In this document: positions 1-64,000 of the stretch, one piece after another | Position numbering within the stretch: the stretch's first letter is position 1 | How the letters are laid out: each line of letters opens with the position of its first letter | Source of the DNA: a virus | Strand: one strand, 5' to 3' | IMG/VR virus record: IMGVR_UViG_3300025133_000030 | Span: 1-64,000 of that record | DNA length: 64,000 nt | The notes under the pieces: model-generated | Database searches by the model: none | The model's input: only the letters and a program-made list of their open reading frames with translations | What the model was told of the DNA's origin: nothing | Translations under genes and position numbers: made by a program

Positions 1-2
1 TT

Positions 3-3000
3 CGTCCTGTCGAAGTTCAGAGTTTTCAAGAGTTTGTCCAATTGTTTGGCGAACCAATTCCCGGTGATGGCAGCGGAGATGTCTGGCGTGACGGCAATTA
101 TACCTCTCCAACATATGCCGCTTATGCAGCAAAGGCTTTCCTTCGTAATGGTGGGCCTTTGACGTTTATGCGCCTCCTTGGCGATGCTAATTCTTCTGCA
201 AACACCGCTGGTCTCGCTGGTTGGACAATGGGGTCTGTTGGCAGAGGGGCAAGCCACGGCGGAGCATACGCTCTTATTGTGGCCCCAAGTGGCAGCGAGG
301 CAGATGCAACCCATACATTCGCACACGGATATAACACAGGATCAGTGGCAGCAATATTCTATGCTCGACCCGGCAGCGACACAGCTTTCAAGCTCTCTGG
401 TTCTTATATTGGTTATGACGGTTCTCTTGCTGGTCAATTTGCACATGGTACTTCCTCTGCTGGCGCATTTTTGAAGACCAATTCGAGCAACAACTTTGTA
501 ATGGAGATTGCAACCACCGCGGATCTTAGTTCCGGCACCGCAGCAACTGCAACAATAACTTTCTCTGATACCGATGGCGGCAGTATCGACAATAATCAAG
601 ACATAACAATCACATCTGCAGCTGGGACTACTATAACCTATACCACCAAGGCCGTCACCACCGTTGCAAACAACGAATTTGCTAGCGGCGGCGGTTTTGA
701 TGATAAGGCTGAGCAGTTGAGGTTGTGTATTATTAATGCATCCGGTCACGATGGCGAGATTCTAGTCACGCGAGCCGACAATGTTTTAACACTGACTCAG
801 CGAGATGTCGGCACCGATGGTAATACCACTATAACAGAAGACATCACAGATTGCGCTGCAAGCGCCGCCTTCACTGGCGGAGCCGACGGCGTATATAAGA
901 AAGTTGAGTTCAACTTTGACAAAAATTCAGAAAAGTTCATTCGCAAGGTGTTTAACACCGATCCTACAAAGACCAACAGCAGCCTAGAATCAACAGTTGA
1001 GCCATATTTCTTGGGTCAAACAAATGAGCGTCTTCTCGCTCAGCCTGAATCGGGTTCGACAGTGTCCTCCATGGCCTCTAGTAACGCTATGTACGGAGCG
1101 ATTATTCCAATAAGAACCAATTCCGGCGATTATGAAGGCGGAGTCAATCAACAGGCTTACTCTGCGGCATCCTCTGGTTGGATTCTCAGTCAGGCTACAG
1201 AGCAATTCTCTGATTACGACTATACACGATCGACAAAGCAGCTTTTTAAGGTACATGCCCTAGAAGAGGGCGAGTGGCCGATGAGAAATGTAAAGATCTC
1301 AATTGAAAGCATTAGACCACCTTCAAACCAGTCGGCCGACCCATACGGCTCGTTCTCTCTTCTTGTGCGCCAAGCATCAGATAGTGACCACCGACCTCAG
1401 GTTCTTGAGAGGTTTGATAACTTAAACTTGAATCCAGACTCAGCAAATTATATTCTCCGAAGGATCGGGGATCAGTATGCTCAATGGGACTCTACAGAGA
1501 GAAAGCTTATACTTGTCGGCGAATATGATAATATTTCACGATACATAAGAATAGAAGCTAGTTCTGATCTTTCTGCTGGCTCACTTGATGCCTCATTGCT
1601 TCCATTTGGATTCGTTGGCCCACATCAGCCTCTACCAATGCATTTTGTTAGTGGCACCACTAATGCCGCAGCAAATAGTATTTCAAAAGTTCATACCGGC
1701 AGTGTGGCATATGCGACTGCAAATTCACATACAGCATATACCATACATAACGGTGCCACCGGCATCGGTGCCGCACCAAAGCGCTTTGGCGACGGCAACG
1801 GGAACCATGTTGTACTGTACAGCGCACAAGCATACAACGTCAACATTCAGGAATCCGACACTGCCGGAAACGGTGGCGGAGGCCTCACTAATACTGACCC
1901 TCAAGGGAGAGTAAAGTTCATTTGGCCAACAATGCCGCTGAGAATAAGTTCATCAGTAGGTAATTTTGCCTCATCTGACTCTAATTACTTCGGCATAGAT
2001 ACAGCAGCATCAGCTGGCTCTAGAGATCACGATGTTGCCTATGCTGATTATTTGAGAAAGCTACCCGGAGCCATGTCGGACAGTACAACTGTTGTTGCGG
2101 CACCAACTTTCCACTTTTCGATTGATGAAATCGGACCAGACCATGCACATTATGGAACTCACCTAACTTGGAGATCCGGCTCTGCTCAATATCCCGATGA
2201 AGACGATATTCGCTCATATTCTGCAGCAAGTGGTTCTTTTTATCTGCTTACTGGTTCCGGGCCAAGGGTTAAGGGTTTCACCCTGCCTCTTGCTGGCGGT
2301 AACAGTGGTTGGAATATTCTCGAAAGAGATCCGCTTCGCCAAGGAGACGAACCTACAGGCGCTTTTCAAGGCGCTCAGGGCGGAACAACAACAAATGCAG
2401 AACTAGACAACTCAGTATACCACACCCTCAGACGCGCTGTGGACACAGTGGCAGACCCAGAATATGTAGATTATAACGTATTGACTGCCCCGGGCATCAT
2501 TAACACGACTATTACGGATAGGATGCTTGACATATGCGACTCAAGGGCCGACGCTTTGGCTCTTATCGATCTGCCAAGCGTTTACACCCCCAAGTACTGG
2601 GCAAATAGTGACACGACATATGCAAGCCGCAGAAAGAGTGTAGACACCATGGTTGAAACACACCGTGCTAGAGGGTTGAACTCAAGTTACGGCGCTGCAT
2701 ACGCACCTTGGGTCAATATAGTCGAAGGATCAAAGACCTTGTGGGTACCGCCTTCAGTGGTAGCTCTTGGCACCTTCGCTAGCAGCGACGCACAATCGGC
2801 ACCATGGTTCGCCCCTGCAGGCTTCACTAGGGGTGGCCTATCAGAAGGTTCTTCGGGCCTTAGTGTTGTCGGCGTCACACATAAATTTACAAGCAGAGAT
2901 AGAGACGACCTTTACGATGTGGATGTAAACCCCATTGCGTCTTTCCCTGCTGAAGGCATCGTAATCTTCGGACAGAAGACGCTTCAAGCCTTCGATTCAG

Positions 3001-3323
3001 CAGTTGACAGAATCAATGTTAGAAGATTGATGATCTTCGTGAAGAAGAGGGTATCATTCATTGCATCAAGGTTATTGTTTGACAACAACGTAGAAGCAAC
3101 TTGGAACAGATTCAAGAGTCAGGTTGAGCCTCTTCTCGGTTCGATTAGATCCGGCGGCGGCCTTAGCGACTTCAGAGTTGTGTTGGATGAAACAACGACA
3201 ACACCTGATCTGGTAGACAGAAACATCATGTACGCAAAGATTTTCTTGAAGCCAGCACGTGCTATTGAGTTTATTGCAATTGACTTTGTTATCACAAGGT
3301 CAGGCGCATCTTTTGACGATTAA
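3..3323 (+). CDS. Phage contractile tail sheath protein (T4 gp18-like), 5'-truncated by the window edge
   Basis: The frame is open from nt 3 (RPVEVQSFQEFVQLFGEP). The C-terminus has sheath motifs VPPS, PWFAPAGFTRG, RDDLY..VNPI, GQKTLQ, DRINVRRL and KPARAIEFIAIDF. Confidence 0.95.
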   Translation, partial: RPVEVQSFQEFVQLFGEPIPGDGSGDVWRDGNYTSPTYAAYAAKAFLRNGGPLTFMRLLGDANSSANTAGLAGWTMGSVGRGASHGGAYALIVAPSGSEADATHTFAHGYNTGSVAAIFYARPGSDTAFKLSGSYIGYDGSLAGQFAHGTSSAGAFLKTNSSNNFVMEIATTADLSSGTAATATITFSDTDGGSIDNNQDITITSAAGTTITYTTKAVTTVANNEFASGGGFDDKAEQLRLCIINASGHDGEILVTRADNVLTLTQRDVGTDGNTTITEDITDCAASAAFTGGADGVYKKVEFNFDKNSEKFIRKVFNTDPTKTNSSLESTVEPYFLGQTNERLLAQPESGSTVSSMASSNAMYGAIIPIRTNSGDYEGGVNQQAYSAASSGWILSQATEQFSDYDYTRSTKQLFKVHALEEGEWPMRNVKISIESIRPPSNQSADPYGSFSLLVRQASDSDHRPQVLERFDNLNLNPDSANYILRRIGDQYAQWDSTERKLILVGEYDNISRYIRIEASSDLSAGSLDASLLPFGFVGPHQPLPMHFVSGTTNAAANSISKVHTGSVAYATANSHTAYTIHNGATGIGAAPKRFGDGNGNHVVLYSAQAYNVNIQESDTAGNGGGGLTNTDPQGRVKFIWPTMPLRISSSVGNFASSDSNYFGIDTAASAGSRDHDVAYADYLRKLPGAMSDSTTVVAAPTFHFSIDEIGPDHAHYGTHLTWRSGSAQYPDEDDIRSYSAASGSFYLLTGSGPRVKGFTLPLAGGNSGWNILERDPLRQGDEPTGAFQGAQGGTTTNAELDNSVYHTLRRAVDTVADPEYVDYNVLTAPGIINTTITDRMLDICDSRADALALIDLPSVYTPKYWANSDTTYASRRKSVDTMVETHRARGLNSSYGAAYAPWVNIVEGSKTLWVPPSVVALGTFASSDAQSAPWFAPAGFTRGGLSEGSSGLSVVGVTHKFTSRDRDDLYDVDVNPIASFPAEGIVIFGQKTLQAFDSAVDRINVRRLMIFVKKRVSFIASRLLFDNNVEATWNRFKSQVEPLLGSIRSGGGLSDFRVVLDETTTTPDLVDRNIMYAKIFLKPARAIEFIAIDFVITRSGASFDD

Positions 3324-3347
3324 ACAAAAATAAAAAAGATTTCTTCT

Positions 3348-3355
3348 ACTAATTA
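3348..3355 (+). promoter_or_regulatory. Candidate late-promoter motif ACTAATTA upstream of the tail tube gene
   Basis: The same (A/C)CTA(A/T)TTA motif recurs in intergenic DNA at 5059, 32569, 38333 and 40623, with no -35 box. Confidence 0.5.
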
Positions 3356-3394
3356 CAAGAGAAGACATCCGATTATAACAGGAGAACATAAAAA

Positions 3395-3967
3395 ATGGCA
3401 TTTTGGAGCGACCCGGGGATTGAACCAAAAAGAGCGTACCGCTGGAAGGTACAGGCAGATGGCCTTATCGGTGGTAACTACTGGATTGCTACCAAGGTCG
3501 ATAAGCCTTCTTTTAAGGTTGGAGAATATTCACACAAACTCTTGAATCACACTTTCTATTACCCCGGTAGAGTTGAGTGGGATCAGTTAACAATGACGAT
3601 CGTAGATCCGGGTGGCCTTGGCCGCACAGCTGGCGTCGATGAGGCCGATCTTGACATGGCTAAGCAACTGATGAAAAACCTTTACGGCTCAGGATATAGA
3701 GATCCTGATTCCGCAGGGGTAGCAGATTCAACGGTTTCCAAAATCAGCGCAGTGGGTTCGTTGGGTAACTTAATTATTACACAGCTTATTCCTAGTAACG
3801 ATGTTAATCGCGTCAACATGAGAACGGGCGACAAGTTTACTCTTAATAACGCTTGGATCTTGGACGCTAAGTTTGGTAGCCTTGATTACTCTTCTGAGGA
3901 AGCTGTAACAATTGACTTGACAATCCGTTACGATTGGGCTAAACTAGAAGGTGTGAATGAGCCTTAA
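3395..3967 (+). CDS. Tail tube protein (T4 gp19-like)
   Basis: Directly follows the sheath gene. Motifs EPKRAYRW, YYPGRVEW and NAW...FGSLDYSSE...IRYDWA. Preceded by an AGGAG RBS. Confidence 0.9.
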   Translation: MAFWSDPGIEPKRAYRWKVQADGLIGGNYWIATKVDKPSFKVGEYSHKLLNHTFYYPGRVEWDQLTMTIVDPGGLGRTAGVDEADLDMAKQLMKNLYGSGYRDPDSAGVADSTVSKISAVGSLGNLIITQLIPSNDVNRVNMRTGDKFTLNNAWILDAKFGSLDYSSEEAVTIDLTIRYDWAKLEGVNEP

Positions 3968-3996
3968 TTTAATTAGGCTTAAGAAAGCGAGGAATA

Positions 3997-4845
3997 ATGA
4001 GAAACAATAAAGAGCGCATGGGCGCACCATCGAGTGCCCCAGCGCCTACTTCCGCTGTCTTAGAGGAAGCAAATCAAGAAACAAAGCAGTTTTCTTTTGT
4101 TAATCCCACAGAATTTGTAGAAATACCATCGTCTGGAAGGTTTTATCCTGAAGGTCATGCTCTACATAACTGTGAGACAATCGAAATCCGCCACATGACA
4201 GCAAAAGATGAAGACATCCTTACTTCACAATCTTTGATTAAAAAGGGCGTAGCAGTAGACAGGATGCTTTCGAACATAATTGTCGATAAAAATATAAATA
4301 TAAAGGATTTATACCTTGGAGACAAGAATGCACTCTTGGTCGCAGCAAGGATCACTGGCTATGGAGCAGAATATTCTGCAACAATTTCTTGCCCAGCTTG
4401 CGGAGCGTCAACTAAGAATGCATTTGATCTACAGGAGGTTCTAGATTCTGGAACTTCCCATGACTTAGATACAATATCATCAGATGGTACCTTTACAATA
4501 AACCTTCCAAAGCTTGATGTTGGAGTGCAGGTCAGAGTTCTGACCGCTGCCGACGAGCAGAGGATGTTGAGCCTATCAAAGAGAAAGAAGAAAGATGGAC
4601 TTGGCGAGACGCCATGGACGGACCAATTGAGAAACATAATCGTCTCAGTCGAGGGGGTAGACGACCCCAAGGTACTTTCAGCTTTGATTGAGAACATGCC
4701 AGCGTTTGATTCACGCCACTTAAGAAACGAATACCAGAGAAACTGTCCAAATATAGACATGTCGCAAAACTTCAACTGCCAAGAATGCGGGGCGGTAGAG
4801 GAGGTATCGGTGCCACTAACGGCAGAGTTCTTTTGGCCTAGGTAG
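3997..4845 (+). CDS. Baseplate hub assembly / tail assembly chaperone (T4 gp26-like), two CxxC motifs
   Basis: Motifs IPSSGRFYP, MTAKDEDIL, GDKNALL.AARI..YG, CPAC and CQEC; ends FFWPR. Lies between the tube and tape measure genes. Confidence 0.75.
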   Translation: MRNNKERMGAPSSAPAPTSAVLEEANQETKQFSFVNPTEFVEIPSSGRFYPEGHALHNCETIEIRHMTAKDEDILTSQSLIKKGVAVDRMLSNIIVDKNINIKDLYLGDKNALLVAARITGYGAEYSATISCPACGASTKNAFDLQEVLDSGTSHDLDTISSDGTFTINLPKLDVGVQVRVLTAADEQRMLSLSKRKKKDGLGETPWTDQLRNIIVSVEGVDDPKVLSALIENMPAFDSRHLRNEYQRNCPNIDMSQNFNCQECGAVEEVSVPLTAEFFWPR

Positions 4846-4852
4846 CAAATAT

Positions 4853-5017
4853 ATGGAATCTGTCTATGAACAGTTTTTCTATTTGAAGTATTACGGTAGT
4901 TGGAGCTTCTTAGAAGCGTACAATTTGCCAGTGGGTCTTCGTAGATGGTTTGTGGAGAGGTTGTCAAAACAACTCACCGATGAAGCAGAAATGCATAAGA
5001 AAGCTTCCAAGTCATAA
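4853..5017 (+). CDS. Small tail-assembly chaperone segment (gp51/gpT-like), 54 aa, not in the ORF track
   Basis: Manual translation: MESVYEQFFYLKYYGSWSFLEAYNLPVGLRRWFVERLSKQLTDEAEMHKKASKS. Lies between the hub/chaperone and tape measure genes. Confidence 0.7.
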   Translation: MESVYEQFFYLKYYGSWSFLEAYNLPVGLRRWFVERLSKQLTDEAEMHKKASKS

Positions 5018-5099
5018 TTGACTGGATCAGTTAACAGTGTGTATTTTCTTTCCTATATCCTAATTATTAGAAGAAGTCTTTTATTGAGAGGTACACCAT

Positions 5100-5441
5100 T
5101 TGGAAGATCTAAAGGAAGATAAGATATCTGAGATAGTTCTAGATCTAAACATGGGGCACTCTGGTCGTGTTGACGAGAGCGTCTTAGCTTGGTTTGGAGG
5201 TATTGTCAAGACCATTTTGGGCAGAGCACTTGGTATGCCTGAAGACTTACCGATAAAGATTAGAGGAAGCCAATCACAGGTGGATAGTTTCACCAAGGCT
5301 TTAGCCGCAGAAAAGCGATATCTTGAGGCATATAGAGATTACGGCCTCGATAGTGCAGCGACTTACAAGACCCGACACACACTTGATGCTGCTGTCAAGG
5401 GATTCGAGCGTAAAACCGGCTTAAAGTGGCCTTTCACATAG
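5100..5441 (+). CDS. Hypothetical protein in the tail module
   Basis: 113 aa ORF preceded by CCTAATTA and a GAGAGG RBS. Confidence 0.6.
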   Translation: MEDLKEDKISEIVLDLNMGHSGRVDESVLAWFGGIVKTILGRALGMPEDLPIKIRGSQSQVDSFTKALAAEKRYLEAYRDYGLDSAATYKTRHTLDAAVKGFERKTGLKWPFT

Positions 5442-5452
5442 GAGGTCATTAA

Positions 5453-7876
5453 GTGTCTGTAAAAATCCTAAAAGACATTCTAAGCAGAATGAGAAACTCA
5501 GGCTCTGATGCGAATACAGTGCAAGCTTTCGCAGACGCTTTGAAGAATGTTAGTGACTCTGGAGACTCCCATCTCTCAGGCACTGACTTGGCGGCAAGAA
5601 AGGCTGAACAAGACCTTCTTATCGAACAGATCCGATTGGAAAAAAAGCTAGCTGAGGAAAAGAATAACCTCAATGCTGCAACTCGGCAAAATAGGCTGCT
5701 CCTACAAGAGATGCAGACCGCAGGCAAGTTGGGCCTTCGACAACTCCAAGAAGAAATTGATGCTTTAAATCAAAAATTGATTCTCAAGATTCGATCGGGC
5801 GAAGCATCAGAAGAGGAGCTTACCACTGATAAAGAGTTGATGGCGACAAAACAAGAAAAAATAGAACTCCTAAGAGAGGAGATTGAACTCCTAGCCGAAC
5901 AAAGAAGAGCGCTCGATGACACTCGCGACGGAATGTCCAACCTCTTAAATACTTTGACATTCGGGTTGACTAATTCTAAAAACTGGAAAAGGTCTCTAAT
6001 GGGGTCAATTTCCGTCACAAAAGACCTCGCAGCATCTACAAATGAAGTTGTTTCAGCGATTAAGACGGGGGTTACGTTCCAGAACATATCCGCAAATGCA
6101 TTAATGGCCATTCAAGAGGCTACAATTGCATATGCTGTGGCCACTGAACGCTCCTTGAGTCGACTAGAGGCTGCAACTGGTGCAACAGGGGTCTACAGGG
6201 AGATGTTGTTGGATACAGCAGCAACACAAAGATCTTTTGGTCTGGTGGTCTCAGAAGTAGGGGAAGCTGTAGGGCAGCTTTTTAACACATTTAAGGGCTT
6301 TTCCGATCTTATTGAGGCAGACAGAATAAAAATAACAGAGACCGCAACCTCTCTCATGGGTCTCGGGATCAGTTCGGCCACAAGCAGTAAGCTCGTAGCT
6401 GGTCTGGGTGATACTATGGGTATGTCCGCACTCGACATCGAATCAGCAAGTCATAGAATTATTGCCGCGTCAAACCAGATAGGTGAAAGCTTTCAGTACA
6501 TGGCTGATTCTTTTGTTAGCGCTATGGATCACCTTGCTGTCTTTGGAGATGAAGCTGTACCAATCTTTTTAGATATGGCTGCAGCCGCAAAGGTGGCAGG
6601 AGTAGGGGTCAGTGATCTTCATAGCGCCTTTGGGGAAACTTTAGATACCTTCGCAGGAGCATCTAAGATAACTGCTGGACTTAATGCAGTTCTTGAGACG
6701 TCATTTTTTGATGAAACAACAATGGTTAACCTACAGAACCCTGCTGAGAGGTATATGTATGTTCTCAAGGGCTTACAACAATCTACTATTGATTTCGCTA
6801 ATGCAGATGTTAACACAAAGAGGATGATTTCGAATGCAGCAGGATTTAGGAATGCCTCTGTTGGTGTTCGGCTCCTTGAAACTAGTTTAAGTGACGTTCA
6901 AGCTAAGATGGACCAATTGAGGACCCCGTCAGGTCAACTAAAAGACCTTGCGGAACAAGCTATGAAGACAAAGAGCGTTTTTGAGTTATTCAAGGTTGCA
7001 TTCGAAAGTTTAGCTATCGTCGCCCAGCCTCTTATTGACAATGTCTTAAGGCCATTGGTCGTGTGGTTTATAGGTTTTACCGATTCCTTGGCAGGAGCTA
7101 TAACAGCAGGTATTCTCATAGCCATCCCGGTTATAAAACTCCTCGCCGTCACATTCAGTGTACTTAAGAGTCCTGTTTTGTGGCTCGCTACCGGCCTACG
7201 TACTTTAATTGCACCACTTGCTGGTGTGGCCGCTACAGGGCCCACTTTTGCGACATGGATTTCGACTATTGGAGCTGCAGCGCGCTCTGGCGCTGTTGGT
7301 TTGCTCATTCTTTCTGGTGTTATGTTGGCTATTTCTGCATCAGTTAGTGCAATCATTTTGAGTATGGCTGTTTATGAAAGGGCGCAAGCAAAAACCATAT
7401 CCGCTACTGCAAAACTAGCAACAGCACTCAAGGATGTCGCCAAATCCGACTTCGCAGTTCTCCAGTTACAGCTTGAGCGAATGGTCGAAACAATGAACAA
7501 GTTGCCGCAAGATAAGATAATGACGTTTAAGATGTTAACTGATTCAGTGACTCGGATGTCAACGGCAACGGCCGCAATCGATGCAACTCAAGCAGAAGCT
7601 GCAACTGGGCTGGTAGAGGCCGGAACAAAGTACGTAGTAGCGCAAGCAGCATCAGGAAACAACAACAATATGTTGGCTGCAGTGCTTAAAGAATTGACAA
7701 ATCTAGCCAAGGCATCTGCCGGCCCGGGACAACCAGCCGGAAATACAACGGCTGCAGCCCAGAATCTTGTAGTAGAGAAGCTCCATATTCAGTTGGGTAC
7801 AGAATCTCTAGCAACTTTGGAAAATGTGGTTGCAAATGTGATCAACAACAACGGCATACATATGGGGACAGGATAA
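5453..7876 (+). CDS. Tail tape measure protein
   Basis: 807 aa, Ala/Leu-rich and helical, with an N-terminal coiled coil and hydrophobic segments near aa 520-640. Canonical position after the chaperones. Confidence 0.8.
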   Translation: MSVKILKDILSRMRNSGSDANTVQAFADALKNVSDSGDSHLSGTDLAARKAEQDLLIEQIRLEKKLAEEKNNLNAATRQNRLLLQEMQTAGKLGLRQLQEEIDALNQKLILKIRSGEASEEELTTDKELMATKQEKIELLREEIELLAEQRRALDDTRDGMSNLLNTLTFGLTNSKNWKRSLMGSISVTKDLAASTNEVVSAIKTGVTFQNISANALMAIQEATIAYAVATERSLSRLEAATGATGVYREMLLDTAATQRSFGLVVSEVGEAVGQLFNTFKGFSDLIEADRIKITETATSLMGLGISSATSSKLVAGLGDTMGMSALDIESASHRIIAASNQIGESFQYMADSFVSAMDHLAVFGDEAVPIFLDMAAAAKVAGVGVSDLHSAFGETLDTFAGASKITAGLNAVLETSFFDETTMVNLQNPAERYMYVLKGLQQSTIDFANADVNTKRMISNAAGFRNASVGVRLLETSLSDVQAKMDQLRTPSGQLKDLAEQAMKTKSVFELFKVAFESLAIVAQPLIDNVLRPLVVWFIGFTDSLAGAITAGILIAIPVIKLLAVTFSVLKSPVLWLATGLRTLIAPLAGVAATGPTFATWISTIGAAARSGAVGLLILSGVMLAISASVSAIILSMAVYERAQAKTISATAKLATALKDVAKSDFAVLQLQLERMVETMNKLPQDKIMTFKMLTDSVTRMSTATAAIDATQAEAATGLVEAGTKYVVAQAASGNNNNMLAAVLKELTNLAKASAGPGQPAGNTTAAAQNLVVEKLHIQLGTESLATLENVVANVINNNGIHMGTG

Positions 7877-8637
7877 TGACATTTAACACCTTTTCAAAAG
7901 ATAGTTACAATGATGCAACTATTACCTTGGGAAACAAAAACATCTCTTTGGAATTTACTCATATCCCGACAGGTATGAAGTGCAAGTTTAAAGCTTTTCT
8001 CGAATCCTATTCTGAAAATTATGAATCTAATTGGAATCATGAATATGTCTACGGTCGAATGGATCCATTGTCAACCTTTAATGGAACATCGAGAAAGATA
8101 ACCATGTCGTGGGCCCTGCCAGCCGCGGGATTAAAAGAGGCAAAAGCCAACCACAGAGAAGTAAGCAAATTTTTAATGATGTTATATCCTTCTTATGAGG
8201 AGAGGTTCCTTCTCGATGACGAAGGAAAGCAAACAGATAAATTTCTGGGTATGAGCGATATAGCCGCAGCACCACTGTTAAGAATGAAGTTAGCAAATTG
8301 GGCCGCGAGAGCCGACGATCAAGGCAAGGGCTTGCTGGTGGCTCCTACAGGTTGCCAATTCGAGCCAATGATTGAGCATGGTACTTTTATAAATGGCGGG
8401 AAGCTTTATCCAAAATCTATAATCCTTAGTTCAGATTTTGTAGTTTTCCACGAGCATGAATTGGGATTTACCACCCGTGCCGGGGAAAGTGGTCCTAGTC
8501 CTGCTAGGCCCGGGTTTGGGACTTTTCCGTTCGGCCAAATCAATGAACGTCTCGTGACTGGCAATGCTTACAAAAGGAAAGCATTAGATGATAATCGAAC
8601 AGCCCAAGCAGACAAAGACATACTACTAGGTAAGTAA
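7876..8637 (+). CDS. Baseplate / tail-tube initiator-like protein
   Basis: FKAFLESYSENYESNW..EYVYGRMDP..TF.GTSRKI motif of tube-fold baseplate proteins. TAATG coupling to the tape measure gene. Confidence 0.65.
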   Translation: MTFNTFSKDSYNDATITLGNKNISLEFTHIPTGMKCKFKAFLESYSENYESNWNHEYVYGRMDPLSTFNGTSRKITMSWALPAAGLKEAKANHREVSKFLMMLYPSYEERFLLDDEGKQTDKFLGMSDIAAAPLLRMKLANWAARADDQGKGLLVAPTGCQFEPMIEHGTFINGGKLYPKSIILSSDFVVFHEHELGFTTRAGESGPSPARPGFGTFPFGQINERLVTGNAYKRKALDDNRTAQADKDILLGK

Positions 8638-8655
8638 CAAAGGGGATATCAAAAG

Positions 8656-9012
8656 ATGTCGAGATCAGGAATAAGAAAAACATTAAAGAACGATTTGCCT
8701 TTTTATAAAAACCTTTTAGATAAAAGAAACAAAAGGTTTATAAGAATGCTCGAAACTGCGGATTTTGCGAGAATTGAATCCGCGGATCTTAGAGGTATAA
8801 CTTTTATCGATCATATTGTAACCATTGGAGATAGAATGAACAAGTTGTCTCACAAATTCTACGGCGATACTCAATATTGGTGGGTGATTGCGACATTTAA
8901 TAATACGCCTACCGACGGCCACTTGGAGCTTGGTCAGATGATATCTATACCCCTACCGCTAAGTGATGCTTTGGCCTTGCTAGACCCGGATCTAAGCCCG
9001 AGAACATACTAA
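8656..9012 (+). CDS. LysM-domain baseplate wedge protein (T4 gp53-like)
   Basis: HIVTIGDRMNKLSHKFYGDTQYWWVIATFN...GQMISIP LysM-like motif. Confidence 0.85.
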   Translation: MSRSGIRKTLKNDLPFYKNLLDKRNKRFIRMLETADFARIESADLRGITFIDHIVTIGDRMNKLSHKFYGDTQYWWVIATFNNTPTDGHLELGQMISIPLPLSDALALLDPDLSPRTY

Positions 9013-9013
9013 A

Positions 9014-11950
9014 ATGACAAACCCGGTCACCAACAAAGAAATTCTCGAAGCTGCCATGAGAGACGCGAAGGCTGGCAAGGACCGGTTGACACGCGCTCAA
9101 GTCGCTGAAAGCAAATTCACATTGGATCTTACAGCTGAAGCAACAAAAGCAAAATCAGTCAGGGACCTCTCTGGTATTAAAGATACCTTCAAAAGAAAAG
9201 AAGCAATACAAGCAGAACGGACAAGACTGTTAGAAACCGAGCCATGGAAGTCCGAAAACGCGGAGATACAGGCCGAACTCACCGCGGCCAAAGCTGCTCA
9301 CAAGCCAATGGATAGCGAGGTTGCAAAGAAGCTAGCAAGGCAGAAATCAGAACAATCAGGCGTCGCACCACCAGAACCAGACAAGCTTTTAAGTGAAAAG
9401 AAGCTTTTTCAAGAGCAGTGCTTTTTGATAAACAATGCCGAACCCATAGCAGCATACCATAACATGAGAATGAGAAATGACACCGCGGAACAGCATCACA
9501 CCGCGGTGATGGCCAAAAACCCGTACGAAATATTGGGTGTCTGGGATCGTGTCGAGAATGTTCATCTATTATCAAAATTAACACCAGCACAAAAAGCTGT
9601 TTTGGTGCCAAAAATAAAGGTTTACAAAGTCTTCTTTAATGTGGGACCGGCTCAAGGTGCCGGAACCCGACTGCAACACGCCCGCGGTAGAGCAATCAGA
9701 GAGATTCCGATAGTGTTCGACGATCACACTAAGGATTCTGATATAAAAAGAATAACTGAATCACACAAAGGTAGGATGAGTGGCATTGGTATAACCTATT
9801 TCAGGCTAAAAGAAAGGGCATTAAATGAAGCAGAAATAGACAAGAACATGAAATGCAAGATTGGAATAAGAGCCCAAAGTATGGACGAATTCTTACCATC
9901 AACCCCCGCCGATAAAAAGGCTCTCGGCTCTAGAGCAAAGTTTGCAGATTTTTGGTACAAAAACCCAGATTCCCAAATAAAGGTAGCGTTGGGGTGGCAA
10001 ATACCAGCATCTGTTCCGGAAGATTTAATAAGCAAAGAGTTGAGAAATGCAATTCTTTCGTGCACTAGGGTTATATATCTTAACTTGGAGACTTATGATC
10101 TCACATTTAATGAAGATGGTACTGTCTTATTTGAAGGGTCATACAGGTCAAACTCTGAAGCCTTTTTGGATGACCCGGGTTTCAATGTATTTTATTTAGA
10201 TCCCTATACCTATTCTGATGGTTCGTGCAAGGACTCCAGAGATATTGCAACTCAGATAGATGGATATGAAACGAGAATCGAGATCCTTAGAAAAACAATA
10301 AGTCTTAGGGCCGCGGCCCAAAAAAGCCTCGGCAACAGTGACGCCGTATTCAATACTGGCATTAGTTTGGAGGGCGGCGAAGATCCGACAGAGAAGATCA
10401 CCGATGACGCCGACCGGGCCAAACTCAAAGATATCGGATTCAGCGAGAAGGCGTTAAACATGATGACCTATCTCGACCTAAGGAGGATACAGAGTAAAGA
10501 AAATCTTGAGAAAATAGAAGAAGAACTCTCAAGCCTAGTGGCTGAAAAGAACTTATTTGTGAATCAGTATAAATACCATAGATGGTCACACCTATTAACC
10601 TACCTTCGAAAAGAGAGCAAGGTCTATACTGTCGGCGCAGACATAAACACGAGCGCCAAAGCAGGAAAGACGGAGCCTCATTTTAAGTTGGTTATGGGCC
10701 GCGGCACGCCTTCGCCTGCAGGCGCCCGGGCAAGTCAATCTTTTGACTCTCTCAAGGAGAGCATAAGAAAATACATAACAGAGAAAGAACAAGATAATTT
10801 TCAAGCAGCGCTGGAAGGCATCGTGGTTAACAACACCAGATATACTAGAAGCGACCCCAAGTGGGCAGCCCCCCACAAGACGATAGCATTTATTTATTTC
10901 GGCGATCTGGTCGATGCTGCAGTAAAAACGGTAAAACAAAACCCTAAATACAATGAGACTAGAACAGAGGTAGATATAGTTTTGGGCCCCGCTATTGTAT
11001 ATGATGAGCGAGGACAAAGAACAATAGTCAACCTGTCGGATATACCAATATCTCTAACGTTATTTCAGAGTTTTATGTTAAAAAGGTATATTTCTCTAGA
11101 CAGAGGTATTGATGAGAACGTCACCTTGCATCAATTCATATCAGATTGCATGCAGTATTTGTTAAGGGACTCTATCGAAGGGTGTATAAGTTCTCTTCAG
11201 TCGGCTATGAATCGAAAACAATACTTGGCTTTCGGCAATACTATGATCAGGGGATATGAGACAGGCAGAAAGACACTAATAACAAAAGAGGCACTAGCTT
11301 TGCCACATGGTTATTTAAACTTTGACCATCCAGATTTGTATTTTGGTGACACGCCGATTAAAGATCATATCCGAAAATCGTTTGCAGGAAACAAGACGCC
11401 CTTGGAAGAAGTTCCGATATCCAGCGTCAGGTTTCATATGCTCTATCACATGGTTGATGCAATTTTTGCAGGAAGCTCAAAAGAACAAGTATCTCAAGAC
11501 AAAGCTCTTGGGGTATATAGGTTCTTGTTGGGTTCTGACAAAGGGTTGATGAAGAAGGTGACATTTACTCCAACCGACATACAGTATCAAGCAGAGAGTA
11601 ACCAACTTGAAAAGAATGTAAGCGCTAACAAGAGATATAAAAGGCTATACCGGGCAAATATATCATCAATAGGGAACACCATCTTTAGGCCTTCTTCTAA
11701 GGTGTTCATAGATCCAAGTTTTGTGGGGTCTAGTCGGAATGCGAGTGGCGATTTTGGCCTTGATGGGTATTACTTCATAGAAGAAGTAGATCACATATAC
11801 GGAAGAGACACGTATGAGACCAACATACATTGCAATTGGTCAGCGCCAAGTAGGCCACCGTCTAGAGATAGAAAAAACCCAATAATTTCAAAACCAGTCT
11901 TTCCGTCTTTTTATGAGTGCAACGGTTCGACCAACGCTCGCGAATGTTAG
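9014..11950 (+). CDS. Large baseplate hub-like protein (gp27 / late-control-D-like)
   Basis: 978 aa after the LysM gene. The C-terminal IGNTIFRP..KVFIDP...GLDGYYFIEEVDH resembles hub-protein C-termini. Confidence 0.55.
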   Translation: MTNPVTNKEILEAAMRDAKAGKDRLTRAQVAESKFTLDLTAEATKAKSVRDLSGIKDTFKRKEAIQAERTRLLETEPWKSENAEIQAELTAAKAAHKPMDSEVAKKLARQKSEQSGVAPPEPDKLLSEKKLFQEQCFLINNAEPIAAYHNMRMRNDTAEQHHTAVMAKNPYEILGVWDRVENVHLLSKLTPAQKAVLVPKIKVYKVFFNVGPAQGAGTRLQHARGRAIREIPIVFDDHTKDSDIKRITESHKGRMSGIGITYFRLKERALNEAEIDKNMKCKIGIRAQSMDEFLPSTPADKKALGSRAKFADFWYKNPDSQIKVALGWQIPASVPEDLISKELRNAILSCTRVIYLNLETYDLTFNEDGTVLFEGSYRSNSEAFLDDPGFNVFYLDPYTYSDGSCKDSRDIATQIDGYETRIEILRKTISLRAAAQKSLGNSDAVFNTGISLEGGEDPTEKITDDADRAKLKDIGFSEKALNMMTYLDLRRIQSKENLEKIEEELSSLVAEKNLFVNQYKYHRWSHLLTYLRKESKVYTVGADINTSAKAGKTEPHFKLVMGRGTPSPAGARASQSFDSLKESIRKYITEKEQDNFQAALEGIVVNNTRYTRSDPKWAAPHKTIAFIYFGDLVDAAVKTVKQNPKYNETRTEVDIVLGPAIVYDERGQRTIVNLSDIPISLTLFQSFMLKRYISLDRGIDENVTLHQFISDCMQYLLRDSIEGCISSLQSAMNRKQYLAFGNTMIRGYETGRKTLITKEALALPHGYLNFDHPDLYFGDTPIKDHIRKSFAGNKTPLEEVPISSVRFHMLYHMVDAIFAGSSKEQVSQDKALGVYRFLLGSDKGLMKKVTFTPTDIQYQAESNQLEKNVSANKRYKRLYRANISSIGNTIFRPSSKVFIDPSFVGSSRNASGDFGLDGYYFIEEVDHIYGRDTYETNIHCNWSAPSRPPSRDRKNPIISKPVFPSFYECNGSTNAREC

Positions 11951-11981
11951 AGTATAGTATATCGAACCGTAGAAGGAAAAA

Positions 11982-13097
11982 GTGAAAATGCCTTTAAAAA
12001 GGAGATTTACAGCAAAGAATGGAGACAGAATTAAAGATCTCCACAAAGGAAGACACCTTTATAGGGCACTCTCTATGCAGGGCATCCCGCCGGATAGGTA
12101 TATTGACCTTTGGGGCCACAAGAGACTGTACGGGAAGATAGATTCAGACAGAAATCCCGTTTCTCTGGCTACAGCAGACGTTTTAGGTACGGTTAGGCAA
12201 GATGAGGAGAACTTTGTACAAGCAGTTGATTTTGTCGCAGATGCTTTTTCTGACCTCAAGGCAGCCTATGAGGAAAAGTCATTAAAGACCGGAGAACTTG
12301 CCTATCTTGAGCCCGTTGTGGGTTACGATAACCCAAGCATAAAATACGATAGCTATATAAGTGCGCTCTTAGACGTTTTTATAACATCTTTGTATTCATC
12401 GGCCGAAGATTCGAAAGTGCATAACTTTGATGATTTTCTAGTGTCGTTTATGGGGTATGTTTCGAAGATAGCGCCAATAACCCCAATATCCAAGGCCCAA
12501 TTTTTAAAATCGTCACACTGTTCTGTCATGACAACAGGCCTTGCGATAGAGTTGTCGACCCTCCCACACGATTCGGACAATGCAAAGGCAGAGAAGTTTC
12601 TGTATGACTCTAATTTCAATCTCTATTCTTCAGCCCTTAAGCAGTTTGGGTTTATTTTCGATAAGAATGCCCCTTGGAGAATCGTTGCGGATATAAGTTC
12701 ATCGAAAATGCAAGAATACATGGAGTTCTATGGCTTGGTATATCGGCCCGGAACAAGCTCAGATTTATTTTCTAAATATTATTTTAAAGCTGGCAACCAA
12801 GATCCTTTCCTTCTCCGGGAGAATCTCTTCTCTGCTTACCGTAGAGTGTTGGCCGAAAAGCCACAATATAAAAAGAATCTATACTGCAAAAACACCATCC
12901 AGAGAGAATCTCTGCTTACGTCCAACTATAATGATATATATTGGATGTATAAATACATTCAAATACGAATGATAGAAACTAACAAAACTATAAGCGAAGC
13001 CAGAATTAAGACGATTTTAAAAAAAGCAGAACAAAAGTATTTTTATATTGACTTAGAAACAGCTTTGGGGTATATTAGTAATCAGTTTCCGAAGTAG
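11982..13097 (+). CDS. Hypothetical protein (371 aa)
   Basis: Long ORF at the end of the tail module; no motif recognised. Confidence 0.7.
   Translation: MKMPLKRRFTAKNGDRIKDLHKGRHLYRALSMQGIPPDRYIDLWGHKRLYGKIDSDRNPVSLATADVLGTVRQDEENFVQAVDFVADAFSDLKAAYEEKSLKTGELAYLEPVVGYDNPSIKYDSYISALLDVFITSLYSSAEDSKVHNFDDFLVSFMGYVSKIAPITPISKAQFLKSSHCSVMTTGLAIELSTLPHDSDNAKAEKFLYDSNFNLYSSALKQFGFIFDKNAPWRIVADISSSKMQEYMEFYGLVYRPGTSSDLFSKYYFKAGNQDPFLLRENLFSAYRRVLAEKPQYKKNLYCKNTIQRESLLTSNYNDIYWMYKYIQIRMIETNKTISEARIKTILKKAEQKYFYIDLETALGYISNQFPK
13048..13076 (+). promoter_or_regulatory. Sigma70-type promoter TTGACT-17-TATATT
   Basis: Consensus spacing, immediately upstream of the replication module. Confidence 0.55.
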
Positions 13098-13100
13098 AGT

Positions 13101-14297
13101 ATGATATTTCAAATTATTGACGAAAAAAGCACCTGCCCCAGCGTGTATTCTGGTGGCGAGCTTTTATTAAAAGAACAATTCAACGAAAATATGACAAGCA
13201 CATGGAAGTATAGCCCCTTCTTAGAAGGCGGACAATACGACTGTGCCAGTCTGTATTGTAACGGGGAAAATCTTGATCAGGTGTGCCCACCGGGATTAAG
13301 AGAATCTTGGTCTCAAGCATCTGGGAAGATGGCAGCTTTTCTAAGAGCGTTCAACACGGTAGGTGTGGAATTATCTGAAGCCTGTCTTGTAGATCTTGTT
13401 CCGGATAAGGTTATAAAAAATTACTGCCTTGAGAAGGAGAGAATTATAGAGCATGTTCTTGATAGCCACAAAAAGCCCGAAAATTATGAATTTTTGTATA
13501 ACTCTAGTCAAATTATAGAGGACGTGAAAAGAAGAGAGCTAAAAATAGACCTAGCCGAACTGAACAACACGAGCGCTTCTCCCCGGGCTTTAGCTTTTCG
13601 TAAGAAAATCAATCAATCATCTAGAAAAATCGACTACAACTTGTTTGGATCGAGGACAGGTAGGCTCTCAACGAACAAGGGCTCGTTCCCTATTATGACA
13701 CTAGACAAGGAATTCAGAAAAATAATTAAACCTACTAACGATTTATTTATAGAGTTGGACTTTAATGGCGCAGAGATCAGAACACTCCTTGCTCTCTCTG
13801 GTCAAGGCCAGCCTGACCTAGACATTCATGTTTGGAATTTGGAAAATGCATCGACCGATCTTTCGACGCGTCAAGAGATGAAGGAGAGGTTTTTTGCTTG
13901 GTTATATAATCCGACAGCAAAAGATCAACTTTTGGAAAAGTTCTACAATAGAGACAGAGTAAAGGATGAGTTCTGGGACAAAGAAACTTCTACTATTTCT
14001 ACTATTTTTGGTAGAAAGATCAAGGTAGATGACCGGAGAGCGTTAAACTACATTATACAGTCAACAACAAGTGATATATTGCTTGAACAGGCTTCGCAAA
14101 TAAGGGACATGCTCAAAGGCACAAGCAGCGAGATAGCGTTTTTGATGCACGACTCTATAATTTTAGATTTTTGCTCTGGGGATTCCGGGGTTTTGAAAAA
14201 GATAGTAAATGCTTTCTCAACAACGCGACTGGGAAGATATAAAGCAAACGTTAAGTTAGGTAAAAACTATAAAGACATGAAGGATCTGGAGTTATAA
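13101..14297 (+). CDS. Family A DNA polymerase-like protein (short, polymerase domain only)
   Basis: Motifs RTGRLS, motif A ELDFNGAEIR, motif B-like RQEMKERFFAWLY, ALNYIIQST and motif C LMHDS. Confidence 0.75.
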   Translation: MIFQIIDEKSTCPSVYSGGELLLKEQFNENMTSTWKYSPFLEGGQYDCASLYCNGENLDQVCPPGLRESWSQASGKMAAFLRAFNTVGVELSEACLVDLVPDKVIKNYCLEKERIIEHVLDSHKKPENYEFLYNSSQIIEDVKRRELKIDLAELNNTSASPRALAFRKKINQSSRKIDYNLFGSRTGRLSTNKGSFPIMTLDKEFRKIIKPTNDLFIELDFNGAEIRTLLALSGQGQPDLDIHVWNLENASTDLSTRQEMKERFFAWLYNPTAKDQLLEKFYNRDRVKDEFWDKETSTISTIFGRKIKVDDRRALNYIIQSTTSDILLEQASQIRDMLKGTSSEIAFLMHDSIILDFCSGDSGVLKKIVNAFSTTRLGRYKANVKLGKNYKDMKDLEL

Positions 14298-14299
14298 CT

Positions 14300-15136
14300 T
14301 TGAAAAACATAATAGGAATAGGAACGGTGGGGTGCTCAGTAGCAAAGGCCTTCTCGGCATATCCGCAGTATAAAATTTACACAATAGACAATGATGGCGA
14401 ACCAGAGAAAGGCTTTTATAAATTGCCTAAACTCAAAACACCAGAGGAGTATGAAAACACGCCAATAAAGCTTGGTAGCTTTTTCAAGGGACTAAAAGGC
14501 GAGTCTTTGGTGGTCTTATCTGGTGCCAGTATTGTCTCCGGTGCAGCCTTGGTTATAATGGAGCAAGTCGCAAGAAAAACTCCTATAAAGGTTTTGTATA
14601 TACAGCCGGAAATGGAGCTTTTGGGAGAAATAAAAACAAAACAAGAAAGAGTGGTGTATAACGTCTTACAACAATATGCACGATCAGCATTGCTTGAAAG
14701 GATGTACCTAGTTTCGAATCCGAGTATTGAATTTGCTGCAGAATCAGCTGGAATATATGATTATCACAGGTTTCTCAATGATTTCATCGCCTCGACAATT
14801 AATATGATTAATATCTTCGACAGGCAACAACCAATATCCTCCACAATGTCACCGCCAGCTAGTGTATCGAGGATTTGTACCCTTAGTGTGGTGTCTCCAG
14901 AAGATAATGAAGAAAAAGTGTTTTTTCCTCTTGACAACACCAGAGAGATACGGTACTATTATTGTATACCTGAGGAAAAACTAAGGACTGATCCTCGATT
15001 ATACAGAAAAGTGGTTGAAGCAGTTAAGCAAAAAATGACAGATTCCACAAAAGTTAGTTATGGTATTTATTCTACCAATTATGAATTTGATTTAATATAC
15101 GGAATCCATTACTCTTCTCGAATCCAATCATCTTAA
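14300..15136 (+). CDS. Divergent tubulin/FtsZ-like protein
   Basis: N-terminal NIIGIGTVGCSVAKAF matches the tubulin/FtsZ T1 loop. The GGGTGSG signature is degenerate (SGASIVSG). Confidence 0.5.
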   Translation: MKNIIGIGTVGCSVAKAFSAYPQYKIYTIDNDGEPEKGFYKLPKLKTPEEYENTPIKLGSFFKGLKGESLVVLSGASIVSGAALVIMEQVARKTPIKVLYIQPEMELLGEIKTKQERVVYNVLQQYARSALLERMYLVSNPSIEFAAESAGIYDYHRFLNDFIASTINMINIFDRQQPISSTMSPPASVSRICTLSVVSPEDNEEKVFFPLDNTREIRYYYCIPEEKLRTDPRLYRKVVEAVKQKMTDSTKVSYGIYSTNYEFDLIYGIHYSSRIQSS

Positions 15137-15154
15137 AAAAACAAAAGAAAAGTC

Positions 15155-15183
15155 TTTACAAACACATGTTAATGTGTGATAAT
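15155..15183 (+). promoter_or_regulatory. Sigma70-type promoter TTTACA-17-GATAAT for the SSB/RecA operon
   Basis: Intergenic, with an A-rich UP-like tract upstream and a hairpin immediately downstream (15192-15215). Confidence 0.55.
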
Positions 15184-15252
15184 AAATTTAGCAAGTCGGG
15201 ATATTAGCCGACTTGACTTTAGCCAATGAGCACAAAAAACAAGGAGATTATC

Positions 15253-16020
15253 ATGGCACTTAATTTAGATCGCATGCGCGAAAAATTGAACTCTGTTACC
15301 GGCAAGGGTGGCAACAAGAATGAGTTCTGGAAGCCGAACGACGGCGAAAACAATATTAGAATTGTTCCGACTCCCGATGGAGATCCATTTAAGGAGAAGT
15401 TCTTTCACTATAACGTAACACAGGGTGGGTTCCTTTGCCCTAAGCGAAACTTCGGGGACAATTGCCCTGTCTGTAATTTTGCTAACAAGCTTTGGAATGA
15501 AGGTACAGAAGATAGTAAGAAGATGGCAAAAGACCTCTTCGCCAAACAACGCTTCTTTTCCCCTGTCCTCGTACGAGGCGAAGAGGATCAGGGAGTTCGA
15601 ATTTGGGGCTACGGAAAGATGGCATATGAAAAGTTGCTGACAATTGTTCTAGATCCGGATTACGGAGATATTACTGATCCTGACGACGGCAACGACCTTA
15701 AAATCATGTATGGCAAGCCAGCAGGCGCTAGTTTTCCTCGTACTGACATTCGACCACGACCTCGCAAGACGGTACTTTGTGACGATGCAGTGGGTGGCGA
15801 AGAGAGATGCGCTGAGTTACTTGAGACGGTGCCAGAGGTTGACAAACTGTTTGAGAGAAAGACCCCTGAAGAGGTAAAGACCATGCTCGACCAACATCTC
15901 GCAGATGGAACAGGCAACGACGAAGTCGAGCGCTACGGTGCAACCCGATCGGACACATCGACACCCGCCGGAACATCAGATGCGGTTGAAGCAGCATTTA
16001 ATGACCTGTTGAACAACTAA
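15253..16020 (+). CDS. Single-stranded DNA-binding protein (T4 gp32-like)
   Basis: FWKP..GENNIRIVP, H..C..CPVC zinc site, YGDITDP..GND and an acidic tail ending FNDLLNN. AAGGAG RBS at 15241 favours the start at 15253. Confidence 0.85.
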   Translation: MALNLDRMREKLNSVTGKGGNKNEFWKPNDGENNIRIVPTPDGDPFKEKFFHYNVTQGGFLCPKRNFGDNCPVCNFANKLWNEGTEDSKKMAKDLFAKQRFFSPVLVRGEEDQGVRIWGYGKMAYEKLLTIVLDPDYGDITDPDDGNDLKIMYGKPAGASFPRTDIRPRPRKTVLCDDAVGGEERCAELLETVPEVDKLFERKTPEEVKTMLDQHLADGTGNDEVERYGATRSDTSTPAGTSDAVEAAFNDLLNN

Positions 16021-16030
16021 GGAGTGAATT

Positions 16031-17152
16031 ATGCCAAAGGTAAGTAGAATCAAAACGGGCAAAATCTCTATGGAAGAGATGCGCAGACTGATAAACAAGA
16101 AGGCAGGCCATGAGGTTGCGCATAGTTTGGCAAAAGATAATCCAACAGAGGTCAAGGAGTGGATTCCAACCGGCTCGCGCTGGTTGGATTCCATAATCTG
16201 TAAGGGAAGCCAAGCAGGCATTCCGGTAGGTAAAATCTCCGAAATAGCTGGACTCGAAGCAACTGGCAAGTCATACATGGCAACTCAGATTGCCGCAAAC
16301 GCTCAGAAGATGGGAATCGATGTCGTATACTTCGACTCGGAGTCAGCCATTGACCCGGGCTTTTTGCAAAGAGCAGGATGCAATTTGGATACTATGATGT
16401 ACGTCCAAGCAGAGAGTGTAGAGTTTGTACTTGAGACTATCGAAGAATTATTAGCCACAGATAATAAGTGGCTGTTCATTTGGGATTCTCTAGCTCTAAC
16501 TCCTGCAATCTCTGATATCGAGGGCGACTTTAATCCACAATCATCGATGGCAGTCAAGGCAAGAATCCTCGCAAAGGGCATGTCCAAGTTGACTGTTCCG
16601 ATTGCCAACAAGCAGGCTACCTTCTTAGTGCTTAATCAACTTAAGACTAATATCACCCGCTCTCCATCCGAGGCTATGACAACACCTTATGTCACCCCCG
16701 GCGGAAAGGCGATGCATTATGCCTATTCCTTGAGGGTGTGGCTTACCGGCCGCAAGGCGAAGGCTAGCTTCGTGGTTGATGAGAACGGTTTCCGAGTTGG
16801 TTCTGAGGTTAAAGCAAAATTAGAAAAATCTAGATTTGGTACTGCGGGTCGACATTGTAATTTTAAGATCTTGTGGGGCGACTCTGAGAATATTGGGGTT
16901 CAAGACGAGGAGAGTTGGTTCGACGCAATTCAAATATCTGACAGTATTAAGAATTCAGGAGCATGGTTCTCTCTAACTCTAGGGGATGGAACAGAAAAGA
17001 AATTTCAGCGTAAAAACTGGCTAACAATGTTGCAGGACGAGCAATTTAGAGGCAGAGTATTGCAGATCATCGATGAAGATGTTATAATGAAATTTGATAA
17101 CAGGACAGGCAAAGCTACAGATTACTATGATGAAGAAGAGAAGAATGAGTAA
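16031..17152 (+). CDS. recA: RecA/UvsX recombinase
   Basis: IPTGSRWLD, Walker A GLEATGKS, YFDSE, FIWDS, LNQL and TPGGKAMHYAYSLR. Confidence 0.93.
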   Translation: MPKVSRIKTGKISMEEMRRLINKKAGHEVAHSLAKDNPTEVKEWIPTGSRWLDSIICKGSQAGIPVGKISEIAGLEATGKSYMATQIAANAQKMGIDVVYFDSESAIDPGFLQRAGCNLDTMMYVQAESVEFVLETIEELLATDNKWLFIWDSLALTPAISDIEGDFNPQSSMAVKARILAKGMSKLTVPIANKQATFLVLNQLKTNITRSPSEAMTTPYVTPGGKAMHYAYSLRVWLTGRKAKASFVVDENGFRVGSEVKAKLEKSRFGTAGRHCNFKILWGDSENIGVQDEESWFDAIQISDSIKNSGAWFSLTLGDGTEKKFQRKNWLTMLQDEQFRGRVLQIIDEDVIMKFDNRTGKATDYYDEEEKNE

Positions 17153-18149
17153 CAAAAGACTAATGATTGTTGATGCCAACAACCAATTTTTGAGATCTTA
17201 TATTGTGGACCCCAGCATTTCAAGTCACGGTGAGCCTATTGGTGGCTCGAAGGGATTTCTGAAGATACTTAACAAGTTGACAAGAATTATTAACCCATAC
17301 ATGACAGTTGTTGTTTGGGACGGTCAAGGTGGGTCACAAAAAAGAAGAGCAGTCAACAAGAATTATAAGGCAGGTCGAAAGCCGGTAACCATCAACCCCA
17401 AGGTTAAGACGTATCGCCTGAATCGAGGCCACGGCTCAGAGATGACACCAGAACAGGAAGCTGAAAACCGAGCTTGGCAGCAATTCAGAGTTGTGGAGTA
17501 TATTAATCAGACCCCAATGGTCCAATTCATGGAGCCCAATGTCGAAGCGGACGATGTAATTTCTTATGTATCTCAGATGTCGTCTTTTAAAGATTGGCAA
17601 AAGGTCATAGTCTCTAGTGATAAAGACTTTATCCAACTGCTTGATTCCAACACTATATTGTATAGGCCAACTCAGAAGGAAGTTCTAAACAAGAATAAGA
17701 TTATTGAACGGTTTGGGATACACCCAAATAATTTTGCCATATCTAGGGCTATGGCAGGTGATGCGAGCGACAAACTCCCGGGTGTCCCCGGGGTAGGGTT
17801 AGCAACGGTAGCAAAGAGGTTCAAACAATTAATAAAGCCAGAAGAAGTACTTCTTGATGAACTAGAGGCGTATTGCAGGCAGGTAGATTCAGACGAATCT
17901 AACAATGTAGGAATCTATGCCAAGATTCTAGACCACTTTGACACGGTCAAGGAGAACTATAAAATCATGCAACTCTCCTCGCCGATGTTATCCATACAGG
18001 GGAAGACTAGAATCAATGAAACCTTCAGAGATTACCAGCCAGCCTTCAATAAAACTGGCCTCAGGACAGAGATGTTCAAAGATGGCACTGGTGAGATCTC
18101 CTTGAATGATATGTTTGAGAATTTTAATCGATTAATTTCTGCTTTTTAG
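17145..18149 (+). CDS. 5'-3' exonuclease / flap endonuclease (PolI N-terminal or T4 RNase H type)
   Basis: IVDANN, VVWDG, YKAGR, EADDVI, SSDKDFIQL and GDASDKLPGVPGVG helix-3-turn-helix motif. Confidence 0.92.
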   Translation: MSNKRLMIVDANNQFLRSYIVDPSISSHGEPIGGSKGFLKILNKLTRIINPYMTVVVWDGQGGSQKRRAVNKNYKAGRKPVTINPKVKTYRLNRGHGSEMTPEQEAENRAWQQFRVVEYINQTPMVQFMEPNVEADDVISYVSQMSSFKDWQKVIVSSDKDFIQLLDSNTILYRPTQKEVLNKNKIIERFGIHPNNFAISRAMAGDASDKLPGVPGVGLATVAKRFKQLIKPEEVLLDELEAYCRQVDSDESNNVGIYAKILDHFDTVKENYKIMQLSSPMLSIQGKTRINETFRDYQPAFNKTGLRTEMFKDGTGEISLNDMFENFNRLISAF

Positions 18150-18151
18150 TC

Positions 18152-18180
18152 TTGCCAAACCGATCCAACTGTGCTATTAT
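18152..18180 (+). promoter_or_regulatory. Sigma70-type promoter TTGCCA-17-TATTAT
   Basis: Intergenic, upstream of the helicase, with an extended -10 TG. Confidence 0.55.
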
Positions 18181-18215
18181 TATAAGAGATCAAAAAAGAA
18201 AAAAAGGTATAACCC

Positions 18216-19604
18216 ATGGGTCAACCCAGAGAAGACTTTTCTAAATTCGGAAAAGCTTTCCAAGAGGATTTGTGTAATCTAATTTTGGTGGATAGGCCCT
18301 TCGCGGACCAGATATTTGAAGTATTAGATGTTAATTTTCTGGAACTTAAATATTTGAGAGCATTTGTTGAGAGGATTTCCTCCTATAGACAGAAGTACAG
18401 CATACACCCCACAGAAAAAATCATGCGGTCCTTGATTCGTACCGAGTTGGATGACGAGTCCGAGTCCATCAAAATAAGGATAAGAGACTACTATGCCAGA
18501 GTGTTGTCAACGGGAATTCAGCCCGAAGGTGCAGACTATATTAAGGATGTCGCCCTTGATTTTTGCAAAAAACAAAAACTCAAAGAAGCGCTTATCAAAT
18601 CAGTTGATTTAATTAAGAAATCATCATTTGATGAGGTAGCGAACGTGATAAACGAAGCAATCAAACTTGGAAGTGATAATAATTTTGGTTACGACTACCT
18701 CAAAGACTTCGAGAGAAGGTTTGAAAAGAAGGAGCGCGGTCCCGTTACTACTGGGTGGCCACTAGTAGACGAAATTTCAAAGGGGGGCTTGGGCAAGGGC
18801 GAGCTAGGGGTTGTTATCGCGCCAACCGGAGCAGGCAAATCGATGGTTTTGGTGCATCTGGGTGCACAGGCTCTAAAAGAGGGCAAGAATGTTATCCATT
18901 ACACTCTAGAACTTGCCGATACGGTTGTAGCATCTAGATATGATAGTGCCATCACTGGTGTAGAATTGAAAAATCTATCCGTCTTTAAAGAGAAGGTGTA
19001 TGAAGAAATCAAAGATGTCCCCGGTAGGCTAATTGTAAAGGAATATCCAACCAGATCCGCATCTATACAAACTATCAAAAGTCACATAGAAAAGATGAAA
19101 AGTCACGAATTCACACCAGATATGATAATAGTGGATTACGGGGATCTAATAAAGCCAGCAAATGCTGGAAAAGAAGAGAAAAGACACCAGCTAGAAACTA
19201 TTTACGAAGAGCTTAGGGGGATGGCGCAGATTTGCGAGTGCCCTCTTTGGACTGCATCGCAAACTAATCGATCGGGGTTGAATGCTGAAGTTATAACAAT
19301 GGAATCAATCTCGGAAGCCTTTAATAAATGCTTCGTCGCAGACTTTATCTTCTCGGTTTCAAGAACTATCAAAGATAAGGGAACAAACGGCGGAAGGATA
19401 TTTATAGCAAAAAACAGAAATGGTCCGGACGGTATAGTTTACCCAATTTTCATGGATACCAGCTGTGTTAGCATTAAAGCGCTTCCGCCAACAGGGGAGA
19501 CGCCAGAGGATATAGTGCAAAATGCGTCAAAACAACAATTTGAAAGTTTAAAAGAGAAATACAGAAATTATAAGAAGGAGAATGGGAATGGAGCTATCAA
19601 ATAA
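18216..19604 (+). CDS. Replicative DnaB-like helicase (T4 gp41-like)
   Basis: Walker A APTGAGKS, YTLEL, IIVDYGDL, WTASQTNR and KNRNG. Confidence 0.93.
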   Translation: MGQPREDFSKFGKAFQEDLCNLILVDRPFADQIFEVLDVNFLELKYLRAFVERISSYRQKYSIHPTEKIMRSLIRTELDDESESIKIRIRDYYARVLSTGIQPEGADYIKDVALDFCKKQKLKEALIKSVDLIKKSSFDEVANVINEAIKLGSDNNFGYDYLKDFERRFEKKERGPVTTGWPLVDEISKGGLGKGELGVVIAPTGAGKSMVLVHLGAQALKEGKNVIHYTLELADTVVASRYDSAITGVELKNLSVFKEKVYEEIKDVPGRLIVKEYPTRSASIQTIKSHIEKMKSHEFTPDMIIVDYGDLIKPANAGKEEKRHQLETIYEELRGMAQICECPLWTASQTNRSGLNAEVITMESISEAFNKCFVADFIFSVSRTIKDKGTNGGRIFIAKNRNGPDGIVYPIFMDTSCVSIKALPPTGETPEDIVQNASKQQFESLKEKYRNYKKENGNGAIK

Positions 19605-21450
19605 AATCTTGTCAGACATAACGGTTTACATGAAGTATGCCAGATACTTACCAGAATATAACCGCCGAGAAACGTGGGACGAACTGGTAACTAGAAACAT
19701 GAATATGCATTTAAAGAAGTTTCCTGATATGGAGATTCATATAAGACGGGCATATAAGATGGTTTATGACAAGAAAGTGCTCCCATCCATGAGGTCTATG
19801 CAGTTCGGCGGAAAGTCGATTGAGGTAGCTCCAAATCGAGTATTCAATTGTGCATATGCTCCAGTTGACGACCAGCGTGTATTCGGAGAAATTATGTTCC
19901 TTCTCTTGGGGGGAACAGGCGTAGGGTATAGTGTGCAACACCACCATGTGGAGAGCCTCCCGGAAATACACAAGCCAAACACCAATCGGACTCGGCGCTT
20001 TCTTGTCAATGATAGTATCGAGGGCTGGGCAGACGCTGTCAAAGCCCTTATAAGGAATTATTTTAATGGCGGGTCTTTAATAAGGTTCGATTATTCCGAC
20101 ATCAGACCAAAGGGGTCAAGACTTATAACTTCCGGAGGAAAAGCTCCCGGCCCTCAACCTTTGAAGGAGTGTATCGTCAAGATCGGCGGCATGCTTTCTG
20201 AAAAACAAGACGGTGATAAATTGAACACCATCGAAGTGCATGACATTATTTGTCACATAGCAGATGCAGTCCTCGCTGGCGGTATCAGAAGAGCCGCTCT
20301 TATTTCCTTGTTTAGTGCAGATGACGGTGAGATGCTGTCTGCCAAAACAGGCAACTGGTGGGAAGAAAACCCACAGCGCGGCAGAGCGAACAATTCAGTT
20401 GTTTTGTTGAGGCACAAGATAACCAAGGATTATTTCATGGGCCTTTGGGAAAGAGTACGCGCCTCCGGCGCCGGTGAGCCCGGGTTTTATTTCTCTAATG
20501 ACAAGGACTGGGGCACAAACCCTTGCTGCGAAATAGGACTGAGACCGTTCCAGTTCTGTAATTTGACAGAAGTAAACGTTAGTAACATCGAAAGCCAAGA
20601 GGACTTCAACGAGCGAGTCCGTGCCGCTGCCTTCATTGGAACGCTTCAGGCTAGTTATACCGATTTCCACTATCTTAGAGATGTGTGGAGGCGAAACACA
20701 GAGAAAGATGCTTTGATCGGCGTATCCATGACGGGGATAGCATCAGGCAAGGTTTTGGAACTGGACATGTCAGCAGCTGCAGCTGTTGTGAAAGAAGAAA
20801 ATGCCAAGACAGCAGAACTTATTGGTATTCGACCCGCAGCCAGAACTACGTGTGTAAAGCCTGCAGGTACAACATCACTAACACTCGGAACATCTAGTGG
20901 CATCCATGCATGGCACAACGATTTCTATATACGCAGGATTAGGGTCGGCAAGTCCGAGCCGATCTACAATTACTTGGCACAGAACCACCCAGAACTCGTT
21001 GAGGATGAGTACTTTCGACCGCACGATACTGCTATAATTTCGGTACCACAAGCATCCCCTGAAAATGCAGTAACTAGAACAGAGTCCGCCCTTCAACTGC
21101 TCAAGAGGGTGAAGAATATAACAGATAATTGGGTAAAGCCCGGATTTATCAAGGGGCAAAACACGCACAACGTCTCCGCTACCATTTCTATTAAGGATGC
21201 TGAATGGCCAGACGTTGGAGAGTGGATGTGGGAAAACAGAAATTGCTATAATGGACTTTCAGTCTTGCCTTTCGACGGCGGCTCCTATATTCAGGCTCCA
21301 TTCGAAGATTGCTCAAAGGAGACTTATGAGGCTATGATGTTAGCATTGTTTGATGTTGATTTGTCGAAGATCAAGGAAGAGGAAGACAACACTGATCTTA
21401 AGGGCGAGGTAGCATGTTCTGGTGGAGCTTGTGAAGTTAAATTTTTGTAA
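19588..21450 (+). CDS. nrdJ: Class II (adenosylcobalamin-dependent) ribonucleotide reductase
   Basis: RRETW.E, FNC, GTGVG, GGIRRAALI, TNPCCEI, CNLTEVN, KPAGT and C-terminal ACSGGACE. No nrdB in the window. Confidence 0.9.
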   Translation: MELSNKILSDITVYMKYARYLPEYNRRETWDELVTRNMNMHLKKFPDMEIHIRRAYKMVYDKKVLPSMRSMQFGGKSIEVAPNRVFNCAYAPVDDQRVFGEIMFLLLGGTGVGYSVQHHHVESLPEIHKPNTNRTRRFLVNDSIEGWADAVKALIRNYFNGGSLIRFDYSDIRPKGSRLITSGGKAPGPQPLKECIVKIGGMLSEKQDGDKLNTIEVHDIICHIADAVLAGGIRRAALISLFSADDGEMLSAKTGNWWEENPQRGRANNSVVLLRHKITKDYFMGLWERVRASGAGEPGFYFSNDKDWGTNPCCEIGLRPFQFCNLTEVNVSNIESQEDFNERVRAAAFIGTLQASYTDFHYLRDVWRRNTEKDALIGVSMTGIASGKVLELDMSAAAAVVKEENAKTAELIGIRPAARTTCVKPAGTTSLTLGTSSGIHAWHNDFYIRRIRVGKSEPIYNYLAQNHPELVEDEYFRPHDTAIISVPQASPENAVTRTESALQLLKRVKNITDNWVKPGFIKGQNTHNVSATISIKDAEWPDVGEWMWENRNCYNGLSVLPFDGGSYIQAPFEDCSKETYEAMMLALFDVDLSKIKEEEDNTDLKGEVACSGGACEVKFL

Positions 21451-21457
21451 AAAAGTC

Positions 21458-21486
21458 TTGACTTTATGATCAAACGTGTCTATAAT
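21458..21486 (+). promoter_or_regulatory. Sigma70-type promoter TTGACT-17-TATAAT
   Basis: Near-perfect consensus, intergenic. Confidence 0.7.
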
Positions 21487-21517
21487 CATATTATAACAAT
21501 CAAAAAAAGGAGGACGC

Positions 21518-21787
21518 ATGTCCAAGACAGTGAGTGAGTTGGCCAAAGAGAAGCAGAGCCACATTATTAATTTTGTTAAATCGTTTGTTGCACTCGAAGA
21601 GGCCATGGAGCCATTCAAGGACCAGAAACGAGACTTACGAGCAAGCTATCACGAAAATGATTGGCTCTCAAAAGATGAGATGCGCACTGCGATCAGGGCC
21701 TATAGGTTGATGAAGGCCGATACGGACATTGAAGAGTTGGTAGATATGTTTTCTGAGATTAAAAGAGGGGTGGGTACAAATGTCTAG
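21518..21787 (+). CDS. Small helical protein, possibly DsbA/GapR-like dsDNA-binding
   Basis: 89 aa coiled-coil pattern (LEEAMEPFKDQKRDLR...MRTAIRAYRLMK). The function call is weak. Confidence 0.4.
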   Translation: MSKTVSELAKEKQSHIINFVKSFVALEEAMEPFKDQKRDLRASYHENDWLSKDEMRTAIRAYRLMKADTDIEELVDMFSEIKRGVGTNV

Positions 21788-22103
21788 TATTCCCCCTCGG
21801 CTAGTTCCCGTTAATCGTCACGTGTTAATTGTACCGCACACGACTAAAAAGGAAAAGAATAAATCGCAGTCCGGGGTACTTCTCCCTGACGACTACAAGC
21901 CGAAAGAATCTAGATATGTAACAGCAACAGTTCTTGATGTATCCGATGACTGCAACGCTGCCCTTAAGACATTAAACAGGGCATCGTTACAATCAGAGCG
22001 TGACGTTATCATTGAGAGGTCGATGATAGAGGAAGTATCCCATAGAGATAAAAGCTATTATCTGATACTTGAGAACTATGTTGTGGGAATGTTAAGAGGG
22101 TAG
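21780..22103 (+). CDS. Co-chaperonin GroES-like protein
   Basis: LVPVNRHVLI...SGVLLPD mobile loop...ATVLDV...YYLILENYVVG, a Cpn10 pattern. Confidence 0.7.
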   Translation: MSSIPPRLVPVNRHVLIVPHTTKKEKNKSQSGVLLPDDYKPKESRYVTATVLDVSDDCNAALKTLNRASLQSERDVIIERSMIEEVSHRDKSYYLILENYVVGMLRG

Positions 22104-22104
22104 C

Positions 22105-22815
22105 GTGAGTCAGGTTATTAAGTTGTTTGGAGACAAGGTCGGTAAAGTAGAGTACATCGATCACATGGGTTCGGATATTACTACAGTTAATGCTGCTAGG
22201 GTTTCTTTCGGTAGGACCCGCACCCAGATCGACGAAAAAGATGAAAAACTGATAAAGTATCTGATTAAGAATAATCACACATCTCCGTTTGAACATTGCT
22301 CCCTAACATTTAGGTTCACTGTCCCTTTATTCATAAGGTCTCAGCACCATAGGCATAGGACGTGGGCGTATAATGAGATAAGCAGAAGATACACATCTAT
22401 AGATATGGAATTCTACGAGCCTTCAAAATTCAGAACGCAGCACGAATCTAATAGGCAGGCCAGCAAAGACGAGGATATCGATCCGCTCTCCTGCTATCGG
22501 TTTGCAGATTTTTCGTGTTTTAACAAAGCCAGCAAGCTGGTGAAGATGCACAATAAATGCTCTCTAGAGCTTTACAATTCACTAGTTAAAGAGGGGGTTT
22601 GCAGAGAGCAGGCCCGCGGTGTCCTCCCGCAGAACTTATATACCTCTTATTATGGAACATGCAATTTACATAATTTAATAAAGTTCATCAATCTAAGATC
22701 ACATTCTGGCGCACAGTGGGAGATACAACAAGTTGCAAAAGCTTGTCAGACAATTGCTGAAAAGCACTTTCCGATAACTATGGCAGCCTTCAAAGAAACA
22801 AGAAACATGGACTAA
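22105..22815 (+). CDS. thyX: Flavin-dependent thymidylate synthase
   Basis: NAARVSF, HTSPFEH, RHRTWAYNEISRRY, REQARGVLP and AQWEI. Confidence 0.95.
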   Translation: MSQVIKLFGDKVGKVEYIDHMGSDITTVNAARVSFGRTRTQIDEKDEKLIKYLIKNNHTSPFEHCSLTFRFTVPLFIRSQHHRHRTWAYNEISRRYTSIDMEFYEPSKFRTQHESNRQASKDEDIDPLSCYRFADFSCFNKASKLVKMHNKCSLELYNSLVKEGVCREQARGVLPQNLYTSYYGTCNLHNLIKFINLRSHSGAQWEIQQVAKACQTIAEKHFPITMAAFKETRNMD

Positions 22816-22818
22816 AAA

Positions 22819-24930
22819 ATGAGATGGGCTAAACCACTAATATTATTGATAATTTTTATTATCTTTGGCTGCGAGGATGCAGCCACTAATCAAACTACAA
22901 CTACACCTCCAACTGACATTCTTCTTTTAGCTAGGGATGTGTCTCCCGACCCTGACGCAGAAGCCGATGGGCATATACTAGAGTGGGACGCCTCCGTCGA
23001 CGCTGCAGTTGACGCTTTCGCCGACGCTGAACCACCAGTCGTGTGCACGCCCGCCGGATCCACCGACCCATGCGAGATCGAAGGCCTGTTAGGTCCTTGT
23101 GCATATGGGCAAAGGACGTGTATGATAACTGAGTGGTCCGACTGTCGGCAGGTGGTCAACTCTAGGGTGGAAATATGTAATCGATTCGACGACGATTGCG
23201 ACGGTAGTGTAAATGAAGCTCCAAACACAAGTCAAAACAATACCTTGTCGCAACCATGTTACGATGCTCCGCTAGAAACAATAAAAGTGGGCATATGTCA
23301 TGGCGGTGTCGCACAGTGTGAAGATGACACTGATTTTGGCTGGGGATATCACTCTTGCCGTGAGCAAAGAACTCCAATGGAGGAGACTTGCAATAATCTA
23401 GATGACGACTGTGACGCAACCGTCGACGAAGGCGTGACTAATGTTTGCGGTGAGTGTGGTGACGTCCCTGTAGAAGTGTGTGACTCTCTAGACAACGACT
23501 GCGATGGTCAAACCGATGAAGGGCTTCTAAACGCATGTTTCCGATGCGGGCCACTTCCAGACGAAACTTGCGACAACATTGATAACGATTGCGACGGACA
23601 AACCGATGAGGGGCTTTTAAATGCATGTGGACAATGTGGAGATCTACCGGACGAACTGTGCGACTACATTGATAATGATTGCGACGGCCTCACAGACGAA
23701 GGCTTAGGTAATTGTGAGTGTGGAAACCCGACATATGTCCCGCAGCCAGAAATTTGCAACGGCATCGATGAAGATTGTGATGAATTAATAGACGAAGGTC
23801 CCAATGGTGGACCCTTGACTATGCTCTGTGCCACGGATGTCTTAACGAGCGAAATTAACACGTTTGACAGAAGAGAAGACGGACCACAATATGTTGCTGG
23901 AAGTGCATGCAGGGTCGGGTTGGCATTCTGTGAAGAGCGAGAAGATGACCTAGGCGCGCCTGCGTGGGACTATTTTGAGTGTTTGCAAGAAATTTTACCT
24001 AGCAATGAACGCTGCAACGAGATGGACGATGATTGCGACGGTATACCAGATGAGGGATTTAATCAGGGCACTGTCGCAGTTATGATAGTCATGGATATAT
24101 CGGGATCAATGCAGGCACACGAGCTTAATGAGGCTTTTACATCGATCACCAATACTATACAAAATTTGTTTGACGAAGGTGCAGTGGATATATGTTACTT
24201 GCTTGCGGTCGTGGGCAACGACCATCAATTTGACCCATATTTGTCTGTCCCGGCCCATACTTGCGTCCCCGGTTTCGATGCGTTTTCAAACGATGACATG
24301 TCTAACGCAGTGTCAATTTTAATGACTAATCTTCGAAACGGAACGATAAATCAAGGAGGAAGTTCTGAGAATACTTTCGATGCAATGGGTGACTTTTTCA
24401 CAGATGATTTAATTGACTGGGACCAAGACGGCACGCCAGATGATATAGTATGGAATACCAACGATCCCAATAATCCAGTACACTCTATTGATCTGTCTGC
24501 AATGAACCACAGAATAGTTGTGGTCATGGGTGATGAGCCGGGACAGGGAGACTTTTGGGATGAAGCTCAAGTTGTCGATGCCATGAGGAGATCGCAAGGG
24601 ATGGCGTTCATAATAGGTACACCAGATCAGTGGGTACGAGATAGTTATCAGAGTCTCGTTGCAGCAGGTGCTGAGTACTATTCAGCAATTACTCGCAGAG
24701 CCGGTGCTCGAAACGAGAGAACCATTTCAGAAGCTGTGCAGACTGCAATAGATGAAGCCGCCTGCCTCCAAGAAGATGAAGAAGAGGAGGAAGAAGAGGA
24801 AGAACTGCCAGAAGAAGAGATGGCATGTATTCAGGGCCCCAAGTATGCTAGGCCTAGTTCCTTGTATGCACTAGCAGCTTATGACGCATTTTACTCTAGG
24901 TATGATTTTGTCGACAAAATATGCCTTTAA
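22819..24930 (+). CDS. Lipoprotein with Cys/Asp-rich (E.C...D.DCDG..DEG) repeats and a vWA domain
   Basis: Signal peptide with lipobox IFGC, about 7 DxDCDG-type repeats, MIDAS motif DISGS and a poly-Glu tract near the C-terminus. Confidence 0.8.
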   Translation: MRWAKPLILLIIFIIFGCEDAATNQTTTTPPTDILLLARDVSPDPDAEADGHILEWDASVDAAVDAFADAEPPVVCTPAGSTDPCEIEGLLGPCAYGQRTCMITEWSDCRQVVNSRVEICNRFDDDCDGSVNEAPNTSQNNTLSQPCYDAPLETIKVGICHGGVAQCEDDTDFGWGYHSCREQRTPMEETCNNLDDDCDATVDEGVTNVCGECGDVPVEVCDSLDNDCDGQTDEGLLNACFRCGPLPDETCDNIDNDCDGQTDEGLLNACGQCGDLPDELCDYIDNDCDGLTDEGLGNCECGNPTYVPQPEICNGIDEDCDELIDEGPNGGPLTMLCATDVLTSEINTFDRREDGPQYVAGSACRVGLAFCEEREDDLGAPAWDYFECLQEILPSNERCNEMDDDCDGIPDEGFNQGTVAVMIVMDISGSMQAHELNEAFTSITNTIQNLFDEGAVDICYLLAVVGNDHQFDPYLSVPAHTCVPGFDAFSNDDMSNAVSILMTNLRNGTINQGGSSENTFDAMGDFFTDDLIDWDQDGTPDDIVWNTNDPNNPVHSIDLSAMNHRIVVVMGDEPGQGDFWDEAQVVDAMRRSQGMAFIIGTPDQWVRDSYQSLVAAGAEYYSAITRRAGARNERTISEAVQTAIDEAACLQEDEEEEEEEEELPEEEMACIQGPKYARPSSLYALAAYDAFYSRYDFVDKICL
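23383..23715 (+). repeat. Four tandem 90-bp coding repeats (30-aa Cys-rich units)
   Basis: Units start at 23383, 23473, 23563 and 23653 (for example DNDCDGQTDEGLLNAC twice); the fourth unit is partial. Confidence 0.85.
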
Positions 24931-25724
24931 AGAACAAAGAAAAAACGAGTTATGTGATAGGAAACTGTCTTGCTGCAGCATTATATGCACACTATAATAA
25001 TTATAACTTAATCTTAACATCTGTCCGCGGCCCTTTTGAGTACGATTTGTTAAAATGTGAAGTTCCGACCTTTTCTGGTAAAAACGAGAACGATGTCTGG
25101 AGCGTTTTAGTTTTTGAATTGGCCATGGCTGGTCAGGTTCCCCATGGAAAGCGCGTCGAATCGGTGAGGGTCACCAATGATGAAATTGTCGTATCAATGG
25201 GTAATATAAATGTAAAGTGTGAGTATGATAAGTGTTTTATATTTGATTGCGAAAAAGTATCATTTCCAAACGAAGTGAAAAAGATCCGCAAATCAAAATA
25301 TAGGGTTCTTGACTGGTTCAGTGTTCGTTCTGGCATGCTGCACGACAAAGGCAAGTTAGAAACAGAAGAGCAGTTTGTTAAAGATTTGATATTCTACATT
25401 TCCAAGAGAATCCCCGGTAATAAAACAAAAAAAGATGCAGTGGCTGTCTCTTATATGACGGAAGAACAATTGAGGGATTTCGACTATTCAGACACAATGG
25501 CAAAATTCAAGGTGGAAGACCTGATGAGGCGGTCGGGAATCAAAGGTTCAGTCTGCAGCAAGAATATAGGGAGCAAACCAAAGCACTACAGTATTAAAGT
25601 TGAACACAGCCACAGAGAGGTACTTAAGATAGAGGGAAATGAATTTATCGACACAGGCAAGGTGGTATTCTTGAAGTTGACACCGGAAAAGATTGTAGAG
25701 GAACATGCTAGAGAGCGGTCATGA
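24921..25724 (+). CDS. Hypothetical protein, possible degenerate Rossmann-like N-terminus
   Basis: 267 aa; YVIGNCLAAAL at the N-terminus. Confidence 0.55.
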   Translation: MPLKNKEKTSYVIGNCLAAALYAHYNNYNLILTSVRGPFEYDLLKCEVPTFSGKNENDVWSVLVFELAMAGQVPHGKRVESVRVTNDEIVVSMGNINVKCEYDKCFIFDCEKVSFPNEVKKIRKSKYRVLDWFSVRSGMLHDKGKLETEEQFVKDLIFYISKRIPGNKTKKDAVAVSYMTEEQLRDFDYSDTMAKFKVEDLMRRSGIKGSVCSKNIGSKPKHYSIKVEHSHREVLKIEGNEFIDTGKVVFLKLTPEKIVEEHARERS

Positions 25725-26595
25725 GAACCCAAGTGGGTTCCATCTTGCAGGAATCGTCCCGGTAGCCTGTCCTCCGTCCGATTTTGGATTTCCGTGGCAT
25801 GACACTATGCAGCCAATTAACTCAAATTATCTAGCCATCGAACGTGCCGTGGTTGAGTGTGCTTATGCTGGTTGTGAGACGATTTGGGTTGTCTGCAATG
25901 ATGACATGCAGCCTTTAATTAAGGAGAGGATGGGAGATTTTATAGAAGACCCATACAATCTTGCAAAGGCCGCGTTTGTCAGGTTTCCCACTGATCATAG
26001 GAGGAGGATCCCAATATTTTATACACCCATTCACCCAAAAGATCGAGACAGGAGAGATAGCTTGGGCTGGTCTGCGCTGCATGGTGCACTCACAGCATTC
26101 ATAATCAGTGGCAAGATAAGTAAATGGCTGATTCCAAGCAGATATTACGTAGCGTTCCCTCAGGGGGTGTATAATCCGGCATCCATAGAGAAGGACAGAA
26201 AGGCTATATCTAGCAGTAAGGCATTTTTTATTTCGCACAACGGAAAGACGGTTCGAGATGGAGAGTATTTGGGATTCACCATGAATGCAAAAGAATACAA
26301 AAATTATGTGTACCAGTTGAAGGCATCGTGCACCGGCGGAGATAAGAATATTCCACTCAAAGAAAGATGGTCTTCTCGTCATTTTAAGCTTGACAAAATT
26401 TTTAAATCTGCTATGATAGAAGAATCAAAAGTTAAAGAAATCGATTGGTATTACAATATTGACTGTTGGGGGAATTACTGCAACTATATGCAGTCTCCTC
26501 ATTGCGGAGTACTAAAAAGGCCAAGCGATAAGATGTTCAAGAGATCTAAATATTACGGAGTAAATACAGAAGATGAAAACAGCCAAATTATATAA
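25705..26595 (+). CDS. Nucleotidyltransferase-like (GT-A fold) protein
   Basis: LAGIVPVA...MQPI...AIERAVVECAYAGCETIWVV resembles the N-terminus of sugar-phosphate nucleotidyltransferases. GxGxR is absent. Confidence 0.55.
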   Translation: MLESGHENPSGFHLAGIVPVACPPSDFGFPWHDTMQPINSNYLAIERAVVECAYAGCETIWVVCNDDMQPLIKERMGDFIEDPYNLAKAAFVRFPTDHRRRIPIFYTPIHPKDRDRRDSLGWSALHGALTAFIISGKISKWLIPSRYYVAFPQGVYNPASIEKDRKAISSSKAFFISHNGKTVRDGEYLGFTMNAKEYKNYVYQLKASCTGGDKNIPLKERWSSRHFKLDKIFKSAMIEESKVKEIDWYYNIDCWGNYCNYMQSPHCGVLKRPSDKMFKRSKYYGVNTEDENSQII

Positions 26596-26815
26596 TGATT
26601 TGTCGTACACGATAAAAGAAGAAGCTGGATTTCCAATGAACTACATGCAGTTGAGCAGGGTTCAACAGGAATTTGTAGAAAGTTTGACAGAAGCACTCTC
26701 AACAGAGAGTGTTAATCCAGACTTGGCCGAAGTTAGGGAATCTTTACAGGACTTAAACGAGGATCTGCTCACAATCAATGAAGAGCTTGTTAGGTTGATG
26801 AATGAACTCCGCTAA
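26573..26815 (+). CDS. Hypothetical coiled-coil protein
   Basis: 80 aa ORF overlapping both neighbours in operon fashion. Confidence 0.55.
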   Translation: MKTAKLYNDLSYTIKEEAGFPMNYMQLSRVQQEFVESLTEALSTESVNPDLAEVRESLQDLNEDLLTINEELVRLMNELR

Positions 26816-29800
26816 AGAAGCACAGAAATCTCCAGAGATTCCTTTTGTTGGGTTGCATGCCCACTCAGTTGCAGGTAGTATATTTGATGCACTGGGCTAC
26901 CCCAGTGAGCATATGGATTTTGCATATCAAAACGGCATGAATGCACTCGCACTCACAGATCACGGAAATGCCAACGGCCTCGCACATCAGGTACTGCACG
27001 CCCAAAAGATGCGCGCAGATGGTAAAGAGTTCAAGCCTATTTTTGGAGTGGAGGCTTACTTCATTCCATCTATTTCCAACTGGAGAAGCGAGTACGACAA
27101 AATCAGACAGGAGACCAAGAACAAGTCTCAGCTCGTGGGTACGCAGTCCGGTGCAACGGTTGAAGACGAAGAATCCTCGAAGAAGAGGATCAAAAGCATC
27201 TTAAATCGCCGTCGCCATCTTATTCTTTTGGCTCAAAACCCCACAGGATTAAAGAATATATTTAAGCTGATCTCTGATAGTTATCGAGCAGAGAATTATT
27301 ACCGATTTCCGAGGGTTGATTATGCAGCTTTAAAGCGTCATAGTGAGGGTGTAATAGCTGCCTCTGCTTGTTTGGGTGGCGTATATGCAGGCTGCCTTTG
27401 GGAAAACAGAGAAGAAGGCCCAGACGCAGTTCTAGAGTCTTTTAGAAAGGTAACACAGAAGATGCAATCCATCTTTGGAGACAGGTGGCACGGCGAATTG
27501 CAGTGGAATAATGTCCCAGAGCAGCATGAGTTAAACAACTATATTATTCAGATGCACCACGAGTTTGGAGTTCCTCTGATTTCCACGGCTGATAGTCACT
27601 ACTATAATCCAGAGGCTTGGAAGGACAGAGAGTTGTACAAGCGACTTGGCTGGCTGGGAAAGCGCCCAGAATGGATGAGCGACGAGTTGCCAGTCGACGT
27701 TGAAGAGATTGGCTACGAATTGTATCCCAAAAATGGCGATCAAATGTGGGAGTCTTACAAGAAATATTCAAAGGAGTGCGGAGTTGAGTATGACGACAAT
27801 CTAGTTATGGACTCTATCACCAGAACCCACGACATTGCGTATAACAAAATTGAGGAGTTCTCTCCAGATAACGAGGTTCGGCTACCCGGTTTCATAGTGC
27901 CTCCCGGTGCAACAGCTGTGCAGACCTTGGCTAAGCTTTGCTTGGAGGGAACTAGACAACTTGGTCTGTCTGGAAACAAAGAATACGCAGATAGGTTAAA
28001 GCATGAGGTGTCAGTCATTGAGTCTCGCGGCTTTAGTAAATACTTTTTGACAATGAAGGCTATATCAGACCGCGCTGCAGCCAAGCAGTTAACTGGAGCT
28101 GGCCGCGGCTCTGCAGCGGGCTCTTTGGTGGCCTACGTTTTGGGTATAACACAAGTAGATCCTATAAAGTATGGACTTCAGTTCGAAAGATTCCTGACAA
28201 AGGGTGGCTCAGGATATCCAGACATTGACTACGATGTTGCCGACCCAATGACCCTGAAAGAATCATTGATTGAAGAGTGGGGTGACAACACGGTGGTTCC
28301 AATTACTAACTGGAACACTTTACAGTTGCGATCTCTGATAAAGGATATTTCAAAATTCTATGGCATACCGTTCACAGAAGTAAACGAAGTCACAGGAAAA
28401 ATGATATATGAGGCCACACCACTGGCCAAACAAGAACATGGCATAACGTCGGGCGTCTATAACCCCACATTCGAAGAGTTAATGAAATATTCAGAAACAC
28501 TAAAAATTTTCCTCAGAAAATATCCAGATATTAAGACCCATGTGGAAACTTTGTATGGCCAAGTTAGGTCTGCGAGTAGGCACGCCGGCGGCGTTGTTAT
28601 AGGGGAGAATCTAGATGAGTGGATGCCGCTAATTAATAGCGGTGGTGTGCGCCAGACGCCATGGTCTGAAGGTCAGAACGTCAGACACCTAGAACCAATG
28701 GGTTTTATCAAATTTGATATTTTGGGTCTGGCTTCTTTAAGGATGTTGGAGGGAGCTATTCGACATATCCTCAAAAGGCATCACAACATTAATGATCCTA
28801 CCTTTGATGATGTAAAAAAATACTATGAAGAAAACCTGCACCCTGAAGTGATGGATCTGGAGGACGAGGCTGTGTGGAAGAATGTCTTTCACAAAGGTAA
28901 GTGGGCAGGTATTTTCCAGTTTACAGAAGCTGGAGCACAACAGTTCTGCAAGAGAGCTAAACCTAATAACATTATTGAGTTGGCGGCTATCACAAGCATT
29001 TACCGACCGGGCCCTCTTGGGGCTGGAGTTGACAAGCAGTTTGTTGCGGCCAAGCGAAGGCCTCGCGATGTAGATTATTTAAATGATGTAGTGAAAGAAG
29101 TAACAGAAGAGACCTTTGGTTTTTTGATTTTCCAAGAGCAGATTGCTATGTTGGCACACAAGTTGGGCAAAGATCTTTCTCTTGATGAGGGTAATAAGTT
29201 AAGAAAGCTACTAACTAAGAAAGGTACAGGCGCGGTCCAAGAAGCAAAGGATAAGATCTTTTCAAAGTTTCTTGCTGGTTGCCTTGAAAAGGGAGTTAAG
29301 AAATATGAAGCCAAGGAATTATGGGAGAAGTTCGAGTATTTTTCTGGCTACGGCTTTAATAAGTCTCACGCTGTATCATATTGTATGTTATCTTATCAAT
29401 GCGCTTGGTTGATGCATTATTACACCCCAGAGTGGGTAGCGGCTTTTTTGGATAAGGAGCCGGATACAAGAAAAGAACGAGCAATTAATGTAGCTAAGAG
29501 CAATGGCTTCGGAATTGAGGCTTTGGATTTGAACACCTCTGGAGTCGTCTGGGAAATTTCCGAAGATGGGAAAACTCTAATACAACCCTTAACGTCAGTG
29601 AAAGGCTTAGGGGATAAGGCCATAGAGCAGATTATAGATAATAGACCCTTTCAGACCGCGGAGGAGTTTCTCTTTAACGAGAATATTATATATAGCAAGT
29701 TAAACAAAAAGGCCATCGACGTTCTGGTGCGCAGCCAGACCATGAATTGTCTAATGGATGAGAGATTCTCAGGACTTAAGCATTTTTGGTCTGCAGTTGC

Positions 29801-30245
29801 AGTCGATAGACCTAGGAAAGAAAAGAACTTACTTGAAAACATCGAGAAGTATCAAGATGAGGGAGACTTCTTAGAAGAGGAAAAGATTCAGTACTTGGTA
29901 GATTTAACTGGCGTCTTTCCATTAAATTTGGTTATGAATGAACACATCAGAAGACGCTTGGACGAGTTGCGAGTCCCGCCTATCAGCGAATTTGATACTG
30001 ACTTGCAGCTTGCTTGGTTTGTGCCAAGGGAGATAATCAAAAAGAAAACCAAGAACAACAAAGATTACTACATTGTTAAGGTTATAGATAGCAACAGTGA
30101 GGTAAATTCTATTAAATGTTGGGGAGTTCGACCCGGTCAAGATAGAATACATATCAATAGGCCGTATATGGCAAGATTAGACTATGACCCCCAGTGGGGT
30201 TTTAGTACTAGACGATTACGATCAGACTTTAGACTATTAGGATAG
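26802..30245 (+). CDS. dnaE: DNA polymerase III alpha subunit (family C)
   Basis: PHP domain (LHAHS, TDHGN, GVEAY, SACLGG, ADSHY), GRGSAAGSLVAY, PDIDYD, RHAGGV, KFDILGL, IFQF, YRPGPL and YGFNKSH. Confidence 0.97.
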   Translation: MNSAKEAQKSPEIPFVGLHAHSVAGSIFDALGYPSEHMDFAYQNGMNALALTDHGNANGLAHQVLHAQKMRADGKEFKPIFGVEAYFIPSISNWRSEYDKIRQETKNKSQLVGTQSGATVEDEESSKKRIKSILNRRRHLILLAQNPTGLKNIFKLISDSYRAENYYRFPRVDYAALKRHSEGVIAASACLGGVYAGCLWENREEGPDAVLESFRKVTQKMQSIFGDRWHGELQWNNVPEQHELNNYIIQMHHEFGVPLISTADSHYYNPEAWKDRELYKRLGWLGKRPEWMSDELPVDVEEIGYELYPKNGDQMWESYKKYSKECGVEYDDNLVMDSITRTHDIAYNKIEEFSPDNEVRLPGFIVPPGATAVQTLAKLCLEGTRQLGLSGNKEYADRLKHEVSVIESRGFSKYFLTMKAISDRAAAKQLTGAGRGSAAGSLVAYVLGITQVDPIKYGLQFERFLTKGGSGYPDIDYDVADPMTLKESLIEEWGDNTVVPITNWNTLQLRSLIKDISKFYGIPFTEVNEVTGKMIYEATPLAKQEHGITSGVYNPTFEELMKYSETLKIFLRKYPDIKTHVETLYGQVRSASRHAGGVVIGENLDEWMPLINSGGVRQTPWSEGQNVRHLEPMGFIKFDILGLASLRMLEGAIRHILKRHHNINDPTFDDVKKYYEENLHPEVMDLEDEAVWKNVFHKGKWAGIFQFTEAGAQQFCKRAKPNNIIELAAITSIYRPGPLGAGVDKQFVAAKRRPRDVDYLNDVVKEVTEETFGFLIFQEQIAMLAHKLGKDLSLDEGNKLRKLLTKKGTGAVQEAKDKIFSKFLAGCLEKGVKKYEAKELWEKFEYFSGYGFNKSHAVSYCMLSYQCAWLMHYYTPEWVAAFLDKEPDTRKERAINVAKSNGFGIEALDLNTSGVVWEISEDGKTLIQPLTSVKGLGDKAIEQIIDNRPFQTAEEFLFNENIIYSKLNKKAIDVLVRSQTMNCLMDERFSGLKHFWSAVAVDRPRKEKNLLENIEKYQDEGDFLEEEKIQYLVDLTGVFPLNLVMNEHIRRRLDELRVPPISEFDTDLQLAWFVPREIIKKKTKNNKDYYIVKVIDSNSEVNSIKCWGVRPGQDRIHINRPYMARLDYDPQWGFSTRRLRSDFRLLG

Positions 30246-30248
30246 AAA

Positions 30249-30719
30249 ATGAAATTAAAAGTTTACAAAATAAGAGAAAATGCAAAATTGCCAGTCCGGG
30301 CACACCCCACTGATGCCGGAATGGATTTATTTTATTGCCCGCCAGAGAAGGAAATGCCCTTTAATAAAGAGGCAACAATAACAATCCCTCGTCATGCTGG
30401 CGCTTTGATTCCAACCGGCCTTAAAATAGAAGTACCAGAAGGGTACATGCTAGAAATAAAGAACAAGTCCGGCGTTGCAACAAAGAAGAGCCTTGTCACT
30501 GGTGCTTGTGTTGTCGACAATGGATATGATGGAGAAATCTTCGTAAACCTGAATAACATAGGCGGCCAAGTCCAAAGGATCGCAGCAGGACAAAAGATCG
30601 CACAAGCAGTGCTGGTTCCAATTGTTACTTGCGACATCGAAGAAATAGACAACGACGCGATATACAGTGAAGTCACTTCTCGTGGTTCGGGTGGCTTCGG
30701 CTCATCTGGTGATTTCTAA
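30249..30719 (+). CDS. dut: dUTPase (trimeric)
   Basis: DAGMDL, IPTGL, KSG, VVDNGYDGE, IAQ and RGSGGFGSSG. Confidence 0.95.
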   Translation: MKLKVYKIRENAKLPVRAHPTDAGMDLFYCPPEKEMPFNKEATITIPRHAGALIPTGLKIEVPEGYMLEIKNKSGVATKKSLVTGACVVDNGYDGEIFVNLNNIGGQVQRIAAGQKIAQAVLVPIVTCDIEEIDNDAIYSEVTSRGSGGFGSSGDF

Positions 30720-30979
30720 TGGCTTCCATGGAAAGAAAACTGCGAAGAAAGAAAAAGAAGGCAGCCGAAAAGGATATGGCAGAAAAAATTGGCCTATTTG
30801 ACAAGATACCTCAAGAGTGTAACGCCTGTGAGACGCCCTTTGATAAAACAAGTAAAGAAATGGTCTCAACTTGGAGAGTCGTAGTCAGAGAAAAAGAAGA
30901 AATTGTGCGGCTATATTGCCCAAGTTGTTGGGATACTGCAACGAAAATATTAAAAGACGTGGAGCAGAATGATGTTTAA
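30719..30979 (+). CDS. Small zinc-ribbon protein
   Basis: CNAC...CPSC with a basic N-terminus. Confidence 0.65.
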   Translation: MASMERKLRRKKKKAAEKDMAEKIGLFDKIPQECNACETPFDKTSKEMVSTWRVVVREKEEIVRLYCPSCWDTATKILKDVEQNDV

Positions 30980-31982
30980 TAATACATATTGTTTCGACGA
31001 CGTATTGTTGGTACCAAGAGATAGTGATATTGAATCTAGATCAAGTATTGACATCGGCGCAACCATCGGCCCACATAATTTTTCGTTACCTATTATTTCC
31101 AGCCCTATGGATACCGTTACTGAGTCTGATATGGTGAAGGCAATGCACGCCCATGGCGGCCTAGGTATTATTCATCGATATAACACCATAGAGGAGCAGT
31201 GCAAGCTGGTGAGATCATCAGCGAATGCAACGGTTGCAGCTGCGATAGGGGTTTCATCCGATTTTCTCGACCGGGCCCGAGCCATTCGAGATGCCGGAGC
31301 AGATATCGTCTGCATTGATGTTGCTCATGGTCATCACACCTTAACAGAGAAGGCCATAAAGTCTATCAAAGATGCTTTTGGGGAATCTGTGACCGTGATA
31401 GCTGGTAACGTAGCTACGCCCGAGGCATTTAGGGATTTGTCTGATTGGGGTGCTGACGCAATCCGGGTTGGCATTGGAGGAGGTTCTATATGTTCAACGA
31501 GAATTCAGACCGGCCATGGGGTCCCGACATTTCATTCGGTACTTTCATGTGCATATTCCGAAGGCTCAGCGAAGCTGATAGCTGACGGAGGAATTAAGAC
31601 TGCCGGAGATATAGTAAAAGCCATCGCCGCCGGCGCAGACTTTGTGATGTTGGGCTCAATGTTGGCTGGAACTGACGAAACGCCTGCAGAGATGTATACA
31701 TCTTCAGAGGGTAAAAGGTACAAGGTATATCGCGGCATGGCCAGTCAAGAGGCACAAGTAGCTTGGAGGGGCGAATCAAGATCCTTAGAAGGGGTATCGA
31801 CCACTATCCCCTACAAAGGTCCAGTCTCAATTATAATCGACAAGCTTGAAAGAAACATAAAGAGCGGTTTCTCGTACTCCGGCGCTAAAACCCAAGATGA
31901 GCTAAGAGCCCGGGCTAAGTTTATAGTTCAGTCCTCTTCTGCACAGTCTGAGAGCGGGACTCATATTCTAAATGTCAGATAA
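30969..31982 (+). CDS. IMP dehydrogenase / GMP reductase family protein (no CBS domain)
   Basis: [26 protein letters not shown], catalytic [18 protein letters not shown] and YRGMAS. GuaB versus GuaC is not resolved. Confidence 0.92.
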
Positions 31983-32319
31983 AAAACAAATATACTCGTA
32001 TGGGTCAGAAGGAAAAAGCATAATGTTTCAAGACTCTGACAAGCGCCACGCAGACTTGAGAATAAGGTTGAGACACGACGGCTTGACTCAAGTGCAGTTT
32101 TTTCGAGGCATGGTCAGCGGGTACCTAGAGAGTGATCCAAGAATAATTGATTTTATCACTGGACTCAAAATAGAGCTGGCCAAGCAGGGCAAAAATAAGA
32201 TTAAAAAGACATCAAACTTGATAAAGTCTGGAGAAGAAAACAAAAGACTATTTTCGTTTTCCAAGGAAGAGGAAGAAGACTTGTTTGACATGATAGCAAA
32301 GGAATTTCCAGATTTATGA
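31972..32319 (+). CDS. Hypothetical protein, possibly ribbon-helix-helix-like
   Basis: 115 aa, coupled to both neighbours. Confidence 0.55.
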   Translation: MSDKKQIYSYGSEGKSIMFQDSDKRHADLRIRLRHDGLTQVQFFRGMVSGYLESDPRIIDFITGLKIELAKQGKNKIKKTSNLIKSGEENKRLFSFSKEEEEDLFDMIAKEFPDL

Positions 32320-32546
32320 AAAAATGTTGTAGTGAATGCGTACTATCTAACTCTGCTTGCGAACAGAGAGAGTGCAGAATGTGGATAGACTTCGCAGAAG
32401 ATAATAATTGTAGTTTGATTTCCATAGAGAAACATGGTCCAATGACATTGATGCAGATTGGAGAAAGATTAAACTTAAGTTTTGTGAGAATAAAACAGAT
32501 CGAGGATGGACTGATATCAAAGTTGTCTAGGAACTTTGCTAAATAA
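32316..32546 (+). CDS. Stand-alone sigma70 region-4-like HTH protein with a Cys-rich N-terminus
   Basis: GPMTLMQIGERLNLSFVRIKQIED resembles RpoD region 4.2 (TLEEVG..F.VTRERIRQIE). N-terminal CCxxC...C...C. Confidence 0.75.
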   Translation: MKKCCSECVLSNSACEQRECRMWIDFAEDNNCSLISIEKHGPMTLMQIGERLNLSFVRIKQIEDGLISKLSRNFAK

Positions 32547-32658
32547 TGTCCTTTTTAGTGATAAACCGACTATTTATCTAAGAACTGGTATGAAATTTAT
32601 TAGTTCAAGTTTTTCGAAAAACTTGTTATAATTTTAGGAAACGTTAGGAGAAACCAAA

Positions 32659-33324
32659 ATGAGCAAGAAGGATAACCAGAAGGCCCTATTAAACGAGGCC
32701 ACAATTCGCAGATTTTTGAAGCTAGCCGCAGTGGACTGCATCAATTCTGATCGAATCAATGAAATATCAACCGTGGAGGAAGACGCAGACACCACCGAAG
32801 TTAACGAAGAAGAGATCGAAGAGGGCATGGGAATGCACGATCCGGTTTATGATCGCGACGACGACATGTCTGAAGAAGAACCCGCCATGGACGCTGCACC
32901 AGAAGGCGACATGGACATGGATATGGACGCAGAGCCTGAACCCGAGATTGATCTCGATATGGATGCCGCTCCGGAAGCTGAAGCTTCTCCTGAGTTGGAG
33001 AATGCTGCAGAAGAGCTTCTCGGCATGATTGTCGATTTCTTTAAAGAGCGAGGCGTACAGGCCTCAATGGAATCTGAAGATGCACCGGCACCTGATGATA
33101 CACCTGCTCCAGATCTTGATTCTGATGAAGAAGTCCCCGTCGCAGACGAAGAAGACGTCATGGAGTCCGTCGTCGACGAAGAAATTGAAGAGTCCACAGA
33201 TAATGAGGAGACTATTCAAGAAGACGAAGCAGACGTCAACGAAGACACGAGAGAAGAAATTGTCGCAGAAGTTGCCAGAAGAGTGACAAAGCGCCTCTTA
33301 AATCTTGCTAGTATTAAAAAGTAA
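32659..33324 (+). CDS. Highly acidic low-complexity protein (possible prohead scaffold or internal virion protein)
   Basis: D/E/M/P-rich core, LLNEATIRRFLKLA N-terminus, preceded by the ACTATTTA motif and an AGGAG RBS. Confidence 0.6.
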   Translation: MSKKDNQKALLNEATIRRFLKLAAVDCINSDRINEISTVEEDADTTEVNEEEIEEGMGMHDPVYDRDDDMSEEEPAMDAAPEGDMDMDMDAEPEPEIDLDMDAAPEAEASPELENAAEELLGMIVDFFKERGVQASMESEDAPAPDDTPAPDLDSDEEVPVADEEDVMESVVDEEIEESTDNEETIQEDEADVNEDTREEIVAEVARRVTKRLLNLASIKK

Positions 33325-33326
33325 AA

Positions 33327-33361
33327 AATCTGATTAAAATACTTGCCATTTTAATCAGATT
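33327..33361. promoter_or_regulatory. 14-bp perfect inverted repeat enclosing a -35 box (TTGCCA-17-TAACAT)
   Basis: AATCTGATTAAAAT-ACTTGCC-ATTTTAATCAGATT. Confidence 0.55.
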
Positions 33362-33378
33362 AGGGTAACATATTTATT

Positions 33379-33747
33379 ATGTTTGAAAATGGTTTATGGT
33401 TTTTCCTAGGCGCCGTCGTCTATGCTCTCTCTTCACGAGTCCTGAACATAGGCCACGGCGTTTACATCTTTATGGAGCTTGAGAGAGCTATCTTAGGAAT
33501 TCTTTTGGCACTGGATACAGACATGGCGCAAGCCATTCGGATTAAGCAACGCGCTTATCGGGAATCCGACTTACCAGAAGAGATAATAAAGAAGATGGAA
33601 GCTCTTGATGAAGCGGTAGTTAAGAACTGGAGAGACTTAGTAATATCTAAGATGATCTTGACTTCTCCTAAATCATTTTTGAGATTTTATCGGTACGAAA
33701 ATTGGTCTCAAGCGCTTGAGGTCTTAAAAAGAAGGGAGAAAAGATGA
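33379..33747 (+). CDS. Hypothetical membrane-anchored protein
   Basis: Hydrophobic N-terminus, 122 aa. Confidence 0.6.
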   Translation: MFENGLWFFLGAVVYALSSRVLNIGHGVYIFMELERAILGILLALDTDMAQAIRIKQRAYRESDLPEEIIKKMEALDEAVVKNWRDLVISKMILTSPKSFLRFYRYENWSQALEVLKRREKR

Positions 33748-34040
33748 AGGGCTTCGCGTGGTTTAGAAAACTAAATGTTGGGGACGACAAAGATCCCCTT
33801 ATGTATACCGTGCAGATAGCTGGTATAAGTAAATCTTCCTTGAGGAGATTGAAGAAAGAATTTAAAGGGTGGAAGCAGATCGGCGAAGGAGTAGACACGA
33901 GTAGTAACGAGTTTATAACTTTGTGGACAAGATCATTTGAAGATAAGTCTTCGTGGGTCTCATTTGCTAAGGGATTGCAATTCGAAGTTGTTGAGTTAAC
34001 CCCCAAAGGAAATAAGGTAACGATATCAAATGGAAAATAA
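33744..34040 (+). CDS. Hypothetical protein
   Basis: 98 aa with an ATGA overlap. Confidence 0.6.
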   Translation: MKGFAWFRKLNVGDDKDPLMYTVQIAGISKSSLRRLKKEFKGWKQIGEGVDTSSNEFITLWTRSFEDKSSWVSFAKGLQFEVVELTPKGNKVTISNGK

Positions 34041-34758
34041 TAACGGGACTCCCGATCCAAAAGAGCCTGAACTAGACCAAGAGAGCGAGGAATCAGAAGA
34101 ATCCCTAGATCAAAAAGATGATGGGCTCTTTATGGCAGAGGATGATAACCGCATCCTTATAATCAACAATATCGAGCCACCACGGGATGAGAAATTTTCA
34201 TTTCGAGTCATAAATCTTTATGGAGATGTAACAGAGCATACCAGTGCCGACGTTGTGAGCGCATTGATGTATTTTAAAGAAACGGGCAAAAAGCAAGTTT
34301 ACGTTGATCCTGAAGACCCGGAGTCAGAAATAGTCACCGTACACGATCCAATTGAAATGATAGTGTCCACACACGGCGGTCATGCCGCTGATATGTTCTC
34401 TATCTACGATACAATGAGGATGGTGAGACAAGAATATGACATTTCCACAGTAGGTTTGGGAAAGGTTATGTCTGCAGGTGTCCTTCTCCTCGCAGCCGGA
34501 ACAAAAGGGAAAAGAAAGATAGGCAGAAATTGCAGAGTAATGATCCACAGTGTTATGGGTGGCTACCATGGCTCCCTTCCACACATGGAAAATGAAATCG
34601 CAGAAGTCCGATGGATCCAGAGTCAATACGTCAAAAATTTGGCACAAGAGACAAACATGGACGAGAAAAAGATAAAAAGCCTACTAAAGAAAAAAGTAGA
34701 TGTTTATTTGTCAGCTGAAGAAGCCGTAGATCTTGGTCTGGCTGATGAGATAATTTGA
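34030..34758 (+). CDS. clpP: ClpP-like serine protease subunit
   Basis: STHGG, GLGKVMSAG (catalytic Ser), RVMIHS (His) and DVYLSAEEAVDLGLADEI. Confidence 0.9.
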   Translation: MENNNGTPDPKEPELDQESEESEESLDQKDDGLFMAEDDNRILIINNIEPPRDEKFSFRVINLYGDVTEHTSADVVSALMYFKETGKKQVYVDPEDPESEIVTVHDPIEMIVSTHGGHAADMFSIYDTMRMVRQEYDISTVGLGKVMSAGVLLLAAGTKGKRKIGRNCRVMIHSVMGGYHGSLPHMENEIAEVRWIQSQYVKNLAQETNMDEKKIKSLLKKKVDVYLSAEEAVDLGLADEII

Positions 34759-34776
34759 TAGCAAGGAAAGACAGTT

Positions 34777-36684
34777 ATGTTTGATAAGATGGTAGAGAAT
34801 TTTTTAAGAAAGGATAGCGAGGAAAACATACTCAGCCTTGATGGCTTATATCGGGCTATAAGTGAGGCCTTGGAGACAGACATCTTCAAGACTGTTGATT
34901 CTAAGCTACTAAAAGAGAGAAGGTTGTTTGTCGAAGATAAGCAGAACTACACCTTCACCTTGCAGGCCATACCAGAAATATCAGTGACAGAACTTGGATG
35001 GACCAATATCGTTGGATCGGAAGGCGGTGAGCAAATCGCAGGACCTGAAAGACAGAGGCTGATGCAGTTCCTTCAGAATATTAAGGGCGGCGACTTTGTA
35101 GCAAAGATTCAATCTCTTTCTCAGTTTTATGAAGATCCGGATGCTGCCATGGCACAAATGTTTCAAGATAACCCAAACGCGTCAACGGCAGAAAGAATTG
35201 CCGTCGCGCTGTCGTATTTGGTTTTCTTCAAGACACTGACAAAAGTAATATCAAACTTTAATGCCGCCTCAGCGGGCTTTAACTTTGAGTCATTTCTGGC
35301 TGTTCTGGTAAACGGTGAACAAGTAAAAGCAAACACAGGTACCATCGCAGACTTTATCAGCCGCGCCGATGGCACTAATATGCCTGTCAGTCTTAAATTG
35401 TATCAGGAAAAGAAGCTGCACGTCGGTGGCAGCTTTACTGACTTGGTAGGAGACCTAGTCAATCCTCAGTTCGACCATGCTTTGATGCGATATTTGGCTG
35501 TGACAAAAGAATTCGAAGGGGGAAAGAAAGAAGGCCTAGATATCAATGGTGTACTCAGGTGGTACAGGTTTGACTTCACTCTTGATAATGTGTTCGACAT
35601 CCTTGCAAGATCATCCTTAAAGTCTAAGAAGTGTGTCATGCTCCCAGTCGATTATATCTCGGGAAGAGTGGAAGATTTCGAAGCTACCCTGCCCGGATCG
35701 GCAATACCATCTCCAGAGAAGATGGAGCAAGTTTTCATTAATGCATTCCGAGCCGAACTTGAAGCAATGAATGATCGCCATCGAAATCGACCCGATATGC
35801 AAATTGATGAAGAGGGTATGGATGTCATAACAAAGAATTTGAATTGGTCAAAAAATGATGATATATTTCTCCTATATGATCCGAATCCAGCGTTGAAAAA
35901 AGGTGAAGAACGCGACGAAGATTTTGACCTGCAGCCTCTTTATGTCTCTAGAGGTAATTCAAAGATGCCCGGATCCGGAGCAAAACTAAAGAAAATAGCA
36001 GAAATAGTCCTCACAAGCCTGTCACAACTTAAGGCTGACGACGGATCCCCCAGATATGATATGGATGCCCCAGAGATAAATAAAATCGTCACAGGCTCAA
36101 ACGCAGGCCTCGCAATGAGGATTGCATATGCTATTGTTAGGGCCAACAACGGAACAACAGTGGCAGGTCAACCCCCTGCAGCGGGCAAATCCAGTGTTAT
36201 GAGTATGTACTCTAGATCAGTGTTAAAGGACGAGAGAACCCAGAAGCTCAATCAACCCGGCGTGTTTGCGTCAGTAGAAGATTCTGTTAGTTTTTACAAC
36301 CAACTTGATGAAGACGGCAAAAAAAGAGCACTTGTGCAGTCCTATGGTTATCTGACTACAGAGCAGTTCAACCTAAATCAGTCCGCTGTTGCACAGGTGC
36401 ATGCTTTTTCTGATAAGAGGATCCTACCAAAGGGCCAATCAGAGGCACTGTTTGGTAGAATTTTGGTCGGTGCAGACAACACTCAAAACATGTTGAATAA
36501 AATGACTTCTATCTTGAATGAGTCAATTTTTGACATATTCATGAATGTAAAAAACGTCCAAGATAACACATACGCCTATATTGCAGGTGGTATGAAAGAG
36601 GATTCAAAGGCTGACGAGGCCATTACTGCCTCAAGTTCTATCATTTCCAAGACAATGGAATTAAAAACTTCAAAATCTAAATAA
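34777..36684 (+). CDS. Hypothetical protein (635 aa), possible PD-(D/E)xK-like segment
   Basis: AGFNFESFLAVL...IADF...VSLKL resembles a restriction-like nuclease core; weak call. Confidence 0.55.
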   Translation: MFDKMVENFLRKDSEENILSLDGLYRAISEALETDIFKTVDSKLLKERRLFVEDKQNYTFTLQAIPEISVTELGWTNIVGSEGGEQIAGPERQRLMQFLQNIKGGDFVAKIQSLSQFYEDPDAAMAQMFQDNPNASTAERIAVALSYLVFFKTLTKVISNFNAASAGFNFESFLAVLVNGEQVKANTGTIADFISRADGTNMPVSLKLYQEKKLHVGGSFTDLVGDLVNPQFDHALMRYLAVTKEFEGGKKEGLDINGVLRWYRFDFTLDNVFDILARSSLKSKKCVMLPVDYISGRVEDFEATLPGSAIPSPEKMEQVFINAFRAELEAMNDRHRNRPDMQIDEEGMDVITKNLNWSKNDDIFLLYDPNPALKKGEERDEDFDLQPLYVSRGNSKMPGSGAKLKKIAEIVLTSLSQLKADDGSPRYDMDAPEINKIVTGSNAGLAMRIAYAIVRANNGTTVAGQPPAAGKSSVMSMYSRSVLKDERTQKLNQPGVFASVEDSVSFYNQLDEDGKKRALVQSYGYLTTEQFNLNQSAVAQVHAFSDKRILPKGQSEALFGRILVGADNTQNMLNKMTSILNESIFDIFMNVKNVQDNTYAYIAGGMKEDSKADEAITASSSIISKTMELKTSKSK

Positions 36685-36689
36685 ACTAC

Positions 36690-36717
36690 TTGACATTTGG
36701 TCAAAATGTCTTATAAT
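36690..36717 (+). promoter_or_regulatory. Sigma70-type promoter TTGACA-16-TATAAT for groEL, overlapped by the palindrome GACATTT-N5-AAATGTC
   Basis: Seen directly in intergenic DNA. Confidence 0.65.
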
Positions 36718-36750
36718 ATATAATATACACTTGAAAAAGAGAGGGTCTTC

Positions 36751-38322
36751 ATGACTAAGGAACTTAACTCTGGCGCAGACCTGCGTCAATTAATTGTCGA
36801 TGGCGTCAATATTTTGGCGGACAATGTCGCTACAACTCTCGGCCCAAAGGGTCGTAATGTCATTATTCAAACCACTAATGGCAACCCAATCATTACCAAG
36901 GACGGAGTAACTGTTGCTCAGTTTTTGGACTTGGAAAACCCGTTCAAGAACGCGGCGGTGCAAGTAGTAAAGCAAGCTTCGGCACAGACAAATTCTGATG
37001 CAGGCGATGGCACTACAACTTCTACAGTTTTGTCTCGTGCACTGCTCTTAGAGGCCCAAGAACACCTCTCTAACGGAGCCTGCCCTGTAGATCTGAAGCG
37101 AGGCATGGATTTGGTTACATCTGCTGTTGTGGAGGATTTAAAGTCTAATTCTCGCCCGGTCATGAGCGAAGAAGATGTACGCCATATTGCAACAATTTCT
37201 GCAAATGGAGACGAAACCATAGGGACTTTAGTTTCGACAGCCGCAGACCGCGTCGGAAAGAACGGCTCAATTACAATTGAGGAGGCTAGATCTAATGACA
37301 CTACACTGGATTTAGTTGAGGGTTTTCGTCTAGACTCCGGGTATGCTGCTAACGCATTTATTACCGACGAGAGAAGAGGTGTGGTCAAATATGAGGATCC
37401 TATGTTCTTGATTACTGATAGTAAGATTGAAACAGTTGATCAGATTCTACCATCTCTTGAGATCGCAGCAAGAGAATCCAGACCGTTTATCATAGTTGCA
37501 GACGAAATCGAAGGCCAAGCCTTGGCTGCGCTAATTATGAACGCAGTACGGGGCACTATGAAAGTTGCAGCAGTCAAGTCTCCTCGTTATGGAGAGGAGA
37601 GGCGCGGTATCATGAGTGACCTAGCGTTGGCAACCGGGGCATCTTATATTACAAAAGAATCAGACCTAGACCTAAAGACAGTCAAAATGTCAGATTTTGG
37701 ATCTGCAAAATCAATTGAGATTGGCAAGAGAATGACAACAATTGTCGATGGTTCCTCGAACTCTGATCAACTTGACGAAAGAATTCAAACAATCAAAGCC
37801 CAGATCGAGCAAACTGAATCAATCCATGAGTGTGAGAGAATGCAGGAGCGAATCACTCGGTTAGCTTCAGGCGTCGCGGTGATCCGCGTCGGTGCCCCAA
37901 CCGAGATTGAAATGATCGAGAAGAAACACAGGATCGAAGACGCCCTAGAGGCAGTGAGGTCCGCTCAGATGGAGGGTATTGTCCCCGGAGGTGGTCTAGC
38001 TCTTTATAGAACAAGAGACCAGCTAAAAGTCTCAACTAAGAATGAGGATCAAGATAGGGGCGTCGAGATTGTCTTAAATTCTTTGAGCGCACCCATCGAA
38101 CAGATGGCAAAGAACGCTGGATTTGATGTGGCATCGACCTTGAGCCAAATCGATACAAGTGCAGATGATTTTGGGTTAGATTTTTCCACAGGAGATATTG
38201 TAAATATGCATGAAGCAGGCATCATAGATCCGGTGAAGGTAACCCGTTGCGCACTTCAGAATGCGGTGTCCGTAGTCGGAACTCTGATTACAACTGATTA
38301 TGCCATTATTCAAACGGAATGA
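36751..38322 (+). CDS. groL: Chaperonin GroEL
   Basis: TLGPKGRNV, ITKDGVTVA, AGDGTTT, ATISANGD, GIVPGGG and GIIDP.KV. Confidence 0.97.
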   Translation: MTKELNSGADLRQLIVDGVNILADNVATTLGPKGRNVIIQTTNGNPIITKDGVTVAQFLDLENPFKNAAVQVVKQASAQTNSDAGDGTTTSTVLSRALLLEAQEHLSNGACPVDLKRGMDLVTSAVVEDLKSNSRPVMSEEDVRHIATISANGDETIGTLVSTAADRVGKNGSITIEEARSNDTTLDLVEGFRLDSGYAANAFITDERRGVVKYEDPMFLITDSKIETVDQILPSLEIAARESRPFIIVADEIEGQALAALIMNAVRGTMKVAAVKSPRYGEERRGIMSDLALATGASYITKESDLDLKTVKMSDFGSAKSIEIGKRMTTIVDGSSNSDQLDERIQTIKAQIEQTESIHECERMQERITRLASGVAVIRVGAPTEIEMIEKKHRIEDALEAVRSAQMEGIVPGGGLALYRTRDQLKVSTKNEDQDRGVEIVLNSLSAPIEQMAKNAGFDVASTLSQIDTSADDFGLDFSTGDIVNMHEAGIIDPVKVTRCALQNAVSVVGTLITTDYAIIQTE

Positions 38323-38371
38323 ATTGTTGGACACTATTTATAATTATTCCATAGAATAGGAGATAATCCGA

Positions 38372-38641
38372 ATGAGTGATAATAGGCCAGATCCGATAAT
38401 GTCACTAGACGTTAAGCTTGATAAACTATGCAACGGCGTCGACCTAGTCAAAGATAGCCAAAAACTTATGGCTGATGACATAGCAAAAATAAAAGAAGCA
38501 GTGTATAATCCAGACGAAGGTTTGTATGCACGTATTCGGGCTCTTGAAGCTTGGAAAGCAACCTCTTCAAAGATGATATGGACGCTGTTTACTGCTCTTA
38601 TTGGCCTAGCCATGGCTTTCATTTTGAAGCTTTTTCCTTGA
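38372..38641 (+). CDS. Coiled-coil protein with a C-terminal TM helix (holin- or XhlA-like)
   Basis: 89 aa with a single C-terminal hydrophobic helix, preceded by the ACTATTTA motif. Confidence 0.5.
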   Translation: MSDNRPDPIMSLDVKLDKLCNGVDLVKDSQKLMADDIAKIKEAVYNPDEGLYARIRALEAWKATSSKMIWTLFTALIGLAMAFILKLFP

Positions 38642-38666
38642 CATTTTATACATTATTTGGTATATT
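38638..38666 (+). promoter_or_regulatory. Sigma70-type promoter TTGACA-17-TATATT
   Basis: Consensus spacing. Confidence 0.65.
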
Positions 38667-38686
38667 TAATTATAAGGTAGGCGAAT

Positions 38687-39115
38687 TTGGAAAAAGAATG
38701 GGCTAAAAATTGCATGAAAAAGATAGAGAATTATCTCTTTCATCAACATAATGTAGAAGTTGAATATGGGAGAGGCTTTAGCGATTGTTATTTTCAGGGC
38801 CTTTCTCTAATAGAAATAAACTCCTGTCAAAACTTAACAAGCCGACTTCATTCCTTGTTACATGAAGCTGGTCATGTGCTCATTAGAGACACTGAAATAA
38901 TTGGAGTACCGTTTCACAAGTCATTTCCTTCAATGAAATTACAGGGTAGTTTCGTGAGAGGCAACGAGAAACATCGAGTAGATGTTCTTCGGGAAGAGGT
39001 GCTGGCTTGGGAACAAGGCAGGAATCTAGCTACATGCTTGGATATAAATATAGATGAAAAGATTTGGGCTCGACACCGACACGATAGCCTCTTGTCTTAC
39101 GCTCGGTGGGTTTAA
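38687..39115 (+). CDS. HExxH zinc metallopeptidase-like protein (ImmA/IrrE-like)
   Basis: LLHEAGH...EEVLAW. Confidence 0.65.
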   Translation: MEKEWAKNCMKKIENYLFHQHNVEVEYGRGFSDCYFQGLSLIEINSCQNLTSRLHSLLHEAGHVLIRDTEIIGVPFHKSFPSMKLQGSFVRGNEKHRVDVLREEVLAWEQGRNLATCLDINIDEKIWARHRHDSLLSYARWV

Positions 39116-39118
39116 GTT

Positions 39119-39346
39119 ATGGGAAGTAACCTAGTTTATATACCTTCGTCTGTATTGCTTAAGAACGGATATAGTGAATCTAATATAACCAATGTTCAAA
39201 TTCTACCAAAGCCCGGAGTTTTTCTGGTGGTCGGGGAAAACAAAGAGAAAAACAGTTATAGGATATTTTACAAAGGAAAAAAGTGGTACGTGGCAAAAAA
39301 AGACACGTTCAGTGTAGAAAAAGGAACAAAAGAAAATGATAGTTAA
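39119..39346 (+). CDS. Small hypothetical beta-barrel-like protein
   Basis: 75 aa, in operon. Confidence 0.5.
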   Translation: MGSNLVYIPSSVLLKNGYSESNITNVQILPKPGVFLVVGENKEKNSYRIFYKGKKWYVAKKDTFSVEKGTKENDS

Positions 39347-39614
39347 ACTAAAAGAAATCTTCAGGAACGCCACGACTACAGGCAAGAGATATAGAACAAG
39401 GGATATATTTATTAATCCCGAACACGTTGTCTATGTTAGGAGCAACGACGACATGGTAAGGAGACTCAACGAGGGCCTCATCGAAGGTGCAACAGGAGAT
39501 AACTTTTGCACGATTTCTCTTTCTCGTGGAGCAGGAGGAACTGATATCATTGTCCTTGGCTCGCTAGAAGAGATAAACAGAACGATATCAAAGAGGGAAA
39601 TTCTCCATGGATAG
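39336..39614 (+). CDS. Hypothetical protein (FlbD-like pattern)
   Basis: MIVKL...IFINPEHVVYV...IIVLGSLEEI. Confidence 0.5.
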   Translation: MIVKLKEIFRNATTTGKRYRTRDIFINPEHVVYVRSNDDMVRRLNEGLIEGATGDNFCTISLSRGAGGTDIIVLGSLEEINRTISKREILHG

Positions 39615-39858
39615 CCGTTTTATTATCTATGGACGTACAAATTGCTCATTCTGCATCGATGCAGTTAATCTATTAAAAGAGAAAGGCTACAATTATTGTT
39701 TTTTTGACTTCACAGAGGATCCAGAAGCTATTGCTGATGCAAAGTCTTTTTACAAGTGGGAAACAGTTCCTATGATTTTAAAAAATGACACCACCACAGG
39801 AGTCACAAATTTTGTTGGCGGTCTAGATAGTTTAAAAACGCAATTAAGCGAGTCGTAA
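39607..39858 (+). CDS. Glutaredoxin
   Basis: IYGRTNCSFC, TVPMI and FVGG. Confidence 0.9.
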   Translation: MDSRFIIYGRTNCSFCIDAVNLLKEKGYNYCFFDFTEDPEAIADAKSFYKWETVPMILKNDTTTGVTNFVGGLDSLKTQLSES

Positions 39859-39861
39859 GTA

Positions 39862-40221
39862 GTGTCAAAAGAGCAAGATCCAAAAAGAGTACAAGTAACC
39901 TCTGAAGAAGTAGTTTCTATCTACGAAAAGTCATTAGGACTTCATAGTCGAGCGAAGTATATTTTGTCTGACCATTTCACGGAAGCAAAAGTGCTACCGG
40001 AAATTACTTTCGAGTTGGTTTGCGAAATGTTATCCAGCACTCTTTTCCTTAGAAACTTTATTAAAAAGTCTTTTCCTAATATTGACGACCCTCATAAAAC
40101 AAAGAACAAGGCATACAGCCTTTCAGTCGCAGCAGTGGGCCAGCTAGCTAAGGCGACCTTGATCTTAGAAGATATAAATAAAGATTTAATAAAACAAAAC
40201 ATACACATGGAACTGCAGTGA
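39862..40221 (+). CDS. Hypothetical protein
   Basis: 119 aa, in operon. Confidence 0.55.
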   Translation: MSKEQDPKRVQVTSEEVVSIYEKSLGLHSRAKYILSDHFTEAKVLPEITFELVCEMLSSTLFLRNFIKKSFPNIDDPHKTKNKAYSLSVAAVGQLAKATLILEDINKDLIKQNIHMELQ

Positions 40222-40571
40222 TAGATTACAAGAAGCTCGCACTAGCATGCACGATCTTTTTCGCAGCTCAAATTTTAAGCTGGTTTCAGTTAAACTCACA
40301 ATTTGTATGGGACTTCTGGAAAGGACGCCCAGTCTTGTCTGTTCTTTTATATGGCATACCTTGTGGTTTGTCGTTTTGGTACGGCTGGAGACTCTGCAAT
40401 GAAGCACTAGGGAACACTCTTTGGGGCACTCGTTTTGTCGGGTATTGTGTGTCTTATATGGTGTTTCCATTTTTGACTTATTACTATATGGGTGAGAGTA
40501 TGTTGACTTTCAAGACTCTATCGTGTATAGCTCTCTCGGTCTGTATACTTTTGATACAGGTTTTTGCCTGA
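40218..40571 (+). CDS. Four-TM small membrane protein (DMT/SMR-like)
   Basis: 117 aa with four hydrophobic helices and a ..GE.. motif before the last helix. Confidence 0.65.
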   Translation: MIDYKKLALACTIFFAAQILSWFQLNSQFVWDFWKGRPVLSVLLYGIPCGLSFWYGWRLCNEALGNTLWGTRFVGYCVSYMVFPFLTYYYMGESMLTFKTLSCIALSVCILLIQVFA

Positions 40572-40653
40572 CATTTCAAAGCGGAGAGTACCCTTTTGGG
40601 GCGACTTTTTGTTTATTGTGTGACTAATTACCATAAAAGGGTGCTATATCTAT

Positions 40654-43143
40654 ATGAACTTCAATTCAATCTGGAAATCTTACCTCAACGAAGAAAGAGA
40701 CTTAGAGCTTCTTATTGAAGGTAAGCTTTCTGATGCCAAAAAGAAATTTAACGACTTAAACGAGAGAGGGTTTATAGATCTATTGCGCGGCCTGATCGAA
40801 GAGAGACTAGGCCCTAGAGCAGTGCCGAAATATATTATGTGGGCCGCGAAACATTTGGACTTTCAGAGAGTCCACGAGAATAGCGCAGAACAATTTCTAA
40901 GAAACCAATCCCTTGTGATTGCAGACTCTCTAGCCTTTTTTGAGAACAATCAAGATAGAATGCCAGAGAAAGACATCAACAAATATAAGAGCTTGGCCAG
41001 TCTGGTGGCAGATGTAAGACAGACCGGCGCATCGCAGACGCAATTGAGAAAGCAAGAGAAAGAGACAGCAAGGGAAGGTTCAGAGATTGTGTATGATGAT
41101 AACGATATCTTCGCAGTGAGGCCATACACAGAAGACGCTTCCTGTTATTACGGCAAAAACACTAGATGGTGCATCTCTGCTACTGACAGTAAAAACTATT
41201 TCGATCAGTACACTTCCGACCGCAAAGGTTTTGTCATGGTCAGGTTTAATAATATAGCAGAGGATGACCCGCTCAGGCGATTGGCAATGGTTTTTGATGC
41301 TGAAGGCTATCTCGAAGAGGTCTTCGATGCCCAAGACGAGGGCCACGACGGCCGCATCGTTGAAGAAGCTATCAGTAAGAACAATCCAAGCTTAGAAGAT
41401 GAAGAGGTATCAGAACTATATGAGGATCTTGAAGCGGCCGGGTCTGACAACATTGCCACCACCCCACCAGATCCGTCTGCTGGTTTCGAGGCTCAAGCAG
41501 ATAAGCTGGAAGAAGAATATAGAGACTCTATAAAACATGCTTTCTATCATTACGATATCGATGAGTACATGTATTTTGGTGGCGGTTTCGAATTCGAATT
41601 CGATTTAGGTCGCTTCGAAGGTGCAGAGTACCAATTACCAAACTACTTCAGTGACCGCGAATTGGAAGATACACTGAGGGAGGAAGGAAACCTCTATGGC
41701 ATTGATGATATAGATATTAGCGAGACTGGCGGCACAGTAGACATAAGAGTGATGCTTAATGCACAAGACTACGAACCCAACCCCGATGGTTATGATTCAT
41801 TCTTGTCTGAACTCTCAACAATGGATGATAACTATGTTGACCTGAAACGAATAGTCGAAAAGTATCTTGTCAAAGAGGGGTATATGATGCCCTCAGCATT
41901 TGATGCTGCCAATGAAGAGTTGGCCGATTTCGCGTCAACTTTAAAGAATTTTGAGCTGTCTAGCTCTTCTGACGAAGATCAGATGGTCTTTACCAATAGC
42001 AATGCCATTCCTCTTGATTTACCAGAAGGTAGAGATAGAATGGGCACCCTCGGCCATGGAGGAATGCTTAACAAACTGGATATTAAAATAGGCGGAAACC
42101 CCAATCGCCGGCCTGCATATCCCGGCAACAATGAGTTTCTCAAGAGACTCATGAAAGAATTGCAGGGTTTGAATAGGCAGTTTATAATATTGATGCAAAA
42201 ACAATTGCAGCTTCCGATTGCCGACCTGCCCCCGAGAGTCATCGAGGAATTATCAATACCAGACAATCTGGTGGTTACTTTTCACGGCGACCACACCGGC
42301 ATGAATCGTAGCGTTACCGCGAGAGTTGCGTTCTCTTTGGACACAGAAGTGACGCGAGAGGTCATTGATGCATCGATGGCAGCGATAAAATTTATGGACC
42401 AAAGCTATAAAGGGATTGAAAAAACTATTAGCAATGTGTTGACGGAAATGTGGAGGGAAATTCAAGACGAAGCATTGGATAAGTTCAAGGCAATGCCAGA
42501 GCAGTGGCAACAAGTGCTCACAATTGCGAAAACGAAGCATACTATGAATGCCAATGTTAGAGCAATAATTAAGGATTTGCGCTCGTGGCTCTTGGAAAAG
42601 GGTACCGGCATCGCCCCCGGAATAGAAGATCATTTTAAGCAGCTTGCAAATTTGTTAAAATCAAAAGGGGATCTACCAGAGGATTTTGAACTTCCCAAGG
42701 TTGGGTTCAATTTGAAAGATCAATCAGTAAAACAGAAGACAATAGCTACACAATTTAATCCTCCAACAATCGCAGAAGAGGTTGAAAGATATCTTTCTGG
42801 CATCTCCGAAGAGAAAGGCCGCAGCCGACAAAGGGGTATATACAAGTTTTATTGTATGATAGGTTACACAGTCACGGGAGGAGATAGCCAGCGAGGTTTG
42901 GATGACATACTAGCTGATATGAGAGCCCTGCCGAATGTGACTATCGTAACTGTTGTGGTGGCAAACCAAAGACTGTCAGAAGAGCAGTACATTGCAGGTC
43001 TAAGTATCAAGTTTATACCAACTGTTCCCGGTTCAATCCAAGCACCGGAGAATGTAAAGTCCAGAATAGTGAGGGACATTCGTCGCATAGGGAATGTCTC
43101 TAAGGTTTTTAAGATTTCTACCTCTCTCGAAAGAATAGAATAA
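40654..43143 (+). CDS. Large hypothetical protein, probably virion-associated
   Basis: 829 aa, acidic, containing KDINKY and ASCYYGKNTRWCIS. Preceded by ACTAATTA. Confidence 0.65.
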   Translation: MNFNSIWKSYLNEERDLELLIEGKLSDAKKKFNDLNERGFIDLLRGLIEERLGPRAVPKYIMWAAKHLDFQRVHENSAEQFLRNQSLVIADSLAFFENNQDRMPEKDINKYKSLASLVADVRQTGASQTQLRKQEKETAREGSEIVYDDNDIFAVRPYTEDASCYYGKNTRWCISATDSKNYFDQYTSDRKGFVMVRFNNIAEDDPLRRLAMVFDAEGYLEEVFDAQDEGHDGRIVEEAISKNNPSLEDEEVSELYEDLEAAGSDNIATTPPDPSAGFEAQADKLEEEYRDSIKHAFYHYDIDEYMYFGGGFEFEFDLGRFEGAEYQLPNYFSDRELEDTLREEGNLYGIDDIDISETGGTVDIRVMLNAQDYEPNPDGYDSFLSELSTMDDNYVDLKRIVEKYLVKEGYMMPSAFDAANEELADFASTLKNFELSSSSDEDQMVFTNSNAIPLDLPEGRDRMGTLGHGGMLNKLDIKIGGNPNRRPAYPGNNEFLKRLMKELQGLNRQFIILMQKQLQLPIADLPPRVIEELSIPDNLVVTFHGDHTGMNRSVTARVAFSLDTEVTREVIDASMAAIKFMDQSYKGIEKTISNVLTEMWREIQDEALDKFKAMPEQWQQVLTIAKTKHTMNANVRAIIKDLRSWLLEKGTGIAPGIEDHFKQLANLLKSKGDLPEDFELPKVGFNLKDQSVKQKTIATQFNPPTIAEEVERYLSGISEEKGRSRQRGIYKFYCMIGYTVTGGDSQRGLDDILADMRALPNVTIVTVVVANQRLSEEQYIAGLSIKFIPTVPGSIQAPENVKSRIVRDIRRIGNVSKVFKISTSLERIE

Positions 43144-43745
43144 TGCCATCTCCAACTCCGGAAGAAAACAATCGTATAAAAATTCAAGATATTGTAGATG
43201 AGATGCTCGGAGATGATAAGATCGTTTTGGGCCTGTCTAGGTTTGCCTATTGTTTTGACGAAGAAAAGCAAGAAAACTTCATAAAAATGTTCTGGCAGCA
43301 GAGTACTGTCTCCGGAGAAGGTAGAGTGAGTCACGAAATTGAAAGTCATGGCAACGGAGCAGTCGATGCCTTGTTTTCATACCTTACAAGCCATTATTCT
43401 CCAGAATTTAAAACGATAAAGGGCATAAAATTTGAAAACTTCTATGTAAGACCATTCTTTAAAAAATCAGGATCAGGCTCGAATGCGGAAGTGGAAGTTG
43501 TCATGGAGTTTAACACAAAAAGAAAAAAAATAGTAACATTCAGGCATACTAGCAAATCGTTTGTGCTGTCCGCAGCAAAAGTGATATTCTCGGCTGTTGA
43601 GTTTTATATTAATGCAGAAAAGGCCTTCAAGAAATTAAGATTTTTAATAAAGGACGCTAAAAATAGAAGCCGCGGCGACCTATTTAGTGAATATAGTTAT
43701 AAGTTGTCTATAGTGGTGGATGCCACATCTTATATAGGGGTTTAG
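43143..43745 (+). CDS. Stand-alone LeuA-type allosteric (regulatory) domain-like protein
   Basis: HGNGAVDALF...FYVR...GSNAEVEVVM...SFVLSAAKVIFSAV parallels the 2-isopropylmalate synthase C-terminal domain (GNGPVDA...GSDA...AS..A). Confidence 0.55.
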   Translation: MPSPTPEENNRIKIQDIVDEMLGDDKIVLGLSRFAYCFDEEKQENFIKMFWQQSTVSGEGRVSHEIESHGNGAVDALFSYLTSHYSPEFKTIKGIKFENFYVRPFFKKSGSGSNAEVEVVMEFNTKRKKIVTFRHTSKSFVLSAAKVIFSAVEFYINAEKAFKKLRFLIKDAKNRSRGDLFSEYSYKLSIVVDATSYIGV

Positions 43746-43949
43746 TACGGTGAAGTTTGATTTTCGCGTTCATTTGATGGCAATAATCTTAACAGCAATG
43801 ATTTTTACGGCAGCAAAGAGAGCAAAGCAAGAAAATATGAAAAAAAACATGACAATACCGGAGAAAACAGTAGGTGAGCGATAAGTTCTTTCAATACTGT
43901 CTTGTTGCTTGGATCCTCGCGTTGGTTTCTCTCGGAGTTGTTGTGACCA

Positions 43950-44267
43950 TTGCCTCTGATCGAATCGAGGAGCAAAAGAAACAAGTTGAAAGGGTACCGA
44001 CAGGAAGAGGAAATTAAGATAGGCGACCTAGTGAACCACGTTCTTTACGATAAATCGTGGATTGGTTTGGTGTTGGACATAGATATGGAACTAGACGCTT
44101 TAAAGAAAGAAGGCAGGGCGTTGGTGAAGATGGTCCCCGGAACTTGCTATGAATTTCACTTTGGCTTAAAGTGGCTTAAGAAGAGAGCAGGCCAGACAAA
44201 GGGGTGGATTTCTCTGAGGTGGGTCAGGAAAGTGAAATATCCATCAAATGTTGAAAAAAAAACTTGA
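43950..44267 (+). CDS. SH3/KOW-like small protein (IKIGDLV)
   Basis: xxGDLV...GLV...W pattern shared with the array genes. Confidence 0.55.
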   Translation: MPLIESRSKRNKLKGYRQEEEIKIGDLVNHVLYDKSWIGLVLDIDMELDALKKEGRALVKMVPGTCYEFHFGLKWLKKRAGQTKGWISLRWVRKVKYPSNVEKKT

Positions 44268-44292
44268 CACTTGATCAAAAATATGCCATTAT
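44264..44292 (+). promoter_or_regulatory. Sigma70-type promoter TTGACA-17-CATTAT upstream of tRNA-Arg
   Basis: A-tract upstream, extended -10 TG, and the tRNA starts 12 nt later. Confidence 0.6.
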
Positions 44293-44303
44293 ATAAAAAC
44301 TAA

Positions 44304-44377
<74 letters not shown>

Positions 44378-44385
44378 CTAACAAA

Positions 44386-44568
44386 ATGCTAGAACAAGAA
44401 AGGGTACTGCTGGGAGATCTCGTTGAGCATCGCGATTACGTCACAGTCCTTATAGGGGTTGTGACTGAGGTACACCCAAAGATAAGCAAGGCCACAGTTT
44501 ATTGGAGGAACTTCGACGAGCACACCACCTTAGATATTAAAAAATTGATTGTCTTAGCAAGAAAATGA
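44386..44568 (+). CDS. SH3/KOW-like small protein (LLGDLV)
   Basis: GDLV...GVVTEV...VYW...LIVL. Confidence 0.6.
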   Translation: MLEQERVLLGDLVEHRDYVTVLIGVVTEVHPKISKATVYWRNFDEHTTLDIKKLIVLARK

Positions 44569-44783
44569 AATCACTAGATTTACATAATTATAGTCATGAC
44601 GAAGCTGAAGATATGGTAATGACGTTCCTTAATTGGACTGAGGTACCTTGCAAGATAATCACAGGTAACTCAAAAAAGATGAAAACAATAGTAAGAAGTG
44701 TGGTATACTATTATGGTCTACATTGCTATGACGAGAGTGCTTTTAATTGTGGCGCTTTAATCGTTGTGGAGGGTGAGTGGTAG
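44565..44783 (+). CDS. Stand-alone Smr-domain-like protein
   Basis: SLDLHNYSHDEA...IITGNS...NCGALIV follows the Smr LDLHG / IITG / GA pattern. Confidence 0.7.
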   Translation: MKSLDLHNYSHDEAEDMVMTFLNWTEVPCKIITGNSKKMKTIVRSVVYYYGLHCYDESAFNCGALIVVEGEW

Positions 44784-44862
44784 CAGATGAGTCATTTGAT
44801 TTCGATAGTGATATTGTCCATGTTGGTAGCAATAATTGTTTATACCAATACGTGAGGCCTAG

Positions 44863-44936
44863 GCCCGAATAGCTCAGTTGGCCAGAGCGCCGCTCTTGTA
44901 AAGCGGACGTCGTCGGTTCGAATCCGACTTCGGGCT
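44863..44936 (+). tRNA. tRNA-Thr(TGT)
   Basis: Acceptor GCCCGAA/TTCGGGC, anticodon arm CCGCT-CTTGTAA-AGCGG and GGTTCGAATCC. Confidence 0.95.
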
Positions 44937-44948
44937 CTTATTTTAAGG

Positions 44949-45497
44949 TTGTTTATGTTTCATATGATTATAACTGTGTTGATTCTCTTGATGAGCCCCT
45001 TGGGTTTGGAGTGGTATGACACACACGTCAAGGCCCCAAAGATAGATAGTTATACTCGTATGACAGGAACCCCGCTCGCAGGCCTGATTGTTTATTTGGG
45101 CGATGATCTCGACGAGATGGAAGCGGAACTACAGCTAGAATATCAATCAGGCAAGCTCTCAACTGCGCTTCTAATTTTGGGACCAGCAGGTATAGATCGC
45201 TTTAATTGTGCAATAAAATATAAGAAGGTCGTCTCATCTCTAAGTGAGAAATATGGGATGTACTCTCGACGTGAGACGATTAGGGATCCTATCATAAATG
45301 ATCTGGTATCGGATGGTGGCTTTTGTAAGCAGGTGTCCATTGGACTTTATGAAGCTAGGACTTTCTGGCGAATAAAACAATTTAGAATTGTTGCGGATCT
45401 GGTTGGAGATAATTCTGAATTTTACATACATGTGTACTATTCTTTGATCTCGACAGGCGAAAAAATAAGAAAAAAGAAAATCTTAAAGAGATTATAG
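44949..45497 (+). CDS. Hypothetical exported protein
   Basis: N-terminal hydrophobic segment, 182 aa. Confidence 0.55.
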   Translation: MFMFHMIITVLILLMSPLGLEWYDTHVKAPKIDSYTRMTGTPLAGLIVYLGDDLDEMEAELQLEYQSGKLSTALLILGPAGIDRFNCAIKYKKVVSSLSEKYGMYSRRETIRDPIINDLVSDGGFCKQVSIGLYEARTFWRIKQFRIVADLVGDNSEFYIHVYYSLISTGEKIRKKKILKRL

Positions 45498-45510
45498 CAG
45501 AGGTAAAATA

Positions 45511-45909
45511 ATGAAACTAGAGAATAATTTTAGCTTATCAGAGTTTAGATGTAAAGACGGCACAGACGTCCCAGAAGAGTATATGGATAATGTTATAAAG
45601 CTGGCCAAGAATCTACAAGCTTTGAGAGAGCACTTGAACCGTCCAATAAAGGTTATTAGTGGTTATCGTTCTCCGAGATACAATAGCCGCATCGGTGGAG
45701 CAAGAAAGAGCCAACACATGACAGCTTCAGCCGCAGACATTCAAGTACCCGGCCTGATGCCCTCTTATGTAAAGAAGGCAATAGTAGAGCTAATCAAGTC
45801 TGGAAAGATGGACTCAGGCGGCCTCGGCTTATATACAAGTTTTACTCATTACGATATTCGAGGCCGAAACGCACGATGGTTCGGCAGGGGAACCAAAGAC
45901 GATAACTAG
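45511..45909 (+). CDS. Peptidase M15A-family zinc peptidoglycan peptidase (endolysin candidate)
   Basis: NFSLSEF.CKDG, ISGYRSP.YN, SQHM...AADI and FTHYDIRG. Confidence 0.88.
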   Translation: MKLENNFSLSEFRCKDGTDVPEEYMDNVIKLAKNLQALREHLNRPIKVISGYRSPRYNSRIGGARKSQHMTASAADIQVPGLMPSYVKKAIVELIKSGKMDSGGLGLYTSFTHYDIRGRNARWFGRGTKDDN

Positions 45910-45917
45910 ACTGCAAA

Positions 45918-46005
45918 GGAGAGGTGGTCGAGCTGGTTTAAGGCACCGGTCTTGAAAACCGGCGTGGAGGTAACTTCACCGTGGGTTCGAATCCCACCCT
46001 CTCCG
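45918..46005 (+). tRNA. tRNA-Ser(TGA)
   Basis: Acceptor GGAGAGG/CCTCTCC, anticodon arm CCGGT-CTTGAAA-ACCGG, long variable arm and GGTTCGAATCC. Confidence 0.95.
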
Positions 46006-46028
46006 CAATTTAATTTATCATTTTATTC

Positions 46029-46057
46029 TTGACAATCGCATAAAAATATGAGACTAT
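46029..46057 (+). promoter_or_regulatory. Sigma70-type promoter TTGACA-17-GACTAT upstream of tRNA-Ile
   Basis: Extended -10 TG, and the tRNA starts 12 nt later. Confidence 0.55.
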
Positions 46058-46068
46058 AAGGAACATAA

Positions 46069-46142
46069 CCGCTACGGCTGGCTGGTAGTCAGGAGGCGTC
46101 TTATAAGCGTCTTAAAGCAAGGTTCAATTCCTTGGTAGCGGA
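46069..46142 (+). tRNA. Atypical tRNA-Ile(TAT)
   Basis: Perfect acceptor CCGCTAC/GTAGCGG, anticodon arm GGCGT-CTTATAA-GCGTC and T arm CAAGG-TTCAATT-CCTTG. The D arm is non-canonical. Confidence 0.8.
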
Positions 46143-46158
46143 CTAAAAAAGGAGATAA

Positions 46159-46491
46159 ATGAAAGCATTAGTTCTAACATTAGCGATTGCACTTGGCGGC
46201 TGTTCTTATGCGACAGTCAACACATACAAGACGCACAAGAGAAAGTGTACGACGCATTATGTCGCGCCTGCTGTCGACACATTGTTGGTAGTACCCCCCC
46301 TTTTTGTTTTGGGAGTTTTACCAGCGGCCATGGCCGGATGTTGCGGTGGGGGGAATGGTTCACCGTCAGCAACATCCGGCGATATTATACCCATCGCGCT
46401 CGGCGCAGCTGCCATGGCAATCGTCTCCGGATATTCAGCTACTCACGGATACAGGGAAGTTGCTGAATGCCGGGAGAGAAAAGGAAAATGA
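46159..46491 (+). CDS. Membrane lipoprotein, paralog 1
   Basis: Lipobox LGGC, CT....APAVD motif and two hydrophobic helices. Confidence 0.75.
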   Translation: MKALVLTLAIALGGCSYATVNTYKTHKRKCTTHYVAPAVDTLLVVPPLFVLGVLPAAMAGCCGGGNGSPSATSGDIIPIALGAAAMAIVSGYSATHGYREVAECRERKGK

Positions 46492-46820
46492 AAACATTAA
46501 TTTTAACACTAGCAATTATACTTGGGTGTGGTTGTTCACTGGCAACAGTCAATACACACAAGACGCACAAGAGAAAATGTACCGAAAGTGAAGTAGCTCC
46601 GGTGATTGACTTCGCCCTGATGGTCACAGCGATAGGTTTGAGATTGCACTATAATCACGAGAACAAAATCGAAGAAGGATCACTCTTCGACCCATTCGCA
46701 GCCACTCGCCATGTAATGATGAACGGCGCATTTTATAGTGCTGCTGTCATAGCAGGAGGTTCAGGTGTTTATGGAGTATATCACACTGGAAACTGCCAAA
46801 GTAAGTTGGATAGAAGATAA
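46488..46820 (+). CDS. Membrane lipoprotein, paralog 2
   Basis: MKTLILTLAIILGCGCSLATVNTHKTHKRKCT is nearly identical to the N-terminus of paralog 1. ATGA overlap. Confidence 0.75.
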   Translation: MKTLILTLAIILGCGCSLATVNTHKTHKRKCTESEVAPVIDFALMVTAIGLRLHYNHENKIEEGSLFDPFAATRHVMMNGAFYSAAVIAGGSGVYGVYHTGNCQSKLDRR

Positions 46821-46976
46821 GATTATTCCCATTGAAGAATTATTAGATGAATAACGTATATAAAATTATAGAAGAAGTGCTGTCAGAACAATCAAGTTTA
46901 AACGCAAACTTATCGTCATCGGCAGCGAGAAAACAAATAGCAGAACAAGTTTGCCTAAGGATAATAGGAAAGTTTT

Positions 46977-47279
46977 ATGTTTTGCCATATTCTGACTGTA
47001 AGGAGAGTCAATCAGATGAGTAAACACTTTAATGAAAAGGACCTAGTCAACTCAATAGCTATTGCCATGCTGCTTGCGTTAGTCGGTATTGGTTTGTTTG
47101 TTGCGTCGGCAACGGTGGAATCCAATGCACTGACCACTAATGTCGCAAAATTAGATGCTTCACATAGAGGCAAATTACTCAGAGAAGTTAGGCTTTTAAC
47201 TCTAGAACTTAAGATGGTCAAGAGCGATGTGGACGAAGTCAGAGAAGCTCTAAAAGAGATGGAAAAAAAAGAGAAGTGA
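46977..47279 (+). CDS. TM plus coiled-coil hypothetical protein
   Basis: Single TM followed by heptads; the true start is probably MSKHF. Confidence 0.55.
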   Translation: MFCHILTVRRVNQMSKHFNEKDLVNSIAIAMLLALVGIGLFVASATVESNALTTNVAKLDASHRGKLLREVRLLTLELKMVKSDVDEVREALKEMEKKEK

Positions 47280-47713
47280 GCTACAGAGACTCATCAAACC
47301 AATCCGGCGATATGTCTCAACTAGCAGCGGCAATGGAAATCGCTCGCCATGGCTGGGTTGTCAACACGCCTCTCAGCAGAGATTCGATATATGATCTGGT
47401 AGTTGAATTGGGCCACCGAAACTTTCAAACCGTACAAGTCAAGACAATGTGCGGCAACAGCATTGCTAGGGTTGTTGATAGGTCGGGAGAGGTAGTGAGC
47501 AAGAACGGGAAGACGAGAAACTCTCTTGACTATGCGGAGCACGGCATCGACTGGCTGGTTGGGGTTCACAAAGAGACTGGTGAATGTTATTTTTACGATT
47601 TAGAAAACTATTCTCAAATACCCTCTAAGAGTTTTAGCGTGAGAAAGTATCCACCAAGTGAGTTTCCCTTCAACGAAGTGTCGAATCGGCATAGCAAAAA
47701 GGGAAATACGTGA
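47276..47713 (+). CDS. PD-(D/E)xK endonuclease (homing-endonuclease-like)
   Basis: GWVVNTPL..DSIYDLVVE....TVQVKT...Y....IDWLVG pattern. Confidence 0.7.
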   Translation: MSYRDSSNQSGDMSQLAAAMEIARHGWVVNTPLSRDSIYDLVVELGHRNFQTVQVKTMCGNSIARVVDRSGEVVSKNGKTRNSLDYAEHGIDWLVGVHKETGECYFYDLENYSQIPSKSFSVRKYPPSEFPFNEVSNRHSKKGNT

Positions 47714-48267
47714 AAAACCCTGAGCTTAAGATTTTCACCGGACCCATGTTTGGAGGCAAGACAACAAAATTGTTGGCAGCTCTTGAACGTTATCACTATC
47801 AGCATGAAGAGGTAAAGTTATTTAAGCCACGTATGGATGGTCGCTACTCCACAGAAAAGGTCATGACCCACAGCGGACTCAAACAGGATGCAATCTTGGT
47901 TAGTTCTGGCGATGAGATAATAGAGCACACCGGCAACACAAGAATAGTCGCAGTTGACGAGGTCTTTATGATAGAAGGAGCAGCAAGCGCGTTGCTGAAA
48001 TTGTTTTCAGAGGGTAAGACAGTGCTGGTCTCAACTTTGCAGCTATCATCGGAACCGAAGCCTCTACCAGAGATTAGAGACTTGTTGCCTTACGCGACAC
48101 AGATAGAGATATGTCCGGCGGTATGTTCGATGTGTAGCGAGGATGCACATTACACCAGAAGAAAAACAGATAGTTCGACCCAGATTGAGGTCGGCGGCAA
48201 AGAAGAATATGAGCCCCTATGCTATGCTCATTACAATAAGATTGTGGGGATATGGCGGAACAGGTAG
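47710..48267 (+). CDS. tdk: Thymidine kinase
   Basis: GPMFGGKTTKL, FKP..DGRY, VDEV, CSMC and VGGKEEYEPLC. Confidence 0.93.
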   Translation: MKNPELKIFTGPMFGGKTTKLLAALERYHYQHEEVKLFKPRMDGRYSTEKVMTHSGLKQDAILVSSGDEIIEHTGNTRIVAVDEVFMIEGAASALLKLFSEGKTVLVSTLQLSSEPKPLPEIRDLLPYATQIEICPAVCSMCSEDAHYTRRKTDSSTQIEVGGKEEYEPLCYAHYNKIVGIWRNR

Positions 48268-48330
48268 ACGCAGGAGACTTAAAATCTCCCGACTTCGGTC
48301 GTGTGGGTTCGATTCCCTCTATCCCTACCA
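48246..48330 (+). tRNA. tRNA-Leu(TAA) with encoded CCA
   Basis: Acceptor GGGGATA/TATCCCT followed by A-CCA, anticodon arm GGAGA-CTTAAAA-TCTCC and variable arm CGAC-TTCG-GTCG. Confidence 0.93.
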
Positions 48331-48351
48331 AAGAGAAGCAAGGAATGAAAT

Positions 48352-48984
48352 ATGTGTAGAATAACTGGATTACAAGCTAGGACCATCGCATCGCAACTCA
48401 AACAGGCACTAGAGAAAAAAGGATACGCCTTCTTTGAGAATGGCGACCTCAACTTGAATATAGTCGGAGTTAGAAACGATTCAGCCCGCGCTGATGTTTT
48501 TGATGATTTTATGAATGTTATATATAAAATTGATGGCGAATGGGTTGTGGACTCCTATGTCATTACGACAGAACCCGGTCCAAACATTTTGAGAAAACCA
48601 CTTGCAGCAGTTAGGGATAAGGGTACTGCAATATTGGTACCCGACCAGTACAGATCCACTTATCGAATCGGCACTCACGGAGGGAAAAGAAAGTATACAG
48701 CTCTTGTGCAGAGGGGATCCAAAGTAAAGGTGTGGAGAGACAACAACCGAGACACCAAGCCTGATTATGTTGGCCCGGAAGACGAGGGTTGGTATGGGAT
48801 AAACATTCATAGGCAGTGGGGTTCGGACGAAAGAGAGTACACTGGAGGCATCAGTGCTGGTTGTCAAGTGTTTCAGAACAGTAAGAATTTTTATGAGTTC
48901 ATGGACACTTGCAATAGGGCCGCAGACAAGTGGGGTAACAATTTTACTTACACTTTGATTTGCGAAGAAGATTTAAAGTTTTAA
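48352..48984 (+). CDS. YkuD / L,D-transpeptidase-like cysteine peptidoglycan enzyme (lysin candidate)
   Basis: NLNIVGVR, TTEPG and GINIHR...SAGCQV (His...S.GC catalytic pattern). Confidence 0.6.
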   Translation: MCRITGLQARTIASQLKQALEKKGYAFFENGDLNLNIVGVRNDSARADVFDDFMNVIYKIDGEWVVDSYVITTEPGPNILRKPLAAVRDKGTAILVPDQYRSTYRIGTHGGKRKYTALVQRGSKVKVWRDNNRDTKPDYVGPEDEGWYGINIHRQWGSDEREYTGGISAGCQVFQNSKNFYEFMDTCNRAADKWGNNFTYTLICEEDLKF

Positions 48985-48996
48985 AAAGGAAATAAA

Positions 48997-49209
48997 ATGG
49001 AAAAGTTTAAAAATATTACAGTGGTGGTCATCTCTTCTATCCTTCTGAGCGCCAGTGGGTATTACGCAGGCCGTAAAGTTGCTTATGCGGAGTTTGAAAA
49101 GCCGTGGGAAACTATCGTGAATACAATAGGTTTTTGTGAGCGAGAAAACGCAATGTTAAGAAGTGCATTGGAACGCGCGTATGTTGGTCAGAAAAAAGAA
49201 AGTGAATAG
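48997..49209 (+). CDS. Small membrane-anchored protein
   Basis: N-terminal TM, AAGGA RBS. Confidence 0.55.
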   Translation: MEKFKNITVVVISSILLSASGYYAGRKVAYAEFEKPWETIVNTIGFCERENAMLRSALERAYVGQKKESE

Positions 49210-49229
49210 CAGAAATTCAAATTAAAAGA

Positions 49230-49258
49230 TTGACTTTGATTTGAAAAAATGCTATAGT
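49230..49258 (+). promoter_or_regulatory. Sigma70-type promoter TTGACT-17-TATAGT
   Basis: Intergenic, extended -10. Confidence 0.65.
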
Positions 49259-49293
49259 GTATATACTAACAAAATGAAAGGAAGTTAACTAAA

Positions 49294-49497
49294 TTGTTAG
49301 AAAATGAAAAATCGCTATATGTTACCGATTCTTCCGGAGACTCTTTTCTGGTAGAAATCAGAGAGGAGTATGGCTATGTCTCTTTAAACATAGGTGATAG
49401 CTTTAGGATTGATATGAACCCTGATGAGGCTTTCGACATCGTCGATGCCCTCACCATGGTGGCCAATGATGTAACCAGCCATACTGGTGAGTCCTGA
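49294..49497 (+). CDS. Small hypothetical protein
   Basis: 67 aa downstream of the promoter. Confidence 0.5.
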   Translation: MLENEKSLYVTDSSGDSFLVEIREEYGYVSLNIGDSFRIDMNPDEAFDIVDALTMVANDVTSHTGES

Positions 49498-49802
49498 TGT
49501 CGAAAGATGATGATAGAGATACTAATAATTCTGACCCTGACAACGGACGCTGGAAGTTTACTTTTGCCGGTACTGGAAACCCTCACCGCGACAAAGGCCG
49601 AGGCCGTGAAATCTCGGGATATACACCAAGCAGAGAAAAAGAAACAAAACAAAAAGATATGGAAATGACAAAAAAAGAACTTGATGTTTTTAACAATATT
49701 TACGCACTCTTGGAGCAGAATGAAAGCCTCGCCCTCGACGACGACGATGACAAGAAGATTCTGTGCCACAAGCTTGTGAAATGGTTTGTTTCTTCAAAAT
49801 AG
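49497..49802 (+). CDS. Hypothetical protein
   Basis: 101 aa with a TGATG overlap. Confidence 0.5.
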   Translation: MSKDDDRDTNNSDPDNGRWKFTFAGTGNPHRDKGRGREISGYTPSREKETKQKDMEMTKKELDVFNNIYALLEQNESLALDDDDDKKILCHKLVKWFVSSK

Positions 49803-49834
49803 AGAAAATAATACAATTATAACATAATTACTAT

Positions 49835-50047
49835 GTGCTACCAAGGACTTTCCTACGTGACGATGAGGTCTCTATTTTAGATCGACCCATGGGCCACAAA
49901 ACTCGTATTCACGGAAGAATCGTTGGAGTCGTTTCCGAAGGTTGTTACAACGTGTTAATGTTGAATGGCCTCCAAGAGGGTAACATAGTAAGTTATAAAT
50001 CTTGGCTTCTAGAAAAAAGTTCTCTTAAAGCAGACCTCGCAGAATAA
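49835..50047 (+). CDS. SH3-like small protein
   Basis: DDEVSIL...GRIVGV...YNVLM...WLLEK. Confidence 0.5.
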   Translation: MLPRTFLRDDEVSILDRPMGHKTRIHGRIVGVVSEGCYNVLMLNGLQEGNIVSYKSWLLEKSSLKADLAE

Positions 50048-50080
50048 AGAATAAATCTCAGCAAACTCGCGATTTTTTTC

Positions 50081-50109
50081 TTGACAGATTTTTTTTTCTG
50101 GGATATAAT
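50081..50109 (+). promoter_or_regulatory. Perfect sigma70 promoter TTGACA-17-TATAAT
   Basis: Exact consensus, intergenic. Confidence 0.8.
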
Positions 50110-50120
50110 AATACATAAGA

Positions 50121-50774
50121 TTGAAAAGTAAAGACAACCAATTGACTGAAGTAAATACAGACATCGATGTCATTTCTCGCATCGACTCCGCAGAAAAGTA
50201 TCTCAACCTGTTTAGTGCAGAGGGGCTTATAACGTCGTACACATACGAGAAGCATGCTTCTTTTTTTGAATCGATACGAACGCAATTTAAAGTGAAGGGG
50301 TCGCTGTCTGTCGGACAAAAGGATTGGCTCTCAAGTCTTTGCGTTAGATATAACGAGGAGCAACTAAACGAAGGAAGAGAGTGGCTTGCAAACTATGACG
50401 ATCAAATGGCACTCAACACACAAAGGGTGGCTCAATATTACTTAAGCAACCCCCCATACTTCGGTGTTCTTGCTAGGCGAGTCATGGATGGCCATATTCT
50501 CTCCAAGGCAGAATATCATAAGATGTGCTTAAATAAATACGCACAAAAGATCCTGATGGAGTATGATAAAGAGCCCCGGTTTAACAAAGGTCAGATGGTG
50601 CAATTTAGAGCAATTAGCAATAGGGCAGGACAACATGCGGTCGTGTTGAGTTCGGAGGGCCGGCCAATTACTAAAGCAGTAAAAGGAGCAAGAGAGTATA
50701 AACTTCTGCCAGTTGGTTCGACATCGCCTATTTATTCCATGGAAAAGAACCTCAAGAGGGCGAAAAAGGCATGA
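50121..50774 (+). CDS. Hypothetical protein with a C-terminal SH3-like segment
   Basis: 217 aa; PRFNKGQMVQFR...YKLLPVG...EKNLK. Confidence 0.6.
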   Translation: MKSKDNQLTEVNTDIDVISRIDSAEKYLNLFSAEGLITSYTYEKHASFFESIRTQFKVKGSLSVGQKDWLSSLCVRYNEEQLNEGREWLANYDDQMALNTQRVAQYYLSNPPYFGVLARRVMDGHILSKAEYHKMCLNKYAQKILMEYDKEPRFNKGQMVQFRAISNRAGQHAVVLSSEGRPITKAVKGAREYKLLPVGSTSPIYSMEKNLKRAKKA

Positions 50775-51202
50775 AGATAGCATCTATATCGTATTTAGCA
50801 GGGGATGTCCGCACATTCGTGAAAGCCTCGCGTACAGGGCGATTCTCGCTAATTGTCCCAACCGGCACTCGTAGAGAGTTTAGGGGATCTAGGATTGTTT
50901 TATTGAAAGCAAAATCTTTCATCACCCACGAGTTGATCAAGGATAACGACCCAGTGTTGACTCTCTCAACTGGAGAAAAGCTAAGGGTATACCTAAGCGG
51001 CGATTCTACAGCAGGGGTTGTTCGGGCACTTGGAGTAGCAGAGCTTCACGATGAAGAGAATGACAACACAGGCACCGATGCCGATGATCGATACAAACCA
51101 AAACCCAAAGGTCAAGAAAATTCGGATAACTTTTCTAAGATTTTAGATGATTATGATTTTCCGTTCACTCCAGACTTTGATTTTGGAGACGGAAGCAACT
51201 AG
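50771..51202 (+). CDS. Hypothetical protein
   Basis: 143 aa, ATGA overlap, acidic tail. Confidence 0.55.
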   Translation: MKIASISYLAGDVRTFVKASRTGRFSLIVPTGTRREFRGSRIVLLKAKSFITHELIKDNDPVLTLSTGEKLRVYLSGDSTAGVVRALGVAELHDEENDNTGTDADDRYKPKPKGQENSDNFSKILDDYDFPFTPDFDFGDGSN

Positions 51203-51504
51203 AGAGGAAAATATGTCTCAATTTTATTACAACATCGTAGAAGCGGGAAAAGTTAGCTTTAGTACATGGCTTGGACTGGCTGGGCTCTTCGGCCTGACCG
51301 GTCTGCTTGCCTGCTGCAAGAGGAAAAAATGATTACTTGTGAAATAGTTCTCGTCAACAGCGAATCAAAAGAAGAAACAAAAGATTTGGTTGAAGTGGTC
51401 AGCTTCCCAGAGGCTGTCAGGGAAGCGTACCATATAAGGACAACAAAGGGTCATGATTGGAAAATTAAATCAGTGATCGACATCTCTCCAAAAAAGAAGT
51501 AGCA

Positions 51505-51801
51505 ATGACTCAGGGTTTCAATGTTGGAGATCTAGTCGAAATAAGGATGCTTGGCTCGAACTATTATGGCGCGAAGGGTCTGGTGGTGAGCAGAATACAC
51601 TACCAACATGGACACAGCGACGACTGGATTGTATACCAGTCGTCTTCATTGGTAGTTTCTGGTGGGTCTAGACCAGCACCAGATGAGTATAGTTGTAAGG
51701 TTAAGTTGGTTTCGCGAGACGAGACGCAAAATGAATTTGTTATGATAAGAGCCAAGTGGCTCAGGATAATATCGAAAGTAGAAAAAAGAAATGATAAGTA
51801 A
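51505..51801 (+). CDS. KOW/SH3-like protein (FNVGDLVEI)
   Basis: GFNVGDLVEIR..G.NYYGAKGLVV, a KOW motif. Confidence 0.65.
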   Translation: MTQGFNVGDLVEIRMLGSNYYGAKGLVVSRIHYQHGHSDDWIVYQSSSLVVSGGSRPAPDEYSCKVKLVSRDETQNEFVMIRAKWLRIISKVEKRNDK

Positions 51802-51889
51802 TATTCTTGGAAGCATTGTTGCCATCGCAGCAGGTCTAATCATCAGCCAGTTGTTTTTAGATCACATCAGAAAATAATTAATTTTTTTC

Positions 51890-51918
51890 TTGACAAGTGA
51901 TTGAAAATATCGTATTCT
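51890..51918 (+). promoter_or_regulatory. Sigma70-type promoter TTGACA-17-TATTCT
   Basis: Intergenic consensus. Confidence 0.65.
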
Positions 51919-51948
51919 ATATATACGATAAAAATCTAGGAAGACAAA

Positions 51949-52788
51949 ATGTCTTACACAGGGACAGTGCGTTGTGGCTGGTGTCACCAACAAGGCCACA
52001 ACAGAACAGGATGCCCTTCGAGAAAGGAGCAAGCCAAACGATCACCCCATGGTTTTTTGGCCCGAACGATTAGAGAGGAAGAGCGCGCTCGCGCCGAGCG
52101 TGTTGCAAGCCGCAGGTGCACATATTGCAACGAAAAAGGCCACAACCGCAGAGGCTGCAAGGTTAAAAAGCAAGATACAGCCAGAATCGAGGATAGGCAA
52201 GCTGAATATGTTGACAACTATACCGAGAATTCGGCTAAAGCTGGCCTCGGCCTCGGCGCTTTGGTGCGAGTACGAGCAATGCAAGACCCAGATGTATATG
52301 CGACGGGCTTGGTTCAGCAAATTCACTGGAATAATCTCTGGTTCTTCGCCGGAGACGAAGACTTAACTAGGCTCTGGAAACCACGCAGCCGAAAGGTGTT
52401 ATCAGTCAGGATAACTTCAATCGACAGCGACCCAGCAACTGACAAAGTCGGTTCCGACTCATGGCGATTCACCAGATATAAGATTAATGATATGTTCCCG
52501 CTCGACCATGGTGATTTAGTCTCTTTTGTCAAAAAATCTTATCACAAGGACTTTGTAAAGAATGTAAAAGATGGCATACACGTTGGCAAAGCAGATTTGC
52601 AGATCATTGGACCTTCAAAGAGGCCCTACGTAAAGCCAAAAGACCTTGATAGGATGCCATTAGACCTGAGACACAGATTCAATTTAGAAAAAAGAGCAAG
52701 CCATTACGATTATGCGAGACTACACCCAGCCAATGAAATTTGGAAATGCTTGTATCCCGAGAAAACAGAGAAGGAAAACAATGATTGA
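51949..52788 (+). CDS. Protein with two CCHC zinc knuckles
   Basis: CGWCHQQGHNRTGC and CTYCNEKGHNRRGC, both CX2CX4HX4C. Confidence 0.8.
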   Translation: MSYTGTVRCGWCHQQGHNRTGCPSRKEQAKRSPHGFLARTIREEERARAERVASRRCTYCNEKGHNRRGCKVKKQDTARIEDRQAEYVDNYTENSAKAGLGLGALVRVRAMQDPDVYATGLVQQIHWNNLWFFAGDEDLTRLWKPRSRKVLSVRITSIDSDPATDKVGSDSWRFTRYKINDMFPLDHGDLVSFVKKSYHKDFVKNVKDGIHVGKADLQIIGPSKRPYVKPKDLDRMPLDLRHRFNLEKRASHYDYARLHPANEIWKCLYPEKTEKENND

Positions 52789-53041
52789 CCCATATAATAT
52801 TCACCCGAATGCCGAAAAAAACACAGAAAAGAATTCAACGAGAGAAGTGCTTGACAATATTTCTCACTTTATGGAATCACTGAACACGGAAATGAGACTA
52901 AACGACCACCTTCACCGAGCTGACGAGAGATCTGGAGCAGAGTGGCGAGCGGTGAAGGACTCTCTGGAGAAAATCCACAGGAAATGGAGTACTCAAAAAA
53001 GCTTAACGGAAGCGAGATTGTCTACGGAGTACCATCAATGA
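52781..53041 (+). CDS. Hypothetical protein
   Basis: Start MIDPY after AAGGA; coupled to both neighbours. Confidence 0.5.
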   Translation: MIDPYNIHPNAEKNTEKNSTREVLDNISHFMESLNTEMRLNDHLHRADERSGAEWRAVKDSLEKIHRKWSTQKSLTEARLSTEYHQ

Positions 53042-53622
53042 GTTTGGCCGAATATATTCCGATGATGACGAACAGGGAAGTTTCTGCTCTTGCAAGAAAT
53101 AGATTCATCGACTCTCCAACACAGTTTGCCATAGCGGAGCATGGTACTTTGTCGAGCCGACGACACTTAGCTAGGAACCCATCCCTTGATACAGGTGTTC
53201 GAGACGTTCTGGTAGACGACCGCGCAAACAGTGTCAAGTGGGTCTTGGTGGAGTACCAAGCCCTTGACGACAAGCCAGACTTAATTAGGGAAGTCTATAG
53301 GGGGACTCCACGAAGGTATTGGAACCCTTGGAGGCTTGGTTCTACTTTTGTGGGATATCAAAATACCGCACCAAACACTCCCTCTGATGTTTTAAAGGAT
53401 ATCTATATGAACTATTATCGACCGGCAGAGGAGGGAGACGAGTCATCACACTTCTATTCTTCGGGTTTCCGTTTCGGCAGCGACGGATATTGGTCCGAAA
53501 AGATGATGAAACATAAAAACGTCAACGAGGAGTTGGCAGTGATTGTATCTACCTCCCCCGCAGAGAGAGCCAAGAAAGCTGCGTTTGCTAAACTGGTTGT
53601 TCTTCGCAACGAAAAAAAATAA
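53038..53622 (+). CDS. Helical-repeat (LRV/HEAT-like) protein
   Basis: Repeats ALARNRF, HLARNPSL..VRDVLVDD and PNTPSDVL. Confidence 0.5.
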   Translation: MSLAEYIPMMTNREVSALARNRFIDSPTQFAIAEHGTLSSRRHLARNPSLDTGVRDVLVDDRANSVKWVLVEYQALDDKPDLIREVYRGTPRRYWNPWRLGSTFVGYQNTAPNTPSDVLKDIYMNYYRPAEEGDESSHFYSSGFRFGSDGYWSEKMMKHKNVNEELAVIVSTSPAERAKKAAFAKLVVLRNEKK

Positions 53623-53721
53623 TATTATTTTAAAGAAAGTTCTTGCATTTTACCTCAACCTGTGAGATACTTATTAAAGATAGAGAAATGGCCAAAACCA
53701 CATTCCAAGGAGAAATTTTAA

Positions 53722-54801
53722 GTGGCTATCGATTTTAAGACCTTTGTAGAAGTTGTCAAGTATGTTACCGACGTGCATAAGCCCGTCATTATTCGAGGAC
53801 GCCACGGCGTTGGTAAGTCAACTGTTGTTTATCAATACGCTGACAAGATTGGTCTTCCAGTTGTAGAACGCAGGGCTTCCCAGATGACTGAAGGCGACCT
53901 TGTTGGTCTTCCGATTATTGAAGCGGAAAGCACTAGGTTCAATCCGCCAGACTGGTTCAAGCGCGCCTGCGACGAGCCTGTTATCTTGTTTCTCGACGAA
54001 GTTGATCGTGCGACTCTTGAGGTTCGCCAAGGTATCTTCGAGTTGACTGACAGTCGCAAGCTGAACGGACATGTCCTCCACCCTGACACATTGATTTTTG
54101 CGGCAGTTAATGGTGGCGAACATGGTGAGCAGTACCAAGTCGGAGAGATGGACCCAGCAGAATTGGATCGCTGGACTGTGTTTGATATTGAGCCATCCGT
54201 TGAGGATTGGCTGAACTGGGCTTCCGACAACGAGATCAGCACAGAAGTTTGGGACTTTATCAATCAAAATCGCAATCATCTTGAGCATAACGACGACTTC
54301 GAGCCTAACAAGGTATACCCATCTCGCCGTTCATGGGAGAGATTGAATCAGTGTTTGGCCAGTGCTTCTCTCTTGGATGAGGGCAGTCCTACTTTGTTCA
54401 ACCTCACCGCTGCATTTTGTGGTTTCGAGGCTGCCGTCGCGTTCAATGATTTTGTCACAAACTACGACAGGCAAGTAACCCCAGAGGACATCCTTTTGGA
54501 TGGTGACTTTAGTAAGGTTGGTGACTTCAAGATTAACGACCACACTGCAATGATTGATAAGTTTGAGGCCGCGAATTCCTTCAAGGATGCTTTGGACCAA
54601 GACCAGATTGACAACCTTGCAAAGTATTTCTTGATGCTTCCTAGTGAAGTGGCAATGAAGCTCTGGACAGTGCTTGGTTCTGGCGCTCTAGACAACACAA
54701 TCAAGCTTCATCAGTCGGTCGTCAAGGTCGATGGCAAGAAGCGATCAGTAGCAGACTACCTAGTGCAAATCCTTTCATCTGACGAAGGCTCTGAAAACTA
54801 A
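53722..54801 (+). CDS. MoxR-like AAA+ ATPase
   Basis: Walker A GRHGVGKS, Walker B ILFLDEVDR, AAVN, MDPAELDRW and PSRRSWE. Confidence 0.9.
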   Translation: MAIDFKTFVEVVKYVTDVHKPVIIRGRHGVGKSTVVYQYADKIGLPVVERRASQMTEGDLVGLPIIEAESTRFNPPDWFKRACDEPVILFLDEVDRATLEVRQGIFELTDSRKLNGHVLHPDTLIFAAVNGGEHGEQYQVGEMDPAELDRWTVFDIEPSVEDWLNWASDNEISTEVWDFINQNRNHLEHNDDFEPNKVYPSRRSWERLNQCLASASLLDEGSPTLFNLTAAFCGFEAAVAFNDFVTNYDRQVTPEDILLDGDFSKVGDFKINDHTAMIDKFEAANSFKDALDQDQIDNLAKYFLMLPSEVAMKLWTVLGSGALDNTIKLHQSVVKVDGKKRSVADYLVQILSSDEGSEN

Positions 54802-54803
54802 AG

Positions 54804-56081
54804 GTGCTTACAATGTCCGATTCAGCGAATCAGAAACGGCCTTTCGATCTCAATATTCACATGGCTCGACTACTAATGGACGAGCCATTCTTTGCAGCTA
54901 TCAGCCGCAGGATCGATAAGAACTCAAGCAACGCCATTCCTACTGCTGGTGTAAGAGTTAATCCTCACACTGCTCAGTTTGAAATGTTGTATAATCCGAG
55001 CTTTTTTGAGAAGTTGACAGATGCCGAACGCCGCGACGTTCTTAAGCATGAATTTTATCATGTTGTGTTTATGCACGTGACAGACCGTATGCCTAATGGC
55101 GCTATGACGCGCCAGTGGAACATCGCAACTGACCTCGCCATCAATAGTCATCTTCATAATCTACCTGAAGGTGGTTTAATTCCGGGCAAGGAGGGTACTC
55201 CTTTCGAGGACTTGCCTCGTGGTATGTCTGCTGAGTGGTATTTGGCAAACCTGCCCGATTTGAGCAAGAACAAGGGAGACGACAAGGATGAAAATAAGAA
55301 CGAAGGTGAATCTTCCGATGGCCCCGGAAGTGGAACTGGAGGCGAAGGTCAGTCTCAACCGCAAAGCGGTGAAGGCGATGGCTATGGCGACATTGAAACT
55401 CTTGACGATCACAGCGGTTGGGGCGATGTATCGGATGAGGTCAAAGAGATCGCAAAAGAGCGACTGAAGGAAATTGTCAAGCAGGCGTCTGAAGACTGCG
55501 CTCGTGGGAATTCATGGGGCAGCGTACCTCAGCAATGTCGTGAAAAGATTATGAAGGGGTTGCAGTCAAAGATTGACTGGCGTAGTGTGCTGCGGTATTT
55601 CATTAAGACATCCCAGAGGGCAAACAAGTCAAGCTCCATCAAGAGAATCAATCGTAGGTATGCCTACATCCATCCCGGCAGAAAGACCAATCGAGTCGCG
55701 AAGGTTGCAATCAGTATTGATCAGTCAGGTTCTGTTGACAATGGAATGCTTGCTCAATTCTTTGCTGAGTTGAATAAGCTTTCTGAGTTGGCCGAGTTTA
55801 CTGTGATTCCTTTTGACACCGAAGTTGCAGAGGATAAGGTATATGTATGGAAGAAGGGCGAAAAGCGCGTATGGGAGAGAGTGCTTTGCGGAGGCACTGA
55901 CTTCGACGCTCCCACTGAGTATGTTAATAAGCAAGGTGACTTTGATGGTCATATTATTTTGACTGATCTTTGTGCGCCGAAGCCAAAGTCGAGTAAGTGT
56001 CAGCGCATGTGGATGACTACTCCACAGTATGCCTCTCGTCCTTACTTTGCGACAAAAGAAAAGATCGTGGCCATCGAGTAG
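54804..56081 (+). CDS. DUF2201-type HExxH metallopeptidase plus vWA domain protein (MoxR partner)
   Basis: LKHEFYH, WNIATDLAIN, MIDAS DQSGS, GGTDF and LTD. Confidence 0.85.
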   Translation: MLTMSDSANQKRPFDLNIHMARLLMDEPFFAAISRRIDKNSSNAIPTAGVRVNPHTAQFEMLYNPSFFEKLTDAERRDVLKHEFYHVVFMHVTDRMPNGAMTRQWNIATDLAINSHLHNLPEGGLIPGKEGTPFEDLPRGMSAEWYLANLPDLSKNKGDDKDENKNEGESSDGPGSGTGGEGQSQPQSGEGDGYGDIETLDDHSGWGDVSDEVKEIAKERLKEIVKQASEDCARGNSWGSVPQQCREKIMKGLQSKIDWRSVLRYFIKTSQRANKSSSIKRINRRYAYIHPGRKTNRVAKVAISIDQSGSVDNGMLAQFFAELNKLSELAEFTVIPFDTEVAEDKVYVWKKGEKRVWERVLCGGTDFDAPTEYVNKQGDFDGHIILTDLCAPKPKSSKCQRMWMTTPQYASRPYFATKEKIVAIE

Positions 56082-56117
56082 TGCCTACGGGCATCGAAAG
56101 TACAACTCAATGGTCAT

Positions 56118-56284
56118 TGTGGGCAGCTGTAAACTATATAATAGAAAATGGGGAGCGAATATCTATTACCGCGCCCTTGGTAGACTCCTTGTATCCATAG
56201 GTTGATACAGGATAAAATCGAAAGTAAATTAGAGTAGGTTAGCGTTTCCCGTGAGTGAAGCAAGAGGTGACTCGCCTGCCCACA
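56118..56284 (+). ncRNA. Candidate structured ncRNA with 6S-RNA-like architecture
   Basis: Intergenic. Closing stem TGTGGGCAG/CTGCCCACA, unpaired A-rich bubble, inner stem ATGGGGAGCG/CGTTTCCCGT and apical hairpin TCCTTGTATC/GATACAGGA. Confidence 0.4.
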
Positions 56285-56308
56285 TTATTTATTAGGAGAT
56301 ATGCGAAA

Positions 56309-56497
56309 ATGTATAACATCGGAGATCTAGTAGTTACGAATTCATGTAGCGAACTAGGAGTCGTGACCGCCCACGTTGAAGGCTTGAAAAGGTATGTAGT
56401 ATACTGGTTCATAAGCAAGAACTATAACTCTGTGAACGAAAAGCACCTAAAATTTTACAAAGCTGAGTATAATTACTCATGTGTTAAACATAGGTGA
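56309..56497 (+). CDS. SH3/KOW-like mini-protein (MYNIGDLV)
   Basis: AGGAG RBS; GDLV...GVV...YVVYW...HLK. Confidence 0.65.
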   Translation: MYNIGDLVVTNSCSELGVVTAHVEGLKRYVVYWFISKNYNSVNEKHLKFYKAEYNYSCVKHR

Positions 56498-56684
56498 CCT
56501 AGTAGCGTGTTATGTACTTAATTCGTCCCTTGAGGATGAAGCAATGCTTCAGTACGGCCTAGTACTGGAGCGCAATGAGCATCTTGAAGATGTTTTAGTG
56601 TTGGATAATTACGGGGAGATAAGATGGTGGCCAAACAAGAGGTGGAGACTTCTAAAGAAGAAGCCGAATCACCGCTGGTTCTAG
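56481..56684 (+). CDS. SH3/KOW-like mini-protein (MLNIGDLV)
   Basis: The upstream gene's TGA stop lies in this gene's GGT-GAC codons, as in the arrays. Confidence 0.65.
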   Translation: MLNIGDLVACYVLNSSLEDEAMLQYGLVLERNEHLEDVLVLDNYGEIRWWPNKRWRLLKKKPNHRWF

Positions 56685-56923
56685 GAGATGTAATCAGGAT
56701 AATCGAAACATATGACGTGTTTGGATTCGATGTGGATGGCATGATAGCAATGGTGTTGAAGCCAACGAGCAGTATGGACCCGCTCAGGCACATGGTGTAT
56801 GTCCCAGAGATAGATGACTATTGCGAACCGAAAGAGAGTATGATCGAGCGACTCATTGGAGAGACAATGACGCACCCACACGGAAGAGTAGCTGTGATGG
56901 GCAACTTCGCTGATCAAGAATAA
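56624..56923 (+). CDS. SH3-like small protein (LVLGDVIRI)
   Basis: GAG RBS; same overall pattern as its neighbours. Confidence 0.5.
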   Translation: MVAKQEVETSKEEAESPLVLGDVIRIIETYDVFGFDVDGMIAMVLKPTSSMDPLRHMVYVPEIDDYCEPKESMIERLIGETMTHPHGRVAVMGNFADQE

Positions 56924-57172
56924 TATTATTTACTTGCAATTTTAGTGTGACCGTGGTACAGTTATATGCAACGTATACTTAAAGGAGTATCTAGTGGTCA
57001 TATATCACCTAGCATATAGAATTAATAACGGAGATAGGCAACATATCTACGCGATTAAGAAGATTTGCGAAAAGAAAAAGAAAAAACTTACTGAAGAACA
57101 CGGTGAAAACATCAAATTTTATCGTATGAATGCCTGCCATAGCGGGTACAGAGCTTAAAAGAAGGAGAAAAA

Positions 57173-57469
57173 ATGTCAATTTTTGAAGAATATGACGGCG
57201 ACATCAGAGAAAACCTAAGATCCAGAGCGGAAGTCATCATTGAGAGTATCGCTGAGTCTTATGAAAATGGATCCATTGATGATCCCAAAGCAAATCACAC
57301 CATGATGAGTTTGTTTGCATTAGCGTGTGAGAATAAGATCGAAGGAGAGATGGCCGAACCCGGTGTCAAGTGGACTCTAACAGCAGCATACTCAAAGAAG
57401 TTAGAAGAAGAGCTTATGAATTGGTCCGCAATTGATGGATCATCCAAGGTGGTAAAAGGCCCGTGGTAA
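57173..57469 (+). CDS. Hypothetical protein
   Basis: AAGGAG RBS, 98 aa. Confidence 0.6.
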   Translation: MSIFEEYDGDIRENLRSRAEVIIESIAESYENGSIDDPKANHTMMSLFALACENKIEGEMAEPGVKWTLTAAYSKKLEEELMNWSAIDGSSKVVKGPW

Positions 57470-57756
57470 CAATTACCACATCGAGTTCATTTGCACTGGC
57501 GAACATCGGTGGTAAGAGATATGTTGTTCCGCAATGGATAGAAGTACCGCTAGGTACGACTCTTGCAGACGTGAAGGTGGTTCGTCCAGATCCACCAGTT
57601 AATGCTGTGACCATTGTAAAAGAAGAGTATATAACAGGGTCGAAGGGTGATGAATACCTAGTGAAGGTTCTTAGTGACGGCTCTGGTACGTGCGAATGTT
57701 GGGGATACCGACGACGAAAAGACTGCAAGCATCTAAAAGCCTTGCGAAATACATAA
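57463..57756 (+). CDS. SWIM zinc-finger protein
   Basis: GSKGDEYLV...TCECWGYRRRKDCKH. Confidence 0.8.
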   Translation: MVTITTSSSFALANIGGKRYVVPQWIEVPLGTTLADVKVVRPDPPVNAVTIVKEEYITGSKGDEYLVKVLSDGSGTCECWGYRRRKDCKHLKALRNT

Positions 57757-57770
57757 ATAAAGGAAAAGAA

Positions 57771-59081
57771 ATGTTAAAGAATATCATTATTGTCTTGATA
57801 ACAACAGTTACGTATGCTATGGCAGAAGCGCCATTTGAATGCGACGATAACTTTGGTGAGTGCGGCACACCGGAGATGTCTGGCGGAGGAAACGCCGGCG
57901 GTGGGTCTATGCTCATCAATAATTCAGATTTAGGCGATACATATCAACGCGCCGACGATTATGACGACGACGGAGTTGAAGATCCGCATGACAACTGTCC
58001 GCGTCTGCGAAATCTTGATCAGTTTGATACAGACGGTGACGGAGTAGGAGATGCTTGCGATAATTGTATGCACTTGGCGAATGATGATCAATTTGATTCA
58101 GATTCAGACGACTTCGGAGATGCCTGTGATGTGGACATTGACGGCGACGGAAACAACAACGACGTAGACAGTTGCCCTCTTGTTCCAAATGGCTCTGATC
58201 CTGATTTAGACTCGGATGGGATCGGTGATGCCTGCGATGAAGACATCGACGGCGACGGCATTAACAACCTCGACGATAATTGCCCTATGATTCCCGGCGA
58301 AATCGTAGAGGCTCCGGATGATTCGACGGAGTGTTTTCCTGATGTCGACCGCGACGGATCACCGGACCCAACGGTGGATAACTGCATTGGAATTTACAAC
58401 CCTTTACAGTACGACGCTGACGCCGACGGACTGGGCACTCCATGCGATCCAGACGATGATGCAGACATGGTACCGGATAACATCGACAATTGCACAGGTG
58501 TATTTAATCCTCACCAGAGAGACCTCGACCGCGATGGTTTAGGAGACGACGGCTGTGATGATATATATTGCTTTGTGGTGTACGGCGATAAAGCAAACTG
58601 TCTAGACCCGGCAGCTCCGCTTCAGGCTTATTCGCCCTCGCTGATCGCATCAGTAGGTGAGCCTGTCCCTCTTCGTCTGTTCATGAATAGGACAAATCAG
58701 TCAACCAGATATCAGTGGACCTTGGTTTCTCGACCGCGCACTTCCGCTGCTGTAATAAGAAGCGGATCTGGTCACGTTAACACATCAGATCCTTATGAAT
58801 ATCAATACGACAACTCTCGTCCGATGATCACCCCTGACGTTAGTGGGGAGTATGTTATTAGGGTTGATGTCGTCACTGTCTTCGAGGACTCGGTCTCTCG
58901 CGAAATTCAAACCCGCGCTACTTTCACTAGCCGAGTGGAGGTTGCAGGATATCACATTCCGAAATTGCGTCACCAATCCGGATGTAATGTTAACGTCGCG
59001 ACCACTGACCACCCATGGGTTTTCTATTGTTTTATTTTGGTGGCTCTATTCAGAAAAAGATTGACACGAACAGGGAAATAG
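57771..59081 (+). CDS. Secreted thrombospondin type-3 repeat protein with a MYXO-CTERM-like tail
   Basis: Signal peptide, many DNCP / DxDxDGxGDAC repeats, a PKD/Ig-like domain and C-terminal SGC...hydrophobic helix...RKR. Confidence 0.8.
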   Translation: MLKNIIIVLITTVTYAMAEAPFECDDNFGECGTPEMSGGGNAGGGSMLINNSDLGDTYQRADDYDDDGVEDPHDNCPRLRNLDQFDTDGDGVGDACDNCMHLANDDQFDSDSDDFGDACDVDIDGDGNNNDVDSCPLVPNGSDPDLDSDGIGDACDEDIDGDGINNLDDNCPMIPGEIVEAPDDSTECFPDVDRDGSPDPTVDNCIGIYNPLQYDADADGLGTPCDPDDDADMVPDNIDNCTGVFNPHQRDLDRDGLGDDGCDDIYCFVVYGDKANCLDPAAPLQAYSPSLIASVGEPVPLRLFMNRTNQSTRYQWTLVSRPRTSAAVIRSGSGHVNTSDPYEYQYDNSRPMITPDVSGEYVIRVDVVTVFEDSVSREIQTRATFTSRVEVAGYHIPKLRHQSGCNVNVATTDHPWVFYCFILVALFRKRLTRTGK

Positions 59082-59089
59082 TGTAATAT
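59061..59089 (+). promoter_or_regulatory. Sigma70-type promoter TTGACA-17-TAATAT heading cassette array 1
   Basis: Followed by TAAGAACA, which also follows the array-2 promoter. Confidence 0.65.
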
Positions 59090-59131
59090 GTAAGAACAGT
59101 GGGAGCTTTTTGAAAGAACAGATGAAAATTG

Positions 59132-59347
59132 GTGATTAAAGTAGGAGATCTGGTTAGGTATACCAACCTTGCCTACCCGGATGAAGGTATCGGCCTCGTT
59201 TTGGAATACGAGAAGATCCCCAACAAACTTGAGTTTGAGTTTAAGGTCCGCTGGACAGATCATTCCAGTTCAAACCGAGACTGGTACAGGGAAGGTGAAC
59301 TGGAGTTGATCGTTGAACGTCGGAGATTTAGTAAGCTATCTGGATAG
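59132..59347 (+). CDS. Array mini-protein A1 (MIKVGDLVRY...ELELIVERRRFSKLSG)
   Basis: The junction stop is changed from TGA to AGA, giving a short read-through tail. Confidence 0.75.
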   Translation: MIKVGDLVRYTNLAYPDEGIGLVLEYEKIPNKLEFEFKVRWTDHSSSNRDWYREGELELIVERRRFSKLSG

Positions 59348-59498
59348 GTATTGCGGTATTGTGGTGGCTATCGATGAGCCCAACCCACACCACGCCTCCG
59401 CCGCCACAGGAGTTGTTGTCATTTGGGTAGATACCGGCTTCAGATCGTGGGAGTTCACGAATCAGTTGGAGGTAGTTAGTGAATATAAAAAAGGGTGA
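59313..59498 (+). CDS. Array mini-protein A2 (MNVGDLVSYLDRY...LEVVSEYKKG)
   Basis: ORF track; paralog of 63413-63589. Confidence 0.8.
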   Translation: MNVGDLVSYLDRYCGIVVAIDEPNPHHASAATGVVVIWVDTGFRSWEFTNQLEVVSEYKKG

Positions 59499-59670
59499 TC
59501 TAGTCACCAACAAGCTCCACATAGGCCTGCCGAAAACGCATGGCATCGTGACAAGAACTCCTGAGGAAACAAACAATGGAGACTACGAAGTATGGTATAC
59601 TACAGGCGTATATACAAGAAAAATATTTTGTGCACCGAGACAATTGGTGTTAATAAGTGAAAGTCGGTGA
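59479..59670 (+). CDS. Array mini-protein A3 (MNIKKGDLV...LISESR)
   Basis: GGAGGT RBS in the junction. Confidence 0.8.
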   Translation: MNIKKGDLVTNKLHIGLPKTHGIVTRTPEETNNGDYEVWYTTGVYTRKIFCAPRQLVLISESR

Positions 59671-59836
59671 TCTGATTGAGTGGAATCTTCATACGCTACG
59701 CCCACGCGGTATCATAATCGGCCTTAATGGGGATTTCGCGGAGCTTTTTTGGTTTCAAAACACGCGACTTTCCCTATCTGGTAAAATTTCATATGTTGGA
59801 AAACGAGAATTGAAGGTAATCAGTGAAAGTCGGTGA
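59657..59836 (+). CDS. Array mini-protein A4, 59 aa, not in the ORF track
   Basis: MKVGDLIEWNLHTLRPRGIIIGLNGDFAELFWFQNTRLSLSGKISYVGKRELKVISESR. Confidence 0.8.
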   Translation: MKVGDLIEWNLHTLRPRGIIIGLNGDFAELFWFQNTRLSLSGKISYVGKRELKVISESR

Positions 59837-60020
59837 CTTGATAGTGTATCGTAATGTTATGTACCCTTCCCGGCAACACTTAGAGCGTCCCGCAATCGTG
59901 GTCAAGCAGCGGGTCTCTCACATAAAGGGCAAGAAAAACTTCCGCATTTACTATCCATGCCACAATGAATGGTTAAATTGTTGGGAAGATGAATTTGAGG
60001 TCGTCAGTGAAAGTCGGTGA
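59823..60020 (+). CDS. Array mini-protein A5 (MKVGDLIVY...FEVVSESR)
   Basis: ORF track; 14-nt overlaps at both ends. Confidence 0.8.
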   Translation: MKVGDLIVYRNVMYPSRQHLERPAIVVKQRVSHIKGKKNFRIYYPCHNEWLNCWEDEFEVVSESR

Positions 60021-60231
60021 TTTGGTGAAGTACACTCCGTTTCCGCACGAAGAGCTTCATAAATCTGGAATGACAGGTCTGGTTACATCTGAGCCTTATG
60101 TTGACAGAGGCATTGGGGACATGCATTTAATTGACATCATGTGGACAAGGGATCGAGGTACGGGATATCCCGCAGGATGCATATGTCAGGAATACGTGGA
60201 TGAGCTGGAGGTAGTAAATGAGTCTAAATAG
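60007..60231 (+). CDS. Array mini-protein A6 (MKVGDLVKY...LEVVNESK)
   Basis: GTG start in the junction, after GAGGT. Confidence 0.8.
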   Translation: MKVGDLVKYTPFPHEELHKSGMTGLVTSEPYVDRGIGDMHLIDIMWTRDRGTGYPAGCICQEYVDELEVVNESK

Positions 60232-60394
60232 AGGTGATCGAGTAGTGATCACAAATAAGAACAACATCGAAGCGGAAGTCATTGGCTTTTATACTCATTC
60301 ACAGGATGCAAGAGTAAGAACAATTGCTGGCCATGAGTGGATTATTAGTCCCATTTTTCTTGAAAAAGTTGTTGACAGCAGCAAGAAAAAGTGA
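60218..60394 (+). CDS. Array mini-protein A7, 58 aa, not in the ORF track
   Basis: MSLNRGDRVVITNKNNIEAEVIGFYTHSQDARVRTIAGHEWIISPIFLEKVVDSSKKK; GGAGGT RBS. Confidence 0.75.
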   Translation: MSLNRGDRVVITNKNNIEAEVIGFYTHSQDARVRTIAGHEWIISPIFLEKVVDSSKKK

Positions 60395-60400
60395 TAATAT
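60372..60400 (+). promoter_or_regulatory. Sigma70-type promoter TTGACA-17-TAATAT
   Basis: Upstream of the 60430 ORF. Confidence 0.6.
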
Positions 60401-60429
60401 ATAAATATACAGAATGAGGAAAACTCAGA

Positions 60430-61191
60430 ATGGATATTGGCAGACACTTTGACACAAAAGCTACTTGGAAAGGTTACCAGAATGTTAAGGGTAAGAAAAC
60501 TCGCGTCCAATACTTGGGCAACGTAGCCAAGGTTGGCAATGATATTGTTGATAATAGAGATGGCAACTTGTTCAGAGACTACAGTGTTCAATTCGGCGGT
60601 CACTTCAATGACAAGTCTGGTTCAAGACTAATAACTATTGAAGAGGCGGTAGAGGCAGTTTGTTTTGGCATTGAGCTACGCTCAGATAGATACGGAAAGG
60701 AAAGATATCAGTATCTTCGCAATGATTTATTGGTAGCAGGAAAGAAGCTAAGCTCGAAAGATTTTGAGATTATCTCAGCTTATAATATTAAGCCAGCTTT
60801 TAAACGTGACTTTCTTGGGAACCTGCGTTATCTTAAGGAAGAAATGTTAGCCGCTGGTGCTTACGGGTTCAATGCTTGCGTCATGGACTACAATATGGCA
60901 ACGGCAAGATTGATTCTCAAAGAGGGTGACATCGATGATGCGGTTGTTTGGCGTCTTGGAGATGATCCCACCCGCCGCCGTTCAAGCTTGAGACAATACC
61001 TTATGAGCATTGCGGTGACTAACAAGGGCAAGATCAGCTTAGAACAATTCAAAGTTCTTGAGAATTGGGGATTGGTTGTAGCTGATGGTGTTCACACAAC
61101 CAAATACAAAGATGGAGAAAAACATCTCATAACTTATAATATGTCGAGGTTTTCAGGCAACGCACACGAGTGGGCAAAAGAGAGAACGTAA
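60430..61191 (+). CDS. Hypothetical protein (253 aa)
   Basis: GAGGA RBS; no motif recognised. Confidence 0.7.
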   Translation: MDIGRHFDTKATWKGYQNVKGKKTRVQYLGNVAKVGNDIVDNRDGNLFRDYSVQFGGHFNDKSGSRLITIEEAVEAVCFGIELRSDRYGKERYQYLRNDLLVAGKKLSSKDFEIISAYNIKPAFKRDFLGNLRYLKEEMLAAGAYGFNACVMDYNMATARLILKEGDIDDAVVWRLGDDPTRRRSSLRQYLMSIAVTNKGKISLEQFKVLENWGLVVADGVHTTKYKDGEKHLITYNMSRFSGNAHEWAKERT

Positions 61192-61246
61192 CTCTTTCAG
61201 TTATAGAAAGTAGTCTGGCACATGCCGGGACTGAAAGGAGTTAAAA

Positions 61247-61354
61247 ATGGTTCACATCGAAGTTTATTGCATGAGCAATGGCAATGGTGGTTGGCCTTCC
61301 ACAACTGGTAACCCCAGTGGTGGCGGACGTGACAACAATCCACCAAATAAATAA
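61247..61354 (+). CDS. 35-aa Gly/Asn/Pro-rich peptide, not in the ORF track
   Basis: MVHIEVYCMSNGNGGWPSTTGNPSGGGRDNNPPNK with a strong AAGGAG RBS 6 nt upstream. Confidence 0.6.
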   Translation: MVHIEVYCMSNGNGGWPSTTGNPSGGGRDNNPPNK

Positions 61355-61362
61355 AAAACTAT

Positions 61363-61491
61363 AGGCATGTGCAATGCCTTCCCGTGCACAGGGAGAATCA
61401 AGGGGCTACGTAGCTTTGGAAGCACTGGTGAGTTTACCCCGTCACTTCGGTGACGGGCAGGGGTTCTCACTGAAACAAAAAAAACCCCTTG
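61363..61491 (+). ncRNA. Candidate multi-hairpin structured RNA immediately 5' of tRNA-Lys
   Basis: Hairpins AGGCAT/ATGCCT, TCCC/GGGA and CCCGTCAC-TTCG-GTGACGGG; long-range pairs CAAGGGG/CCCCTTG and GTGAG/CTCAC. Confidence 0.5.
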
Positions 61492-61494
61492 TAT

Positions 61495-61567
61495 GGAGCA
61501 TTGGCGCAATTGGTAGCGCATCGGACTTTTAATCCGCTGGTTCCGAGTTCGAGTCTCGGATGCTCCA
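61495..61567 (+). tRNA. tRNA-Lys(TTT)
   Basis: Acceptor GGAGCAT/ATGCTCC, anticodon loop CTTTTAA and T arm CCGAG-TTCGAGT-CTCGG. Confidence 0.93.
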
Positions 61568-61577
61568 CTAAGATTGG

Positions 61578-61922
61578 ATGGGAGATATGGGATACAGATC
61601 AGAAGTAGCTATAGCCTTGACGGATCATGCAGTGAGGTTGCTTAACGCAATCATGGAACATGAGCCTGAAGTTCGTAAACTTGTTGGTGATGGCCAACAA
61701 ACTATCAACACGAGCGAAGAAGACAGAGGTGGTAAACTCTACTGGGATTATATCAAATGGTACGATGATTTCCAAGAGATCTCAATGGTCGAACGACTAT
61801 TGGAGCACATCCCAGATGAAGACTTCCACTTTATCAGAATTGGTGAGGATTCGACTGATATCGAGGAGCGTGGTGGCTTCTACGCCAGCGACATGCATGT
61901 GCAGAGGTCAATATCGTGGTAG
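61578..61922 (+). CDS. Phage hypothetical protein (MGYRS...KWY...FIRIGED pattern)
   Basis: 114 aa ORF with a motif pattern I associate with phage hypothetical proteins. Confidence 0.7.
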   Translation: MGDMGYRSEVAIALTDHAVRLLNAIMEHEPEVRKLVGDGQQTINTSEEDRGGKLYWDYIKWYDDFQEISMVERLLEHIPDEDFHFIRIGEDSTDIEERGGFYASDMHVQRSISW

Positions 61923-62191
61923 CAATAACATTGGGTGCTCTTGTCAAGTCCGGTAAAGATGGCGCACTGGGCACAGTCACAAAGGTGACTAGGTTGGAGA
62001 TTCCAGACGAAGGTGGCCAAGAGCTTATGCCCCATCAGGATGCATACCGAATCCGCACCGGTGATGTAGTCTCTGTCAGGTGGCAGAGCGACCCGACTAA
62101 GCAGACCACACACGTATTCTACGATGGTCAGGCCGAATCCTTCGTTGATATGTCAGACACTCACATGAACATCACGATTGTAGAACGGTGA
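61916..62191 (+). CDS. SH3-like small protein (ITLGALV)
   Basis: GALV...GTVTKV...SVRW. Confidence 0.6.
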   Translation: MVAITLGALVKSGKDGALGTVTKVTRLEIPDEGGQELMPHQDAYRIRTGDVVSVRWQSDPTKQTTHVFYDGQAESFVDMSDTHMNITIVER

Positions 62192-62358
62192 AGCCCGGTG
62201 ATTTAGTGAGGTATAAGCCTAGCTTATTTAGCTCAAACCCAACTAAAATCTATATAGTGCGAAGAGTCGAGCCATCCAACGATTGGACTTTTGTTCACGG
62301 TTCCTCGCCTGTACCGATCCAAATGAGCCTTTTAGAAGTGGTTAGTGAGAAACCCTAA
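62188..62358 (+). CDS. Array-type mini-protein, 56 aa, not in the ORF track
   Basis: MKPGDLVRYKPSLFSSNPTKIYIVRRVEPSNDWTFVHGSSPVPIQMSLLEVVSEKP. Confidence 0.75.
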   Translation: MKPGDLVRYKPSLFSSNPTKIYIVRRVEPSNDWTFVHGSSPVPIQMSLLEVVSEKP

Positions 62359-62594
62359 TGTGGTCAAATAACAGTACAAACTATCAAGACCCGCCTATAC
62401 CTAAAATTGGAGAAGCAGTCCACCACATTGGATATAACCCTGAATTTTATTATGGTCTTGGCCTTGTTCAATCAGTAACTAGGAGAGACGCATTCGGACG
62501 CCCGTCTCGCGTCAAGGTTTTGTGGTCAAAATGTAAAACCAACGGTGACATTGACATCCGACAACTTAGACTTGCACATTCAGAAAATACTTGA
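62358..62594 (+). CDS. SH3-like small protein (PKIGEAV)
   Basis: GLGLV...VKVLW...QLRL; TAATG overlap. Confidence 0.6.
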   Translation: MWSNNSTNYQDPPIPKIGEAVHHIGYNPEFYYGLGLVQSVTRRDAFGRPSRVKVLWSKCKTNGDIDIRQLRLAHSENT

Positions 62595-62619
62595 CTTTTG
62601 TTAAGTTATTTGATATTAT
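62591..62619 (+). promoter_or_regulatory. Sigma70-type promoter TTGACT-17-TATTAT heading cassette array 2
   Basis: Extended -10 TG; followed by TAAGAACA. Confidence 0.65.
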
Positions 62620-62643
62620 ATAAGAACAATAAAGGTAAAGAGT

Positions 62644-62862
62644 TTGCAAGTGGAATTGAAAGCTGGAGATATGGTGTACTTCGAGCCACACCTTGCACTT
62701 GGCGTCTTGATAGAGAAAAGAGGCGACGACTGGGTTTACTCTCTGAGGTCTCCTCCGCGCAACGATGTTGAGCATTTTATGATTAAGACTGACCAGCATG
62801 CTGAAACAGCGTTCATCGCGGATATAGAAAGTGGAAGACTCAAATACTATGCGAGTCGGTGA
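62644..62862 (+). CDS. Array mini-protein B1 (..LKAGDMVYF...YYASR)
   Basis: First gene after the promoter; its stop lies in the next gene's GGT-GAT codons. Confidence 0.7.
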   Translation: MQVELKAGDMVYFEPHLALGVLIEKRGDDWVYSLRSPPRNDVEHFMIKTDQHAETAFIADIESGRLKYYASR

Positions 62863-63061
62863 TCTGATTGAGTGCAACAACGACCATCGAGCAATAATCA
62901 TGGGCATGCAGATGCTTTATCCGGGCCACCCTCAGTCTCCGGTGCGGAATTATGAGGTATTGTGGCTTAATGAAGCGCCAAAGCACTCGCGAAAGTTTGG
63001 ACAATTTTACATTCTTAGTGCTTTTGCAGTAAAGAGAGTTATTAGTCGTGCAAGTCGGTGA
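62849..63061 (+). CDS. Array mini-protein B2 (MRVGDLIEC...VISRASR)
   Basis: ATG start in a junction variant. Confidence 0.8.
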   Translation: MRVGDLIECNNDHRAIIMGMQMLYPGHPQSPVRNYEVLWLNEAPKHSRKFGQFYILSAFAVKRVISRASR

Positions 63062-63260
63062 TTTAGTGAGGAAGCGTTTCGGGCGCATCGACCCATACCA
63101 ACAGAGTACAGCAGGCGTCATCGTCGGCAAGGAAGTCGAAACTCGGGGTTCAAACCCCATGCTCTGTGGTCAATGGCTTGTCGTTTATTATCCCGGCTCT
63201 GGCCATCGAGCCTATAGATACAGGCCATCGGAATTTGAGGTAATCAGTGAAAGTCGGTGA
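63048..63260 (+). CDS. Array mini-protein B3 (MQVGDLVRK...FEVISESR)
   Basis: ORF track. Confidence 0.8.
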   Translation: MQVGDLVRKRFGRIDPYQQSTAGVIVGKEVETRGSNPMLCGQWLVVYYPGSGHRAYRYRPSEFEVISESR

Positions 63261-63426
63261 TTTGGTTCAGTGGTACACTGAGTACGCAGACACCACCGTG
63301 GTAGATGTTGGTTTCGTCACGCTCAGCGCGATTAATCATGTCTTTATCGTGTGGCAAACTGGTGATGGAAACGGCTGGTTCTGCCCGGGCCATCCAAGCA
63401 TAGGAGTTATCAGTGAAAGTCGGTGA
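63247..63426 (+). CDS. Array mini-protein B4, 59 aa, not in the ORF track
   Basis: MKVGDLVQWYTEYADTTVVDVGFVTLSAINHVFIVWQTGDGNGWFCPGHPSIGVISESR. Confidence 0.8.
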   Translation: MKVGDLVQWYTEYADTTVVDVGFVTLSAINHVFIVWQTGDGNGWFCPGHPSIGVISESR

Positions 63427-63589
63427 CTTGGTGTGTTATCTGGATAGGTACTACGGTATCGTCACAGAGTGTGGCATGTACTTTGAATACGGTGATAACG
63501 TCGCAGGTGTCGAAGTTGTCTGGATGGATTCTGGATTCAAATCGTGGGAGTTTGGGAGCTTGCTGGAGGTCATCAGTGAAAATCGGTGA
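63413..63589 (+). CDS. Array mini-protein B5, 58 aa, not in the ORF track
   Basis: MKVGDLVCYLDRYYGIVTECGMYFEYGDNVAGVEVVWMDSGFKSWEFGSLLEVISENR. Confidence 0.8.
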   Translation: MKVGDLVCYLDRYYGIVTECGMYFEYGDNVAGVEVVWMDSGFKSWEFGSLLEVISENR

Positions 63590-63797
63590 CTTAATTAAGT
63601 ATCGAGGACTGGAAGAGGATGGACATTACCCATACAAAGCAATTGGCCTCTGTCTAAGGAAGCAGACCGATCCACACTACCCTGATCACGGCATGAGAAT
63701 GTTAGTTATGTGGTTTGATGACATGGAATCCACCCACGAAGACCTCGATGTTTGTGAAAAAGACGACTGGATGGAAGTAATCAGTGAAAGTCGGTGA
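63576..63797 (+). CDS. Array mini-protein B6 (MKIGDLIKY...MEVISESR)
   Basis: The true start is the junction GTG after GGAGGT; the track's 63423 start is an artefactual extension. Confidence 0.8.
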   Translation: MKIGDLIKYRGLEEDGHYPYKAIGLCLRKQTDPHYPDHGMRMLVMWFDDMESTHEDLDVCEKDDWMEVISESR

Positions 63798-63984
63798 TTT
63801 GGTGAGGTTTAGATTCTCTTCTGATGAAGCGGGAAATCCGTCTTTGGTGGGTTTAATTGTAGATGTAGATACATTTCTTTATTTGGACAAAGCATATGTC
63901 AAGTGGAATCCGACACAGTTGGGTACGAACAAACTTCTGTGGGAAAACGTCGAAGAATTGGAGGTTATCAGTGAAAGTCGGTGA
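63784..63984 (+). CDS. Array mini-protein B7 (MKVGDLVRF...LEVISESR)
   Basis: ORF track. Confidence 0.8.
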   Translation: MKVGDLVRFRFSSDEAGNPSLVGLIVDVDTFLYLDKAYVKWNPTQLGTNKLLWENVEELEVISESR

Positions 63985-64000
63985 TTTGGTTGAAACATAC
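63971..64000 (+). CDS. Array mini-protein B8, truncated by the window end (MKVGDLVETY...)
   Basis: Perfect junction at 63961-63990. Confidence 0.7.
   Translation, partial: MKVGDLVETY

Follow-up and report, generated by a model that had tools for sequence, protein, structure and literature searches.

The window, the whole stretch of DNA that we analysed, covers the opening 64 kb of a 154-kb record from an uncultured marine myovirus. The record is 85% complete, and many of the genes on it fall into no known family. The phage carries 24 genes of one small-protein family (49 to 74 aa), arranged as an array of 7 (array A), one solitary gene, and an array of 16 (array B). Array A lies on the plus strand at 59129-60394, and its ORFs match the family HMM at E values of 6e-10 to 3e-18: A1 (59129-59347), A2 (59313-59498), A3 (59479-59670), A4 (59657-59836), A5 (59823-60020), A6 (60007-60231), and A7 (60218-60394). 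The initial annotation had counted the same 7 ORFs and begun the array at 59132; the most likely start is the TTG at 59129. Successive genes overlap by 35, 20, 14, 14, 14, and 14 nt, and A7, the terminal gene, has no ESR* tail. A module of non-family genes (60372-62191, plus strand) separates the two arrays. It holds ORFs of 253 aa (60430-61191), 114 aa (61578-61922), and 91 aa (61916-62191) and a tRNA-Lys (61495-61568), all on the plus strand. Its genes had no Pfam match, and a search of viral contigs with the 253-aa gene found no relatives. In one related phage, L035, the family genes form a single continuous array of 18, with no such module inside it. The solitary gene, M1 (62188-62358, plus strand), encodes 56 aa of the form VKPGDLV...LLEVVSEKP (family HMM E value, 2e-11) and overlaps the preceding 91-aa gene by 4 nt (GTGA). 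Array B follows at 62644, also on the plus strand, with B1 (62644-62862, a divergent head), B2 (62849-63061), B3 (63048-63260), B4 (63247-63426), B5 (63413-63589), B6 (63576-63797), and B7 (63784-63984) whole in the window, which ends at 64000 within B8 (from 63971). The annotation had put this array at 8 or more ORFs; it continues with B8 to B16 up to genome base 65574.

Both arrays are headed by sigma70-like sites, at 59061-59089 for array A and 62591-62619 for array B. The first belongs to a module at 59061-59093 on the plus strand, TTGACA-17-TAATAT followed by GTAA, with 10/12 matches in a consensus scan; the second, at 62591-62623 on the same strand, reads TTGACT-17-TATTAT with a TG upstream. 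A third copy opens the inter-array module (60372-60404, plus strand). The extended module common to 59061, 60372, and 62591 occurs just 4 times in the 154-kb genome. The description of the arrays as promoter-headed is borne out as to the sites themselves, and these modules probably act as promoters, presumably for early expression of the arrays.

Adjacent genes are joined by an element of about 35 nt, which is present at every internal gene boundary. Exact copies of its core, the 14-mer GTGAAAGTCGGTGA, stand at 59657, 59823, 60007, 63247, 63413, 63784, and 63971, and copies with one mismatch at 63048 and 63576. These 9 matches in the window, against 0.32 expected by chance, confirm the recurring motif that had been reported at the same exact positions. 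The variants listed with it at 59313, 62188, and 62849 are looser, with more than two mismatches. There are 14 matches with at most one mismatch in the whole genome, all on the plus strand. At 17 of the 21 internal junctions counted genome-wide the gene overlap is exactly 14 nt, and at these the upstream stop codon sits inside the Gly-Asp codons of the next gene. The start-to-start spacings are all 1 mod 3, as the annotation had it, because the overlap is 14 nt. Where the downstream GGTGA is mutated, at A2, B13, and B15, the upstream gene reads through to a later stop. The B3/B4 junction (63235-63269, plus strand) can serve as an example. Here GAGGT, the Shine-Dalgarno sequence, lies inside the upstream ..EFEVISESR*, the start codon is GTG, and the TGA that stops the upstream gene is contained in the GGT-GAT codons for Gly4-Asp5 of B4. 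The logo, codon, and per-junction analyses thus support a dual-coding junction that carries Shine-Dalgarno sequence, start, and stop.

Across 801 unique genes, the junction logo is conserved from -12 to +23. The glutamate at position -8 is encoded by GAG in 57% and by GAA in 3%, a preference due to the Shine-Dalgarno constraint. Gly4 is encoded by GGT in 88% of genes, compared to 29% of glycines in interiors, because its T begins the upstream stop codon. Synonymous sites outside the overlap have weak extra bias only. The initial annotation had proposed examining synonymous junction positions for conservation beyond dual coding; nucleotide conservation of the junction is largely explained by dual coding together with the Shine-Dalgarno sequence, and nothing requires the junction to have evolved for recombination. 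An RNA structure at the junction was rejected: six junctions folded against shuffled controls gave z scores of -1.1 to +0.2, with no significant or conserved hairpin. There is a modest tendency for junction variants to group by genome (Leu6 codon, chi-square p = 4e-5 in a rough test with low counts), which hints at possible homogenisation within genomes.

The gene interiors had been described as mostly unrelated. Every member matches one family HMM, at E values of 1e-9 to 1e-18, and all share the scaffold KVGDLV..G[IL]V..V.W..LEVIS; since all are members of one family, the interiors are divergent paralogs. A median dN/dS of 0.16 over 42 orthologous interiors indicates real genes under purifying selection. 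The family is large, with 2884 representative clusters at 50% identity, and each related phage genome of about 185 to 204 kb has 13 to 24 copies. Known families gave no match: Pfam (10 members, E up to 1), PHROG, and PDB sequences had none, B7 had no tblastn match among GenBank phages, and a DNA search against the same phages matched only the tRNA-Lys. The ESM Atlas yielded unnamed viral clusters and one SH3-C_UBE2O lead. A scan of genome contigs returned 111 stretches, nearly all single matches in unrelated taxa, with about 70 expected by chance; only six contained arrays, and four of these, in MAG bins of inconsistent taxonomy, point to no particular host. Two long "fused" matches, P0002 and P0030, were rejected as generic multi-SH3 proteins, and P0052 and P0133 are true in-frame two-domain fusions of family members. 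The AlphaFold2 model of B7, the single member modelled, is a five-stranded barrel (pLDDT 87.6). Its Foldseek matches include Spt5/NusG KOW domains, PetP, YorP, and PWWP, with TM scores of 0.6 to 0.7 and E values of only about 0.03; many small viral proteins match as well, and with these the scores range from 0.6 to 0.74. YorP (2HEQ) is a protein of the Bacillus subtilis prophage SPbeta. The SH3/KOW-like barrel predicted earlier therefore holds for B7, and with one member modelled, a small beta-barrel of this type is supported as the likely fold of the family. Small SH3-like barrels (Spt5/NusG KOW, PetP, PsaE, YorP, PWWP/Tudor) likewise have five strands and an N-terminal xVGDxV strand, but array members do not belong to the curated KOW/SH3 families at the sequence level.

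A DnaE ortholog is present in 8 of the 10 array-bearing records (63 to 77% amino acid identity), and 2 of the 5 tested for a gp23-type capsid gene have one. To judge from these genes, the array carriers are one clade of uncultured marine myoviruses, about 185 to 204 kb in size, with a DnaE-type polymerase. Comparison within this clade, all of it from short-read metagenome assemblies, showed that cassettes change context. We compared 105 close cassette pairs: in 29, neither flank is homologous, and in 16 others, one of the two flanks is not. The 29 context-switched pairs comprise 21 cassette types and are 73 to 100% identical, with both flanks unrelated. Homology stops close to the cassette, at most 27 nt upstream of its start in 42 of 44 cases and at most 18 nt downstream of its stop in 37 of 40. 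L035 and L058 carry their cassettes in scrambled order relative to each other, as do L032 and L076, and one cassette is 97% identical between relatives while its flanks are random. Cassettes reach 97 to 100% nucleotide identity, as against 71 to 77% for backbone genes. Two contigs, L018 and L020, are 99.5 to 100% identical over 11 kb except for the insertion or deletion of one 176-bp cassette, which is flanked by the 20-nt junction repeat ATGAAAGTCGGTGATTTGGT and leaves both neighbouring ORFs intact. Paralogs within a genome are nearly all less than 70% identical (at best 53% in this phage), whereas orthologs between genomes are often 80 to 100% identical; a single within-genome pair of at least 80% was found among 116 sources. 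In this phage itself we saw no rearrangement; its only near-identical contigs, L124 and L125 (the same phage, at 100% and 99.96%), are collinear with the record. As read from these assemblies, it is demonstrable that related phages have picked up, dropped, rearranged, and traded whole genes one at a time at the junction. Such indels, replacements, reorderings, and transfers had been predicted, and their breakpoints fall inside the junction, the opposite of the fixed gene order without junction breakpoints that the initial annotation had named as counting against it.

We then considered how these exchanges may take place. Our main reading, to which we assign a probability of about 0.72, is that the arrays are a lineage-specific library of SH3-like barrels shuffled by linker-mediated homologous recombination at the junctions. 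The arrays would be promoter-headed, translationally coupled chains of small SH3-like beta-barrel genes. The junction of about 35 nt supplies the closing strand and tail of the upstream protein (LEVISESR*) and the opening strand of the following one (MKVGDLV), along with a GGAGG Shine-Dalgarno sequence and the start codon. Since the junction is the sole sequence common to all cassettes, it would act as the linker for homologous recombination. A crossover within it would leave the reading frames on either side undamaged and still coupled, so that whole genes could be deleted, inserted, replaced, or reordered, and cassettes would be passed between co-infecting phages. The enzyme would most likely belong to general recombination machinery, either a RecA-like protein of the phage or host enzymes. 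A candidate is the product of a RecA/UvsX-like gene at 16031-17152 on the plus strand (PF00154, 120 bits); no RecT was found in the 154-kb record. A diversity-generating retroelement was rejected: the record has no reverse transcriptase match (RVT_1), and members vary by indels along their whole length rather than at adenine-specific sites.

The initial annotation had likened the arrays to an integron, with no dedicated recombinase visible in the window. In a dedicated system of the integron type, the junction would be the recognition site of a specialised recombinase by which cassettes are cut out and put in. The very precise cassette boundaries and the promoter-like modules at the array heads, as in integrons, would fit, and an enzyme could sit among the many genes without a known family in an 85% complete record. 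But the 154 kb yielded neither a tyrosine recombinase (PF00589, with controls matched) nor a serine recombinase, junction RNA or DNA has no significant hairpin (z, -1.1 to +0.2) and no attC-like fold, and the apparent homology endpoints spread over about 45 nt with no single fixed position. Cassette shuffling in T4-type phages likewise needs no dedicated enzyme (PMC2839356), and we consider such a system quite unlikely here. The clean 176-bp indel bordered by a 20-nt direct repeat recalls another process, replication slippage or copy-choice template switching between short direct junction repeats without strand exchange. An indel bordered by short direct repeats is the classic signature of slippage. 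Within one genome, however, slippage cannot yield near-identical cassettes in phages whose backbones have diverged by about 28%, nor can it scramble order between genomes; taken together, these two observations require intermolecular exchange. Template switching between co-replicating genomes is a possible intermolecular route, but overall we regard this explanation as unlikely.

The arrays might also be an ordinary tandem family that arose by duplication and divergence, with a junction kept by protein and translation constraints and without any role in movement. Most of the codon bias at the junction is indeed accounted for by dual coding and the Shine-Dalgarno sequence, and no rearrangement separates this phage from its two near-identical contigs. 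This account is very unlikely, given the near absence of recent within-genome duplicates (the one pair among 116 sources), cassettes that exceed backbone genes in similarity and sit in unrelated contexts, and a junction-bounded indel that distinguishes near-identical genomes. Equally improbable is that shuffling is an artefact of metagenome assembly, in which the repeated junction gave rise to chimeric joins. The relatives are all known from short-read assemblies, and the junction repeat is shared within and between co-occurring phages. However, the exact shared stretch, about 20 to 30 nt, should fall below the length of typical reads and of the larger k-mers used in assembly, and to swap a single cassette, an assembler would have to make two chimeric joins and come back to the backbone it had left. 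Moreover, the events recur across many independent samples, and all arrays keep intact reading frames under purifying selection.

If linker-mediated exchange is correct, nature would offer in these arrays an unusually clear case of the "linker" model of modular phage evolution, with the same dual-coding element at every array boundary and exchange events readable base by base. What changes hands is one gene at a time, about 170 to 200 bp long, and the variants in the pool, of what would be one fold, number in the thousands. The case also illustrates a way to make recombination "safe" through overlapping reading frames, a principle not described for PeSL (promoter-early stem-loop) cassettes or integrons. 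The proteins may have a host-directed function; if they are host-directed binders, abundant ocean phages would possess a rapidly re-assortable arsenal, and the arrays would be a natural scaffold library. A further idea, which we hold tentatively and rather doubt, is that the junction is a selected exchange device of a clade trading ready-to-express SH3-like binders, possibly for host takeover or anti-defence and possibly via excised circles. If the junction did evolve for exchange, it would be a recombinase-free, coding-sequence analogue of the integron.

Among known systems, tandem paralog families such as the MGF families of ASFV and the "gene accordions" of poxviruses expand by recent near-identical duplication. 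They resemble the present arrays as paralogs in variable regions whose copy number changes by recombination. Here, by contrast, recent near-identical tandem copies within one genome are not what we found: copies are old and distinct, and turnover is by exchange of types between genomes. Integrons share the plan of a promoter-headed array of promoterless cassettes that are gained, lost, and reordered as units, with promoters only predicted in our case. They differ in that this phage has no IntI-type tyrosine recombinase and no attC-like folded site, and its cassettes are of one protein family and overlap each other. The Botstein/Campbell model of "linker" or "boundary sequence" exchange (summarised in PMC2839356 and PMC3029335) likewise holds that short conserved sequences at gene boundaries are sites of homologous exchange that keep modules in place and expressed. 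It was proposed for the functional modules of lambdoid phages, and at mosaic joints such sequences can seldom be recognised (PMC3029335), whereas the linker here is explicit, present at every boundary, and within coding sequence.

The initial annotation knew of no described system with this architecture. An analogue does exist in the PeSL cassettes of T4-type phages (Arbiol et al. 2010, PMC2839356; Comeau et al. 2014, PMC4122927). In both, a short conserved motif recurs between small genes of a plastic region (PeSL genes are non-essential), single genes are inserted, deleted, or replaced between related phages with endpoints in the motif, through homologous recombination between its copies in PeSL and probably here too, and no dedicated recombinase is known. 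T4-type features are likewise found here, with gp23-type capsid genes in relatives and the RecA/UvsX-like gene in this phage. PeSL shuffling also features circular excision products, or mini-circles (PMC2839356). The PeSL repeat is an intergenic sigma70-like promoter plus stem-loop terminator, while the repeat here is coding, a stop/start overlap with a Shine-Dalgarno sequence and no stem-loop. PeSL genes are transcriptionally insulated, unrelated ORFans; here the genes would be translationally coupled in one transcription unit, and all cassettes are of one protein family. By analogy, these arrays are best read as a coding-sequence counterpart of the PeSL cassettes of T4-type phages.

ORF analysis bore out the gene layout described in the initial annotation: family genes are packed into array A (59129-60394, 7 genes) and array B (62644-65574, 16 genes, reaching past the end of the window), with a solitary member, M1, at 62188-62358, all on the plus strand. 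Neighboring genes share a junction, an element of about 35 nt in which stop and start overlap. The 14-mer GTGAAAGTCGGTGA occurs 9 times in the window at up to 2 mismatches, versus 0.32 expected, and 14 times in the genome at up to 1 mismatch, always on the plus strand. The overlap is exactly 14 nt at 17 of the 21 internal junctions, and mutation of the downstream GGTGA (A2, B13, and B15) leaves the upstream gene reading on to a later stop; the Gly4-Asp5 codons of each gene therefore provide the stop codon of the gene before it. The ESR-stop tail is absent from the terminal genes A7, B16, and M1, so it is a by-product of the overlap. In B11 (genome 64487-64687, beyond the window; 1694-1894 of L008), GCG replaces the canonical GTG or ATG start in an otherwise perfect junction; translation may instead begin at an upstream ATG (64442), for a product of 81 aa and an overlap of 59 nt with B10, or may have ceased. 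Two stretches 5′ of the arrays, 56484-56678 and 51520-51642, match the family profile weakly as outliers (E about 1e-3 to 1e-4) and could be decayed or highly diverged family genes.

The sigma70-like sites at the head of both arrays are part of a longer module, TTGAC-N18-TAWTATRTAA, with only four copies in the 154-kb record: three in the cassette region (59061-59093, 60372-60404, and 62591-62623) and one at 44264-44296, just upstream of a tRNA-Arg (44304). Between the arrays lies a module with its own predicted promoter (60372-62191), comprising a 253-aa gene without a known family, a tRNA-Lys, and genes of 114 and 91 aa. The related contig L035 carries a single continuous array of 18 genes, which in this phage is split by that module; the pattern suggests that the module was inserted into the array here or deleted in L035. 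The gene directly 5′ of array A (57690-59081) is unusual for a phage: its 463-aa product has a hydrophobic segment at the N terminus as well as thrombospondin type-3 (calcium-binding) repeats (PF02412, 96 bits).

The interiors of these genes had been thought mostly unrelated. Instead, one HMM matches all members (E 1e-9 to 1e-18), and all have the scaffold KVGDLV..G[IL]V..V.W..LEVIS in common; the interiors are therefore divergent paralogs. Searches of Pfam, PHROG, and PDB sequences with the family gave no match. The AlphaFold2 model of B7, the sole member modeled, is five-stranded with good confidence (pLDDT 87.6), and Foldseek matches it at TM 0.6 to 0.7 to SH3-like barrels (Spt5/NusG KOW, PetP, PsaE, YorP, and PWWP), as well as to many small proteins from uncultured viruses. 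For B7, this predicted structure supports the SH3/KOW-like barrel proposed earlier. The median dN/dS of 0.16 for orthologous cassette interiors indicates that the cassettes are real genes under purifying selection. Two metagenomic proteins from the profile search, P0052 and P0133 (127 and 100 aa), each join two family domains in frame as a natural fusion, having lost the stop at the junction (for instance ...LEVVKQVKVGDLV...); they show that the junction can give rise to two-domain proteins too.

The IMG/VR record, of which the window is the first 64 kb, is 153,803 bp long (estimated completeness, 85%) and encodes a tail sheath, DnaB helicase, ribonucleotide reductase, a DnaE-type (Pol III alpha) polymerase (26802-30245), a GroEL-type chaperonin (36751-38322), and six tRNAs. 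It has no close cultured phage, its polymerase being at most 29% identical to those of GenBank phages. Our profile search for the family returned 2884 clusters at 50% identity, nearly all of 50 to 80 aa, with no named protein among them. The exact 18-mer junction is found in more than 115 IMG/VR stretches, which together with this genome hold 942 members; related genomes (185 to 204 kb) have 13 to 24 each. A DnaE ortholog at 63 to 77% identity is present in 8 of 10 array-bearing records tested, and the remaining two are fragments. A gp23-type capsid gene was found in 2 of 5 array-bearing records tested for it and not in this record (85% complete). Classical T4-type phages have a family-B polymerase, and the combination of DnaE and gp23-type capsid in relatives with the orthologous DnaE is unlike them. 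Six genome-collection contigs (L130, L153, L172, L173, L221, and L231) also carry family arrays. The four with MAG taxonomy known from record titles are binned with unrelated taxa (Deltaproteobacteria, Flavobacteriales, Legionellales, and Acidiferrobacteraceae); the array contigs are most likely mis-binned phage contigs that allow no host assignment.

Comparison of relatives, the decisive test proposed in the initial annotation, revealed scrambled order, mosaic flanks, and a junction-bounded indel, all among metagenome assemblies. Cassettes of L035 correspond to positions 1, 7, 6, 13, 9, and 4 of another relative, L058, and gene order is similarly scrambled between L032 and L076. One cassette is 97% nucleotide-identical between flanks at random identity, with homology beginning and ending in the junction. 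Among 105 pairs of close cassettes that have equal length and come from different loci, with a flank homology criterion of at least 60 nt, neither flank was homologous in 29 (21 cassette types) and one flank was not in 16 more. Homology ended no more than 27 nt before the start codon in 42 of 44 upstream cases and no more than 18 nt past the stop in 37 of 40 downstream cases. In the same phage pairs, backbone genes are only 71 to 77% identical, versus up to 97 to 100% for cassettes, so cassettes have passed from one diverged phage to another. L018 and L020, from two samples, are 99.5 to 100% identical across 11 kb and differ by one 176-bp cassette between copies of a 20-nt direct repeat, ATGAAAGTCGGTGATTTGGT; in the shorter form, both ORFs beside the missing cassette are intact. 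Recent within-genome duplicates are almost absent, and these comparisons together indicate that turnover proceeds by exchange of distinct types rather than by accordion-like amplification. Relative to its two near-identical contigs, this phage showed no exchange event.

The best-supported reading of the mechanism is homologous recombination, for which the junction would serve as a linker. Apparent homology end-points are scattered across the junction. A RecA/UvsX-like gene is present in the record (85% complete), and no tyrosine or serine recombinase, RecT, or reverse transcriptase was found there. A crossover anywhere in the junction would regenerate two intact, coupled genes, because stop codon, Shine-Dalgarno sequence, start codon, and first strand all lie within it. 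In T4-type recombination, short homology patches suffice (PMC2839356).

It had also been asked whether synonymous junction positions are more conserved than dual coding requires. In a logo of 801 unique genes, conservation spans -12 to +23. Within the overlap, each base is non-synonymous in one or the other frame. Gly4 is GGT in 88% of genes versus 29% in interiors because its T begins the upstream TGA; a Val3 codon of GTC or GTA makes the other frame read CGG or AGG (Arg). 5′ of the overlap, the preference for GAG (57%) over GAA (3%) keeps a GGAGG Shine-Dalgarno sequence. Dual coding and translation signals therefore account for most of the nucleotide conservation, and what stands of the proposal is a modest extra synonymous bias (e.g., Leu6 is TTR in 64% of genes versus 37% in interiors). 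A folding test of the junction made no RNA structure evident. Junction variants cluster weakly by genome, which hints at some homogenization. The junction at least permits exchange and may be under selection for this property.

The arrays had been read as integron-like, without a described system of this architecture. The arrays fail the integron's defining tests, the 85%-complete record having no tyrosine or serine recombinase and the junction no attC-like fold, and a described analogue exists. The closest system is modular shuffling mediated by promoter-early stem-loop (PeSL) cassettes in T4-type phages (PMC2839356, PMC4122927), which in turn exemplifies the Botstein linker model (PMC3029335). 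Its repeat differs, however: in these arrays the repeat is coding and overlapping. Translational coupling of the genes and the membership of all cassettes in one fold family also set these arrays apart from the PeSL system.
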